A stretch of DNA of 64,000 nucleotides from Podarcis melisellensis (lineage: Eukaryota): NCBI GenBank assembly GCA_964234715.1, contig OZ174281.1; one strand, written 5' to 3'. How positions within the stretch are numbered: position 1 is the first letter of the stretch; every line of letters begins with the position of its first letter. Shown here one piece after another: positions 1 through 64,000 of the stretch. A model generated the notes under the pieces. It saw nothing but the letters and a program-made list of their open reading frames with translations, made no database searches and was not told the DNA's origin. The translations under genes were made by a program, and so were the position numbers.

Positions 1-2350
1 GGCATAAAAACCCTGATATGTTGCCATACAGGCAGATAGTCTGCATTTGGCTTAGTGGATCATAAGTTGTACAGGCTTAGTGTAATTCACAAACTAGCTA
101 CAATGGAACATGTAGTTCTAAACAAGCCTAGTCCTGTTGATGTCAAAGGGAGTGACAGCATTCCTAAATATTTATGTTGGAGTTTCTGCCAGTTGCACTG
201 TTGCAATATCCCCACACTGGCAGAAGAAATTCTCCATCCTAAATCCGTGTGGACTGCATCACAGTCATCCATGTAAGCTGTTTTATGTGGTCTGTTAATT
301 GTGTAGCCTGCCATTTCAGTCCTAAGAGGGTACTTTGTGATATGTTCAAAGCCATTACTCTGCCTTTGAGTTGACAAGTCATTCATTCCTGAGCTCTGGA
401 AAACTACTTATAGGCCTCACTATCATTTTTTATTCTTTCTAACAAATGAGCTATATGACCATTACTGGAGCGTGACAAAGTTTAATTTGGAAAACTGACT
501 TCTCTTTTGAAGGATCTGTGGCAGAATATGGGCTCTCCCCCGACTTTGTCTTCATACCAATATTTTCAGTGTGAATTCCATCCTTTCACTGTGGGGAAAA
601 CACTGCAGCAACAGTAGAGACAGCAATGCTTGAAAGATTGGGCTGGGTTCACAATGTTAGGTATAGTTGTTTAATTGCACATTGAAATAGAAAATGACTA
701 GGTATATGTATTGTTAAAGGGAACATATAAATTTCCATTGAAGCTAAGTAAGGCTCTCTGGGTGCCTAATAGGCTGCTAATTAACTGAGAATGTACCTCT
801 GCTCTCCCTTACATGGTGTTTAACTTTAGATCACATGAGTAAGGTTTTCAGTGGCAAATCTTCATTTTGAGGGAGTTGTCTGTTCTCAAGCCACAAGATA
901 AAGGGGTGCAAATGATGTAATGGAGACTGTGTGGAGAGAAAGACCTTTGATTTCAGATCTCTTTGAAGTAATTTTATATTCTTAAGATGCTGAACCTGTG
1001 CTCGGACAAGCACACGATTCTATGCAACTATTGGGATGTATCCTAATTTTTATAAGTCTGTTTTCAAACAAGTTCTATTAGTAAAGCTTTGGAGCCATAT
1101 TTTTTGGTATGGGTGATTTTTTATTCTAAAAGGAATCATTTTTTATTCATCCTATTGCTTCCATATGCACAATATTAATAACCACAATACCTTGAGCTGT
1201 GTGGAAACTGTGTCACCAGCTGAAGAATGCTATTGATTTTCCCTTCTTCATTTGCCTACATCTCAAAGTTGAGATGATGAGCTTGCCATGCTACACTACC
1301 ATTATACCACAATATACAGAATATGATTGACATATGTGGGTCACTCTTCCCTAACCAACGTTATGTGAATTGCATTGGCAGTCAACCTTTGTCAACACTG
1401 GGTGCCATTAGCAAGGTGGAAGGCTCTGAAAGTAATATAATGTATTTGTGGAACCTGTACTGGTTAGGGTACAGTTTTTAAAATTCCATTTCTTCCTGGA
1501 AGTGGCATTGATGGATGACACTGTTTTCTCCTGATTTAGGGATCCATCAATACCTTGTATTCCAATCCCCACCAACATTCTACCTCTTTTTGCATAAATA
1601 AGAAAACAAAACAAAAAGGAAAGGGGCAAACACTAAGGAAGGGGAGGAAGAAGAGAAATGAATGTAGGTATACAAAAGTGAGCAACAACCAGAATGGCTA
1701 CTCCACAAACTTGCCCAGCATTTGCTAGGTACTAGATAGCACTCTTGCAATATGCATACATCTTCAGAATCCATCCTTAGATTTATTTTTATGAAGTCTT
1801 TTGCATATACATTCACAAGATTGAATGAGGTCTTTTGGTTCAAGAAGATAAATCACTAATATAAAATTATTACAAAGTTCAAGGGAGTGTGAAATCACAC
1901 TGCAGCCTGGATGCCATCCAAGCTGTGAGGGTAAAAAAAGATATCCCTCCCCTCACATTGCAATTTTGACAATAGGATCCTTGTTTCCCTCTTTCTTGCT
2001 ATGTGAGAAACTCCATGTATGGGCGGGTGGGTGGGTGTAAATCAGAAACACAATTCAGTGCATAGCAGTGGAAACCAGGAGGGGACACACGTCATCAATG
2101 AAGAATATGTTATGCAAATAATGGTTTGTCAAGTAAGGATAGTTGTGTTGTCTGTCTGTCTTTAGAGACAACAAATGTGCCTCTGGGGGTGAAGTCAAAC
2201 CTCTGAAGGGTACTGCACCTGCTATAGCTACAGAGACCAGCAAATTATAATTGCTTCTTCCCACGTTGTTTTTGCTGCGTTGGGATAATCCAGGAATCTG
2301 AAAAGACCACAGATTCTGTTTTTATTTGCTAATAAGTAAGGCATTTTGAG

Positions 2351-2460
2351 CTGTGCATTTTTTCTGGAAAAAGAGGTGACAGAACTCACCATGAACACCT
2401 TGCTCCTGAGAGGTGCCAGAACTGAGTTTCAGTGAGTTCTGACTGGAAAAAAAGCCCTTG
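2351..2460. mobile_element. Short non-autonomous DNA transposon (hAT-like MITE), degenerate
   Basis: Shares gaactcaccatgaacacct...tgagaggtgcc(a/g)gaactgagt...aaaaaagccct with the copy at 7512-7649; ttttgag occurs on both flanks. Confidence 0.6.
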
Positions 2461-2955
2461 TTTTGAGTAAGGTCCCTTGATCTGCCTAGAATCTATATGC
2501 ACATGAAAGCAAGCTTCTGCTCACATATCCTTAACTGGAAGAGGAATTAGATGTGAAAATGAGCTTGGGTTGCTCAGCTCACATGAACCCAGGCAGAGCA
2601 ATCTGATCTGCCCCATTGGAGAGGGTTTGGGAGACATAGCAGTGCCTATATGCTCAGCTTTGTCTGGTGGTGCTGGGCTCCACTAACAGGGAAGCTGTGC
2701 TGCTGCAGAAATCCCCTCTCTGCCCATCAAAAGCATAAGCATATTGAAGCTACTGCTGGCAATATCCCCACCAGTAAGTAGACTTGAAATGGAAGTATTT
2801 TGGAAGGGAGCTGGGCAGAGCTGAGTGACCAAGGATCTACTGGATCTTAACAATGACCCCCAAGTTGCAGTGGAGGCCCTGATCCAAGCACATTTGTGTT
2901 GCCAGCAATGGAGCTGGTGTGGCAATATTAAAAACAACCCTTCTTTCCCTGAAAC

Positions 2956-3153
2956 ATAGGAGTTAACTTCTAGGGGTTGAGGTCCATTTGTCCTCCCCTA
3001 AAAAAAGATATCAGAGGGGCCCAAACCACCCCCCCCCCAAAAAAAGTTAATGGGCATTGCCATTAAAATGTTGTGCATGCGCAATATCTTGTGATTGATT
3101 ATGCAGCGGAGTGTTTACCTCCTCCCACAATATTTCATTCAAGTTGGCACCCC
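2956..3153. mobile_element. MITE-like interspersed repeat (unclassified), second copy at 13190-13386
   Basis: cataggagttaact...cattgccattaaaat...tgcatgcg...aagttggcacccc is shared with 13190-13386; the ends are imperfectly inverted. Confidence 0.6.
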
Positions 3154-3224
3154 GGTTCTGATATAATAGAGATCTGAAGGGGTCTCAGATACACAACAGA
3201 GTACCTTACATTTCTTTTGCAATA

Positions 3225-3458
3225 CAGTGGTACCTGGGTTTACGAACTTAATGGAAGTCCATTCTTAAACCAAAACCATTCTTAAATCGAGGTATGCTTT
3301 CCCTAATGAGGCTTCCCGCTGCCGGTGCCCTTCCACCATTTGGATTCCATTCTTAGACCAAGGTAACGTTCTCAAACCGGGACACTATTTTCGATTTTGT
3401 GGAGTTCATAAACTGAATCATTCTTAAACCAGACTGTACTTAAACTGAGGTACCACTG
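3225..3458. mobile_element. Tc1/mariner (Tigger/pogo-like) MITE
   Basis: TA|cagtggtacct...aggtaccactg|TA; terminal inverted repeats with TA target duplication; interior shared with 51648-51872. Confidence 0.85.
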
Positions 3459-3574
3459 TACTAGGTTGCCTGCAAACCAATCAGTTAAAATTATATGAAA
3501 TGGGATTTAGACTAAATCTAGCAAAGAACTTTGTCATAGTTTGACTTATTAGACAGGGGAGCATGCTGTATTGG

Positions 3575-3705
3575 GAAGTGATGGACTTTTCTTTTAAGCA
3601 GATGTCGGGTAGCAATCTAGCAGAGATGGTGTAGCAGTGACTCTCCTGTATTAGCAGTGGGTTGAATTAGATGACCTTTGAGGTCCCTTCCAACCCTATG
3701 ATTTG
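3575..3705 (+). mobile_element. CR1 LINE 3' tail fragment
   Basis: gggttgaattagatgacctttgaggtcccttccaaccctatgatt is the canonical CR1 3' end. Confidence 0.75.
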
Positions 3706-5917
3706 GATTTTCTGTACTTTACTCTTTTTGGTATGGTGCTGCTGCAAAAGGTCTGTCCATTTGAATGCCTTACCAGGAGACATCTTTCTGAGGACCAAAG
3801 AAGTAAATTTTAGTTTATTGCTTTGGTTTGAAGTGTGGAGCCATTCTAACGCTTGGCGATGATTTGTAGACAATGGGGCTGTTCTCTCATTCTCCTTAGG
3901 ATTTATGTGGGCAGTCCCAGAAAAGCTAATGAAGGTTATACAACTAGGCCAATGATTGGTCAATGTGCTGTGTAAATCTCAGTCAAGCTAGGGAGTTTTT
4001 AAACTGTTCAAACCAGAGGAAAAGCTCCCACTACATATTAAGCTGACATAGTTCATTTAGAGGTGTCACCTCGTTCTTGATTGGCCCCATATCTTTTCTG
4101 ACACGTCTCTCTCATTCTCTCCTTTACATAAACTGACACATGCATGTAATGGATGAGGAAAACAGCAAATAACCTTTCTGAATCCCAGAGAATTAATTTG
4201 CAGGCTGGTCTACCCCAGAAAGTAATATTATATGTGTCTGTGTGACCTTACACATTTTCAAACAAGGTGGGGGTAAAGGTTGGTCCAAATTTTAACTGAT
4301 AACATTATCTCCAATACTTACATATGTGAGAAAAAGATTTCATAACTCACTGTTTTCGTTTCTTGTTGAATTTTTCATGCAACGCCGTGTAGTTGAGTAT
4401 ATGTGTTCCTTAATAGCAAAGGTTTTGAAGCAATGGATGCTTCCTTTACCACAGAGCTTGGAAAGGTTAGATTTTGTGACAAATTATATTCCCAGGCCTT
4501 TCCCATAGATTGCTGTCTGGCAATTACTAGAAAGAATAGAGATAGAAATGCCATTCCTGCTGTATTTCATCAGTTCCTCACTAGAAAGCCTATAATATCA
4601 ACTGTGGTGTCATTATGGAAGGACACTGGGGGCAGACATCCAGGTCTCTGCTCAGAAGAATGACCAGGAAAGTCCTCAAACACAGCCGAGCTGGCTTACC
4701 ACATTTTGAAGTAAGAGATGCTATCCACATAAGCATCTGATGACTTCCTTTCCTCCACCAGACCATTAACTTCAGAGTTTAAAATTACCTAAATTGTGAC
4801 ACTGAATATCAAGATTATCCTCATTCTGCAAATCACCAGTATCTCAAAATTCTCACAATAAGAACATGTTGTTATGTTGTGAAATAATAGCCTCCATATT
4901 CTAGAGGAGGTCAAAACTGTCCTACTGGTAGAGACACATTCAGCTATATGAGGAGCTGAATTCCCAGTTGGGCTTGTGCCTATTTTATTCCAACTTGCAA
5001 ACAGCCACTGGCCTAGCTACCTATGATGAGAGCCAGTTACCTTTAGGTGGTGACCCAGTGCTGGATGCATTATGAATAGGGAGAGAGGCAGTTCTTTTCT
5101 TCATTCAAGCTCTGTTCTGTATGTGCTGCTAAAGAGGCATGTTTTGGCAAGTCGGCTAATTACACATATGTGGTCTGGTAATTGTCTTTGATTTGCTTCT
5201 GAGGCTCCTGTGTAAATATCCAAGTGTGTATATTAATCCATCACTGCAGATTTCCTTTTTTGTTTCCCATATTCTTCTGAGCGATTGCTTTAAGCTGTGA
5301 CTGGAAATTGGTCAGGCTGTCTCCCATGTGGGCGATTCTTTATGTGTCCATTCCTGCCATTACATTTCTCTTCCTTTCCCCCAGAGTCCTTGCGCTTGCT
5401 GTGATGCATTTGTTCTGACATCTCTCATTCATTGCCAGGAGTTTCTATGATATGAGCACGATGATGCTTGTTGTTACAAATGGCCATGAACTCTATTCAC
5501 TTCTCCTTCCTTCCTTGTTTGTGGCCGATGGCTATAAATACCAATGGGTAAGATATTGCTGAGGTGGATGGTGCCAATACACACTTCAGCAGAATCACTT
5601 ACAAAAATGAAGTGTATTACAAGAGCTCTTAAAAACTGGCAAGCAAACAGCTACTGGCAGGCTTCCTTACTGAGACCTATAGCACAAGATCACAGTCTAT
5701 AGGGTCTGTCATCATGGTGGTGAAAATGCACCCTTTTAGGCCTCCCCTAAGTAAAACTACCTGAGGTGTCAAGTGCTTGTGAATGCCGTTTTGTAATCTC
5801 AGTGTACTGAGATTAAAAGTCCAACAATACTGAGATCCCCAACTTTGAGTGTTGGTAGACAACCAAAGAGCAGCGTAAGTGTGACAAAATTGAGCTTTGT
5901 TTCCCTATGGTCTAGGG

Positions 5918-6427
5918 CAGGGGTCTGCAACACGCGGCTCCGGAGCCGCATGTGGCTCTTTTAACCTTTGCTACGGCTCCGGGGCGGATACTAACGAGGG
6001 GAGGAGGAGCACTGTGCACCCCAACACTCCCCACTGTGGCGGGCACTGTACTGGCTGTGACGTCACATGGGGGCAGTGCGTGCGTTAGTCACGCACCGTC
6101 CCGACATCACCTTCCCGCCTGCCCGCTACATTGTAAGGGGCATGTACGCTGGTCACTGCATTGAAAGGGGGCATGTACGCTGGGCACTGTTTTGAAGGGG
6201 AGTGAAGAACACACACACACACAAAGGTAACTTGTTAATTTAACGTTTATTTCTATGAGGAGTAATTCTATGAGGAGGAGGAGTAATTCTGAGGGGTCAA
6301 ACAAAGAAATAATAAAAAAGTGACAAAAAAGTTATTTTTATAATGACGAGTTTTGCGGCTCCCAGTTTTTTCCCCTTCGGAAACGGGTCCAAGTGGCTCT
6401 TTTTGTCTTAAAGGTTGCAGACCCCTG
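5918..6427. mobile_element. Non-autonomous hAT transposon (510 bp)
   Basis: TIR caggggtctgcaac / gttgcagacccctg; perfect 8-bp TSD gtctaggg at 5910-5917 and 6428-6435; CpG-rich interior. Confidence 0.9.
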
Positions 6428-7511
6428 GTCTAGGGGTACATGGAACCCCGCTGGGAAGGTTGGCTTGCTTTATCCAATCTGTTTAGTCTTCTCCTCAGAT
6501 TTCTCAGGTGTTTCACCCAAGGATACCCTCAGATTTATTAAAACACTACTGTTGGCAAAATCTTGTGATTTCCTTAGACATTCTACAGTGGACATTCTAA
6601 GGAGTGTTGATAAACAATCGAATTGTTGATGATTATTTTTTAAAGTCCAGCCAGCAATAAACCTAGGGCAGTGGTTGCCAACATCATGACATCCAGATGT
6701 TGTGGACTCTAACTTCCAGATATTGGGGACTCCAACTTCCATCTTCCTTATTGGCCAGGTTGTCTGAGTCTGATGGGAACTGTAGACCAAAATATCTGAA
6801 GGGTACTGCATTGACTACTTCTGAACCAGGGATTAGATGAGTTTGTTGTGAGGAAAAGGGTGCAGCAGAGGGAGGTGACAGCACTAAAGTAATGGTAATT
6901 AATTGTTAGACTGCTAATTAGACTGCTGATTGTTAGACTGTATATTTGTGAGAGTGATATTTGACTACTCTCCCCCTCCAATAAATGGGGGCTGCTTTTC
7001 TGCTTCTATCGGAGGGAAGATATCTCCAAAATTGTTGGGGGGGGCTGTTTCTGGATGAGATTCTGGATTTCATCAAGAAATGCAGCCTGCAGGATGCTGT
7101 AGTGATAACGTTGTTCCGCTTCCCACCAGTCATACATCTCAGAAGGCCTTTGGAGTGATGTGATGTGGCATTATTCCCAAGGTATCCCAGGAAATACAAT
7201 CAGCATGTTGCTTAGAAACAGAGTAAATGAGTGTTACAGGGCTTTTTTTCCTTTCCTTTCCTTTCCTTTTCTTTTCTTTTCTTTTCTTTTCTTCTTTTCT
7301 TTTCTCAATTTAAAAAATCCAGAGAATTGGGAGGGGGGCTTTTCAATGAGATTAAATAAGGAAAGTGGCAGCCTTCTTCCAACATTTTCAGATAAATTTC
7401 TCTTTTCCACTCTTTGCTTTTTTGGGAGGGTTCTTCCTGCCATCCCCCACCCAATGAATGGCCCCAAAATAATATTTTGATATGAACACCCATCATTTAT
7501 AAGGTTATGAA

Positions 7512-7649
7512 CAGTGCTATTTTTTTTCTAGAAAAAGCGGTGCTGGAACTCACCATGAACACCTCACTTGTCCTCTTATAATGGCAATGGTGCCAACCTG
7601 AGAGGTGCCGGAACTGAGTCCCAGTGATTTTTGGCTGAAAAAAGCCCTG
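7512..7649. mobile_element. hAT-like MITE
   Basis: cagtgctattttt...aaaaaagccctg ends; imperfect 8-bp TSD gttatgaa/tctatgaa; sister copy at 2351-2460. Confidence 0.7.
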
Positions 7650-7784
7650 TCTATGAATATGAATGAGGTTACATATAAGGGAGTGAACAGGATATAGGCA
7701 CGGGAGTGGTTATAGCATCCCCATAAAGGTAGTTCTACGCCATAAATTTAATTCTCCAATAGATGCCCATACAGAAACCCTATA

Positions 7785-8034
7785 CAGTCATACCTTGGGT
7801 TATAGATGCTTCAGGTTGTGGGGTTTTTTTGTGTGTTTTTTTTGGGGGGGGTTACAAACCACTGAAACCCAGAAATACCAGAATGGGTTACTTCCAGGTT
7901 TCGGCGGTCACGCACATGCAGAAGCGCCAAATCACAACCCATACGTGCGCAGATGCGCCACTGCAGGTTGCGAACGCTGCAGGTTGTGAACGTGCATCCC
8001 GCGTAGATCACGTTCGCTATCCGAGCGTCCACTG
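7785..8034. mobile_element. Tc1/mariner (Tigger-like) MITE
   Basis: TA|cagtcataccttggg...ccgagcgtccactg|TA; imperfect TIRs, TA flanks, CpG-rich interior. Confidence 0.75.
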
Positions 8035-9289
8035 TACAATCTGTGGCAGGATTTTTTTAAAAATAATGGGATTATGCTGGACAGGCAATGAGGCAGGATT
8101 GACTGCAGCAGTTGCCCTGAAAGATGTTGCTGGTGCTGCACAAGAGAAATGCATTCTGGTTGCCCCGCCACCACCACCTAAACATATTGTATCATTGCTA
8201 CCTTACATTACTCCCAGCTGCCTTCGCTCATCACAGTGCAGGCCATTTTAAACACTGAGGAGATGAGGGGGAAGAAATGATAATTCATGTTCCTTGAAGC
8301 TGAACTCAGAATTTGCGTTGGAAATCTTCCCCTCCATCTCTCTTCATATTGTATTGTTGGTTGTTTGGTCAGCAATACTTGGAATTTCAGCATTTGTGGA
8401 GAACAAACAGTGGCACCTTTAAAAAAATCCACAGGGAATGGGGGTCTAAAACAATAAATTACATGTTAGGTATCAGATGAAGTGAGCAGAAAAGGATGAG
8501 ACAAGGCAACCTTAAAAAGCAGGGTGTAAAATGACAGAGCGGGGGAGACCACATTAGCCTAAGCTATGGCATGCCAGCATGCAATACATTATGTATAATA
8601 TTGCAGTGTGCCATTTTGCTGTTGTTATACTTCCTGTTCACCGTAATCATCTGTCTCTGTAGGACACCATGTAAATTCCAAGCACAAGTCATTCTTGGTC
8701 TTTTTAAAGGAATATTTCATTGGAGGAAAGCACCAGGAGGTGTAATAACAATATCCTGATTACCCGGTGATCCCCTGGTTCTGGCTGCCTTATCTTTCAG
8801 CCAGGGGGGATTTGAGTTGCATCTGCTGCCTAACCTCTTCTTAATAGCATTTGTGAGTGCCTATTCCAAGCAGTTTCTAATTAGACACACCCAGATGGCC
8901 GCCACCAGGCAGCTGTGTGCCCAGCTGGGTGTGTACACGGAAGCAAAGGTACCTCCAGGCTGTTGGCTGATCTCCTTCCCCACAAGGCTCTCTTGTTTTG
9001 TTTAGAAACACAGAATAGAGGGAACTTGTCAACATTCATCTTTAATATGGGGCATCCAGTTTTTCAAAACAGTCATTTTGAAATGTATAACTATTTCCTG
9101 CCATGAACCAGGAGATCTGCCTTTACTCAAAAGGCTGCTCCACAAGTTACATTTCAGGGGAACATTGAAAATGTCAGAGGAGTACATCTGAAAATTGTAA
9201 AATACTCCATGGACATCATTACACTGTATTTCCTCTTCAAACTATGAAGGATTCCAATGTTTTCTTCTCTCACGCGCCTTTTCTTATTG

Positions 9290-9695
9290 ACCCAGTGCAA
9301 TACTTCAGGGAGCACGTCTCCCATATGAACTAATCCAGACCCCGCAATTATCATCTGAGACCCTTCTTTGTGTGCCTCCCCCACGAGCGGTCCAGAGAGT
9401 GGCAACGCGGAAATGGGCCCTTTTTTTGCATTGGCTCCCCATTTGTGGAATGTTCTCCCCAGGGAAACTCACCTGGTCCCTTCATTATACATTTTTAGGC
9501 ACCAGGTAAAAGCATTCCTCTTCAAACAGACCTTTGGTTGATCAACATTCTATGTCTTTTAAAAATTATTTGTAGAAGATGAGGTTTTTGGTTTGGTTTG
9601 GTTCTTGTTGTTATCTTTTATGTTGTGTTTTTATATTTTTTATGCTGTGAACTGCCTTGAGATCTTCAGATGAAGGGGGTATACAATTTTAATTT
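9290..9695 (+). mobile_element. L2-type LINE 3' fragment
   Basis: Degenerate ORF2 end (ggctccccatttgtggaatgttctcccc, AP-LWN-LP-like) followed by the tail tgtgaactgccttgagatcttcagatgaagggggtatacaa. Confidence 0.7.
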
Positions 9696-9844
9696 AACAA
9701 CAACAGCAGCAACATTCATTCATTCATACATACATACATATTTAGAAAGCAAGTGGGAAGTATTGTGATTTAAATTGCCTTTGGCATTGGGGTTCTGAAA
9801 GACATACATGACCTCTTTTAAATGATAGGAAGCATGACCAGAGC

Positions 9845-9975
9845 TCTGTCCATGCTTTGAATGGAGAAGGTCCCAATTTCAATCCCTGGTAGCTGCAGTT
9901 AAAAGAAACGTGAAACATTGCCAGTCAGACAATACTATGCTAGATGGAGCTGCTACAAGATGGCTTGCCATGTTA
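9845..9975 (+). mobile_element. Degenerate Squam3-like tRNA-derived SINE
   Basis: catgctttgaatggagaaggtcccaatttcaatccctgg (B-box-like) ... tgccagtcagacaatactatgctagatgga. Confidence 0.6.
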
Positions 9976-11284
9976 GTATTTCCTGTAGTCCATGCTACCT
10001 GCCTGTGGTGATCTAATCCCCACAGTCCAAATTACAATGTGGAGTGTAGATTGAAGATTTAGGGCTGTGTCTTTCCAAACATATAGCTTGGGCAATTAAA
10101 TTTCTGGAAGTGAGGAAGAGACATGAATTGCCGCAGCAAAACATAAGGGCATTTATTAAGCTTTCCTTGTTGTTGTGTTGGGTGAAGAGTCAGATTCTGG
10201 GTGACCCCTATCCCTGCTCACCCCCAATGGATGTTCAGTACTGGGCAACTGGGCAATCTTGGCCATCTATTCCTCAGGGACAGAGAAACCTTGACATGTT
10301 GCAGTAAGCACGCAGGTCTCTGCTGCCTGCATTCATCTTTGGACCTGGGCCACATTATTTAAGATTTGTGGCGCTCTGCTGTTTTTTGGTTCATTTTCGC
10401 CCCCTAACTTATTAGAGACTTAGTTCATGTATCACCTTCCAGTTATGCTGTCATTTTAATGTTGACTATAATGACTCCACTAATTGAAAATAATGTTTAT
10501 AAAGAGATGCTCTACCACTGTTGACATATTAACTAAAAAGATTATTTGCATTTTTATTAAAGTTTTTTTTTAGTAAATGAAAGTTTAATTCCACAGCCAT
10601 TCTTCAAAATAATGTTTTGAGCCTTCAAAGCATGCTTGCTGAAAATAATGAAACTCATTCCTAACATGAACAAGATTCCTTTTTTTATTTTTTAGAAGTT
10701 TAGAGTGAAGTCATGCATCATTCACTTGCTGGTCCCATAGTTTGTTGCAGCAGCATATGCCAATAATTTTGGAAAGAGAGCTGTTACATTTAAAGTTCGG
10801 AAAACTGGGGAGGGATGTGATACAAAATGACACATTTCCATTAATCAGTGCATTAGCAAAGATTGATTTTCTTTTTTAGTCTGCTACACTTTCACAATTT
10901 TCTTTAGAAAATATTCAGGCATAAAAAGGCAAGAATCCATTAAGACAAATAATGTGAACTATGCATATTTAAAACTCAACACAATCCGTGATTTACAATA
11001 TACATGCATAGTAAAGCACACAACCCAAGAGGCCACACTTCAGATATCTCTTTACAATGGATTTTGCCTCTCCCTCCTCCCCAATAACATTAGTACTGGC
11101 GTAGTCTTGGTGTTTACACATCAAATTGAGAATTACATCATAAATGTACCAAGCTTTCACTGAGATACCAATACTCAAGGGAAGAGAAAGCATTCATTGT
11201 GTTGCATGTTTTTTCCAAGCCTGCTGGAAAATGGTGTTAAAGTTGAGCTAAGTTTGATATTGAGGTGTAGAATTGTGTTCTGAC

Positions 11285-11697
11285 AAGAGGTGGGGATTTC
11301 AGGTCACAATTAAAGGCAAGCATACCTAATTTGCACTTTTTCAAACAATGCACAAACCAAAGCAAGCCATCCTTCAAAATATACACTTCTCCAAATTTTG
11401 CAGTGCAATTCTCCAGCCATGTAATGCATAAAAACATGCATATACTAGGGTAAAGTGTGTATGAAAATGGGTATATTAGTGAAAATAGCATCCAAAAATG
11501 CATTATATTAGGGGAAATTACTTTGCTTTGCAAATCAGGAAAAATAGCTTACAAAAATAAATATTATGAAAAATTCACTCATGAATTTTCATGATGACTT
11601 AAAAAGAACTTATGTGAAAATGTGGAGAACTAAACTTTGTACTGGGGAAAAAATGAGACACAGAGAGAACCTGAAACTGATCGATTTCCCACCCTAG
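11285..11697. mobile_element. AT-rich MITE-like interspersed repeat (unclassified); related copies near 43310-43680 and 50430-50900
   Basis: Recurrent aaaatgcattatattaggggaaatt / cacttctcc...ttttgca motifs in several places in the window; ends ...tttcccacccta. Boundaries approximate. Confidence 0.5.
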
Positions 11698-13189
11698 TGC
11701 ACACCTACTGCCATTCTGATATTTTACCAGATATATGTCAATGCAGCTACGTTACAGAGAGTGTTTTGTCTCTATCCTCCTTCAAAAAGAAAGGCCAGTG
11801 GTTGCCTATTCCTGCCACCGTGACCCCCCATCTGCCCTTCTTAGTGTAAGTGGTGGGGCTGCAGATATGAACGCTAGACATTTAATTCCGAAGCATAACA
11901 AATATAGTCCCACCAGATTACATAAAATCATTCTGGGTGGTTTGTTAGGAGACTCCTGTACCCCTGTACAGTACCCACTGTACAAATCTTTTTAGCTAGA
12001 TCTCCTTCAGTGCAGGAACACTGTAAAATATTCATACACACAAACATTCATCTCGGTTTTTGAGCAAAGTTCACCCTAATCTGCCTGTGACCATACACTA
12101 CAGCAAGGTGAAGCAACTAATAAGTCTTTTGCCCAAACTTCAAGGAAAAGGAAGAGATGAGTGGGTATGTTTGGAAATGCTCTGAACCCAGTGTCTCCAG
12201 ATGTTGGGACCTTGGGTCTCCAGATTTTGCTTGACTATAGTTCCCATCTTCTTCACCAATCTTAGACCCAATGGTTGGGAGAATGGTTACAATTCCCAGC
12301 AACATTTGGGGACCTGGGGTCTCTGCTCTAAGCAATGGTGCTTGTCTGGCTTACCAGTCTGGGAGCTTTCCATCATCTTCTAGATGCTAATACAAGTGAA
12401 CAGGAGGAACACCCTAATTCTGCATTAAAAGTGCAGATATGTGTCACCCATAAAACTTGCCATGCTGAAATGCTCATTTGTCCAATGGGAATAGATGCAA
12501 AGAAGCATGGGAGCTTCAGGTTCATTGTGGGCTAAATTAGTGCAAATCTAATAAAGCATAGTTTTGTTTTTAAAGAATCATAAAGTTTGGTTATGAAAGA
12601 AGTTCACTAAGTTTGAAAAAAGTTTGGTTTCGATATTACTTAAACCTTTTTGTTCAAGCTGTACATTCTTTTCATAAGTTCATAAAGAAAAGACCTTCTT
12701 GTGCTTGTTTTAAATCTGATTCTGTATTTATTTGAGGTTTAAGTGGATTTGCTCTGGCGTAGCAAAGTAGGGTTTTTTGCTAATACATTTGATAAGTTTT
12801 ACACCTTTGGTGCAAACCATAAAAGAAAACCAAGAAGATTTATGTGATAATAATCTAAAACGTAGAACCATCAATATCTCCTTTTCCTTGACTCACACTT
12901 GAAAGGCAAGAAGGGGACTGAAATTATGCTAACAAGTCTTCTCTTCAAGTTAAAAGAAAGAAAATTAATTCATTTTCAGTACCCTAAGATTAATACAAAA
13001 TGCAAGTCAATGGATCTTGGTTGATGCTTCTCCCTGAATTTAACTAACTTGATTCCCAAACCTGAATCAGTATTCCACTGGTTATTTTGTCCTCTTAATT
13101 CACATGTAAAATGCACCCTCAAATGAACTGATATGCCCCTGCTTTTCATTTTTATTTTTTAAAAGCTAAAGGGATAAAGATGGAGGAGT

Positions 13190-13386
13190 CATAGGAGCCA
13201 ACTCCTTGGGGCTGAGGTCACTTTGCCCTCCCCCCATAAAATATTTGAGGGGGCTGGCTCCCCCCCAAAAAAGTGATGGACATTGCCATTAAAATGGTGC
13301 ATGCGTGCCACGCCTTGTGATCGATTGTGCAGGGTGGGACTTAACTTGTCCCCTCCCCAATATTTTACCCAAGGTGGCACCTCTAG
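13190..13386. mobile_element. MITE-like interspersed repeat, same family as 2956-3153
   Basis: cataggagccaact...ggtggcacctctag; internal similarity to 2956-3153. Confidence 0.6.
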
Positions 13387-13469
13387 AAGGAGTCAAATAT
13401 TTTTTAAAAAAACACACTCACACAGGTTAGTATTTGATTTGCTAACAAACAATTGGACTGTTAACGAGG

Positions 13470-13917
13470 TAGGTCAGAATAGGCAAAATGAGGTACTTCT
13501 TCACACAGCAAATAGTTAAATTATGGTATTTGTTACCACAAGATGTAGTGAGGGCCACAAACATGGACACTTTGAAAAAAACCAGGACATGGGGGAATCC
13601 CTGGAAATTATGTAATATGGAATTTATAATTGGTGATAATGTATATGATTTGATTTGATCTGATTTGATCTGATTTGTTAATAATTGGAAGATTTTTATT
13701 GGAAAATGAATAAAATAGAATGCAATATATTACAACCAAGAACAAAAGCATTATGCCTTTGAATGCCAGTTATTGGGCTCATGACTAAGAGAGTGCTATA
13801 GTGCTCATATTCTGCTTACAAACTTCCCATAGGTACCTGCTTGGCCATTGTGAACACACAATGCTAGACTAGGTGGGCCTTTAGCCTGATCGAGCAAAGC
13901 TCTCCTTATGTCCTTAC
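13470..13917 (+). mobile_element. Older CR1-type LINE 3' fragment (interrupted)
   Basis: gtacttcttcacacagcaaatagttaaattatgg...ccacaagatgtagtg (YFFTQ..V.LW..LPQDVV-like) and tail tgctagactaggtgggcctttagcctgatcgagcaaagctctccttatgtcctta. A similar tail lies at about 22895-23077. Confidence 0.65.
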
Positions 13918-15689
13918 GCTTTTCTGTGGGATTTATTTACAATACATGTGAGCTGCTAAATATACTTTCAATTATTTAAGACAAAACTAAGAGCAAGGAT
14001 ATATTCAAGGATACCTCTTCTCGTGGCCAGCTCTAGGGTAGGTTAGCAAAGTACTTTTCAATTATTTACCCCTAAAATGGTGGAATGCCCCTTCAGGATT
14101 AGGGAAGACTTACCTGGATCCCAACAGTAACCATGCTCCTCCCCCCCCCCCCAATTCTCCACACCACGATCCAGAAATTGTGGATAGGTGGGGGTCCTGC
14201 ATGCATTTTAATAGGAGCATTTCTCAGTTGCACAGGAAGTCAATTCATACATTTATTCTAGCAAGACAACATTTAGAACAGGCTTTGCCATAGAGGCATT
14301 CCCTGGCATGCACGGGGGTCCCCTCCCCTTGCCAAAATCAGGCTGGGAAGAATAGTTTGTTCTGTGTGCTTGATTGCAGGATGTGTATGTCATGCACACA
14401 ACAGCATAACCTTTTTCTGCCCATGAGCAGAAAAAAACGTTGTAGCCCCTGATCTAAAGTATCTCAACAAATTGAATTATTGCATCCACAAGGAAAGTTT
14501 CTAGGCAATCCACAAGATGTTTGGGGCAATATGTAATTTTTTATTAAAGTTCCATTCCTTGTTCAGTACCATTTTGAGGCATGCCTCTTTTTCCTCTTCA
14601 AGAAAGTTTTTTTGCATTGTTAGCAAGGATGACACTGGAATCTTAAAAGTGCCTTCTCCATGTCGCAGCCTGCAAACTATCAATGAATAAGCTTGACATA
14701 ATCATTTCTTGAAGAGCTCAAGGAGGTGGCAAAGTATGCTTGAGAGAGGGACTTGTGGAACTTAAAAATATTGTTGAAGAGCCAAACTGTAGTGATGAAC
14801 AATAATAAAAGTAAGTCAGCATAGGGGCCACAAGTGTACAAAATGTGTTGATGCAGAGTTAGAGGATGAATTAAAGACCTTTTGTAATCGAGTTCAGAAG
14901 CCTGCAAGGAAAATAGTGCCACCTGGTGACAGAAGGCCATGACTGAAGAAATAAACTGCCAGACATTGTATTGATTTCGTGTGGAGCGTCTGAAGGTAGG
15001 AAACCCTGTGTTTCTTAAGAGGAGGAGTGTCAATTTCCGTGTAGTAAAGGGATACTAATAGCCAGTGCTATAATTCTCACAGTTTGAAGGAAAGGAGGTT
15101 GTGATATTATGGCTACACTCTGAGAATCAGGGTAGAATATAAAGTTTTTAGTGGGGTATGTCTCTCATAGCTCAATACATTTTCACTCCCTATTTCCCTG
15201 ACAATTTGTCTTATTCTTAATGGGGTTGGGAAAGGGAAAGGGGTAGTTGTGAACAAGTTATAAGAAACAACAAGGCTACTTGCTAAGGTTTCTCCGACTG
15301 GCACAAACATTTGTTGAAGATGAATAATTGAAAGGCAGGTAATACGAATTTAATTATATGTTCATTTGTACTAATATGTGCTATAAAATATCTGTGACCA
15401 AAGGAGGCTTTTAATAGCTGTGTGAAGGAGAATATTTTGGTAGGTTCTTTTCTGTTCTTGGGAGCTGTCCTAGCCAGGTGTGGCATAGGTGTATGGCTGC
15501 CAGTGATTGTTCAGCACCATGGACAGCTCATGGGGCCGGAGTGAAGATCAAGCGTAAACCCAGACTTGCTGAGAAGGAAGGAGCTTGGGCTGTTGCTCCA
15601 ACAGTAGTTGAGGTAGTATTTGAGGGTATGTTGGTATTCCTGTTCTATTCCTTATTATAAAGGATTTGGCATTTTATCTGAAAATCATA

Positions 15690-15848
15690 ACCATGTTTAA
15701 TAGAACAGATGTCTAGTGCAACACTAATGACAATTTTATAATGAAATGTTTTTAGAATCGTTGGATTATTTTGATTGTTTTTAGCCGCCCTGAGCCCAGT
15801 TTCGGCTGGGGAGGGCGGGATATAAATAAAATTTATTATTATTATTAA
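15690..15848 (+). mobile_element. L2-type LINE 3' tail
   Basis: ttagccgccctgagcccagtttcggctggggagggcgggatataaataaaatttattatt; same family as the tail at 55971 (opposite strand). Confidence 0.7.
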
Positions 15849-16366
15849 CTGATCAAAAATGCTCTTATTAGCAGTGTGAGCCAGCAGGCCAATGGTTAGA
15901 GATAATGGGAGTTGGGGTCCAAAATATATGGAGTACACCAGATTAGGGAAGACTGTAAGGCACATTAACCTTTTGGGGCTTGCAATAACTGTATATCTAT
16001 AGCACAAAAAAATGTTTCATACAAAGGGGAAAACGGTATATTCATTCATTCAAAATCCTTTATAAAGCATCTATATTTTCACAAATCTCCAAGTGTCTTT
16101 CTTTCTTTCTTTCTTTAAAACAATTAGAAGAATTTTCTGACTACTTGGCATTGATTGGGCTTCTGGTGCAAAAATTCAAATATAGGTTTTTTTTTTAAAA
16201 AAATAAATCATCATCATCATTTTTTCAATGAAATACACTGCTGATTGTAAGAGATAATATAAAGTCTTAATTCTCAGAGCCTTTTTGTTACCAGAACAGA
16301 TTAACAACCACGGAGCTAGATCTTAAAAGTCCCTTCTCCAAATTGTAGTAAGAAGCTAGTAATATA

Positions 16367-16391
16367 TGTGTGTTTGTGTGTGTGTGTGTGT

Positions 16392-16430
<39 letters not shown>
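16367..16430. repeat. Compound (TG)n-(CA)n microsatellite
   Basis: Direct reading: tgtg...tgtgtacacaca...caca, self-complementary about the central ta. Confidence 0.95.
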
Positions 16431-16432
<2 letters not shown>

Positions 16433-16500
16433 GTAAAAAAATAATAAAAAACAGAGAGGTTCAAGACTTCAGTGAGAAATGTCATTGGCTCTTGAACTTA

Positions 16501-16851
16501 AAGGTAAAGGGACCCCTGACCATTAGGTCCTGTTGTGGCCGACTCTGGGGTTGTGGCGCTCATCTTGCTTTACAGGCCGAGGGAGCCAGCGTACAGCTTC
16601 CGGGTCATGTGGCCAGCATGACTAAGCCGCTTCTGGTGAACCAGAGCAGCGCACAGAAACACCGTTTACCTACCCGCTGGAGCGGTACCTATTTATCTAC
16701 TTGCACTTTGACGTGCTTTCGAACTGCTAGGTGGGCAGGAGCAGGGACCAAAGCAATGGGAACTCACCCCGTCACGGGGATTCAAACCGCCAACCTTCTG
16801 ATTGGCAAGTGCTAGGCTCTGTGGTTTAACCCACAGCGCCACCCGTGTCCC
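16501..16851 (-). mobile_element. Sauria SINE (POM/Squam1-type), full length
   Basis: Reverse strand has a tRNA-like head with A/B boxes and an (ACCTTT)n tail; 15-bp TSD tggctcttgaactta at 16486-16500 and 16852-16866. Confidence 0.92.
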
Positions 16852-17925
16852 TGGCTCTTGAACTTATTTGGGGCTTTTAGTTTTGGGGCTCTGAAATTCC
16901 TCTGTTGTTTTCATGGGGAGAAGCTTCCTTGTTCCTGTCAGAGTTCTCCTTGTTTTCAATTCAGTTACAGTCCGCAGAATTCCTCAGGTATTTAGCACCT
17001 GCAATTTCTTAGGTATTTAGCACCCAGCCACTCCAGATTTGCTTCAAACTACCTCTTTAGGCTCAATTTCTGTAGCAACTCTTATTAGAAAGTGTTTTGT
17101 GTATCAGATAGCACAGCACTCTCACACCGGCCACTAGTCAATTAAAGCAATTAGAGGTGTCACTTTTCTTGCTTTGTGCGGCTTGTTCAGAAACAAATCC
17201 CATTTACTTTACACCTCTGTTTCCTTCTGACCTACTCCGAGCTGCTGCTGAGACTTGCAATTCTTTTTGTCACGCGCAGTGCTAATCTATGAGAAGTGCA
17301 GCATGTCGGAAGCTTTGCATATTAGAGTGGCCATCATGGTTTTATGGCAAGCTTCTCCTTGAGCTCTCGTGTCACGTCCAATTTCTGGGAGGCCATTTGT
17401 CATGCTATGCGTAGGTCTCTTTATCAGACACCTGGCTTTTTGAAGGCAACACAGCCACCCAGGAGCATGCATCAGTCGGTATGCAAATAGGCTTTGAAAA
17501 TGTTTCACATGGCTGTCCTCTTGTTCTGCCTGGTCTTTGGATGATGCTACCGATTTTGAACGGCAAGGGCTGATGGCCATGAGTGCTGCATGTTCTGAGT
17601 GACATTACGGTTGTCGAGCTGCATTAATGTTCAAATGCTGGGCATCCATCTATTTTTGTTCCCACCCTTCAAACTAAGTGTGACAGCCCTTCCACCCCTC
17701 TGTGGCATTCTGCTGAGGAGCTTTTTCGGATATTTTGAAGCTGATGCTGCATTTTGGAGATGGAGGGAGGAGAATCGAGAAGAGACTCATCAAAGCTTTT
17801 TTTGACCAAAGGCCAAACGATGGTGCTGTTTACGTGGCATGTATTAAAATCAGAGGCCTACTTTGGAGGGGCTTGGACAGACCTTCTCTTATTTTTACTG
17901 TTCCATCTCAAGTGGCAGTAAACTA

Positions 17926-18281
17926 AAGGTAAAGGTAAAGGACCCCTGACAGTTAAGTCCAGTCACGAATGACTCTGGGGTTGTGGCGCTCATCTCGCTT
18001 TACTGGCCAAGGGAGCTGACGTTTGTCTGCAGACAGTTTTTCCGGGTCATGTGGCTAGCATGACTAAGCCACTTCTGGTGAAACCAGAGCAGCACATGAA
18101 AATGCCATTTACCTTCCCGCTGGAGCGATACCTATTTATCTACTTGCACTTTGATGTGCTAGGTTGGCAGGAGCTGGGAATGAACAATGGGAGCTCACCC
18201 TGTCATGGGGATACAAACCACGACCTTCCGACCGGCAAGCCCTAGGCTCAGTGGTTTAGACCACAGCGCCACCCGCGTCCC
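17926..18281 (-). mobile_element. Sauria SINE, subfamily with gacagttaagtccagtc near the 3' end
   Basis: (AAAGGT)n tail on the left and head ...gccacccgcgtccc on the right; TSD tggcagtaaacta at 17913-17925 and 18283-18295. Confidence 0.92.
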
Positions 18282-19784
18282 ATGGCAGTAAACTAGGAAG
18301 CCCAAATTTACTGCCCAGCAAATGTCCAACAGGCAACTGACACATGTAACTGATCAAACTGCATCCTCTACCTGCCCCACCTCATGTCATGTATGATGTC
18401 AGGTGTGGGGCAGGTAGGTGTGGTTTAGGGGAAAATGGCCCAGTAAACCAAGTGGGAAGGCTAGTGGACCAAATTTGACCCATGGGCCAGAGGTTCCCAC
18501 ACCAGTGGGGTAGAACAATGGAGGCACCTAATAATAGACAGGGACCTTCAGTACTTCTTCTCACACTAATGTTCAATCAGCTATTCCTTTACATCAGTAA
18601 GAGTCCAACTAGAAGATGTATTTGTGGTTTTTTTTCTTGAAGGCTTTGCATTCCTTTGCATTCCTGCCCCCTCTTCAGTCACACAAACTGACAGCATGGA
18701 TTTGAAAATGCAAGATGAGCAAACTCAGTCAGAAAACATCCATTGTTATCCAAACCCTTGTGCACTTACATACTTGCTAATAAGGTTGTGTGCTCCTTCC
18801 CACTACAATATTTTTTTGGGGAGGTGTTCTGTCCCTGCAAGTCCTTTTAACATTCATTTTGGGTACAGCCCATTAGCTGCTATTTTGAACGAATGCATTT
18901 CCTTTAGTCATGCAAACACGATAAATGTTAGGTAAGCAAGAGGACTGTCTAAACTTCCAGATAGCCTTGTAAATACATAATCATAATCTGCATTTTTTAC
19001 TAAATTTATAAATATTGTAAATACCTTCTTTGCAATTAAGAAAAACCATGCACATTGACTGCAAAGTGTGGCAGCAGGTTCCTATATGGGGGCATTTTTA
19101 GGTTCGCTTGTGACTTTTCATCTTTTTCAAAAAGTTAAGAGTTTCTTGAGCATGGCAGAACTGTATAAAAAGGTTACTTTTAAAGAAAAAAGTCTTGGGA
19201 GGGAAATTTTTTGGGTCCCCCTCCCCCCCCAAACTCTACCATCCATGAAAAAGAAGAAAGAAATTTTAATGATTTGTGATGCATTGGAGCTATTACAGAG
19301 TAGTATCTCTGGCAGGAAAGTAATGAGATGACTGCTAGAAAGCAATTCTGTCTTGATTTAACCTTCTCACTATCTAGGACAGGGATGTAGCATGCAATTT
19401 TATTTTATTTTATTTACCTGTGGAATCTTGCCTCCTATCCTCCAAACAGTATGATGCATGGGATGTGTGTATGTGAGATGCATATGAGATTTACCTTTGA
19501 GTAGGTGTATTTAGGACTGCGCTATAAGAGGATTTTGATATCTGATTCATGGTACCAATCAGTGTTATGCCAGATTAGAAGCAGGTTCTCTTTGTCATTT
19601 AAATTTGTTCAAAGTGTTCCTATGCCACATTGTGATGAAATGTCTCTTAAACCATGGCTGGATGAGTGATATATATCAAATAATGTTGCCTCTCATAATA
19701 TTAGGAAAGGAACTGATGCTAGATAGAGATTAAAAAAGGGGAAATTGTCCCTTTTTCGATTTGGATGCTGAGTATTAGAAAGTG

Positions 19785-19915
19785 TAGGAAGAAATTGTCA
19801 TAAGCCATTAGTCCATCCAACTCAGTATGTCTGTTGACTGGCAGAGGCTCTCTGAGGCCTTTAACCAGATTCTTCTACATCAAGATGTCAATGATTGGGA
19901 CCTTTTGCATATATG
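19785..19915 (-). mobile_element. Degenerate Squam3-like SINE
   Basis: ccattagtccatccaactcagtatgtctgttgactggcagaggctctc...gggaccttttgcat is the reverse complement of the Squam3-like body. Confidence 0.55.
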
Positions 19916-20151
19916 GAGCTCTACCTAATTTTGGTAATTTTGGATTTTCTGAATATTGACTGTGCATTGCATAGGATGATCAGTTGTTGGATGCAACTGA
20001 TGTTGTTTAGCTGTTCTTGAATAATCCCTTGATAAACTTCTGCTGAACCAAGGTTTCCCAGAAAATAGCTTGAAATGATTTGAAAAGTTGATATATGGTA
20101 TATGTCCTTGGTAAATAGCATAGATGGTTTGTCATAATTGATAGTTGGCAT

Positions 20152-20514
20152 AAAGGTAAAGGTACCCCATCCCGTACGGGCCAGTCGTGTCCGACTCTAG
20201 GGTTGTGCGCCCATCTCACTTAAGAGGCCGGGGGCCAGCGCTGTCCGGAGACACTTCCGGGTCACATGGCCAGCGTGACGAAGCTGCTCTGGCGAGCCAG
20301 CACCAGCGCAGCACACGGAAACGGCGTTTACCTTCCCGCTATAAAGTGGTACCTATTTATCTACTTGCACTTAAGTGTGCTTTTGAACTGCTAGGTGGGC
20401 AGGAGCTGGGACCGAACGCCGGGAGCTCACCCTGCCGTGGGGATTCGAACCGCCGACCATGCGATCAGCAAGTCCTAGGTGCTGAGGTTTTACCCACAGC
20501 AACACCCGCATCCC
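20152..20514 (-). mobile_element. Sauria SINE, distinct subfamily (ggtacccc..cccgtacgggcc)
   Basis: Same architecture as the other copies; diagnostic cttaagaggccgggggccagc and accttcccgctataaa motifs shared with 55233-55592. Confidence 0.9.
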
Positions 20515-23186
20515 TTTTCATTTTTAACATTAGTTAGCATTTGACAATGATAATGTGGCGGGAGGGGAGATAATTCTAGCAAGAACACGAGATGGTTATT
20601 GGTATTTAACATTTAACAGTTATGAGATTTCATGTTTGAATATCAAAACAATTGAGAAACGTAACATAACTTAAAGCATTTTTATTTTGCAATCAGGAAA
20701 TATGTTTACTTTTCACTTTAAAAACCCCTCATTCATAACTTTGAATTGAGATTTTCCAAAATACATCTAATTTTTCATGCTTGCAAATATCATTTCTGGT
20801 ACTAGATGGGCCTGCACAAAATACGAATACATTTTCTTCCCATTTTGTATATATCCCTCTCTAACATGTAGAGGACATGTATAAATAAAATCCTGACTTG
20901 CTATTATTCATAACACAGATTGGCTGGACTGTTTATGTGAAGAATGTTACTTCAGACACTTGGAAAAGAGAAGATATATACATTTTCAGGAATGTATAGC
21001 AGGAGATGGGAATGCTCTTTCTAACAGCTGATATATTGATGGAGCCAGCAAGCTCATTCTCTTATCAGGGGCAGCCCAGACACAAATGTAGCAAGTTAGA
21101 AAAAAGCTCTTCTCTAGGTCAAATATTTCTTTCTCATATTACTTATGGAGGAATCAACTTCAGGAGTTTATCTTTACAGCACATAATTGGTAATTTCCCC
21201 CTCCCCTAAAAGACAGGCAATGTCAGCATCTCTCTTTACAGATGCTCCATATACTTTCACGGTCATAAGGCTTTGCCAATGACAGGTCAGGAAAATGCAG
21301 TCTGCATCTAAGGCCTTCCTGATCTGAATTGCAATATACTGAATCCTTAAATCTCCTTTGCAGTTCTTTCAAGGGAAAAAAAAAAGCACAGAAGTTGAGG
21401 GCAAGGCAGCAAGGTGGATGGATGTTGATTGATTTTGCTGGAATACAGAAATAAGGACAGGCTGTTCTTTTTTTGGGTGACAGCCTGCTATATTTGGCAA
21501 TATTACCATTGCAAGTGTTACATTTTTAGAGCAGCCATATGAGCAATAAGAACACCACCCTGCAGTTTTAAGAAGAAAGCTAATGCAGAATGGCCAGATT
21601 TTATACTCTGGCACAGCTAGTGAATGTCAGAAATGTACATGTGCATTACAGAACACGAATGCCACTTGTTGCATTCCACCTGAAGTTCCTTAAAGATGTA
21701 TAGAATGACAGGATATTCCCCCACATGTTAACTCTATGATGTTCTGAATAGACTACTCTGAGTCAGTTCCTTTCTGTCACCCCAACCTTGGCTTGGCCAA
21801 ATGCAATTGGGAAAATGTATTCACTTGTCAATAGATGTCTCCTCTAGGGTATCTACACATACCCAGTTGAAAGGTTGGAGGTGTATATTGTGGGAAGTTG
21901 TAGCGTGGCAAGATTAGTGAGCCTTAGAGGAAGGTGGGCTTGGTCAATCTCAGGAGCAGCCCTTAACTGCCTCTACCTACACAACACCAAACCCTTAAGC
22001 CAGTGGAACTATTTGTGGCCCTAGGGCAGGTATAGGCAAACTCCAGACCCTGCAGGAAAATAATGCAATGCCTGGGTATCCTGCTGTTTCACTGTATCCT
22101 TGTCTGCCCTGAAGGGAATTCTCATTTTCGAGTGATTCCATTTTAGGACCAGTGGTCAGGGATGATGGGAATTGTAGTCCCAAAGCAGCCAGAGGGCCGA
22201 GTTTGGAGATGCCTGGACTAGGAGAACACAATTGCCCTACAATAGGTAAACAATTCAAAACATACCCAGCAGTTGCAGCAAATGAAATGACATGGTGTGC
22301 ACTACTACATGGTATCAGTGTTCATCTACACATATTCAGATGTATAGGTACTAGAGACAACAGAGCCCACCCTCCTGCCACTCAGGGATTTAACTTCTAG
22401 AGACCTTGGGGACGGAGCTGGAACTTGAACAACGATGGGTCCATCAACTCATGCTAACAAAATGTTAACCAAGCACCCCTAAATGACAACAATAGGATGA
22501 AACAGTGACAGACAGCGACTTTGCAGAAACCGAAAAATGTCCCCAAATAAAGAATGTCCTTGCTGAACAGAACTTGATGCATCTGTCACATCTGGAGGGC
22601 CAGAGTTTGCCAATGCATGCCCTAAGGCTACCTTGGTCTTCTTTCATTCAAGTGGTAAGATGGGAAACACCATGGAGGGGAGGGATTTGCAGAGAGACAA
22701 AAAAGGTGCCCCACTCACCTTTCATTCCTGCCCCGCCCACTGCCAGCATGTAAGTTTTGACATTTAACCCTAAGAGAGCACAGTCGTTGGCTCAAATAGT
22801 TTGCAGTCCTAGCATCTATCAGTTAGCCAGACATTCTGCAGCTTTGACAAAGGAAATGAGGGAAACACAAACAGAGGATAAGATATTGATGTCTACTGCT
22901 CACGTGAGCTACCTGCTGCCTCCATGATCAGAGGAGATGTGCCTCGCTGGGAGAGGGCTGTTTGCATGTCGGTCTTGCCTGCAGGCTTTCCACACCATCA
23001 GGTTGGACAATGTGAGAAAGGGATGCTGTACTAAATGGGTCTTCAGTCTGATCCAACAGGGTTCTTCTTGTGCTCATTGACCTGCTTTGACCCATTTGTA
23101 TTGAAGCTTGTTTTAAGCATACCTTGAGAGTACACCTTGAATATTACTTCATCCAGAAAACTAGATCCACAGGAGTGAATTTTTCA

Positions 23187-23699
23187 CTGTATTTTTCGCT
23201 CTATAGGACGCACTTTCCCCCCTCCAAAAATTAAGGGGAAATGTGTGTGCGTCCTATGGAGCGAATGCAGGCTCCTTGTCTTCAGCGATAGCAACGTGAA
23301 GCCTCCGAAGTGCAGAGGGAGCGCTCCCTCCACGCTCCGGAGGCTTCACATTGCTTTCGCTGAAGCCTGGAGAGCGAGAGGGGTTGGTGCACACCGACCC
23401 CTCTCGCTCTCCAGGCTTCAGGGATAGCCGCCTGAAGCCTTCAGAGCTCAGCGTGAGTTCCCGCTGTGCTCCGGAGGCTTCAGGTTCCTTTCGCTGAAGC
23501 CGGGAGAGCAAGACTCTCCTGGCTTCAGCAGAGAGGGAGAGCTGCGCAGCACCCCTTCAGCCAAGCGGGAGGAGAAATGGAAGGGGCTCCGTTTATCCTG
23601 CTGCTTAGCTGAAGGGGCACTGAGCAGAGAGGGGGAGAATTTTTTTTCTTGTTCTCCCCCTCTAAAACAAGGTGCGTCCTATGGTTGGGTGCGTCCTAT
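23187..23699. mobile_element. Tc1/mariner (pogo-like) non-autonomous element lacking its right TIR
   Basis: Left end ctgtatttttcgctctataggacgcac; the subterminal ggtgcgtcctat repeats end abruptly at 23699 without the expected ...gcgaaaaatacgg. Confidence 0.75.
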
Positions 23700-23701
23700 T
23701 A

Positions 23702-23930
23702 CCACACTGGCCTGAATATAAGTTGCACATTTTGTTTCTAAATTATGACTGTGAAAAGTTAAAGTGCTGCTTAAATTCACGACCATACAAAAATTGGAAT
23801 GGATGTGAGTGCCTGCGGAATTTTAAGGGAGTGGCTTATATTTGGGCATTGTCTTTTTTTTCTCCCCCCCCCCCCGAATTTTAAAGGTGTGGCTTATATT
23901 CGGGTGTGGCTTATATTCGGGCCAATACGG
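23702..23930. mobile_element. Tc1/mariner (pogo-like) MITE
   Basis: TA|ccacactggcctgaatataag ... cttatattcgggccaatacgg|TA; imperfect 21-bp TIRs; subterminal gtggcttatatt repeats. Confidence 0.8.
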
Positions 23931-23977
23931 TACTAAATGAAACAATTTTCTCTCTCCCTCTTTTCACCTTTTCTTAG

Positions 23978-24097
23978 GGGCATATGTGCTACAGGTCAAA
24001 GCAACCGATGCTGATGACCCGACCTATGGAAACAGTGCCAGAGTGGTTTACAGCATCCTTCAGGGACAGCCATATTTCTCCATTGATCCCAAGACAG
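23978..24097 (+). CDS. CDH12: Cadherin-12 internal coding exon (120 bp, phase 1-1), EC2 domain
   Basis: Polypyrimidine tract then ttcttag|GG acceptor; ACAG|gtaatg donor. Translates (G)[39 protein letters not shown](G), matching my recollection of CDH12 (AYVLQVKAT...SIDPKTG); Ca-binding DADD motif present. Confidence 0.95.
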
Positions 24098-25294
24098 GTA
24101 ATGAACGTATTTGCCAGGGAAAATTGTACTGTTTCCCACTTTCAAATATCAAACTGATTAGATGCCCACCTGGACAGTCTTTATCCGATGACAGTGGAAG
24201 AAAAGGTGACAGTATTATTGTTTGTGGAAAAGCATCAGCTGTTTCCCATTAGCACAAGGTAAGTAGCATTGCCTTTTCAGAATTCAACAAATATAAGGAT
24301 TGCTCTGCTGAATCAAAATAAAGGTCTATCAAAGAAATGAACAGGCAGTGTTCCATATGGGAAATTTTGTAAAACAGCTTCCAGTGATTATGGTAAGGGA
24401 TGGATGGATCAGCCGCTTCACAGTCCATGCCAGTTTCCCATGTGTTGATTCATAAGGCTGTTTGCTGTTTTTTGGCATTATCCTGAGCGAATAACACAAA
24501 AAAGAAAACACACATATAAATGCATATTCAAAAATACATTTCTGGATGTATTTTCTTACAGAAATATACATGTCTAAAGATGTTTATTGTTTATGTCTTT
24601 GGTTACTTTTCTGTGCTAAGAACTGCATTGAAAAATTCAGCACGTGAGATCTGGAAGATGACTGCATTCTGAACCATTCATTAGTCCAAGCATTGCGGAC
24701 TGGGTCCCTTTCCATTAGAATTTACAAATAAACAATTCTTCCAATGCTGCCCACAAAGGTTCAAAAAAAATATGGGTGCAGTCACCATGTTTGAAATTGC
24801 CACATCTGTGCTACCTCACAAAAATAACTTCACAGGTAGAATGGAGCCCATACAATTCTGATTTCCAGCCACTACTAAGTTATTGTACCAATTCAGCCTA
24901 TCGTTTACAACACTTAACATACTGCAGAAGGTTGCTTTATACCAGATAACAGCTGACAGCTATTTGTTATAGATGTCAGTGACTCCAGTTGGTAATCCTA
25001 AGCAACTTCATTGCAAGTTAGGTGGGAGAACTCCTGTGTGCTGCTTCTTCCCTGTGAATGCCTTCCCCACACCCCAGATACAGTGACTGCTACATAATAA
25101 ACACAATTCCCATGCCCCCTGATTGAAACGTAACAGCTGTTTTCAGAACTGGTGCACATCTTGCTGAATTGTATCATTTCCAGCCGATGGGGGCTGGAAT
25201 CACAAGTTTAAATGTTTCCCTGAATAAAAGGGCCATTGACATCGAAAACTAGAATGTCAGGGAAGAGGGTAAGCACACTGACATGCTAGGTTTC

Positions 25295-25731
25295 TGTAGT
25301 GGTTATATGGGGTTGCTCGTGCATAAGTTGCCGCCACTCCTGGCTAGGTGGCCTGGTTAAACCTTTTCCTGGCTGGACAGCCCTTCACTTCGTGGCTGTT
25401 TCAGTCGCTAGCAGAATCCGTCAGTGGGCGTTTCTTGAACTTCTTCCAGCACTGAAGTTCTTTGACGCCAAGTCTACGCCTACTTTCCCTGCGCGGAAGT
25501 CTTCTGCGCAGGGTGGGTGTGGGTAGCGGAGGACCCGTGCTCTCCCCGCTGGTCTCCGGCGAAGAGTCCTTGAGCCCCCTCGCCAATTCCCCCATCTGCC
25601 CCCCTTTATCCCTGGTGTTATGCTGATTTCCTTCCCCAGCCGATGAGTTCCCTCTCTCCCTGCTGGGCCCATCTCCGGCATCACTTGGGAGCCTTGCCTC
25701 CACCTCTGGCTCCAATGTCCATTCCCTGGCA
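25295..25731 (-). mobile_element. Solo LTR (437 bp), Gypsy-like/unclassified LTR retrotransposon
   Basis: TG...CA termini; perfect 5-bp TSD gtttc at 25290-25294 and 25732-25736; about 90% identical (hand count over the ORF part) to the inverted copy at 26148-26582. Strand is assigned from the internal ORF. Confidence 0.88.
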
Positions 25732-26147
25732 GTTTCTTTGTACAGGTTTGCTGTGACAACCCTGTCAGATTAATGGAGTATAAATATTATTATTCTTATA
25801 CAATAGGATGTTCCTATTTCCTCGGACAAATATTGGAGGGTATGCAGTTATGTAGCTGACTTCTTTAAGATTAAGCACAGTGTAGGGTTTTAATATAATG
25901 CTAAACTGTGGTCAATCAAAAGCACAAGCAAAGGCTTCTGAGTTCATCTTTGTGGCAGAACTGGAATGGGAGATGGAAAGGAGAATGCATGAACATCAGG
26001 CTCATTCCTATCATGATAAAGTGTAGTTTACTGTGCTATCCAAACATAGACAAAAGTTTTAATATAATATGAAAGCTCAGTGATCCCCCCCCCCAAATCT
26101 GGTTTAATCTTACCCTGAGCCAAATTTCCAGTAGGCTATATTCTGCA

Positions 26148-26582
26148 TGTCAGGGAACTGCCATCGGAGCCAGAGGCGGAGGCAAGGCTCCAAAGCGATG
26201 CTGGAGAAGGCCCTAGCAGGGAGAGAGGCAGCTCATCGGCTGGGGAAGGAAATCAGTGTAACACCAGGGATAAAGGGGGGCAGATGGGGGAAGCGGTGAG
26301 GGGGCTCCAGGACTCCTCACCAGAGACCAGCGGGGAGAGCACGGGTCCTCCGCTGCCCACACCCACCCTGCGCAGAAGACTTCCGCGCAGGGAGAGTAGG
26401 CGGAGACTTGGCGTCAAAGAACTTCTTTGCTGGAAGAGGTTCAAGAAACGCTCACTGACGGATTTTGCTAGTGACTGAAACGGCCACGAAGTGAAGGGCT
26501 GTCCAGACAGAAAAGGTTTAACCAGGCAACCTAGCCAGGAGTGGCGGCAACTTACGCACGAGCAACCCCTATAACCATTACA
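26148..26582 (+). mobile_element. Solo LTR (435 bp), same family as 25295-25731
   Basis: TGTCAGGG...CCATTACA; perfect 5-bp TSD ctgca at 26143-26147 and 26583-26587. Confidence 0.9.
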
Positions 26583-28220
26583 CTGCACATGAGTTTTAGC
26601 TAGGATCTTCTGAGCATGTGTGCAGTCCTGCTTGGATGCTACAGGAAAAGTTTATTAATCTGGAATAAACCAGGCTTTTAATGAACATTGGTGTTCAGTG
26701 GGAAACCTGCCTTTCCCCAGCTGCTTGCTTTTGGCATTTGTCTGGCCTGGAGGATGGGAGACAAGCAATAATGTCAGGCTGTTGTTCAGAGTCCACTAGA
26801 TGTGCTGGTAGAAGGACCCAGAAATGCTCCTGGGACAGGATGACAGTTAATTGCATATCTTGCCCTGTGTTCCGAAATGTCACTCCCGCTTCTGTATTTA
26901 ATAATTCAATGACTTTACCAAAATGCTCCACACTAAATTCTGCCAATTGTGTGCCTTGAATGCAACGTAAGAAAGAGCTTGCCTGCCTGCCCCCTTTCTG
27001 CAAATGGAATTTCTTTTCCCTGCAAACCTCTCCTTGAATGTCAGATGGAGTGTTAAAGACCCTGGCTTCCTGGCTAATCAATGACTGGAGGTGGAAACAG
27101 CATAACGCTGTCAGTGCAGGTACTGTAGAGGTCATGTCCTCTGTCAAATATACCCGGTTTTAACAAAAGATGATATCGCAAGTGTGAATCAGAGAGTTTA
27201 CTTTTTAAATTAGGATGAGGATGTGTGTGTTTCCCCCCCTTCCTCGGGCTCTAGGGGATAAAAACCGCTTCCTTTAATGTTCTTCTTTTAATTAGATCTC
27301 GCTGACAATACAGAGGTGTTAAAATCCAGGCTATACGTGTGTTATATAAAGTTTCTGGATGAGATGAATGATGACAACAAAGATTTCCCCAGGATCCCCT
27401 GCTCCGCTTCTTTCTGCTTTTGTTCTCAGTGCCACCTTCATTAATTATTTTCACTCAGAAGCTGGGGATTTTCACACTGGGGGGGGGGGAAATGCCATGG
27501 TCATTGGAGATGGGTGGTCTCAAAGCATGGGAGCTTGTTCAATCCACTTCTCCTTAAACCACAATAGCCCTATCGGAAAGCCATTATCCTTCTGGGGGTC
27601 TAGGCAGCTTTACCAGTGATTTGTCTTTCTCCACTGCTCCCCATTGGGACTGATCACTTTCTTTCCTGTTCTTTATATAAGCTTCTCCTCTGCCTCAAGC
27701 TCACAGACAGTGGTAAATTAACTGGTTGAGCCCAGAGCTGCTAAGGAACTTGAGCAGGTTCCTGCTATGGAAGGAGAGGTTTTTATTGGCCATAAGCCTG
27801 CAGAACCCTAGCTGGAATCCAAAACCTCATGGGTGGCTTTCCTCTGTATTCCCAATACAAGTCATGTACTTCTCCGTTCTTCTGTGCTTGCCCAAGAATC
27901 AAGGGGGACAGCAGGTGGGAGGCCACAGAAAGGAGAAATACTCACCCTTTCTCTAGAGAGTTGGTCCTTTAAAACATTCACACTTCTGTAGTATTGGGGT
28001 GCAGCTTCAGATTCCACCACCCGCATTTGAAGAATCATGAATTTATACATTTTATACATTGATAGTTCCACGAAGCTGGCCATGTGCATATAATGGAAAC
28101 AGGGATCCCTAGATGATAACATTTGCAAATGTGTATTGCATTGTGATTCCTGACCTCTAAAAAGCCTGATAGAGGCTGTCAGATCACATACAATAATGCC
28201 ACTCATGCCTTCATAGTGAT

Positions 28221-28278
28221 TTGTTGTTGTTTAGTCGTTTAGTCGTGTCCAACTCTTCATGACCCCATGGATCAGAGC
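28221..28278 (-). mobile_element. BovB (RTE) LINE extreme 3' tail
   Basis: ttgttgttgtttagtcgtttagtcgtgtccaactcttcatgaccccatgga is the reverse complement of the BovB end seen at 37420-37474. Confidence 0.85.
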
Positions 28279-28444
28279 GATTAGATTTAATTCTTTTTTG
28301 CGTGTACAGATGATCAGCAGTATGGTTTGTATTCCGCTAACTCAGAGTAGACTAGTTGGAATTAATGGCCCTACATTAGTCATGGTTGTTAATTGCAATG
28401 GGTCTACTCTGAGTAAATGTTGAGTGATATGTCTAGAGCTACAT

Positions 28445-28581
28445 TAGGCATGGCCAAACTTGGCCCTCCAGATGTTTTGGGACTACAAGTTCCATCATCC
28501 CTGACCACTGGTCCTGTTAGCTAGGAATGATGGGAGTTGTAGTTCCAAAATATTGGGGGGGGGCAGGTTTGGCCATACCTG
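28445..28581. mobile_element. hAT-derived palindromic MITE (URR1/Charlie-like gggactacaa-cccatcatccc family)
   Basis: Near-palindromic ggcatggccaaact...gtttggccatacctg; 8-bp TSD agctacat/ggctacat. Related degenerate copies at about 6668-6822, 22027-22215, 36885-37010, 38316-38440 and 58165-58282. Confidence 0.8.
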
Positions 28582-29786
28582 GGCTACATGATAAGATTTT
28601 TTCATTGCAAATGGAGTAGAACTAAATATTTTGCTTCCCCTGTCCAAATATTTGGCCTCCATTTTTGTACAAAATACCATTGTCCCTAGTTCTCCATTCC
28701 CTGCCTATGAGTCTGTGTTTTTTTTATGTCACAGATCAGATTTTTACTGCAGACAAGAAAATGCAAGTTCTATAGACAGAGCCATGGTATAGATCCCTTA
28801 TGTCGTTTGGCAAGGTGCAGGCAAATAATTAAATATTTTCTCTTTTTCTTGGGAATAAACTGCACATAATTATTTGCTCTGGTTAAGTGCTTGTGGCACA
28901 GCTCATGAACACCTGCTTTTGAAGAGACTGTTTCTCATTTTAACTAAGACTTAATTTGTTTTAAAAAAAATGAGAGAAGGAAGAGAATATTGCTCATGAG
29001 CTCTTTCAGACATTATTATCATTGATTTAAAACAAAAACAAAACAAAAAAATGAAGACCAAGTTCTATTACATAATAAAAATTGGAACAAGCCTTTGGAC
29101 ATCAACCCAGGGGGGGAAATCATTGCTTGATTGAGTACATCTGTAGTGAGATGACAGACAATTGCTCATTAGGAAGACTTTGGCTAGATTTAAAACTACT
29201 TGATGATATTTTTGATACAGTGCATGAATAAACATAGTCACGGTGCTATACTAGATCACTAGATCAGGCAAGTTCAGAGCATTTTCCTTTGTTTCTTCAT
29301 ATGTTTGAGAAGGCTGATTATTTATTAAATTTTGGGCTGTAGCCCCCATACTATGATCCCAAACAGCTTCTCCCTCGCTCTGTGCCACCCAGCAAAGCCT
29401 GCATCCTTGTCAGTACCAGCCTCCAACAAGACACTGACTCGGCAGCTTCTGCAACTCTCCACAGGAAGCAGTTCTGCTTAGATCCAAAGCATCACGAAAG
29501 ATGCAACTTCACACCTGGCAGGTGTCTCTTCCAGTGCAAATGAAACGGATTCCGAAATCTCTGGGGCATCCTGTCATTTGGGGCTGTTGAGGGGTTTTTT
29601 GTCAAGCTGGAACGATGAAGGCAGAAGTCTCTCGTCCATTATTGGGGGTATGGCATATAATAAAGTCTGGATGGGAGCGCATCAGTCTTAGCTGCCTATG
29701 CTGAAACAGAGGCTACTACTGGTGCACATGGGATTTATATAGGTAGTTCCTCCTTAACAGAGACATCGTCTGTTCTAAAAGCTAAT

Positions 29787-29998
29787 TTTTATTATTATTT
29801 ATTGAATTTATATACCACCCTATACCGGGAGGTCTCAAGGCGGTTCACATAAAAGATCAACATAAAAAACACAATAAATATAATCAAAATAAAAACAACA
29901 GCCCAATAACACATCCCCTCAAAAAGAGCCACATTTTAAAAAGGACATAGGATGAATCAAAGGCCTGGTTAGTAAGGAACATTTTTGTTTGGCACCTA
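29787..29998 (-). mobile_element. L2-type LINE 3' tail
   Basis: ttattattatttattgaatttatataccaccctataccgggaggtctcaaggcggttcac; same family as 50091-50240. Confidence 0.75.
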
Positions 29999-30046
29999 AT
30001 AATGAATATCTGATGTTTGATTGATTGATTTTGCTTTTGTTTATTG

Positions 30047-30192
30047 CAGTGTTTCCCAAACTTGGGCCTCCTGCTGGTTTTGGACTACAATTCCCATCAC
30101 CCTGACCACTGGACCTGCTAGCTAGGGATAATGGGAGTTGTAGTAGTTGTAGTCCAGAAACAGCTGGAAACCCCCAAGTTTGGAAAACACTG
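30047..30192. mobile_element. hAT-derived palindromic MITE
   Basis: cagtgtttcccaaacttggg...cccaagtttggaaaacactg; imperfect 8-bp TSD gtttattg/gtttggtg. Confidence 0.8.
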
Positions 30193-30542
30193 GTTTGGTG
30201 TATGTATTGAATGAATTCACCAGGCATTATCTTTCCAGGCTAACTTAGTTGTAGGCTGAGCTCAAATTTTGGTGGAAAGGGGCAAAGAGATTTTGTTGGG
30301 CAAACAAATGGGGTAGGGCAGGAAACTGCTTTCTCAAGACATGCTGCTCCATGCATCAGCTGATGTGTGGTTGAGAATGTGCTATGCTGCAGGAAAAGGA
30401 ACATTCAGGAGCCCACTTTCAGCTTCCACTTGTTCCTTTGAACCCCTCTTACTTGCCCCATACTTGATGTCATGTATGGGGAGTGCTGAGGAGCCATGTT
30501 TTGCATAGGTTCCCTACCTTTTTTATATACCCTCCCTCAAAA

Positions 30543-31153
30543 TTGGAGAAATCGAGAGAGACATAGCCGTACCAGCAGCATATATCTTCTTTCCCGTATT
30601 CAAAAATGCATGAAGGGCTTTTACACTCACCAGAAGCTCGGCTCTGCCCTCGCTGGTCCTGGAAGGATCCTTTTAAAAAGTCCCATATGCTCAGAGACTT
30701 TGCGCCTGTTCATTGGGGGAGATAGGAAGCCCAGAGCACTTGTTCTTTAGATGCCCCTTTTATGAAGAGGCACGTAGTGAGATCATTGATCCCCTGCTAG
30801 CGAGGCTCGCTGACCTCCCAGAAAAGCAAAAAATTGACCTTTTCCTGTTAGGCAAAGATCATAAGTCGACTTGGATGGTCGCCAGATTCTGTGTACAGAT
30901 CTGTAGGCGCAGACCATTGCCCAACCCAAACTAGTTCTTTAAGAAAATCCCCAAATTCGGTTCCATGGGTGACTCTGGCTCATCTCTCCACGGTAGCTTA
31001 TCTTAAAGTTTTAAGTGTCTATATGCTTATCGCATTTATAAATTTTAAATTTATTGTTTTACATTGTTTTAAATGTTTGTTTTCCTTCTGGGATTATACC
31101 CCCAAGTGTGTTTTATAAGCTGGTGTCCGACCGTAATAAATTATCTATCTATC
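30543..31153 (+). mobile_element. 5'-truncated non-LTR retrotransposon (RTE-X-like) with C-terminal zinc-knuckle remnant
   Basis: Degenerate ORF ...RAFTLTRSSALPSLVLEG..KVPYAQRLCACSLGEIGSPEHLFFRCPFYEEAR...; tail gaccgtaataaa + (TATC)n; 15-bp TSD taccctccctcaaaa at 30528-30542 and 31154-31168. Clade assignment is tentative. Confidence 0.8.
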
Positions 31154-31417
31154 TACCCTCCCTCAAAAAGTACCTCTGATTATTGCCAAACAAACAAACA
31201 ACACCCAATAGAGTGTCCCCCCCAATTTAATTAGTTTTTTTAAAGCTCCTATTTCATAGTCTACTAGCATAAGAGTGGTATGCATCCAATTAATGTTCAT
31301 TTTCTGTGGACACTGTTCAGTGCCAAATGCTATGAATTTGATGCCGTGAGTACAGTGTTTTGCCTCATAAATGTTCTGCTACCTCACAGAGAAACTTCAT
31401 TTTGTTTCTTTTAAAAG

Positions 31418-31585
31418 GTGTCATACGAACAGCCTTGCCAAACATGGACAGAGAAGTCAAAGAGCAATACCAGGTTCTCATTCAGGCCAAGGACATGGGA
31501 GGCCAGCTTGGAGGATTGGCTGGAACTACTACGGTGAACATCACTCTCACTGATGTAAATGACAATCCGCCCAGATTTCCCAAGA
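31418..31585 (+). CDS. CDH12: Cadherin-12 internal coding exon (168 bp, phase 1-1), end of EC2
   Basis: ttttaaaag|GT acceptor; AAGA|gtaagt donor. Translates (G)[55 protein letters not shown](S), with DRE and DxNDN cadherin motifs; joins in frame with both flanking exons. Confidence 0.95.
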
Positions 31586-32013
31586 GTAAGTTCTATCACC
31601 TATGAGTAACATTCTAGATGAAAATGGCTGTGTTTACTCTGATGAATGTTCGAAGTGACTTGTGCTATGGGAGCATGGTTCCACATGGGTCAATTTATAG
31701 CATGACATTAAGACAAACTTTTGCCAGTGGAGAGCTGGTCTAGATATTGTATCCCCTCCTTGCCCCTGCCCCAGTTGCAACATTGTATGAGTCAAGGCCA
31801 TCACTTGACCATTGACCACACTGGCCAGAGCTGATGGGAGCCCAAAACATTCAGAAGATACCAGGTTCTGCAAGTATTGTTAAATGAGACAGCTGGGGAA
31901 GGAAGCTAATCTCATATCTGTGGTGAGTGAAACTGTTTCTAGATTGGCTCTGAAATGCTTACTGGAGATTCCTTAAATCTGCTTATAATTATGCACATAC
32001 AGGGTGATTCATA

Positions 32014-32362
32014 GGGAGGCGGGTGGTGCTGTGGGTTAAACCACAGAGCCTAGGACTTGCCGATCAGAAGGTCGGCGGTTTGAATCCCTGTGACGGGGTA
32101 AGCTCCTGTTGCTCGGTCCCTGCTCCTGCCAAACTAGCAGTTCGAAAGCACAAAAGTGCAAGTTGATAAATAGATACTGCTCCAGTGGGAAGGTAAACAG
32201 TGTTTCCGTGCACTGCTCTGGTTTGCCAGAAGTGGCTTACTCATGCTGGCCACACGACCCAGAAGCTGTACGCCGGCTCCCTCGGCCAGTAAAGTGAGAT
32301 AAGCACCGCAACCCCAGAGTTGTCCACGACTGGACCTAATGGTCAGGGGTCCCTTTACCTTT
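32014..32362 (+). mobile_element. Sauria SINE, full length
   Basis: Head gggaggcgggtggtgctgtgggtt...ggtttgaatccc; tail ccctttaccttt; 13-bp TSD agggtgattcata at 32001-32013 and 32363-32375. Confidence 0.93.
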
Positions 32363-35300
32363 AGGGTGATTCATAATGAAGTATACAGATTCAACGCACT
32401 ATAAAAAAGAAGAATATTATATATCTTATGTTACCTGTAACAAAATTGTAGGGAAATGTTTAAAGTTTTTTTTAGAAACAGTCACAAAGGCATTTTCTGC
32501 TTGGAGGTTGTTTTCCGAATCGCAATCAAAAATGCTGTTGCACAACAGTTACAGATTCTATTCTGCTCAGTTCAAGAACGCAACATGCCTTCTCCACTGC
32601 AGATGCAGCCATTTTGCCTGACTAGTTACGTGACATGCATGCTATCACCTACGTCACTTCCCTCAGTAGCGGAACACAAACTTTATGAATACATCTACCT
32701 CACGGTGCACAGTTGTGGTCCGTGTCATTGCCTGTTACTGTTTCACAGCATCTGGAAACTGTATACTTCATTATGAATCACCTTGTATTTCCGAAACACC
32801 AAAGTAGTCAACATTTTCTGGGTGTATCTCTCTCTCCCCCCTCCACAACCAAACACATTTCCAACCGTTACCCTGCTTCTCCGCAAAGCACCTGATTTGC
32901 AAACTGTTGTGTGCATCATCTGACCTCTCCAAAGAATTCAGGCAGAGGTCTGCATTTTCCCAGATGCCTGGTTTCATATAGTCTTCTCTCCAGCAGTGCT
33001 TTTGACTGTTCATGCTATTGCTTAAAGCAGGCCCTGAATATTGCTTTGTAATAGATGCTGTGGCTTAATAGACTCAGGCATTTCCAAGTGCAAAGGGAAA
33101 AGAGTGCTAGCAAACACACATGTCAAACACTCGTTCTCTATTTTATTTTTATTTTGTTCAGCAGAGATGTCATGGGGTTCTTTCTTTACACTTCCAGGGA
33201 ACTAATCTTGTAGCTCTGTGGCCATGAATACAGAGCGGTTTCCTCCTTGGCAATGCATTTGCCCTCGGAAAAAACAACACTTCTACCCCGACTCCCCTTC
33301 CGCACGCAGCTCAAGTTGAAAACCTTTCACCTCTATCGCATAGAATGTCACAAAAGCCAAATAATAGCTGTCAGCCTTTGTGGGAATAGAGGAGAGTATG
33401 CGAGAGAGAAATTGTGAGATGCAGACTGGGGCAAGGAAGTAATATTGAACGAGAACATTTGCATGAGCTACGGCAATCATGCCATGGAATGCTTTGCTGA
33501 ACTGTGGAGGGTTTAATCAGAAGAGACACTTTAGTGGGAAGTAGGGTAACTTTAGGTGTTTTCACCCATAAAATTGATCCCACATAAGAAACTGTTACAG
33601 CTGCAGCTGAACTAGAATAGCTCTGCAGACAGAGGCAAATTTTGCCTACAACAGGACTTACTGGGCTGGGGGGGGGGTTATATTCTCTAATATGTCATAT
33701 ATTTTTCATACTGAAAGGGGCATGAATATAATTTATTGCTTGCTTTTCTCAGTAGATTCCAAATTAATTTCGCCTCTGGTTTCTTCAGGTATTTTCTTGT
33801 AGGGCCAGTTAAGAGATTGACCCAAATCATTCTGAATTTCTGACTGTTTTCCTTTGTGGTGGCCCCCTCTGCTGAAAAGCAAGTTGGTGTTCAAAGGGAA
33901 CAATGCTTGTCACTTCAGCAGTTTGGAACATGAGCATGAGCCATTCTTAGATCTAGGCAGGTGTATGACATCATCAGGGATGACTTCTTTAGGAGCATCT
34001 TCAGGTCTGAATACTGGGCGTCCCATCTCCTGTAGGTTCCCATAACCTCACTGTGACTTCCTATATACCCCATCCTTCTTTTCTTTCCCCAAACTTTTCT
34101 GGGGTAGAGCAGCACTGTTGTGAAGGGTGTGTGTGTGTTAGAGAGAGAGAGAGAGAGAGATATGAAGGGGTGTGTTTTGTGTAGCACTTGGTTCTGGTTT
34201 TTGGCCTGTTGTGAAATTAGAGGTGCAAGGCAAATCCATTATTAATTTCACTCCCTAAAGCAAAAGTTGTGTGTTGTAACCCAAGTAAATTGCACTTGGA
34301 GCAGAAGCATTTAAATGAATGGACATAGGCTAATCATTTCTGTTAATTTCAATGGGTCTACCAGTAGTATTTCTGACATAGACAACAACCTTGTGTATTT
34401 GCACTGAATTTCTAAAGCAAGGTTCTGCTTTAGACTCAAGGTGAATTTGGTTATATCCAAAGTTGTCTGAAGTGGGGAAGGACCTGGTATCAGAAGCAAA
34501 TATGGTTCCAAACCCTGCCCTCCTATGCCACCCTATGGGGTGGGCTTGTTTGCACAGCTCCACCACCTAGTCAGTTTTGGAGCTGAATGAGATTTATCCC
34601 CCCCCCCCTTCCAGTCAAGTTCAATTTTTCTTCCACTTTCCCCTCCCTCATACTATGGAGCTTCTCCCAAGTTCCCATTCCATAAGATTTCACCCTCATA
34701 GTTCTAGCAGTTGAGCATTTTTCTCCCACTGTCTTTGGTCAAGCGGAGTTGGTTCTCATGTTTCATTTTTGATGTAACAACAGCCCACACACGGAAGTTG
34801 TACCGCTTCCATTTCATTCATCTGGGGAACAAATTGTACAACTCAGAGCCCAGATGAAACAAATGAAATCTCACCACATCAGAGAGAGCTCTAGTTTAAA
34901 AAACTTTCTCTCTGGGGAAAGGAGAAATGTTGAGTCGCCACAGAATATCACCTCCAGTGGAATTGAAAATGAAGGTTTCTCTGCCAGTGAAACTTCCATG
35001 GAATTTCAAGGCAAGCTATAAAGAGTTTTATAAGACAGACTAAACTTATCAGGCGTGTTGCACTAATTGAAAATAATCTCTGTTTATAACCATTAAAAAT
35101 AATTTTTTTTATATGCAATTGTTTTAACTATTTTTATATATGTTAACTGTTTTATAGATGTTATATTTTAAGTTGTTTTGGCATGCCTCATGGGAAGGAG
35201 TCATAACAGGAGGTGGTGGTTAGAATAATAATAAGGGGTGAGGGAAGGAAGGAATATCAATCTATTTATATTAGCTTGTAGTATTACCACTATGTGCTAC

Positions 35301-35819
35301 AATTAAGTGGTGACTCAGTTCATTCCCCCCCCCCCACAAGGAAGTCACTTATGTTCAAAGCACCTGTGTGATTTCTGCCTTGCATCCAGCTGTTATGCAG
35401 TTTAAATAGCTGCATATGAAATCATTCCATTCATTTTCTCATTTTATTTTTATTTTATTATGGTCATCACACCCTTGTGGCTTATGTAAGTTAAAACAAC
35501 AACATTAGCAGCAATAAAGTATCACAACCCACCGGGGAGCAGATCCAGGTCCAGTGTAACATAGAAAGTAATAGATATAAAAAGACATATCTTCAATTAT
35601 CTTCAAAGTGGTGAGCCACTTTAGAGAAGGAGTTTGAAAGACAGGGTGCCAAAGCCTTCCTTACATCCCTTGGATGTTAAGATTGGGGGCCACCCTTGGA
35701 TACTTGGGAGGGGCAGTCTAGGAGAGGACATTGCCTGTGGAATTCCCTGCCCAAAAAGGTGCATCTACCACCTTCATTACATAGGTTTTGCTTTTTTAAA
35801 AATATTGTTTTTAAAAAAA

Positions 35820-36295
35820 TGATTTTAAATAATATAAATTATGAACAACAATTCAAAGTCTGAATATCGAAATTACTCTGAATCTCCTGACTCCCCCCAT
35901 CCCTTCCATGATAATATCTACAGCTGCATATCAATATTTATCCAAATTTTTATCCTAAATTATCCATACTTTCTGTTACTTTACAAGTGTGGTTAAAATC
36001 CTGGCAGTGTTTTAACTTACTTGCAGTGGTCTCATAAGTAAGTCACAAACCTTCCCCATTATTTTTGAAAGTTCTTGTCTTCTTGATTTCTGAGCTTCCC
36101 AGTTAATTTTGCCATTTAGGCATAGTCCATCAACTTGGTTTGCCATTCTTCTCTAATAGGAGTTGTTTCTTCCTTCCATCCTTGGTCTAGTAGCATCCAT
36201 GTGGGTGTTGTCACGTACTGTACATTAACAGTCTTTTCTGGTCCTTTGGTATCTCCGTACCTGTAATTCCTAATAAGAAGGCTTCTGTTTCTTTA
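35820..36295 (-). mobile_element. L1 LINE 3' fragment
   Basis: Reverse strand gives EAFLLGITGTEIPK...GWKEETTPIREEWQTKLMDYA*MAKLT...WGRFVTYL, resembling the C-terminus of reptile L1 ORF2. Confidence 0.75.
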
Positions 36296-37144
36296 ACATT
36301 ATATAGGTTTTCTTAGCATACCAGGAAGAAGAGTGGATAAATAGGATCTGCAAAACAGATTAACTCATCAGAGTCAACCTATATAACCAAATCAAATTAC
36401 GTCTCGCCACGTGTTCATTAGTAAATGGGGGTGAACAGCATTGCCATAGGGTGAAGATGCACCTATTCACCCAGGTCTTTGATATCTGAGAGACACATAT
36501 ATTAGGATCCACCCTATTCTTCTGATTGTGAATTTTTTTTTACACTGATTTCAATGCTGCACTTCATGTTGTTGTAATCCAGCCCAGGAACTTCTGATAA
36601 ATGGTAAGAAATTCAACCAAATCAATCCACCAATCAATAGATGCTGCACTGTCTCCATCTAACTTACCTCTAATGGTTAGTGAAACTCAGAGAAAGGCTC
36701 AGATGATGATCTTAATAATCAGACAGGTTGATGCAGCCTTTTAAGAAGCTACATCATAAGCCATTTTTGGATGCTAAAGCCTGTTGCACTTTAATCATGA
36801 TGGCGACACTGTAGACTACTTCCAGACTCTTCCTTACTCTCTCTCCAAATACTGAAAAGGTAGCCTTTGTCTTAGGGCTTAGAGCAGTGATGGAGAGCCT
36901 GCAACTCTCCAAATGTTCCTGGACAACAAACACCTACAATGCTCCACCACTGGCCAGAGAATGGGAGAATGGAGTCCAACAACATATGGGAGGGCAGAGG
37001 TTCCCTGCCACCCTCTTGGGCATCATTCACCCATGGCAGCTGCATCACCGCACTTCATGAGCGGGCCAATCCTGGATGTAAGTACCAAAAAAGTAGCCTT
37101 CTGTGGGCATGGTATGGCAGCACCAGAAAGCGGGAACTTAAGAG

Positions 37145-37474
37145 GGACTGCAAGAAGATCAAACCAATCCATTCTTAAGGAAATCAGCCCTGAGTGCTCA
37201 CTGGAAGGACAGATCGTGAAGCTGAGGCTCCAATACTTTGGCCACCTCATGAGAAGATAAGACTCCCTGGAAAAGACCCTGATGCTGGGAAAGATGGAGG
37301 GCACAAGGAGAAGGGGACGACAGAGGACGAGATGATTGGGCAGTGTTCTCGAAGTTACCAGCATGAGTTTGACCAAACTGCGTGAGGCAGTGGAAGACAG
37401 GGGTGCCTGGCGTGTTCTGGTCCATGGGGTCATGAAGAGTCGGACACGACTAAACGACTGAACAACAACAACAA
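37145..37474 (+). mobile_element. BovB (RTE) LINE, 5'-truncated
   Basis: TARRSNQSILKEISPECSLEGQIVKLRLQYFGHLMRR*DSLEKTLMLGKMEG..RRRGRQRTR..; ends gagtcggacacgactaaacgactg + (AAC)n tail. Confidence 0.93.
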
Positions 37475-37832
37475 ATCCCATTCACTTTCATTGTGTGACT
37501 TGCAACCTGGTGCATAACGTTATTTCAAAGGCTTGTTTTCCCTCTGCCAAGCTTAGGCAGACTGGTAGCAACAGCATCACTGCTGATTGGATCTGGTGTA
37601 ACTTTATGCCATTGCATACCAGCTTGCTTTATGCCAGCTTCTTGCGCATAGGATTCCTCCTCTAATCTGGGAGGTGTGAGTTAGGTCGGTTTAGTTAAAA
37701 ATGTAGACCAGATGAAATTCTATGCCATCTCTCATTTTGGCATGCCCAGGATGGAACTTGGAGCCTAATGGAGGAATAGTTAAGTATTGCGAGTCCCTCT
37801 CCTCCATCATTAGGATCTTGAAACTGTTAGAA

Positions 37833-38072
37833 CAGGGGTCTGCAACCTAAGGCCCATGGGCCGGAACTGGACTGCGGACATCATTTGACTGGCGCAGGAG
37901 CTGCCCCTGAACTGAGTTGCCCACACGCAGGTTGCGCTAAACCGGCGCGGCGCAGCACAGGGACTCCCTTCCGCGGCGCTAAAAATTGCATCTGCGCATG
38001 CACGATCTGACCCATGGAGGGATCTCCACTGGGCCGATTTGGCCCAGGCAAGATAAACCTTGCTGACCCCTG
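37833..38072. mobile_element. Non-autonomous hAT transposon (240 bp)
   Basis: caggggtctgcaa...ttgctgacccctg; perfect 8-bp TSD tgttagaa at 37825-37832 and 38073-38080. Confidence 0.9.
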
Positions 38073-40062
38073 TGTTAGAAGTTTCTTATATTGCAGAATG
38101 GTTGCAATATATGGATTAAATCTACATAGTTAGATCCTAAAATATAATTGCAGATTAATAAATAGATGAATTCATTCAATTCAAATAACCATTAAAATAA
38201 ATAAAAATAAAATTTTCAGAGATGCTTCTAGATTTGGAATGAGAACTAGCCAAGTCATTCATCTATTTCACTTGTTGTTTTTTTAAAACACATGGCATCT
38301 AACAAGGTATTAGCACAGGGGTGCTCTGCAGATATCATTAGACTTCAGCTGCCCTAAGCCTCAGCCAGTATGGGTAATGTTCAGGGATGATGAGAGCTCT
38401 AGTTCAGGAGCAACTGGATGACCACAAATTCCCCATCTCTGCACAGCTGAATCTGACAAGGTCAGAAATAAATCCAGCATTGATAGCTGGAATAAGGCGG
38501 CATTCTGTGATCAATTAGAAGGGTTGGAAATTTCTTTAGATCTGAAAAAATAGACCCCCACTGTTGTAAAATGTACTGTGATCAACTCTAGAACTGCTAC
38601 AGCTTATTTATAGCAGTTTTAATTCATCTTCTTCAGGAGGAGAAAGATTTACTTACACATTTAAACAACGGAAGATGTATAATTAACTGAGATAAATGAT
38701 ACATTGTGGAATCATGGAAATTAAGTGAAGAAGTTAATTCATGTTTTGCAGTATTTTTGTTCCATAACTTCTTCATCACCTTATTTCTTTGTGTTGAAAG
38801 AGAGAAAATGAAAGCATTTAGCTGTATAATGTCTTTTATGCAATGCAATATATGTCATAGGAATATTTGGATTCAAAGACCCACTAACACACACAAAGGT
38901 AAATATCCTACTGAGAGACAAAGAACACAAAGAAGAAAACAATCACTATGAACATTAGTTAATTGCATTTTCCCCATTCTAGCTGTAGCAAATCATAGTC
39001 CATCTTAACCTAGCAAATCATAGTAGGGAGAGCTTTTCTTGGTTGAAATAATAGAACACCCATAATTCACCTTTCTTTTATACTGGAAATAGCTAGCAAT
39101 TCAGGTAAAGAATGGTTTTTCCCAAAAATGATTTCCAAATCAATAAAGATTTTACGGTTTGCCCTGATATCATGTCATGTAAGTGAGTGGTTTGAAATTG
39201 TTTGCATAAAAGGAAAATAAATGGAGAACAGGATGGTTCATGATATTATTAAAAAGATACACAGACTTTTGCCTTCCAGAAGTCCACGAAAACATAAAGG
39301 CTTTTTAAAAAAGTCCTATTCTTGCACAGCTCATTTAAAGTTTGGTGGTCTTCGTATAAGAATCTGCTCATACATTAAAGTCAGTTTTTTCTTTCATTGC
39401 TGCTGCATCTGTTGTTAATTTATTAAATTTCTAGGCAACCCTCCCTACTAAAGGAGCTCAGTGAAGTGGAACATGCACTATAGAAAGCCCAGAACTTTTT
39501 AGCACACTGTGTTCAGATATGGTTTTCAAACTTTCTTCCCTGAGGGAACTCTTTTTGCATCAACTTCCACCAGATAATATTGCTTGACTTTCAGCCAAAG
39601 AAACACTGGATTTGGGGCTTGTGATAGGGCACTGTTAGGGCAAGAGACAGGAGAATGTAGCAATAACACACACAGTGCCAGCCTCTGTCTTGGTGTGCCT
39701 TGGGATAGATGATTTACTCTCCCACAGTTCAAGCATGTCCACATCTCCCATCTTCTTCCTTTATTGCTTGGTTCCCAGCCTGTTCCCTCCTGTGCCAGGC
39801 AGATTGCCAGCATTTGTGGATGATGACACAGCTACTGCCACTCCTCCTCTTCACCTATGGACCTAAAATAGGCAGATCTGTCAATCATTGGTAGTGGTGG
39901 ACAAGTTATCCTTCACAGAAGCTTGTCTACTGTTGCTGTTCTATTTATTAAGGAGCTCTTGGTAAGGTACTGAGGAACTCTTGGGCTCCTAGTCAGAAAA
40001 CCATTATCCTAGAACCTGACACAGTTTAACCAGTAGCAGGTGTATTTGTCTTTTCAACAGTA

Positions 40063-40288
40063 CAGTGGTACTTCGGGTTACATACGTTTCAGGTTACAGA
40101 CTCCGCTAACCCAGAAATAGTGCTTCAGGTTAAGAACTTTGCTTCAGGATGAGAATAGAAATTGTGCTCTGGCGGCGCAGCAGCAGCAGGAGGCCCCATT
40201 AGCTAAAGTGCTGGTTTAGGTTAAGAACAGTTTCAAGTTAAGTATGGACATCCAGAACGAATTAAGTACTTAACCCGAGGTACCACTG
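40063..40288. mobile_element. Tc1/mariner (Tigger-like) MITE
   Basis: TA|cagtggtacttcgggtta...taacccgaggtaccactg|TA. Confidence 0.88.
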
Positions 40289-40319
40289 TAGTTGGACTGT
40301 GCATGATTCTCTTTTTGTT

Positions 40320-41315
40320 TGCAGCAGCAGCAAAATAAAGCTAATGTTTTCTAGGCTGCATCAACAGAAGTATAGTGTCCAGATCCAGGGAAGTAATGAA
40401 GGTAAAGGTAAAGGGACCCCTGACCATTAGGTCCAGTCGTGACCGACTCTGGGGTTGCGGCATCATCTCGCTTTATTGGTCGAGGGAGCCAACATACAGC
40501 TTCCAGGTCATGTGGCCAGCATGACTAAGCTGCTTCTGGCGAACCAGAGCAGCACACAGAAACACCGTTTACCTTCCCGCCGGAGCGGTACCTATTTATC
40601 TACTTGCACTTTGATGTGCTTTCAAACTGCTAGGTTGGCAGGAGCAGGAACCGAGCAACAGGAGCTCACCCCGTCGCGGGGTTTCGAACCACTGACCTTC
40701 TGATCGGCAAGCCCTAGGCCCTGTGGTTTAATCCACAGCGCCACCCGGGTCCCAGGGGAAGTAATAGTCGTGCTCTATACTATCTCGGTCAGACCACAAC
40801 TAGAATACTGTGTCCAATTTTGGGCACCACGGTTTGAGAAGGATGTGGACAGGCTGGAACATGTTCAGAAGAGGGCAACCAAGATCATCAAGGGTCTGGA
40901 AACCAAACCTTATGAGGAACAGTTGAAGGAGCTGATTATGTTTAGCCTGGAAAAGAGGAGACTGAGAGGAGATATGACAGCCATACTCTAATATCTCAAG
41001 AGCAGTCACGTGGAAGAGGGAGAAAGTTTGTTTTCTCCTGCTCTGGAGGGTGGGACTCGAACCAATGACTTCAAGTTGCAAGAAAGGAGATTCCAACTAA
41101 ACATCAGGGGGACTTTCTGACAGTAAGAGCTATTCGACAGTAGAACAGTCTCCCTCGAGAGGTTGTGGATTATCCTTCCTTGAAGGTTTTTAAGCAGAGG
41201 TTGGATAACCATCTGTCATGGATGCATTAGCTGAGATTCCTGCCTTGCTTGGGGGGGGGGGCGTTTAGACTATATGACCCTTGAGGTCCCTTCCAACTCT
41301 ACAATTTTGTGATTC
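40320..41315 (+). mobile_element. CR1 LINE 3' portion, interrupted by a Sauria SINE
   Basis: [40 protein letters not shown]...[10 protein letters not shown] (CR1 ORF2 C-terminus); 3' end gaggtcccttccaactctacaattttgtgattc. Confidence 0.92.
40398..40753 (-). mobile_element. Sauria SINE nested in CR1
   Basis: Full SINE body; gggaagtaat duplicated on both sides (TSD taken from CR1 sequence). Confidence 0.92.
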
Positions 41316-41564
41316 ATAATTGCAGCAGTGGAGTTCTATATGAAATAACATACATAAGATGTAAGTCAGCACTGGTCGAAAATGCAAAACCTGACTCATA
41401 CGTTGTTGTTACAAATGAATAGGCTTGGTCGTGTTGACATTCTATAAGCACAGCAAAATAAAAGGCCTGAGGAAGGAATCAGCACCAGACACTTGCCGTT
41501 TCTCTGATTTAACACCCCCCCTTTGTTTTATACAACTTTTGAATGAGCCACATTGTAGCACGTA

Positions 41565-41867
41565 CAGCGGCGGAGGAAGCCTCTTGGCCATCTGGGGCGG
41601 GGCGCCCTGCCCATAGGGACGCAGAGCGTGCAGCTCCCCCTAGGGACGCGATGTGCATGGCCCATCCCACCCGCTGCCTGCCCGCTGCCTCCCCCCCCCC
41701 AGCTGTAGGGCGGTTGAGGCCCCACATGTCGCATCCCTATGGGCGTCGTGTGTCCCGTCGTGTCCCTATCAGCATGGGGGCAATCTGCCCAGGTGGGAAT
41801 TTTGTCACCCTTTCAGGGATGGCACCCGGAGTGCGCCACCCCACCGCCCAGCCTTTCTCCACCACTG
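41565..41867. mobile_element. GC-rich non-autonomous hAT (Tip100-like) element
   Basis: cagcggcggagga...tctccaccactg ends; perfect 8-bp TSD agcacgta at 41557-41564 and 41868-41875. Confidence 0.85.
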
Positions 41868-44588
41868 AGCACGTATCAGGCTGTTTGTCTGTCTCATGGT
41901 CATTAGCCCCTAAATGATGAGTCTTTGTGCATTGATCACCCTAGAGGTACCACACTGAGGCTAGTGAAGAGGAGAAACCCTTCTAGTTGTATTCACAGAT
42001 TGCATTGCACATGTTGTTATAAATTCCCTACTCTATTAGAAATCTGTTGCCACACAAACATTAGATGATCCACAGGAGAGGCAAAAAGTAAAGCAGTGAA
42101 CTTAATGAAATTTGACATTTTCCCCCAGTCACTGTTGCCATTTGGGTAACTTCGGCTAAGCAAAAGGCAATTTGTGCATGTGTAAATTACAATGTGTTTC
42201 CTTTAAGCAAATCAAGCATGTGTGACATTTGGATTCAGCTTGCCCTTTCCAATGTTCTCGAATTGACCCTTACCTATGTGACCGCAGCCGTAAATCCAAA
42301 CTTTGCAGATTATGCTGTTCCCATTACTATTCTTTGGTAGAACCAAGGAGCAAAATTCTTCTGACTTATCTCATGCGTGAATACATACCCAGCTCCCTTC
42401 TAAAACTTCTCCACAGTTCTTATTGTTAGCTGATGCATCAAAAGTGAAATCTTAACAAAAGTACATGACTGCAGTTCAGCAAAGCTTAGAGCAGCCCTGG
42501 GCAAATTGTTTCCTTCCATTCCAAACAGTCCACTATGATGGGTCCACAAGTAAGTTGGCAAGCCTCCCGGTTTTTTTGCCTCTCTGAGCTTGCAAAAATC
42601 AGGGGTTTGTCAGTAACATGAAAACCACAGTGCTTTGGGTGTGGTAGGTTTGCCTTAGAGAGAAAATTAGCCAAAGCAGTTGTGTGTGTGCACCTGTATG
42701 TGTGCATATATGTTAAGGGGAATACAAGTTGAGCAGTTAATGTGCATAACAACAGACCATTGTTATCTGTAATCTGCCCTTGAAGAAGGAATTTTGAACA
42801 TTTCCCAGTAAACATGCATCATCTACAACAGGTCTTGGGGAATGGGCATATTTTGACGGAATTGTATACATTCTGTGGTCAATGTGCAGAATCTCCAATA
42901 TGTCATAATCTCTCACTGATCAGTTTGGAAATGGGAAGAAATAGACTTATGGATGAAAGCATGCAAGAGAGACACTGGCCAGAGATTGAGTGATCTCCCC
43001 ATTCTTATATGTATATAGGTATATGTATGTTTTGTGATACAGGAGACTGTCTTACAGCTGTGCAACACCTTGCATTTATCATAACAAAAGTAGACATGTG
43101 TAAATCAGACTTTGACTGTTGAGATATTGGAAGCTCCCAGGGATGCAGACAGATAATGCTGGAGGGAATTGTAGGGGCCTACTCCTCCACTGTGAATCTC
43201 TGCTTATCTTCTATCTTCTTAGCAGCTAATTGTCCTAGGAATTAGGAAGGAAAGGAACAACTGCCAGCTCATTTGTCTTCAGGCATCCTCCCTTCTTCTT
43301 AGTTCACACTAGGGTAAAGGATGAAGTTCAGTTCTAATATGATGTGCTTGTAACAGTTTGCATAATGAAATGCAGGTATCCTTAGAAATTATCATTTCTC
43401 CAGTTTTTGCAAAAAAAAGTACAAAAAAGCATCGGAGGAAATGTGCATAAGAATACCTATATTAAAGAAAATAACATACAAAATGTATCATATGAGACAA
43501 AATGTTGCAAAAATGTGTATATTGGGCAAAACTGCATAAAATGTGAATATTGAAAGAAATGCATATTAATGCAGAAATATGACAAACTAAATTTAAGATT
43601 GAAAAAATTAGAATCCGAGAAAAACAGCAATTTGTCCTCATTTGCATACAGAGACTTCTGAAATAACAATTACTTCCTTTCTGTCACATACTTCTGAGGA
43701 TTATGAGCAGGGCTTGTTGATAACACGACATACTGATGGCAGGAGGGCGACTCCTGTTTCTCTGCCCTACCTTTAAAGCTTTCTGTTCTCAAAACAGTGG
43801 CCCTCCTCAAGAACCACGCAGTTTTAAAATGTCAAGGACAAACAAAATTGATTTGCTCCACAGTAGCCTCATGTTCCGTTCATATTGCTCGTTTCATTGC
43901 AAGAATATGCAGGTGAAACTCAGGTTAGAGGGCTTTCATTACGATTCCTCTGTGATTATAACATCACCACTGACCTGCTCTCATTTTATACTTTGTCCTT
44001 TTGGTCTTTCTCATCGCTTCAGCTTTCTCTTTCCTGTTGCAGATAGTCCTGTTACATTTGTTGTATCCAGATCAGGTCTGCACACAGAGCTGAACACAGC
44101 TGTGTATGTTGTTCCATGCTTAGCACTGCAAAAAGGAAATGGACGAAAGGTGGGTGGGTGGGTGGGTGGGTGGTTGCCAAACACCTGGCAATCCACCAAC
44201 AAGTGATTGTTGGGTGCTGTTCAGCTTACCAGGTTGTTATTTGCATAGAACATATGGTTCATAGAGAACCAAGGTCTCATGGTATTGTAACATTGTGCTT
44301 TCTTACCATGGGACATTTTTGATGGTGAAATGCAGAGGAGAACATAGAGTGAATAGATCAGTGTTGGGTAAACTCCACCTGAGTGGTCAGGGATGATGAG
44401 AATTGCACTCCATCAGCATCTGAAGGGCTTCAGGTTCATTATCTCTGCAATAAATCCACACACAGTTCACCACATGGTGAAGCCACTGTAGGATAACAAC
44501 ATCACATAACCAGTTCACCACATGGCCTAAATTTATTGGTGCCATTGCAAAGCTTGCTTCGAATTAGGATAGTGTACTGGAGCTCAGA

Positions 44589-44939
44589 GGGACGTGGGTG
44601 GCGCTGCGGGTTAAACCACAGAGCCTAGGACTTGCCGATCGAAAGGTCGGTGGTTCAAATCCCCACGACGGGGTGAGCTGCCATTGCTCGGTCCCTGCTC
44701 CTGCCAACGTAGCAGTTCGAAAGCACATCAAAGTGCAAGTAGATAAATAGGTACCGCTCCAGCGGGAAGGTAAACGGCGTTTCTGTGCAGTGCTTTGGTT
44801 CTCCGGAAGCAGCTTAGTCATGCTGGCCATATGACCCGGAAGCTGTAGGCTGGCTCCCTCGGCCAATAAAGCAAGATGAGCGCCACAACCCCAGAGTCGG
44901 TCACGACTGGATGTAATGGTCAGGGGTCCATTTACCTTT
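44589..44939 (+). mobile_element. Sauria SINE, full length
   Basis: Head gggacgtgggtggcgctgcgggtt, B box ggttcaaatccc, tail tttaccttt; TSD act(g/a)gagctcag. Confidence 0.93.
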
Positions 44940-45735
44940 ACTAGAGCTCAGCATCCTGCCTCAGCCATGAAGTATGTTGAGCAGTCTTGAATTTTAGTAT
45001 CTCTAAGTTGAAATTACCTTTCAGAGTTGCTATGAGGGGAAAGCATAAGATGATTCATAAACCCTTGAGATACTTTGTGGAAAATTAGAATTGCCACTGA
45101 ATTTTCCCTGGGGCAACAGCTGAAGAAAATTAAAGATTCTTCCTCAGGTGAAACATCCATTATTATAAGAAAATAATTGGGAAAACACTTCATTAACATT
45201 TCACAGGAGGTGTCTACATTTCAGGGGTGGATCAAAATGTGATTTATAAATGTGCTTTGAATTGTAAACACAGGGAATATGATAAAGTCACATGGTCTCT
45301 TTACCTTGTGCCAACTAGTCTGTATTCTCAGTACACCAGTTTTGATCACACAAACTGCTTCCATAAAAACAAAGCCCTGATGGATCAGGCCAAAGATCCA
45401 TCTATCAGGACTGGAGTACAACAGCATTCTCCCCTGTTATGATTCCCAGCAGCTGTATACAGTTCCATAGTGTGTCATGTACTGAAGACAACAATCCCCT
45501 TGGTCACCAAAGCTAATAATGCAAGACAGAGGGTGGATCTACACTCATGGTTTTTAATGTCAAGGAAGGGTTAAGGAATGGTTTTGATAATGTAGATGGA
45601 CACCTGACATCCTACCTTTTATGTTCATAATGCATTATTACCTTGTCTTTTTTATCACTTATTTTTAATCGTTTTATGCTGCTATATCGGTGAAACACTG
45701 CTTATATGTTCCTCTATAGGTTGTTGTTTTTTAAT

Positions 45736-46082
45736 GGGATGTGAGTGGTGCTGTAGGTTAAACCACAGAGCCTAGGACTTGCTGATCAGAAGGTCAGTGG
45801 TTCGAATCCCCGCAATGGGGTGAGCTCCTGTTGCTCAGTCCCAATGCCAACCTAGCAGTTTGAAAGCACATCAAAGTGCAAGTAGATAAATGGGTACCCC
45901 TCCAGCAGGAAGGTAAACTGCGTTTCCGTGTGCTGCTCTGGTTTGCCAGAATTGGCTTAGTCATGCTGGCCGCATGACCTGGAAGCTGTACGCCGGCTCC
46001 CTCGGCCAATAAAGCGAGATGAGCGCCGCAACCCCAGAGTCGGTCACAACTGGACCTAATAGTCAGGGGTCCCTTTACCTTT
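45736..46082 (+). mobile_element. Sauria SINE, full length
   Basis: Head gggatgtgagtggtgctgtaggtt, B box ggttcgaatccc, tail ccctttaccttt. Confidence 0.92.
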
Positions 46083-47701
46083 ATAGGCTTTTAATCTTTT
46101 TTTTTACTGCATTCAAAGTCCCCACGCCCACAATGGTATTCAAGGGACAGTGTTCAAAGGACACAGAGGGAGGGAGGGAAGATTAAAACGTGACGCCAGA
46201 GCAACCAGCGACCAGCAGGGAAAGAAACAGCATTTGGGAAAATGGTGTGGCTCGGTATTGCTTCCATTTGATGAGGGGGGGGGACCAAGTTAAAAAACAT
46301 TTTAATTAACAAGAATGCCCTGCAAGGTTTCAGTACAACATATCTAATATTGTTCTATTATGAGGAAATAACATTAAACAGGTCAGTGTAGCTCCAACCA
46401 GAGAGACTGAATTGACAATAAATTTGAACAAAGGAAGATGAACACATGCTTTGAAAGGCAGCTGCATGCTTTTTAATTTGTTCTCCTCTTACATCCCCCC
46501 CCGCCCCATTTTTAGTCAAAGGGAAATAGCAAAGTGGATTTAACATTTTACCCTTCACTTGAGTGAAAACATGCATTGTTTGTTTTCATTACTTCCCTTA
46601 ACAGCATGCTGCCAAGGTAAGAGCCATTAAGATGTTCCATATGTTACTGAGGTACCATTACTGAAGGATGGTGGCAGCCTAATTACACAGTACATCATTG
46701 GAAATCTGAGTTTGGCAGGAGCTGAAGAATCCTTCAGAGTTTCAGATTAATCCAAATGACCCTGGCTTTTATTGCTGCTGAATTTCTGGAAATGCAACAG
46801 AATGCCAAGTTGCTGTAAATAAAACACTGCAGCCTAAACAATTTGAAATAAGTAATATACAACTGCCTTGACTCACTTATTCCCTTCATTGTAGAGCCAG
46901 CCATATTTCTTAAAACAGAAAACAAGCTCCTCATTGACTGGGATGTTTTGCAACTTTGTAAGTGAAGAAAAGGGACAACCAGCATTAGAAATTCACCCAT
47001 TGTTTTATGCTGACCTAGACTACAAAAATTAAGGCACTAAAACCCTTCTCAAATATACAAATTTTAAAATGTCTTGTGCAGTATCTGTTCAATCAAGCCC
47101 AGCCCAACCCACCAGCCATGTACACTGGCCTTGACAAATTTCTTGTTACTGTTCCCTACCTGGGATTGCAAAAACGGGAGTGCTGTCAAGTGGTTGGCAG
47201 GCCAGATGGCATGGTTGGTGGACCTAGTCAGAAGCTATACATATTTGATTTATGAACAAGTAAAAGAAATCTAGAGGGCTAGGTTTGCTATTGAAACCTA
47301 CAATGACATACCCTCCAACATTTCTCCAATGAAAATAGGGACATCCTAAGGAAAAATGGGATCAAATCAGAAACTGGGATGGCTTCTGTAAATCTGGGAC
47401 TGAAAAATAGGGATACTTGAAGGGTCTATATTATAATAATATAATTGTAAACATGTTTTCTGATGGCTTCCCATCTGCACCACTCTATCTAGCCCCTTTG
47501 AACTGTTTTAGGTGCTTTTGGGTGTCAAAAATGAATCCAGTCTCCAAGTTGGTAGTGCCATTTCTTGCCTCTGAAGAATGACATTTTCTGCCTCTGGTTT
47601 GTCACAGTTGAAAGAAGCAACTGTATTTGAGGTCAGGAAACAGGAATGAAGGAAAGAGATGGCTTCCCTCCTACTATTTTCCCATTCCCTCACAGTCTAC
47701 A

Positions 47702-47882
47702 GAAAAGCAGAATGTGTGTATCTGTGTGTGCAGCTCTGTGTCACTCTGTTCATGTATGTGTCAAATTGCCTGCCTGAATATTTGTGTTTCTGAAAAGCAG
47801 AATGTGTGTATCTGTGTGTGCAGCTCTGTGTCACTCTGTTCATGTATGTGTCAAATTGCCTGCCTGAATATTTGTGTTTCTG
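47702..47882. repeat. Perfect 90-bp tandem duplication (2 units)
   Basis: gaaaagcagaatgtgtgtatc...gaatatttgtgtttct at 47702-47791 is repeated identically at 47792-47881. Confidence 0.95.
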
Positions 47883-49428
47883 CCTGTTTCCCTGCCCTCT
47901 GTGTGTGTGTGTGTGTGCATCTGTACAAACCTTGGGCTGGAAAAAAGGTAGCCACTCCTGTTTTATAGTATCCTACTTTTCGCCCATTGAATTAAATGGG
48001 TTTCTATGTAGTTTTTCTCCCATCCAAGCACTGTCCAGACATAGGTTTTCCTATTTGTTTGTTTGCATGTACGCTCCAATTTGAAATGCTCTTCTATAAG
48101 TAGTATATAGCTGTAGCAAGGTTTTAGGCCATGTGCTTTTATACCATATGTGGACACTGCAAAATCAGATGCACCTCTTTCCCTGATTTATTGACACTAG
48201 AGATGTATCTTTTTAAGACCCACCTTATTTCTGTAATTTCAATAGTTTAAAACTTTTTTTAAAAAAAAAAAATATTGTATGATACTGTGTTCCAATGCTA
48301 ATACTGTATTTTAATTGTTGTAACCCATCCTGGGTCCTTAGGGTGAAGGATGGGTAACAATAATAGTCAAGAGAGCTGAACTTTCTGAATTGAATATATT
48401 TACTTAGCCTTGGTATGAATGGAATCAGGCCAACGGGCCTAACAAACCGGGAAACCCTCATTCCAGCATGATTAATTTCTAGAGAAACCAAGCTCACAGG
48501 AAACATCCCTCTCCCCTGCTTGCGTCAAGAACCTCTCTTGAAGTACAAAAGGGGGTGGGAAATGACTTCACTAAAATTGATTAGCACAAAATCCCTGACT
48601 TCTGTTTTTGATGAAACGTTAAAATTATAGCTTCCTCTGAAATGATTAAGGAAAATGTTGAGGACATTCTTCTTCCTCGGTAGAATACGAGTGCCTTGTA
48701 GCAGTGGGAACCATTCTGTCAAAATTATGAAGCTGTTAAAATTCTTGTAACAGACTTGGGCAGTGAGAACTTCTAGCAGCAAAATGGCTTTATTCCAGTC
48801 CACTTGTTTTAGCTATGTCTAACGAACGTGGTGTGTAGAAAACAATGTGAAATGCTTTGGTGAGAAAGACACTGTGGTATATGCACACCAACTTTTTGCA
48901 GACATCTCTTTGCTGCTACACAATTGTAAGTGCAGCCCCCAGTGTAAAAATAAAGTGCCTCTGGTTTTAGGGTTATCTCTGGATACTGAAGGGCCTATGA
49001 CCAGAATAGGCATTGAGACCCTGCAGAATAGCAAAGAGATACAGGGCTATCGACACGCTGGTGATATTTCAGCATAATCCGTTTTGGTGTTAGACAAACT
49101 TGATGTGATGCAACTTTGTCAAAAGCTGTGTTGAACCACATTTGCTCTTCATGATTTAAGAAATATTACCTGAATGGCTGATGTAATGCGAATAGCATTT
49201 AACGGCTTGGGATGTTTCATGGTTGATGCTTGCCCAAAACAAGACAACCAGGACATGGCTGCAAATCTAAAACTCTCCAATGCCCATTTCCCCCTGGTTT
49301 ATATTTAATGTATTTATTTATTAAATTTGTGTTGCACCTTTAAAATCAGAATTGGAAGGAAAAAATAGTTTTGGCGTGGCTATTATGATAGGGATTGTAT
49401 AGTGCCCTAATGTGCTTTATTAATGGTA

Positions 49429-49817
49429 GGGACGCAGGTGGCACTGTGGTCTAAATCTCTGAGCCTCTTGAGCTTGCTGATCAGAAGGTCGTGGTTCGAA
49501 TCCCTGCGATGGTGTGAGCTCCCGTTGCTCTGTCCCAACTCCTGCCAACCTAGCAGTTTGAAAGCATGCCAGTGTAAGTAGATAAATAGGTACCACTGTG
49601 GCATGAAGGTAAAGGGCATTTCTGTGCACTCTGGTTTCCGTCACAGTGTTCTGTTGCACCAGAAGCACTTTAGTCACGCTGGCCACATGACCCAGAAAGC
49701 TGTCTGTGGACAAACACCGGCTCCCTCGGCCTGAAAGCAAGATGAGCGCCGCAATCCCATAGTCACCTTTGACTGGACTTAACCGTCCAGGAGTCCTTTA
49801 CCTTTACCTTTTTACCT
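49429..49817 (+). mobile_element. Sauria SINE, longer subfamily
   Basis: Head gggacgcaggtggcactgtgg, B box ggttcgaatccc, internal insertions, (ACCTTT)n tail; TSD ttaatggtag; ends about 83 bp before the 188-bp exon. Confidence 0.92.
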
Positions 49818-49900
49818 ATGTTAATGGTAGCAGCATGCATTACAACTATCTGTAATTTGCCAAGATTTCAGCTGAATAACTGATTATCAATTTTCCACAG

Positions 49901-50088
49901 GTATCTTCCATCTGAAAGTACCTGAAACATCTCTCATTGGTTCAGCCATTGGAAGAATCAGAGCGGTTGATCCTGACTCTGGGAAAAATGCAGAAATTGA
50001 ATATACTATTGTTCCGGGAGATGGAGGGAACTTGTTTGACATCGGCACAGATGAGAACACCCAAGAAGGGGTCATCAAGCTGAAAAAG
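49901..50088 (+). CDS. CDH12: Cadherin-12 internal coding exon (188 bp, phase 1-0), first part of EC3
   Basis: ttttccacag|GT acceptor; AAG|gtatta donor. Translates (S)[62 protein letters not shown]. The 120/168/188 exon-size series is typical of type II cadherins. The next exon (PLDFE...) was not seen in the window. Confidence 0.95.
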
Positions 50089-50090
<2 letters not shown>

Positions 50091-50138
<48 letters not shown>

Positions 50139-50240
50139 CTGCCCTATACCCGGAGGTCTCAGGGTGGTTCACAGTACAAAATCAAAATATAAAACCACAA
50201 AATACAAAATCAAAATACAAACAAAAACCCCTCTCCCCTT
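50091..50240 (-). mobile_element. L2-type LINE 3' tail with (TTA)15 microsatellite abutting the splice donor
   Basis: (TTA)15 at 50092-50136, then tactgccctatacccggaggtctcagggtggttcac, homologous to 29787-29998. Confidence 0.8.
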
Positions 50241-51647
50241 GGAAGTACATAGTGGTTTACCTAAAAATTACTTCACACAGTTAAATAAGTTGAAATCAGA
50301 CTTACATCTTCCAAATGTTTAGGTCAAGAACTGCCTCCCTTCATAGCACCTAACCCAAAAGAGAAACAAACACCATCAACAGAAGAGGGCAGCAACATGA
50401 TGTCCACGGTCAACCTTTCTGTCAAGTGTATTAGGCAAGAGAGATCAGTTTAGATTTCTTCTTAACCAGAAGTCCATTTTTATCCTCAGCTGGTGATGAA
50501 TAAATCGGTCATTTTTTGTTACTCTCCCTTTGCCATTTCCCCAATATACAGGTCTCTAAAATTCTGCATTAGCTTGTGGGTTGTTGTTTTTTAAGTCCTT
50601 GTGAAAATTTGTCAGCATTTTAGTGTGTAGTTCTCCTGATATACACATTATTTTTCTTTTTAAAAACCAATTTCCCCTAGCATAATGTATTCCAATGTTA
50701 TTTTCACTCAGATATGCATCTGAATGCAGGCTTTACGCTAATACGTGCATTTTATTTGCCTGAATAACTGCATTACAAAATTCAGCAAAGTGTAAGGTTT
50801 GAGGGATAACTGTGTTTTGAGTCGCACATTATGTTTGGAATTGTAAATTATGTGCATACACATTAAAATAAGTATGGAACTGGTTTCCTTCCCCCGCCCC
50901 CTCACATCCCCAACCTCGGCCCTGTTTTTATATTTACCTGGCACCAAGCTGTCAGTCCAGCCCTATTGGAATCTCCCAATGGATAAACTTGTAGCTATGT
51001 AATCCCGCTGAAGGGCAAAGAGTCCATTGTATCTCCCAGCCAGGAAGCTGCTCTCTCCTGTGGTTTTCAAAAGCAAGTACATTTTCAGCTCAAATCAATC
51101 ACTCTCTATAGTAACTAAGAGCTTGCGGCATTTCGTTTGACTATTGCAAGTGGGCCGTAAAGCTCTGAAGGAACAGAAATGGTGTTTTAAAAACAAAAGC
51201 AAAATTAGTAGCCATAAAAGTTTTAGTACTTCACATGATTATGTGCCCAGTCTTTTGAGTGAGAGTATGGACCAAAAATGGACAAGTTACCAGTCCTACA
51301 CCAGTCACACAAATAGAAATTGCATGAATAACTTGTAGGAGGCAAGATGTAAACACATACCCTCCAGTGTTTCTCAGATGAAAATAGGGACATCATTTTC
51401 TGTATCGAGAAGCTTCTCCTGCATTTGATCTTGCTGCACATGTATATGTCGTATGCACATATACATCTGTCACCTTGAGCCAATTAAAACCTCTCAGCCT
51501 AGCCTACATCGCAGGATTGTTGCAAAGAAAAAGTGTGCAAGGGAAAGGATCGTGTACAAACCTTCCACCGGTAAATAGAATGAAATAAAATTTTAGCTGT
51601 AAGCTGCCTCGAGTCCCTGTCAGAGGAAAAAGTGAGTAATAATAATA

Positions 51648-51872
51648 CCGCAGTACCTCGGTTTATGAATTTAATCTGTTCCGGAAGTCCGTTCTTAAAC
51701 CGAAACCATTCTTAAACTGAGGCGCGCTTTCCCTAATGAGGCCCTTCCATCATTCGGATTCCGTTTTTAGACCAAGGTAAAATTTGCAAACCAAGACACT
51801 ACTTCCAGTCTTGTGGAGTTCATAAACCGAATCGTTCGTAAATAGGGCTGTTCTTAAACCAAGGTACCACTG
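51648..51872. mobile_element. Tc1/mariner (Tigger-like) MITE, same family as 3225-3458
   Basis: TA|ccgcagtacctcggttta...taaaccaaggtaccactg|TA; shared interior ggaagtcc.ttcttaaacc...ttccctaatgaggc. Confidence 0.85.
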
Positions 51873-51905
51873 TAATAGGAAACTGTGAGAATGATCAGGA
51901 ACATA

Positions 51906-52265
51906 GGTAAAGGTAAAGAGTAAAGGGACCCCTGACCATTAGGTCTAGTCGTGGCCGACTCTGGAGTTGTGTCACTCATGTCGCTTTATTGGCCAAGCGA
52001 GCCAGCGTTCAGCTTCCGGGTCATGTGGCCAGCATGACTAAGCCACTTCTGGCGAACCAGAGCAGCACACAGAAATGCCGTTTACCTTCCCGCCAGAGCG
52101 GTACCTATTTATCTACTTGCACTTTGATGTGCTTTCGAACTGCTAGGTTGGCAGGAGCAGGGACCGAGCAACGGGAGCTCACCCCATCGCGAGGATTCGA
52201 ACCACCGACCTTCTGATCAGCAAGTCCTGGGCTCTGTGGTTTAACCCACAGCTCCACCTACATCC
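51906..52265 (-). mobile_element. Sauria SINE, full length
   Basis: 14-bp TSD tgatcaggaacata at 51892-51905 and 52266-52279; full body. Confidence 0.93.
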
Positions 52266-54484
52266 TGATCAGGAACATACCAGAGAATAAATCCTATTGA
52301 ACTCAGTGGGACTTAATTCTGAGTAAAATTGCTTAGGATTGCAGTGTAAGGCTGCACAGTCTTTACCCAGTTAACTGGGAATAAGCTCCATTGAATACAG
52401 TGGGACTAACTTCTGAGTAGACGTGAAGACTTGCAAGTGTGGGGCTCCATTTACAATAAAGAAATAAACATTCCAGTGGTACCTAAGAATTGCTGGCTGC
52501 TGAAGCATTGCATTTAAAGAAGTTAAAGTGTAGCATCTTTCCTAGTTTGGCCATGGGAGCTTATAATTAGGAAGCAGGGCCCACAACAAATATGTGGACT
52601 CAATGCATGGGTGTTTGTTGGAAGCCGTTTCCCATATAGTTGTAGAAATGTCGGTCTCATCAGTGCAATGCCTTCCTTCTTGCAAGGTTTTAAAAAATGC
52701 TCCATACACCTCAGAAGGCAATTCATACAAAACATTTCCATTTTTCAACAGCTAACATGCCAGAAAAGTAAAAGCAACAAACTGGGCCTATAAAACTACC
52801 TGCCGGTCTGTTCAGCTATTTAAGATATGAATATTGCTTGGCCTTTGGAACTCTTGTTTTCGTGGTGACACACACCAGGTCTGTCTGCCTGACAGCAATG
52901 ACTGGAGTTTCTTAAGAGAATAGTTAAGGAGGTGTGAACTAAAAGCAAGCCTTACCTAGCCAGCAGAAGGTCGGTGCACTGCTGGAACAAATGGCTCTAG
53001 AGCTATCCATACCTCCTGGACCAACATGAGGCTGAGATATGAGCCCACTTCAAAATCTTAACTCCTGCCAGAATCCATTATGAAGTAGCACACTATTTAT
53101 TTCTTTTTCCACACATACCTGGAGCTTCTGGCATGCACAGTTCCTGCCACATGGGTTGAAACTCTACCTGCAATTCTCCTCAGGCAGAGCAGGATAAGAA
53201 GACCTCCTACTCTCAGGGAGTGATCCAAATAGGCTTCCAATGAGATTGAATAAAAGAAAACATGGCTACCATGTGGTTTTCTTTTTTCCTCTCTCTACCA
53301 CATAGCACACTTTCAACTCATATGGCAGAAACCATGCACAGACACTGCTGCAGGTGACTAGTGTCCGTTAAAAGAAAGTAAAAAGAGGAGAGTCTAAGGA
53401 CTGGCTAACTTCTAAGTATTTCGAAGTTCATTTTCAAAAAATGTGCGTAGACTGACAAGAACCGTATCACAGCATTCAAAAGTGTGCAAAATCTATTAAA
53501 TGCAGATCTGCATGTTTGTGCAAGAGGTTTGAATTAGGATGCTTCATTAGAAATGTAAAAGAAAAAAAGTCTCAGAGACTTAGGATTGGAGAAGACCAAC
53601 GTTTTATTCCCTATTCTCAAGCAAATCACTGAATAGAGATGGTCTGGAATAACCAACATTCAATCCAAAAAGTATCTGGGCTTGTTACTAATTCAAGTTA
53701 ATAGTTTAACACTTGTCAGTTACTCTGTTGTTGCAAAACAACAACAACAACAACAATATACACTGGGTTTTTTTAGGAAGGAATAAAAATATATACGCTG
53801 GTGAAAAACAGGGTTGGCTGGAGGAAATTACAAACCAGACCCTCTCCCTCATTATTTTCAATAGCTGTCGTAATCCAATACTGCTAAGCGGGAGGTATGT
53901 TTGTAGCACATCTGAAATCTCATAATGTGGCTGCTGACTCTGTGACTTTGAGCTTTGAGTCCCAGGTACAACTTCTGTTATCTCTTAGAAAGGATCAAAT
54001 GCATTTCCATTTGAGTATATTGTGTCTTCTAGTGCCACACGGTGGTTGGCACTGAAACAGCAGCCAAAGGGAACTGAAGCAAGCAAGTTCTACTGCCTTA
54101 TTAGCATTGCAATCAATAAGCTTTTATGATCTCTAAGTGGATAAATAGATTCTTACGGTTCAGAAAGTTAATTTTGTCTCTTATACGTTAACATCAGGCC
54201 TCCCAAGCATGTGATTCACTGAGCTGAACACAGCCCACCAGCAACCATGAAAAAAGGCCTACCATCAGTTCGACGGAGATCTTGCATTTTCTGTTTGTCC
54301 AGGACAGCAAAGTAGAGGAAATATCATCTACCTGCCAGGCCACAATATATGACTGGTGGGCTGTGTTAGGTACAGTTGCTCACAAGTTAGCTTGTTGTAC
54401 ACCTAAATAGTGCATTTCATATTTAAAAAATGCATGTCTGAGAGGCTACAACTCTCTCTCGAGATTATATATATATATATATAT

Positions 54485-54675
54485 GCTTTCGTAGATTTTC
54501 ACGGGTACAGGAATGCAGGTTTTGGTGTCCTCGGGTGTCTTCCCGTGTAAAAGTTGGGGTGTCTAGGCGACGTTTCGACGAGGTCTCACTCGTCATTGAG
54601 TGAGTGAGACCTCGTCGAAACGTCGCCTAGACACCCCAACTTTTACACGGGAAGACACCCGAGGACACCAAAACC

Positions 54676-54680
<5 letters not shown>
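54485..54680. mobile_element. Penelope-like element termini in inverted arrangement, inserted in (TA)n
   Basis: Perfect 79-bp inverted repeat (54513-54591 / 54602-54680); contains gacgag-tgagac-ctcgtc-gaaacgtc (hammerhead stem II + GAAA + GUC); one arm has a 28-nt extension ending ccgtgaaaatctacgaaagc on the minus strand, as seen at Penelope 3' ends. Confidence 0.75.
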
Positions 54681-54737
<57 letters not shown>

Positions 54738-54760
54738 TACATACATACATACATACATAC
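54679..54760. repeat. Compound microsatellite (AT)n(AC)n(ATAC)n; a shorter (AT)n lies at 54466-54484
   Basis: Direct reading. Confidence 0.95.
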
Positions 54761-55232
54761 AAAAGGAAGCATAAAAGCTATGTATAGGTAGTTGCCTTAA
54801 TCCAACCAGGGTGCACACTGAGTTGTGGGCATGGAAGTGATGCCTTAGTCACTTCAAGGTAGGGGAATGCATGTGTGATAGAAATTTCTTTGAGTCAGTG
54901 GAAAAGGTGGGCTTTTAGGGAGTTGAAACTCACAATTCATTAACTTGCCAGTATGAATGTGGGCTCATATATAATATTTCCATGCCTAAGCAACAGCAAG
55001 GCCTTTTAGGTAGCTGGCCCATAGCTGAAAAACAATGAAGGAGCAGATCATTCCCTGGAACAAGTGTGGGGAACTGGCATTTGGTTTTCCTAGAACAGGG
55101 GTGGGGAAGTGGATCACTGCATCTTCGGTGCTGCTGAGAGCAAGCTCATTTGAATGTGCATTCTCTTTGCCCATGAGCTGATTGGTGCTTACAGCCAGGG
55201 GCATAGCATGGAGGGAGGGCTAGGGGGGCATG

Positions 55233-55592
55233 TAAAGGTAAAGGTACCCCTGCCCGTACGGGCCATTTGTGACCGACTCTGGGGTTGCGCGCCCATCTCG
55301 CTTAAGAGGCCGGGGGCCAGCACTGTCCGAAGACACTTCTGGGTCACGTGGCCAGCGTGACGAAGCTGCAGCTGGTGAGCCAGCACCAGCACAGCACACG
55401 GAAACGCCGTTTGCCTTCCCACTATAAAACTGTACCTATTTATCTACTTGCACTTAAGGGTGCTTTCAAACTGCTAGGTGGGCAGGAGCTGGGACCGAAC
55501 GACGGGAGCTCACCCCGCCGCGGGGATTCGAACCGCCGACCATACGATCGGCAAGTCCTAGGCACTGAGGTTTTACCCACAGCGCCACCCGC
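55233..55592 (-). mobile_element. Sauria SINE, same subfamily as 20152-20514
   Basis: taaaggtaaaggtacccctgcccgtacgggcc...tacccacagcgccacccgc. Confidence 0.9.
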
Positions 55593-55970
55593 ATAGCCCT
55601 AAGCATATGATTTTGAGTAGGCATGGACCAAGCACCCCCAAGCAGGAATCCCCATCCCACCCTGCTTGCCACTAGGGGTCTCTGGGTGCCAGAGCCCGGC
55701 CTAGCCCTACCAAAGCATCCCTGACCCCCCTCACTGAATGGCCATCTACCAGCATTGGGGGGATGTGCCACCCTGGATAGTTTGGCAGGTAATGCAGAGC
55801 AGCCCCTTGAACCCTCTGTGCCCTGCGCCTGTCTGGCAGTGTCAGAGCTGAGGGCTTGAGTGTTTTGTTTTGAGGGTTTTGTTCACCCTCCGCACCCCAC
55901 TCCCGGCACATGTCCTGGGTACCAGCAAGGGATGCAAAGCTGCTGCTGATAGCACATCCTCAAACGACTT

Positions 55971-56590
55971 AATAATAAATTTTATTTATATCACACCCTC
56001 CCCAGCCAAAGATGGGCTCAGAGCGGCTAACAATAGTAAAATAATACAGCATTCTAAAATCAATTCATTATAAAATCAGTTCAAATCAAATTGATGGCAA
56101 CCATTGGGCTAGAGTTCTGTGAATAATTACCAAAGGAGGGGGTCAGTCTGTGCCTTCGCCAAATGCCTGGTGGAACAGCTCTGTCTTGCAGGCCCTGCGG
56201 AAAGATGTCAAGTCCCACAGAGCCCTAGTCTCTTGTTACAGAGCGTTCCACCAGATCGGAGCCACAGCCGAAAATGCCCTGGCTCTGGTTGAGGCCAGCC
56301 TAACCTCTCTGTGGCCCGGGACCTCCAAGGTGTTTTTGTCTGAAGACCGTAAGGTCCTACGTGGGACATACCAGGAGAGGCGGCCCTGTAGGTACAAGGT
56401 TCCTAGGCTGTATAGGGCTTTAAAGGTTAAAACCAGCACCTTAAACCTGATCCTGTACTCCACCGGGAGCCAGTGCAGCTGGTATAGCACTGGGTGAATG
56501 TGATCCCACAGCGAGGACCCCGTAAGGAGTCTCACTGCAGCATTCTGCACCCGCTGGAGTTTCTGGGTTAGTCTCATGGGCAGCCCCTTG
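55971..56590 (-). mobile_element. L2 LINE, 5'-truncated
   Basis: GLPMRLTQKLQRVQNAAVRLLTG...DHIHPVLYQLHWLPVEYRIRFKVLVLTFKAL...RAFSAVAPIWWNAL plus 3' UTR and AT-rich tail. Confidence 0.92.
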
Positions 56591-57748
56591 AATGGACTTT
56601 GAAGTCCATTTGCAGGATTCAAACCAAACACACACACCCATTTGCAGGTGTAGTCTGCAGTCTGCCTGTGATTCATACAGGTTTGATCACCTATGGAAGG
56701 TGGAGTCAGACCGTCTTATTTGGACCACCACACAAGCGGTGGTGGGATAATATTAAGCCCTTTTAATGTAATGTTTTAGTTGCAGTGGGGTTCAGGCCAA
56801 GTTGCTGCTGCACATTGGAATGGAGCAGTGGCAAGGTCAGCAAGGTGCGAATGAGCTGGCAGGAGACCAGATTGGTTCTGCTGGTGTATTTGCACCAGGC
56901 TGACCTCACCGCTGCCTTTGTCCATCTCCATCCTGCTTTGGAGTAGCTATTCAGCCAGAGAGATATCAGGTAAGCTGTGCAGCCCCACTGTGCCATCTGC
57001 TATTGTTTAATTTGAAGTTCTGGTATTATGTGATTAATGCATGTATTAAAATTTTTGTTTCCTTAAGGGCTGGTACTGATAGAAGAAATAGAAGTTTCTC
57101 AAACCTGCCTGATGGGTTGTGCAACAAAGCATGTTGGCCCACAGGGGTGAACAAACCTCTTGTTTCATAACCTTCTGGAGACTGCATACCCTCCCCAACA
57201 AAAGAAAAACCAACAACAAATAGTGGGTTTGCAATATGTGACAGGTCAGGTGTTTTCAGCTTGGTGTGTCACACATTATGCAGGCCTGAAACAAAGAGAG
57301 CGAATGGGAATAGGTTTCTCTACACTGGGGTCTAAAGCACATTGATAATGCAGCATAGGAAAATGCCTGGCTGTTCCTATTCATGCAGCGCCTGCTCTGT
57401 GGATAAATATAGAAACTGTTTAGCTGTGCAAGTCTTCACAGATAGCAGACAGCACTGCGTGTCTCCTGTCACCGTGCGGAGACTGTGAATGAAGAGAAAC
57501 ACTTCCTTCTCAGTATTTGTGCTGTGTTTATTGCAACAGCATATTCAATCAATTTCAGCCTGTATTGCATTCTCTGCTTCAAAATTTGATTTTGCTTTAA
57601 TTTTGAAAGAAAATTTTCTATTCTCCCTGTCTGCATGAAAGCAGAACCTGCCCGCCCCCCGCAAAAAATAATAATAATCAGCATATTTTGTGCTAAAGTA
57701 GATTAGTACAGTTCATATCCGAGTTCATATCTTGGTGGGACCTCCAAA

Positions 57749-58100
57749 GGGATGCGGGTGGCGCTGTGGGTTAAACCACAGAGCCTAGGACTTGCCGATC
57801 AGAAGGTCGGCAGTTCAAATCCCCGTGATGGGGTGAGCTCCCGTTGCTCAGTTCTAGCTCCTGCCAACCTAGCAGTTCGGAAGCACATCAAAGTGCAAGT
57901 AGATAAATAGGTACCGCTCCAGCGGGAAGGTAAACGGTATTTCCGTGCGCTGCTCTGGTTCACCAGAAGCGGCTTAGTCATGCTGGCCACAGGACTCGGA
58001 AGCTGTACACCGGCTCCCTCAGCCAATAAAGTGAGATGAGCAACTCAACCCCAGAGTCGGCCATGACTGGACCTAATGTTCAGGGGTCCATTTACCTTTT
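57749..58100 (+). mobile_element. Sauria SINE, full length
   Basis: Head gggatgcgggtggcgctgtgggtt, tail tttacctttt; TSD tagattagtacag at 57699-57711 and 58104-58116. Confidence 0.93.
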
Positions 58101-60557
58101 ATTTAGATTAGTACAGACAAGATGGAGTAAAATCCCAGGTTTCCATTTTACTTAATTGTTTATAGCAGAACTGGGGAACCATAGATGTCTAGAGGTTGTT
58201 GGACTCCAATTCCCATCAGCCCTGAGAATTATGGGAGCTGGAGTTCAACAGCATCTGGAGGGACAATGGTACCCCAGCCCTGATTTATAACAATAGCTGG
58301 TATCAACAACTAGTTGCACCATGATTGTATTAACAATGGATGCATGTAGGAAGGAATCAGAATTCTAGTTAGTACTTAACAAACGCCTTGACATGCTTCT
58401 CACACTTTGCTCCTACCTGCCATCCATGTGATTGACTAGGCTTTCTTCAAAGTTCCTCAGAAGTTTCTCCAAGGAGGAACCTCCATAGTCACCTTCATGT
58501 CAGGCAAGATGTGATGGCAACCAAACTCCTGAGTGTTTGCACAGGGTATCAACAGATACCAATGCAACACAGACCATCTCAGTGAAGTCTACGTACCACA
58601 AAAATCAAAATGCACAGGTCATGGGAAATGTCTTCCCAGAGCTCCTGAGTAATAATCTCAGGCTGAAATATGAAGCAGAAGTCTAATAAATCAGGACTAT
58701 CTGATTGATTTTCATTGTCATCATTATTGAGTTCATTGAGTTCAATTAGTGCCATATAGGTTTGTTCATTCATGCTTCTTCCTCTGAATGATGTAGATTA
58801 ATCTCCTTGTCTCTCAGAAACCTCTGAGCAATTTAGGCTGCAATCCTAACCCTGCCTACCTGGGGAGTAATAGGTCTTACTTCCGATTAGTCATGGTTAG
58901 GATTATAGTGTTCATCAAGCTTATAAAATTAGATTTGTTTCTCTAAAATTTCCTCAGGCATTTCACCCAAGCAGGAATCTTAAAATTCACTTCAAAAATC
59001 TCACTTCTGTCAAAATTTGGCAACAGCTTTGGGATTGAGCCACACATAAACACTGAAGAAATTCCCCTAGCCATGTTGAAACACCTGTTGCTCCCCTTGA
59101 AACTCCTCAAATACCTTCATTGAGGAGAGCTCTGTGAATTCATCCCAAATTGCACTAAATACAGTGGCATAAGATTATCAGAAGAGCTTTGCTGAGACAG
59201 ACCCATGGCCCGTTTATCCAGCTTTCTGCTTACACAGGGTCAAAGCAGATAGAAGCAGGCTCAATAGTATTATCCCACTCATGACCCCCAGAAACTTGTA
59301 CCCTTATCCTCCACTAATCTATCTAATTCTCTTTTAAGCCTCTTTCCGTGTCCAGTAAGTCTAAGACACCTTTGCCTGGTGACACTGTGGCCCATAGATT
59401 GCAGCAAAATACTGGGCAAGGTTTTGTCCAGTATCCTCTCTGTGTGATGGGTTTGTGGGGGGAAAGCTGTCTCATGAGCCCTTGCAAAGCCTATATAGGG
59501 CTGTTTTCCCTGGAGGTAAGGGTCATCCTGCCCAGTGCCCACCCACCCTCAGGTTAGAGCCTTCACTGAGCAATTTTGGGTCACTGGTTGACATGGCCAG
59601 AAAGGAATTCTTCTCTTTCAACCTGATTGGCACTTGTTTGGGGTTTTTTCATCTCTCCCTCAGTGAAATTATGGCCTTCCTTCATTAGGCAGAAAACCAG
59701 TATTTGTACAAGGGTGGAAATGGCATTAGACAGGATCAACATAGTATGGGGGAGCCCCCATAAGTAGCCTGAGGGAAGGATTGACCAGGGCACCCCCAAG
59801 GTTGGGGTATCTGCTTTGTTAGAATCTGCACCCAGTGACACCTTGCTTGCTGGCTTGTACCATAGCAAGGTTCAACATTGGCTGACTCCCATGGAACAGG
59901 TTTGAGGTAGTCCATACCTGGCTTGATCCATTACATCAACATGGGGCTTGTGGAATGTTGAACTGGTCCTGGGACCCAATGCCATGCCAACCCTTACCCT
60001 GCCTTCTGCTATCAATAATGATTTGGCCTGATTTTATCTCATCACACTCTGGTTATTTTGCTGCTCTCATGGGTCACATCGTGAGCCTGCCTGGGCAAAG
60101 CTGTTGCTATGACTACTGCATCCTGCAGGACAGAGAGAGAACCTTTTTCTCTACCCACCATGCATGATGTGTGTGTTTTTTACATTTTCTTCCATCTCTG
60201 CAGGCACTTGTTCCTCTTGCATCCCCTTTTCTACAGCAGACACCCACAGTGAGGCAGTTCCTCAATCTTTCTCCTCCTGCACCTCTTTTTCCACAGTAGG
60301 TTCCCAAGGGGCAGAGAGATCAATTAGCATTTCTTATATGCTCTCAGGTGCCTCCATTTTCACCACCTATACAGCAGGTTCCCCGGGAGTAGAAAAACCT
60401 TTCGACAGTTCAGGTGTGGTTGGACACAATATGTCACTCCTGTTGCACTTGCACAGTACTGACCCCTTCACCTCTCCCCCTCTATCTCCTGGTAAACAGC
60501 AGCAATATGTGGTGTGGTGCTGTTGCTCACCTGACCTCAAGCCAGTCATATTGTTGC

Positions 60558-60756
60558 TAAATAGATACTACTGCGAAAGGAAGGTAAACAGCATTTCCAT
60601 GAGCTCTGGCACCCATCACGGTGTCCTGTGTACCAGAAGCGGTTTAATCATGTGGACAAATGCTGGCTCCCTCTGCCTGAAAGCGGAGATTAGTGCCGTA
60701 CCCCATAATCAAATTCAACTGGACTTAACCACCCAGGGGTCCTTTACCTTTTACCT
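60558..60756 (+). mobile_element. 5'-truncated, internally deleted Sauria SINE
   Basis: ggaaggtaaacagcatttcc...ggctccctctgcctgaaagc...ctggacttaaccacccaggggtcctttaccttttacc; resembles the 49429 subfamily. Confidence 0.8.
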
Positions 60757-61103
60757 TTTTATTTATTGCTGCTTACCAGGAAATAGACTGGTCATCATAC
60801 AATGGGCCCAGAATAACCAGAATCTAAGGTCATCACCGTGTGTGTCCTATAGCAAAATTTGAACAAACTTTTGGAGGTTTCTGTGAATGGAGACATTTGT
60901 GGGATTTTGCTAAGATTTGTAAAATTCCTCAGGTCTGAAGCAACACTTGAGGCGAATGTAGATATAGCTCCTCAGGCAATGAATCTGAAGAATTTTGAGA
61001 GAAAAGGAGTATCAGTCAGACATGTCTCAAAAAGGTTTAATGCATCCCTGTGGAAAGTCATTATTCGAACACTTTCCAAAACTTGCTTTTTTGTTTCTTA
61101 GAG

Positions 61104-62586
61104 CAGTGTTTCCCAACCTTTTTTGGGCAAAGGCACACTTGTTTCATGAAAAAAATCTCGAGGCACACCACCATGCCAGATGGGGAAAGGTCACTTTTTA
61201 CTTATGTAAAAAAAAATAAAAAAATAGTAACAGCATAGAAGGTAATGGTTATCTCTTTGATGTCTGATGGGAGGGCATTCCACAGGGCGGGCGCCACTAC
61301 TGAGAAGGCCCTCTGCCTGGTTCCCTGTAACCTCACTTTTCACAGTGAGGGAATTGCCAGAAGGCCCTTGGCACTGGATCTCAGTGTCTGGGCTGAACGA
61401 TGGTGGCGGAGACGCTACTTCAGGTATACTGGACCGAAACCGCTTAGGGCTTTAAAGGTCAGCACCAACACTTTGAATTGTGCTCGGAAAGGTACTGGGA
61501 GCCAATGTAGGTCTTTCAAAACTGTCGTTACGTGGTCTCGGCGGCAGGTAGCAGCGCTCACAGCTTACGGACTGCACCGTGTAACAGGTGTCTGGCCCAG
61601 CAGCCTAAGGCGGACAAGCCACTGAAACAGGCATTCAGAATCCATTCATTTCATAAAACCTGCAGGGCTCAATCTCTGTGTTTGTGTATGTGTGTGTTTC
61701 TGTTTTGCCCAAGGGTCTGGGGGTGGGAGAGAGCTCTTTAGCATGATGCTTTTAAAACAATTAAATTATCAACAAACAAACCTGATGATACGAATAGCAA
61801 CGTCAGGTGCTACCGGGGGGGGAGGGGGCCTACTCGGAAGTAAATACTGCGTCCAGGCGCAATTAGCGCTGATTTAAGGTGCACCAAGACTGCCTAAAAA
61901 CCTCACCAAAGATATGCAACAAAGCGCTTCGTTGCAGAGGGGAGAGTTTGTGCACCGTGGAGGCTGGAGGGCTTCTATTCTACATGCGGGGGTTGGGGGG
62001 CGAGGAAAATGTGCTCCGTGGGGGGGCGGGGAAGGCAAGAAAAGGAGCTGAGCTCTAACTATAGGCTCCCACGCTTGAGCACGCCCGACTCGGTGGGGCG
62101 GACCACCCTCTCTCCTGGAGGAGGAGGAGGAAGAGGAGGAGGAGATTCCCATCCACGGCGTGGCCTCCCGCGCTCCTGAACGGGAAATCTCTGCAGCCCA
62201 AGACTCTCCACGAGGCAGCTCCTCCCTTCCTGCCTTGAGCCACCGCCAGCCGCGCCCCCCTCCCCAGTTATCTGCTGCCTGCCAAGCCCCGCCCCTCTTC
62301 ATTGTCCTCCCCTTCTGTTTATTCCCCTTCCTCCATCCCTCGCTTTTTTCCCTCTCTTTCCTTTTTTTAAAAAAATATTTTCTCTTCCTCTTCTTTTTTC
62401 CCACCCTTTCTTTTTTCTCTTTCTCCCCCCCCTCCCCGCCCTCCTGGGTTAAAGGATTTGAGCAATGGGTCTGGAGGTAGAGCTCATCGGAGGATTAGCC
62501 CGACTCGCCCGCCTCCCTCCCACGGCACACTAGGCAACGTCCGGCGGCACACTAGTGTGTCGCGGAACACCGGTTGGGAAACACTG
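61104..62586. mobile_element. Non-autonomous hAT transposon (1483 bp) with heterogeneous interior
   Basis: 15-bp TIR cagtgtttcccaacc / ggttgggaaacactg; perfect 8-bp TSD tcttagag at 61096-61103 and 62587-62594; subterminal ggcacac repeats at both ends. Confidence 0.9.
61245..61545 (-). mobile_element. Internal L2 ORF2 fragment inside the hAT element
   Basis: Reverse strand RRDHVTTVLKDLHWLPVPFRAQFKVLVLTFKAL...RQRAFSVVAPALWNALPSDIKEI; no L2 3' UTR or tail follows. Confidence 0.85.
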
Positions 62587-63974
62587 TCTTAGAGTGACTA
62601 TTAATCTCTTGCAAATTCATAATAAACCTGTTTTTTGTTGCCAGTGCTATAAAAAGCAGAGATTGCATTCATGCCAGGTAGGATATTGGCAGAACACGAC
62701 TAATTACAACAGAAATTTCAAAAGTATGCATTAATTTTTGTACATTGCAAAACTGTAAATTTCAGTTCCTTCTAATCTCCTCTCTGTTCCATGCATTTTA
62801 AAACTACACTGCTCTGTGATGTTCCTAAAGCTGACCACGAGATGTCACTACTAGCTAAGCATCAACAGTAAAGCATCACAAGAAATCAGGGGCCCAATCC
62901 AGTTAAATGTCTGTAAAGACAGCAGAGCCTCTGTTTCTTTTTTATCATCAGCAGGGTAAACTGTGTAGACTTCTTGTGTGCATGATCTCAAAAAAAAAAA
63001 AAAAAAAGGCAACGTATTATTATTTTTGGACGTATAATGGGATAGATGTGGGACAGAAACGATAGTTCTGATAGGAATGACTGAGCGAGGACAAGACTGT
63101 GCTCGGCAAATAAAAAGATTTCAGACCATCGTGTTGGTAAATTACCTGGACTCATGCTGAATGGTGGAACTGATTGATTCACAGTATACGTAGATATTCT
63201 GTCATGCTTGTCAGCCTCAGGCAGTATAAGACATAAAGACATTCATTACGGCATATTGAGGTGGAGGATAGGGTGTAAAATAGGCAGTGATCCATGGCTT
63301 TATGTATAGAATTCTCAGGTCATAACTTCCTCCCCAGCCCAGTACTTCTAAAAATAATTACTGAAGCAGCTCCTGATCCCTCCCCCTTCCACCATGCTGG
63401 GATTTTGATCCACTGTTCCCTCTAATGCCGGAATCGCCTGCTGAATGCTTCAATATATATATTTTTGCTACATAAAGGGGTCTGCAGGATGAAGAGCCTG
63501 GCATTTTTGGTGGCACACGTGAATGTTATATGTGTCTGCACAGCCTAGCATGCCTTCCCTTCTGCCAAAAGCTGCTCCTCTCCACCTACTCTCTAGGTGG
63601 CTGGGGAAAGGAAGCAGGCCTCTTCCAAAATGACAACCATCCAATTTGCTCTTTTTGCCTTAGTTTTTCAGTAAATTTAAACAGGTGACCATTCCTGCCA
63701 CCCACACCAATCTTTTCTGACAAATGAAACCAGGCTGACTGGGGAAGCAGAGCGTGAGAGAAGAGGTGATGGAGAGCATTGTGGCTGGTGATACTGGAGC
63801 CACTCAGGTCCAAAAGAACCAAGAGGGCCACATTTTCCTGCTGCATTACTGAGCCACCAAAAATTTATCGCAAACTGAATTCAAATCAATGGTCTGTAAT
63901 TCAGCCATGTAATGGCAAAGGTGTCTCCTAGTCCTTTTCTTGTTGAACTCCATTGTTTCATGGGTATTGAACAT

Positions 63975-64000
63975 GGTAAAAGGTAAAGGTAAAGGACCCC
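63975..64000 (-). mobile_element. 3' tail of a Sauria SINE running off the window edge
   Basis: ggtaaaaggtaaaggtaaaggacccc. Confidence 0.75.

What the first reader, a model, noticed from the sequence alone, without database searches (positions are those of the whole stretch)
25295..26582. LTR-encoded Arg-rich ORF kept intact in two independent solo LTRs, with a synonymous-only core
Seen: in both LTRs one frame is open from the first codon inside the TG terminus to a shared TGA about 330 nt in (26149-26478 on +; 25730-25401 on -). It reads ...EPE(A/V)EARL..DAG.GPSRERG.SSAGEGNQ.NTRDKGGQMGE..RGL.DSSPETSGESTGPPLPTPTLRRRLPRRESRRRLGVKEL.CWK.FKKR.LTD.ASD*. Neither copy has a stop or frameshift in the ORF, and the two 1-bp indels between the copies both fall after the stop. 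In the 38-codon core DSSP...VKEL all 6 differences are third-position synonymous (tct/tcc, tcg/tca, ccg/cca, cta/ctg, gaa/gag, cgt/cgg). Over the whole ORF my hand count is about 12 synonymous vs about 20 non-synonymous changes, so constraint looks confined to the core, and that window was chosen after the fact. Known: some retroviruses have ORFs running into or lying in the 3' LTR U3 (HIV nef, MMTV sag, foamy virus bel2), and Arg-rich motifs bind RNA or act as NLS (Rev, Tat, Rex). Inference: this lizard LTR family may encode an undescribed accessory protein (acidic/Ser-Pro linker plus Arg-rich motif) whose C-terminus lies in the LTR.
Basis: partly seen in the sequence, partly recalled or inferred. 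Interest (0 to 1): 0.72.

Follow-up and report, generated by a model that had tools for sequence, protein, structure and literature searches.

The report
Integrase tail encoded inside lizard LTR
The reading frame in these two leftover retrotransposon ends is not a separate gene but the last 109 codons of the integrase-bearing Pol protein of a chromodomain Ty3/Gypsy jumping gene, which runs into its own terminal repeat as in plant centromeric retrotransposons, and whose conserved basic tip likely helps the integrase get into the nucleus or hold on to chromatin.

Summary
The reading as a separate retroviral-style accessory gene is not supported. The LTR belongs to a young, high-copy chromoviral Ty3/Gypsy family (gag-PR-RT-RH-IN-SH3-chromodomain; RT nearest Ty3). 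In longer copies the chromodomain frame crosses the polypurine tract into this LTR frame (in frame in 8 of 11 copies, unbroken in 3; 6 of 8 in a second subfamily), and Podarcis muralis UniRef Pol models end with the same tail. Between subfamilies the distal half has dN/dS about 0.17, like the chromodomain; private mutations in the copies look neutral, so intactness in solo LTRs reflects youth. An 11-nt stretch in the last codons pairs with the primer-binding site and changes with it (Tf1/sushi self-priming), which would put transcription start near the frame's end, so solo LTRs could not express it themselves. Pol running into the 3' LTR is published for plant CRM chromoviruses; my searches found no vertebrate description. 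The scan noted self-priming before on another genome, not this tail. The tail's function (NLS or chromatin tether) is inferred.

The parts
26148..26582 (+). Solo LTR A (435 bp, TG..CA) of a chromoviral Ty3/Gypsy family
   Evidence: same LTR bounds the 5594-bp two-LTR element in L031
26143..26147 (+). Left 5-bp target-site duplication of LTR A (CTGCA)
26583..26587 (+). Right 5-bp target-site duplication of LTR A (CTGCA)
26149..26478 (+). Relic of the last 109 codons of Pol (post-chromodomain integrase tail) plus stop; headless in this solo LTR
   Evidence: in-frame continuity with the chromodomain in longer copies
26368..26451 (+). Conserved Arg/Lys-rich tip (codons 74-101), fits a bipartite NLS pattern (pattern recalled, matched by eye)
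26454..26464 (+). 11-nt predicted self-primer (LTR nt 307-317), complementary to the PBS of full-length copies; predicted 5' end of R
25295..25731 (-). Solo LTR B (437 bp, TG..CA), second subfamily, separate insertion
25290..25294 (+). Target-site duplication of LTR B (GTTTC)
25732..25736 (+). Target-site duplication of LTR B (GTTTC)
25401..25730 (-). Relic of the last 109 codons of Pol plus stop in LTR B
25415..25425 (-). 11-nt predicted self-primer in LTR B

Best explanation
The two window elements are solo LTRs of a chromodomain Ty3/Gypsy retrotransposon whose Pol frame runs through the polypurine tract into the 3' LTR, so their open frame is the headless C-terminal tail of integrase, a predicted disordered tail whose conserved basic tip likely serves as a nuclear import signal or chromatin tether. 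Shown: element class, frame continuity, purifying selection on the distal half between lineages, neutral-looking decay after insertion, and PBS-LTR complementarity with compensated changes. Inferred: the genomic RNA starts at LTR nt 307 and primes itself as Tf1 does; it ends in the 3' LTR beyond the stop at nt 329-331, so the tail is translated only from the 3' LTR of full-length RNA as part of Gag-Pol and would stay on mature integrase; reverse transcription copies U3 to both ends, and LTR-LTR recombination leaves solo LTRs that carry the frame but cannot express it from their own promoter. Which job the tip does (import, tethering, or both) is untested; I put nuclear import first (about 55%), chromatin or partner binding second (about 30%).
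For: Full element L031: 5594 bp, LTRs 97.5% identical, TSD ATTGG, PPT; Pfam gag/Ty3 capsid, zf-CCHC, protease, RVT_1, RNase H, H2C2, rve, SH3_Tf2-1, Chromo in that order; RT nearest Ty3. Junction: of 30 loci, 11 are separate copies with a whole 3' LTR; 8 of 11 cross the junction in frame (3 with no stop from chromodomain to LTR stop), 3 are frameshifted, two of them in the PPT G-run. Second subfamily (about 65-70% amino-acid identity in the tail): 6 of 8 PPT-flanked LTRs are in one open frame with the chromodomain (two share a flank); open frames up to 1076 aa without a stop end in the tail. P0003 and UniRef P. muralis Pol models P0005, P0006 end in the same tail. Pairwise dN/dS between real copies of the two lineages: integrase 0.08-0.10, chromodomain 0.13-0.17, LTR codons 55-109 0.17-0.18 (bootstrap 0.07-0.35), codons 64-101 without the primer site 0.20-0.22; Arg and Leu kept through first-position changes. 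Among 70 copies, private variants are 82 non-synonymous or stop to 32 synonymous, variants in 5 or more copies 18 to 18 (p 0.025; without CpG sites p 0.044; other two frames p 0.27, 0.83). PBS: 9 of 14 5' junctions have an exact 11-nt complement at the same LTR position, and two bases change in both partners between subfamilies. AlphaFold2: SH3 and chromodomain confident, residues 370-474 below pLDDT 50.
Against: No protein or usable RNA evidence was obtained; translation through the junction is inferred from DNA. The N-terminal half of the LTR frame shows little constraint (dN/dS 0.6-0.7, intervals include 1; within-family test p 0.26). In codons 88-101, 10 of 14 codons are identical between lineages, so part of the conservation may be DNA-level (core promoter just upstream of the predicted start). 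No AATAAA or ATTAAA and no TATA box upstream of nt 307 was found in LTR A, so the R boundaries are not fixed. Copies were collected as best hits to intact queries, which favours intact ones. The low pLDDT of the tail may reflect its thin alignment (about 8 of 46 rows). 19 of the 30 junction loci are one amplified, frameshifted segment and were left out of the 8-of-11 count.
Confidence: 0.88

Rival explanations
1. A separate accessory protein encoded in U3, like HIV nef, MMTV sag or foamy virus bel2, made from a spliced or internally started RNA, or cut free from Pol by the protease as a working protein of its own.
For: Selection on the distal half; a Met lies at codon 46 in both window copies; protease cleavage inside the long acidic linker cannot be excluded from sequence.
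Against: The frame is continuous with the chromodomain with no shared stop; the element is Ty3/Gypsy, not a retrovirus; P0005 has no Met at that place; the predicted start of transcription lies after codon 102.
Confidence: 0.06
2. Pol merely reads on into the LTR until the first stop; the tail is a tolerated passenger and the conservation is DNA-level (promoter, self-primer, att site).
For: 10 of 14 codons identical just upstream of the predicted start; low dS in codons 1-54 (0.33-0.38 against 0.8-0.85 in integrase); the last codons overlap the self-primer; among 138 related chromodomain integrases 73 have tails of 30 aa or less.
Against: In codons 65-87, 10 synonymous against 6 non-synonymous codon changes, including first-position changes that keep Arg or Leu; dS about 1.0 with dN about 0.19 in codons 55-109; indels between lineages inside the frame keep it (109 vs 102 codons) while frame-breaking indels separate subfamilies only after the stop; the motif is kept in P. 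muralis Pol at about 50% overall identity.
Confidence: 0.1
3. The host uses one of the two solo LTRs (exonisation into the surrounding cadherin-repeat gene), which keeps the frame open at this locus.
For: The LTRs lie between cadherin-domain frames on the + strand; a P. muralis gene model, P0004, ends in this tail.
Against: Both copies are ordinary members of their subfamilies (95-97% to dozens of others) with non-synonymous changes in conserved positions; open frames are the norm at this age.
Confidence: 0.02

Closest known systems
Tf1/sushi group of chromoviruses (Tf1/Tf2, Tj1, Sushi-ichi, Amn elements; V-clade)
   Same: Ty3/Gypsy domain order with SH3 and chromodomain on integrase, TG..CA LTRs, and a PBS complementary to the element's own LTR instead of a tRNA (self-priming in this group: passages of PMC6317226 and PMC4600332).
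   Different: Here Pol goes on for about 200 aa past the chromodomain, 102-109 of them inside the LTR, and the self-primer overlaps the last codons. My paper searches found no such description for vertebrate members; older subscription papers such as Butler et al. 2001 were not readable (seen only as a reference).
Plant CRM-clade group A centromeric retrotransposons (CR motif), and beet Beetle7 and Bingo1-4, 7
   Same: [quoted passage not shown]
   Different: In CRM group A the CR motif stands in place of the chromodomain and the elements are centromeric; here a Pfam Chromo domain lies upstream of the PPT and the LTR motif is additional, solo LTRs are found on many chromosomes-scale contigs, and priming is not by tRNA. 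No sequence comparison with the CR motif was made; Pfam gave no family for the tail.
Ty1 integrase C-terminal module (Saccharomyces cerevisiae)
   Same: Long disordered integrase tail (abstract of PMC8487063) carrying a nuclear targeting signal and a short partner-binding segment (search listing and abstract starts of PMC2490736, PMC7459421, PMC10050235): the working model for the tail here.
   Different: Ty1 is a Ty1/Copia element whose integrase lies before RT, so its tail is not in the LTR; no sequence similarity was tested.
UniRef 'Gypsy retrotransposon integrase-like protein 1' of Podarcis muralis (A0A670HKZ8, A0A670K6E2 and cluster members)
   Same: Automatic Pol models of 1275-1280 aa with RT, RNase H, integrase, SH3, chromodomain that end in the same tail, 50-57% identical to the window peptide.
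   Different: Unreviewed gene models; they carry no note that the tail lies in the LTR, and such models may bridge frameshifts.
Retroviral U3-overlapping accessory genes (HIV nef, MMTV sag, foamy virus bel2; recalled)
   Same: Coding sequence inside U3 of the 3' LTR.
   Different: Those are separate genes from spliced or internal transcripts of retroviruses; this is the end of Pol in a Metaviridae-type element.

Membership tests
Ty3/Gypsy chromovirus | Domain order gag, PR, RT, RH, IN | tested here: met
   on L031
Ty3/Gypsy chromovirus | Chromodomain at the integrase C-terminus | tested here: met
   PF00385 above cut-off in L031 and L033; confident fold in the model
Ty3/Gypsy chromovirus | RT of Ty3/Gypsy type rather than retroviral | tested here: met
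   Ty3 RT E 1e-43, best retroviral 6e-13
Ty3/Gypsy chromovirus | TG..CA LTRs, PPT, short TSD | tested here: met
Tf1/sushi group | PBS complementary to own LTR (self-priming), not to tRNA | tested here: met
   9 of 14 junctions exact 11 nt, compensated between subfamilies; sequence level only
Tf1/sushi group | RT tree placement with Tf1, Sushi-ichi, Amn | not tested
   no named reference RTs were fetched
Tf1/sushi group | RNA 5' end at the complementary 11-mer | not testable with these tools
   only assembled contigs of uncertain RNA status
CRM clade group A | [quoted passage not shown] | tested here: met
CRM clade group A | CR motif in place of a chromodomain, downstream of the PPT | tested here: not met
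   a Pfam chromodomain lies about 95 codons upstream of the LTR
CRM clade group A | Centromeric concentration | tested here: inconclusive
   solo LTRs scattered over many positions of the large contigs; centromeres not mapped
Retroviral U3 accessory gene (nef/sag/bel2) | Separate frame, not fused to Pol | tested here: not met
   continuous with the chromodomain frame
Retroviral U3 accessory gene (nef/sag/bel2) | Host element is a retrovirus (retroviral RT, env) | tested here: not met
   RT nearest Ty3; no frame between integrase and LTR, which Pol fills
Classical bipartite NLS | Two basic residues, 10-12 spacer, 3 of 5 basic (recalled pattern) | tested here: met
   codons 84-85, spacer 86-95, codons 96-100; a pattern match only, common in basic sequence
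Classical bipartite NLS | Drives nuclear import | not testable with these tools
   needs a reporter assay

The most novel reading that the evidence does not exclude
Squamate Tf1/sushi chromoviruses have evolved, independently of plant centromeric retrotransposons, a second integrase targeting module written into U3, so that their integrase carries both a chromodomain and an LTR-encoded Arg-rich chromatin tether, and one 330-nt stretch serves at once as protein code, promoter and self-primer. A second, unrelated-looking family in the same genome has the same layout with a different tail ending in an RRSARL motif, and distant tails occur in P0010 and in a viper protein, so the design would be widespread and conserved in position rather than in sequence.
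Probability: 0.25. Interest if true: 0.6.

Novelty: new variant of a known kind. Interest (0 to 1): 0.3.

Why it matters
It explains why thousands of solo LTRs in this lizard genome carry a convincing open frame with a coding-type substitution pattern, a trap for gene annotation (one Podarcis gene model already ends in this tail). It shows in a vertebrate chromovirus the layout published for plant CRM elements, where the LTR-encoded integrase tip steers integration, and hands over a short, constrained motif that can be tested for nuclear import or chromatin binding. It is not a new accessory gene.

Tried and rejected
Pfam on the two LTR peptides: no family. ESM Atlas on the last 75 aa of P0003: no usable hit, which shows nothing. 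RNA: no holder on record as RNA; contigs of four runs guessed to be RNA cover parts of the junction region but cannot show strand, start or level, and none listed spans the whole stretch; not used as evidence. The distant tail of P0010 was not found in the own genome with that query. Paper searches for an acidic-patch or arginine-anchor role of a retrotransposon integrase returned nothing. Look-up of earlier scan findings by sequence: nothing. AATAAA, ATTAAA and a TATA box near the predicted start were sought in LTR A and not found. In the second family only a 7-nt PBS complement was found in the one copy examined: inconclusive. Tail lengths of 138 related integrases include many mis-fused gene models and no LTR positions, so they do not measure how common LTR-encoded tails are. 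The dN/dS script ended early, after two of six planned pairs. No complex prediction was run. No supplements were read; supplementary element tables of the chromovirus papers, or Repbase entries, may already record the overlap for vertebrate elements.

Full report
Observation. The window holds two inverted solo LTRs: A at 26148-26582 (+), TSD CTGCA, and B at 25295-25731 (-), TSD GAAAC, 91% identical. Each has a 109-codon frame from the second base of the LTR to a TGA.

The family is young and abundant. A DNA search of the own genome (1.57 Gb) gave 3711 first-look candidates, the best 40 at 96% or more; B gave 3114, the best 40 at 95% or more. Of 70 distinct copies collected, 60 have the frame open, which is what 1.7% private divergence predicts (86% stop-free in a substitution-only simulation). 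Open frames in two solo copies therefore say nothing about selection at this locus. The collection is biased towards intact copies because it consists of best hits to intact queries.

What the element is. Two of the first 30 loci had a polypurine tract before the LTR. L031 holds a 5594-bp element with LTRs 97.5% identical and a TSD. Pfam finds Ty3 capsid/gag, zinc knuckle, protease, RT, RNase H, H2C2, integrase core, Tf2-type SH3 and chromodomain in that order; this copy has frameshifts and stops. Its RT matches Ty3 RT at E 1e-43 and the best retroviral RT at 6e-13. It is a chromoviral Ty3/Gypsy retrotransposon. The host is a lizard near Podarcis by the names of the closest proteins; this is inferred.

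The LTR frame is the end of Pol. Of 30 loci fetched with the chromodomain-LTR junction, 19 are one amplified defective segment and are set aside. Of the other 11, 8 cross from the chromodomain through an acidic linker and the PPT into the LTR frame in frame (L038, L041, L043 without any stop; the others with stops at scattered places), and 3 are frameshifted, two in the PPT G-run. A younger subfamily, found through protein P0003, has a 412-bp LTR with a 102-codon version; 6 of its 8 PPT-flanked LTRs share one open frame with the chromodomain (26 of 30 loci matched the pattern used; two of the six share a flank). UniRef models of P. muralis Pol, P0005 and P0006, carry RT to chromodomain and end in the same tail at 50-57% identity. 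A more distant protein, P0010, keeps an acidic tail, a basic run and LLCWK, and a viper protein P0014 has an acidic then basic tail; their LTR positions are unknown.

Selection. Using real copies only: among 70 copies, variants private to one copy are 82 non-synonymous or stop to 32 synonymous, as for neutral change, while variants in five or more copies are 18 to 18 (Fisher p 0.025; 72:26 against 8:9 without CpG-context sites, p 0.044; variants in 2-4 copies were not counted; the other two frames give p 0.27 and 0.83). The signal is in codons 55-109 (p 0.035), not 1-54 (p 0.26). Between lineages (L038 against L114 and L107, in effect one comparison; the script stopped after these two pairs) dN/dS is 0.08-0.10 for integrase, 0.13-0.17 for the chromodomain, 0.21-0.28 for the linker, 0.6-0.7 for LTR codons 1-54 and 0.17-0.18 for codons 55-109 at dS about 1. 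First-position changes keep Arg and Leu in the Pro/Arg-rich stretch, which points to protein-level constraint; codons 88-101 are mostly identical, which may add DNA-level constraint.

Priming and transcription. The sequence after the 5' LTR is not a tRNA site by its look but the exact complement of LTR nt 307-317 in 9 of 14 junctions, with two bases changed in both partners between subfamilies; the five misses are mutated or incomplete copies. Folding one copy of each subfamily pairs the two sites. This is the signature of Tf1/sushi self-priming (passages of PMC6317226, and PMC4600332), where the paired stretch is the 5' end of the RNA. If so, U3 is almost wholly coding, transcription starts within the last eight codons, and a solo LTR cannot express the frame from its own promoter. 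The R boundaries are unproven: no AATAAA or upstream TATA box was found. An earlier scan note on another genome (e1-7879976) reports the same kind of self-priming signature; it was read after and is not independent support.

How it most likely works. Full-length RNA is translated into Gag-Pol; integrase carries SH3, chromodomain, about 165 residues of acidic, Ser/Pro-rich linker and a basic tip of about 40 residues. AlphaFold2 on P0003 folds SH3 and chromodomain with confidence and leaves the tail below pLDDT 50 (thin alignment there). The tip fits the recalled bipartite NLS pattern. By analogy with the disordered, NLS- and targeting-segment-bearing tail of Ty1 integrase (abstract of PMC8487063; listing) and with the LTR-encoded CR motif of plant CRM elements, I infer nuclear import first and chromatin or partner binding second. 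None of this function is tested.

Comparison with what is known. Pol extending into the 3' LTR is published for CRM group A and several beet chromoviruses (passages of PMC3059260, and PMC3605345). There the motif replaces the chromodomain; here it comes in addition, so this is not a CRM member, but it may work like one. It fails the tests for a nef/sag/bel2-type gene. Searches found no account of this layout in vertebrate chromoviruses, and 51 and 55 none of an acidic-patch anchor on a retrotransposon integrase; subscription papers, Repbase entries and supplements were not seen, and the sequences already stand in UniRef as automatic Pol models. A second family in this genome shows the same layout with a different tail (in frame in 6 of 18 copies shown), which suggests a wider pattern but is weaker evidence.

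Surroundings. The LTRs lie between cadherin-domain frames on the + strand, probably in an intron. RNA data were not informative.

Verdict. Real feature, real constraint, different explanation: the C-terminal tail of a chromovirus Pol encoded in U3, left behind in neutral solo LTRs. New variant of a known kind; interest 0.3.

Noticed in passing
G000 contig C19 (38.8 Mb, 2.5% of the assembly): Copies with internal sequence are piled up on this contig: 40 of 41 matches to the chromodomain-LTR junction (19 of the 30 fetched are one amplified segment) and 14 of the top 30 loci of the younger subfamily, against 4 of 80 matches in the solo-dominated lists. It looks like a non-recombining W chromosome acting as a retroelement refuge, as reported for the rattlesnake W (passages of PMC9447483); W identity is inferred, not tested.
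   Followed up: partly
L046-L064 (C19, about 21.9-35.1 Mb): One defective element end, in most copies with an LTR shortened internally, next to a variable hexamer-type repeat array, is present in at least 19 near-identical copies: a segmental amplification.
   Followed up: no
L095:233-6008 and L155-L174: A second chromovirus family (629-bp LTR) also opens its LTR with a 117-120-codon acidic/Pro-rich frame ending in an RRSARL motif; the chromodomain is in frame with it in 6 of 18 copies shown, unbroken in L156 and L166, most others 1 nt off. RRSARL recalls the HMGN nucleosome-binding core (recalled, not tested).
   Followed up: partly
window 23941-24249, 31342-31602, 49876-50319 (+): Cadherin-domain hits in three exon-sized frames (only the last passes the Pfam cut-off): both LTRs probably lie in an intron of a multi-exon cadherin-repeat gene on the + strand.
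   Followed up: partly
window 25295-26582: The two LTRs are inverted, 5' ends facing, 416 bp apart, 90% complementary over 372 nt; in an intron they could form a long double-stranded RNA stem.
   Followed up: no
P0004 (UniRef A0A670JKR6, Podarcis muralis): A phospholipid-transporting ATPase gene model ends with the last 45 residues of this LTR tail: probably a gene-prediction artefact, possibly exonisation.
   Followed up: no
L034:6890-7134 (-): A diverged, internally shortened LTR of the family (81% over 132 nt) sits inside a Copia-like element.
   Followed up: no
window 23280-23513: Short nested inverted and direct repeats of 43-78 nt, likely a small DNA-transposon remnant.
   Followed up: no
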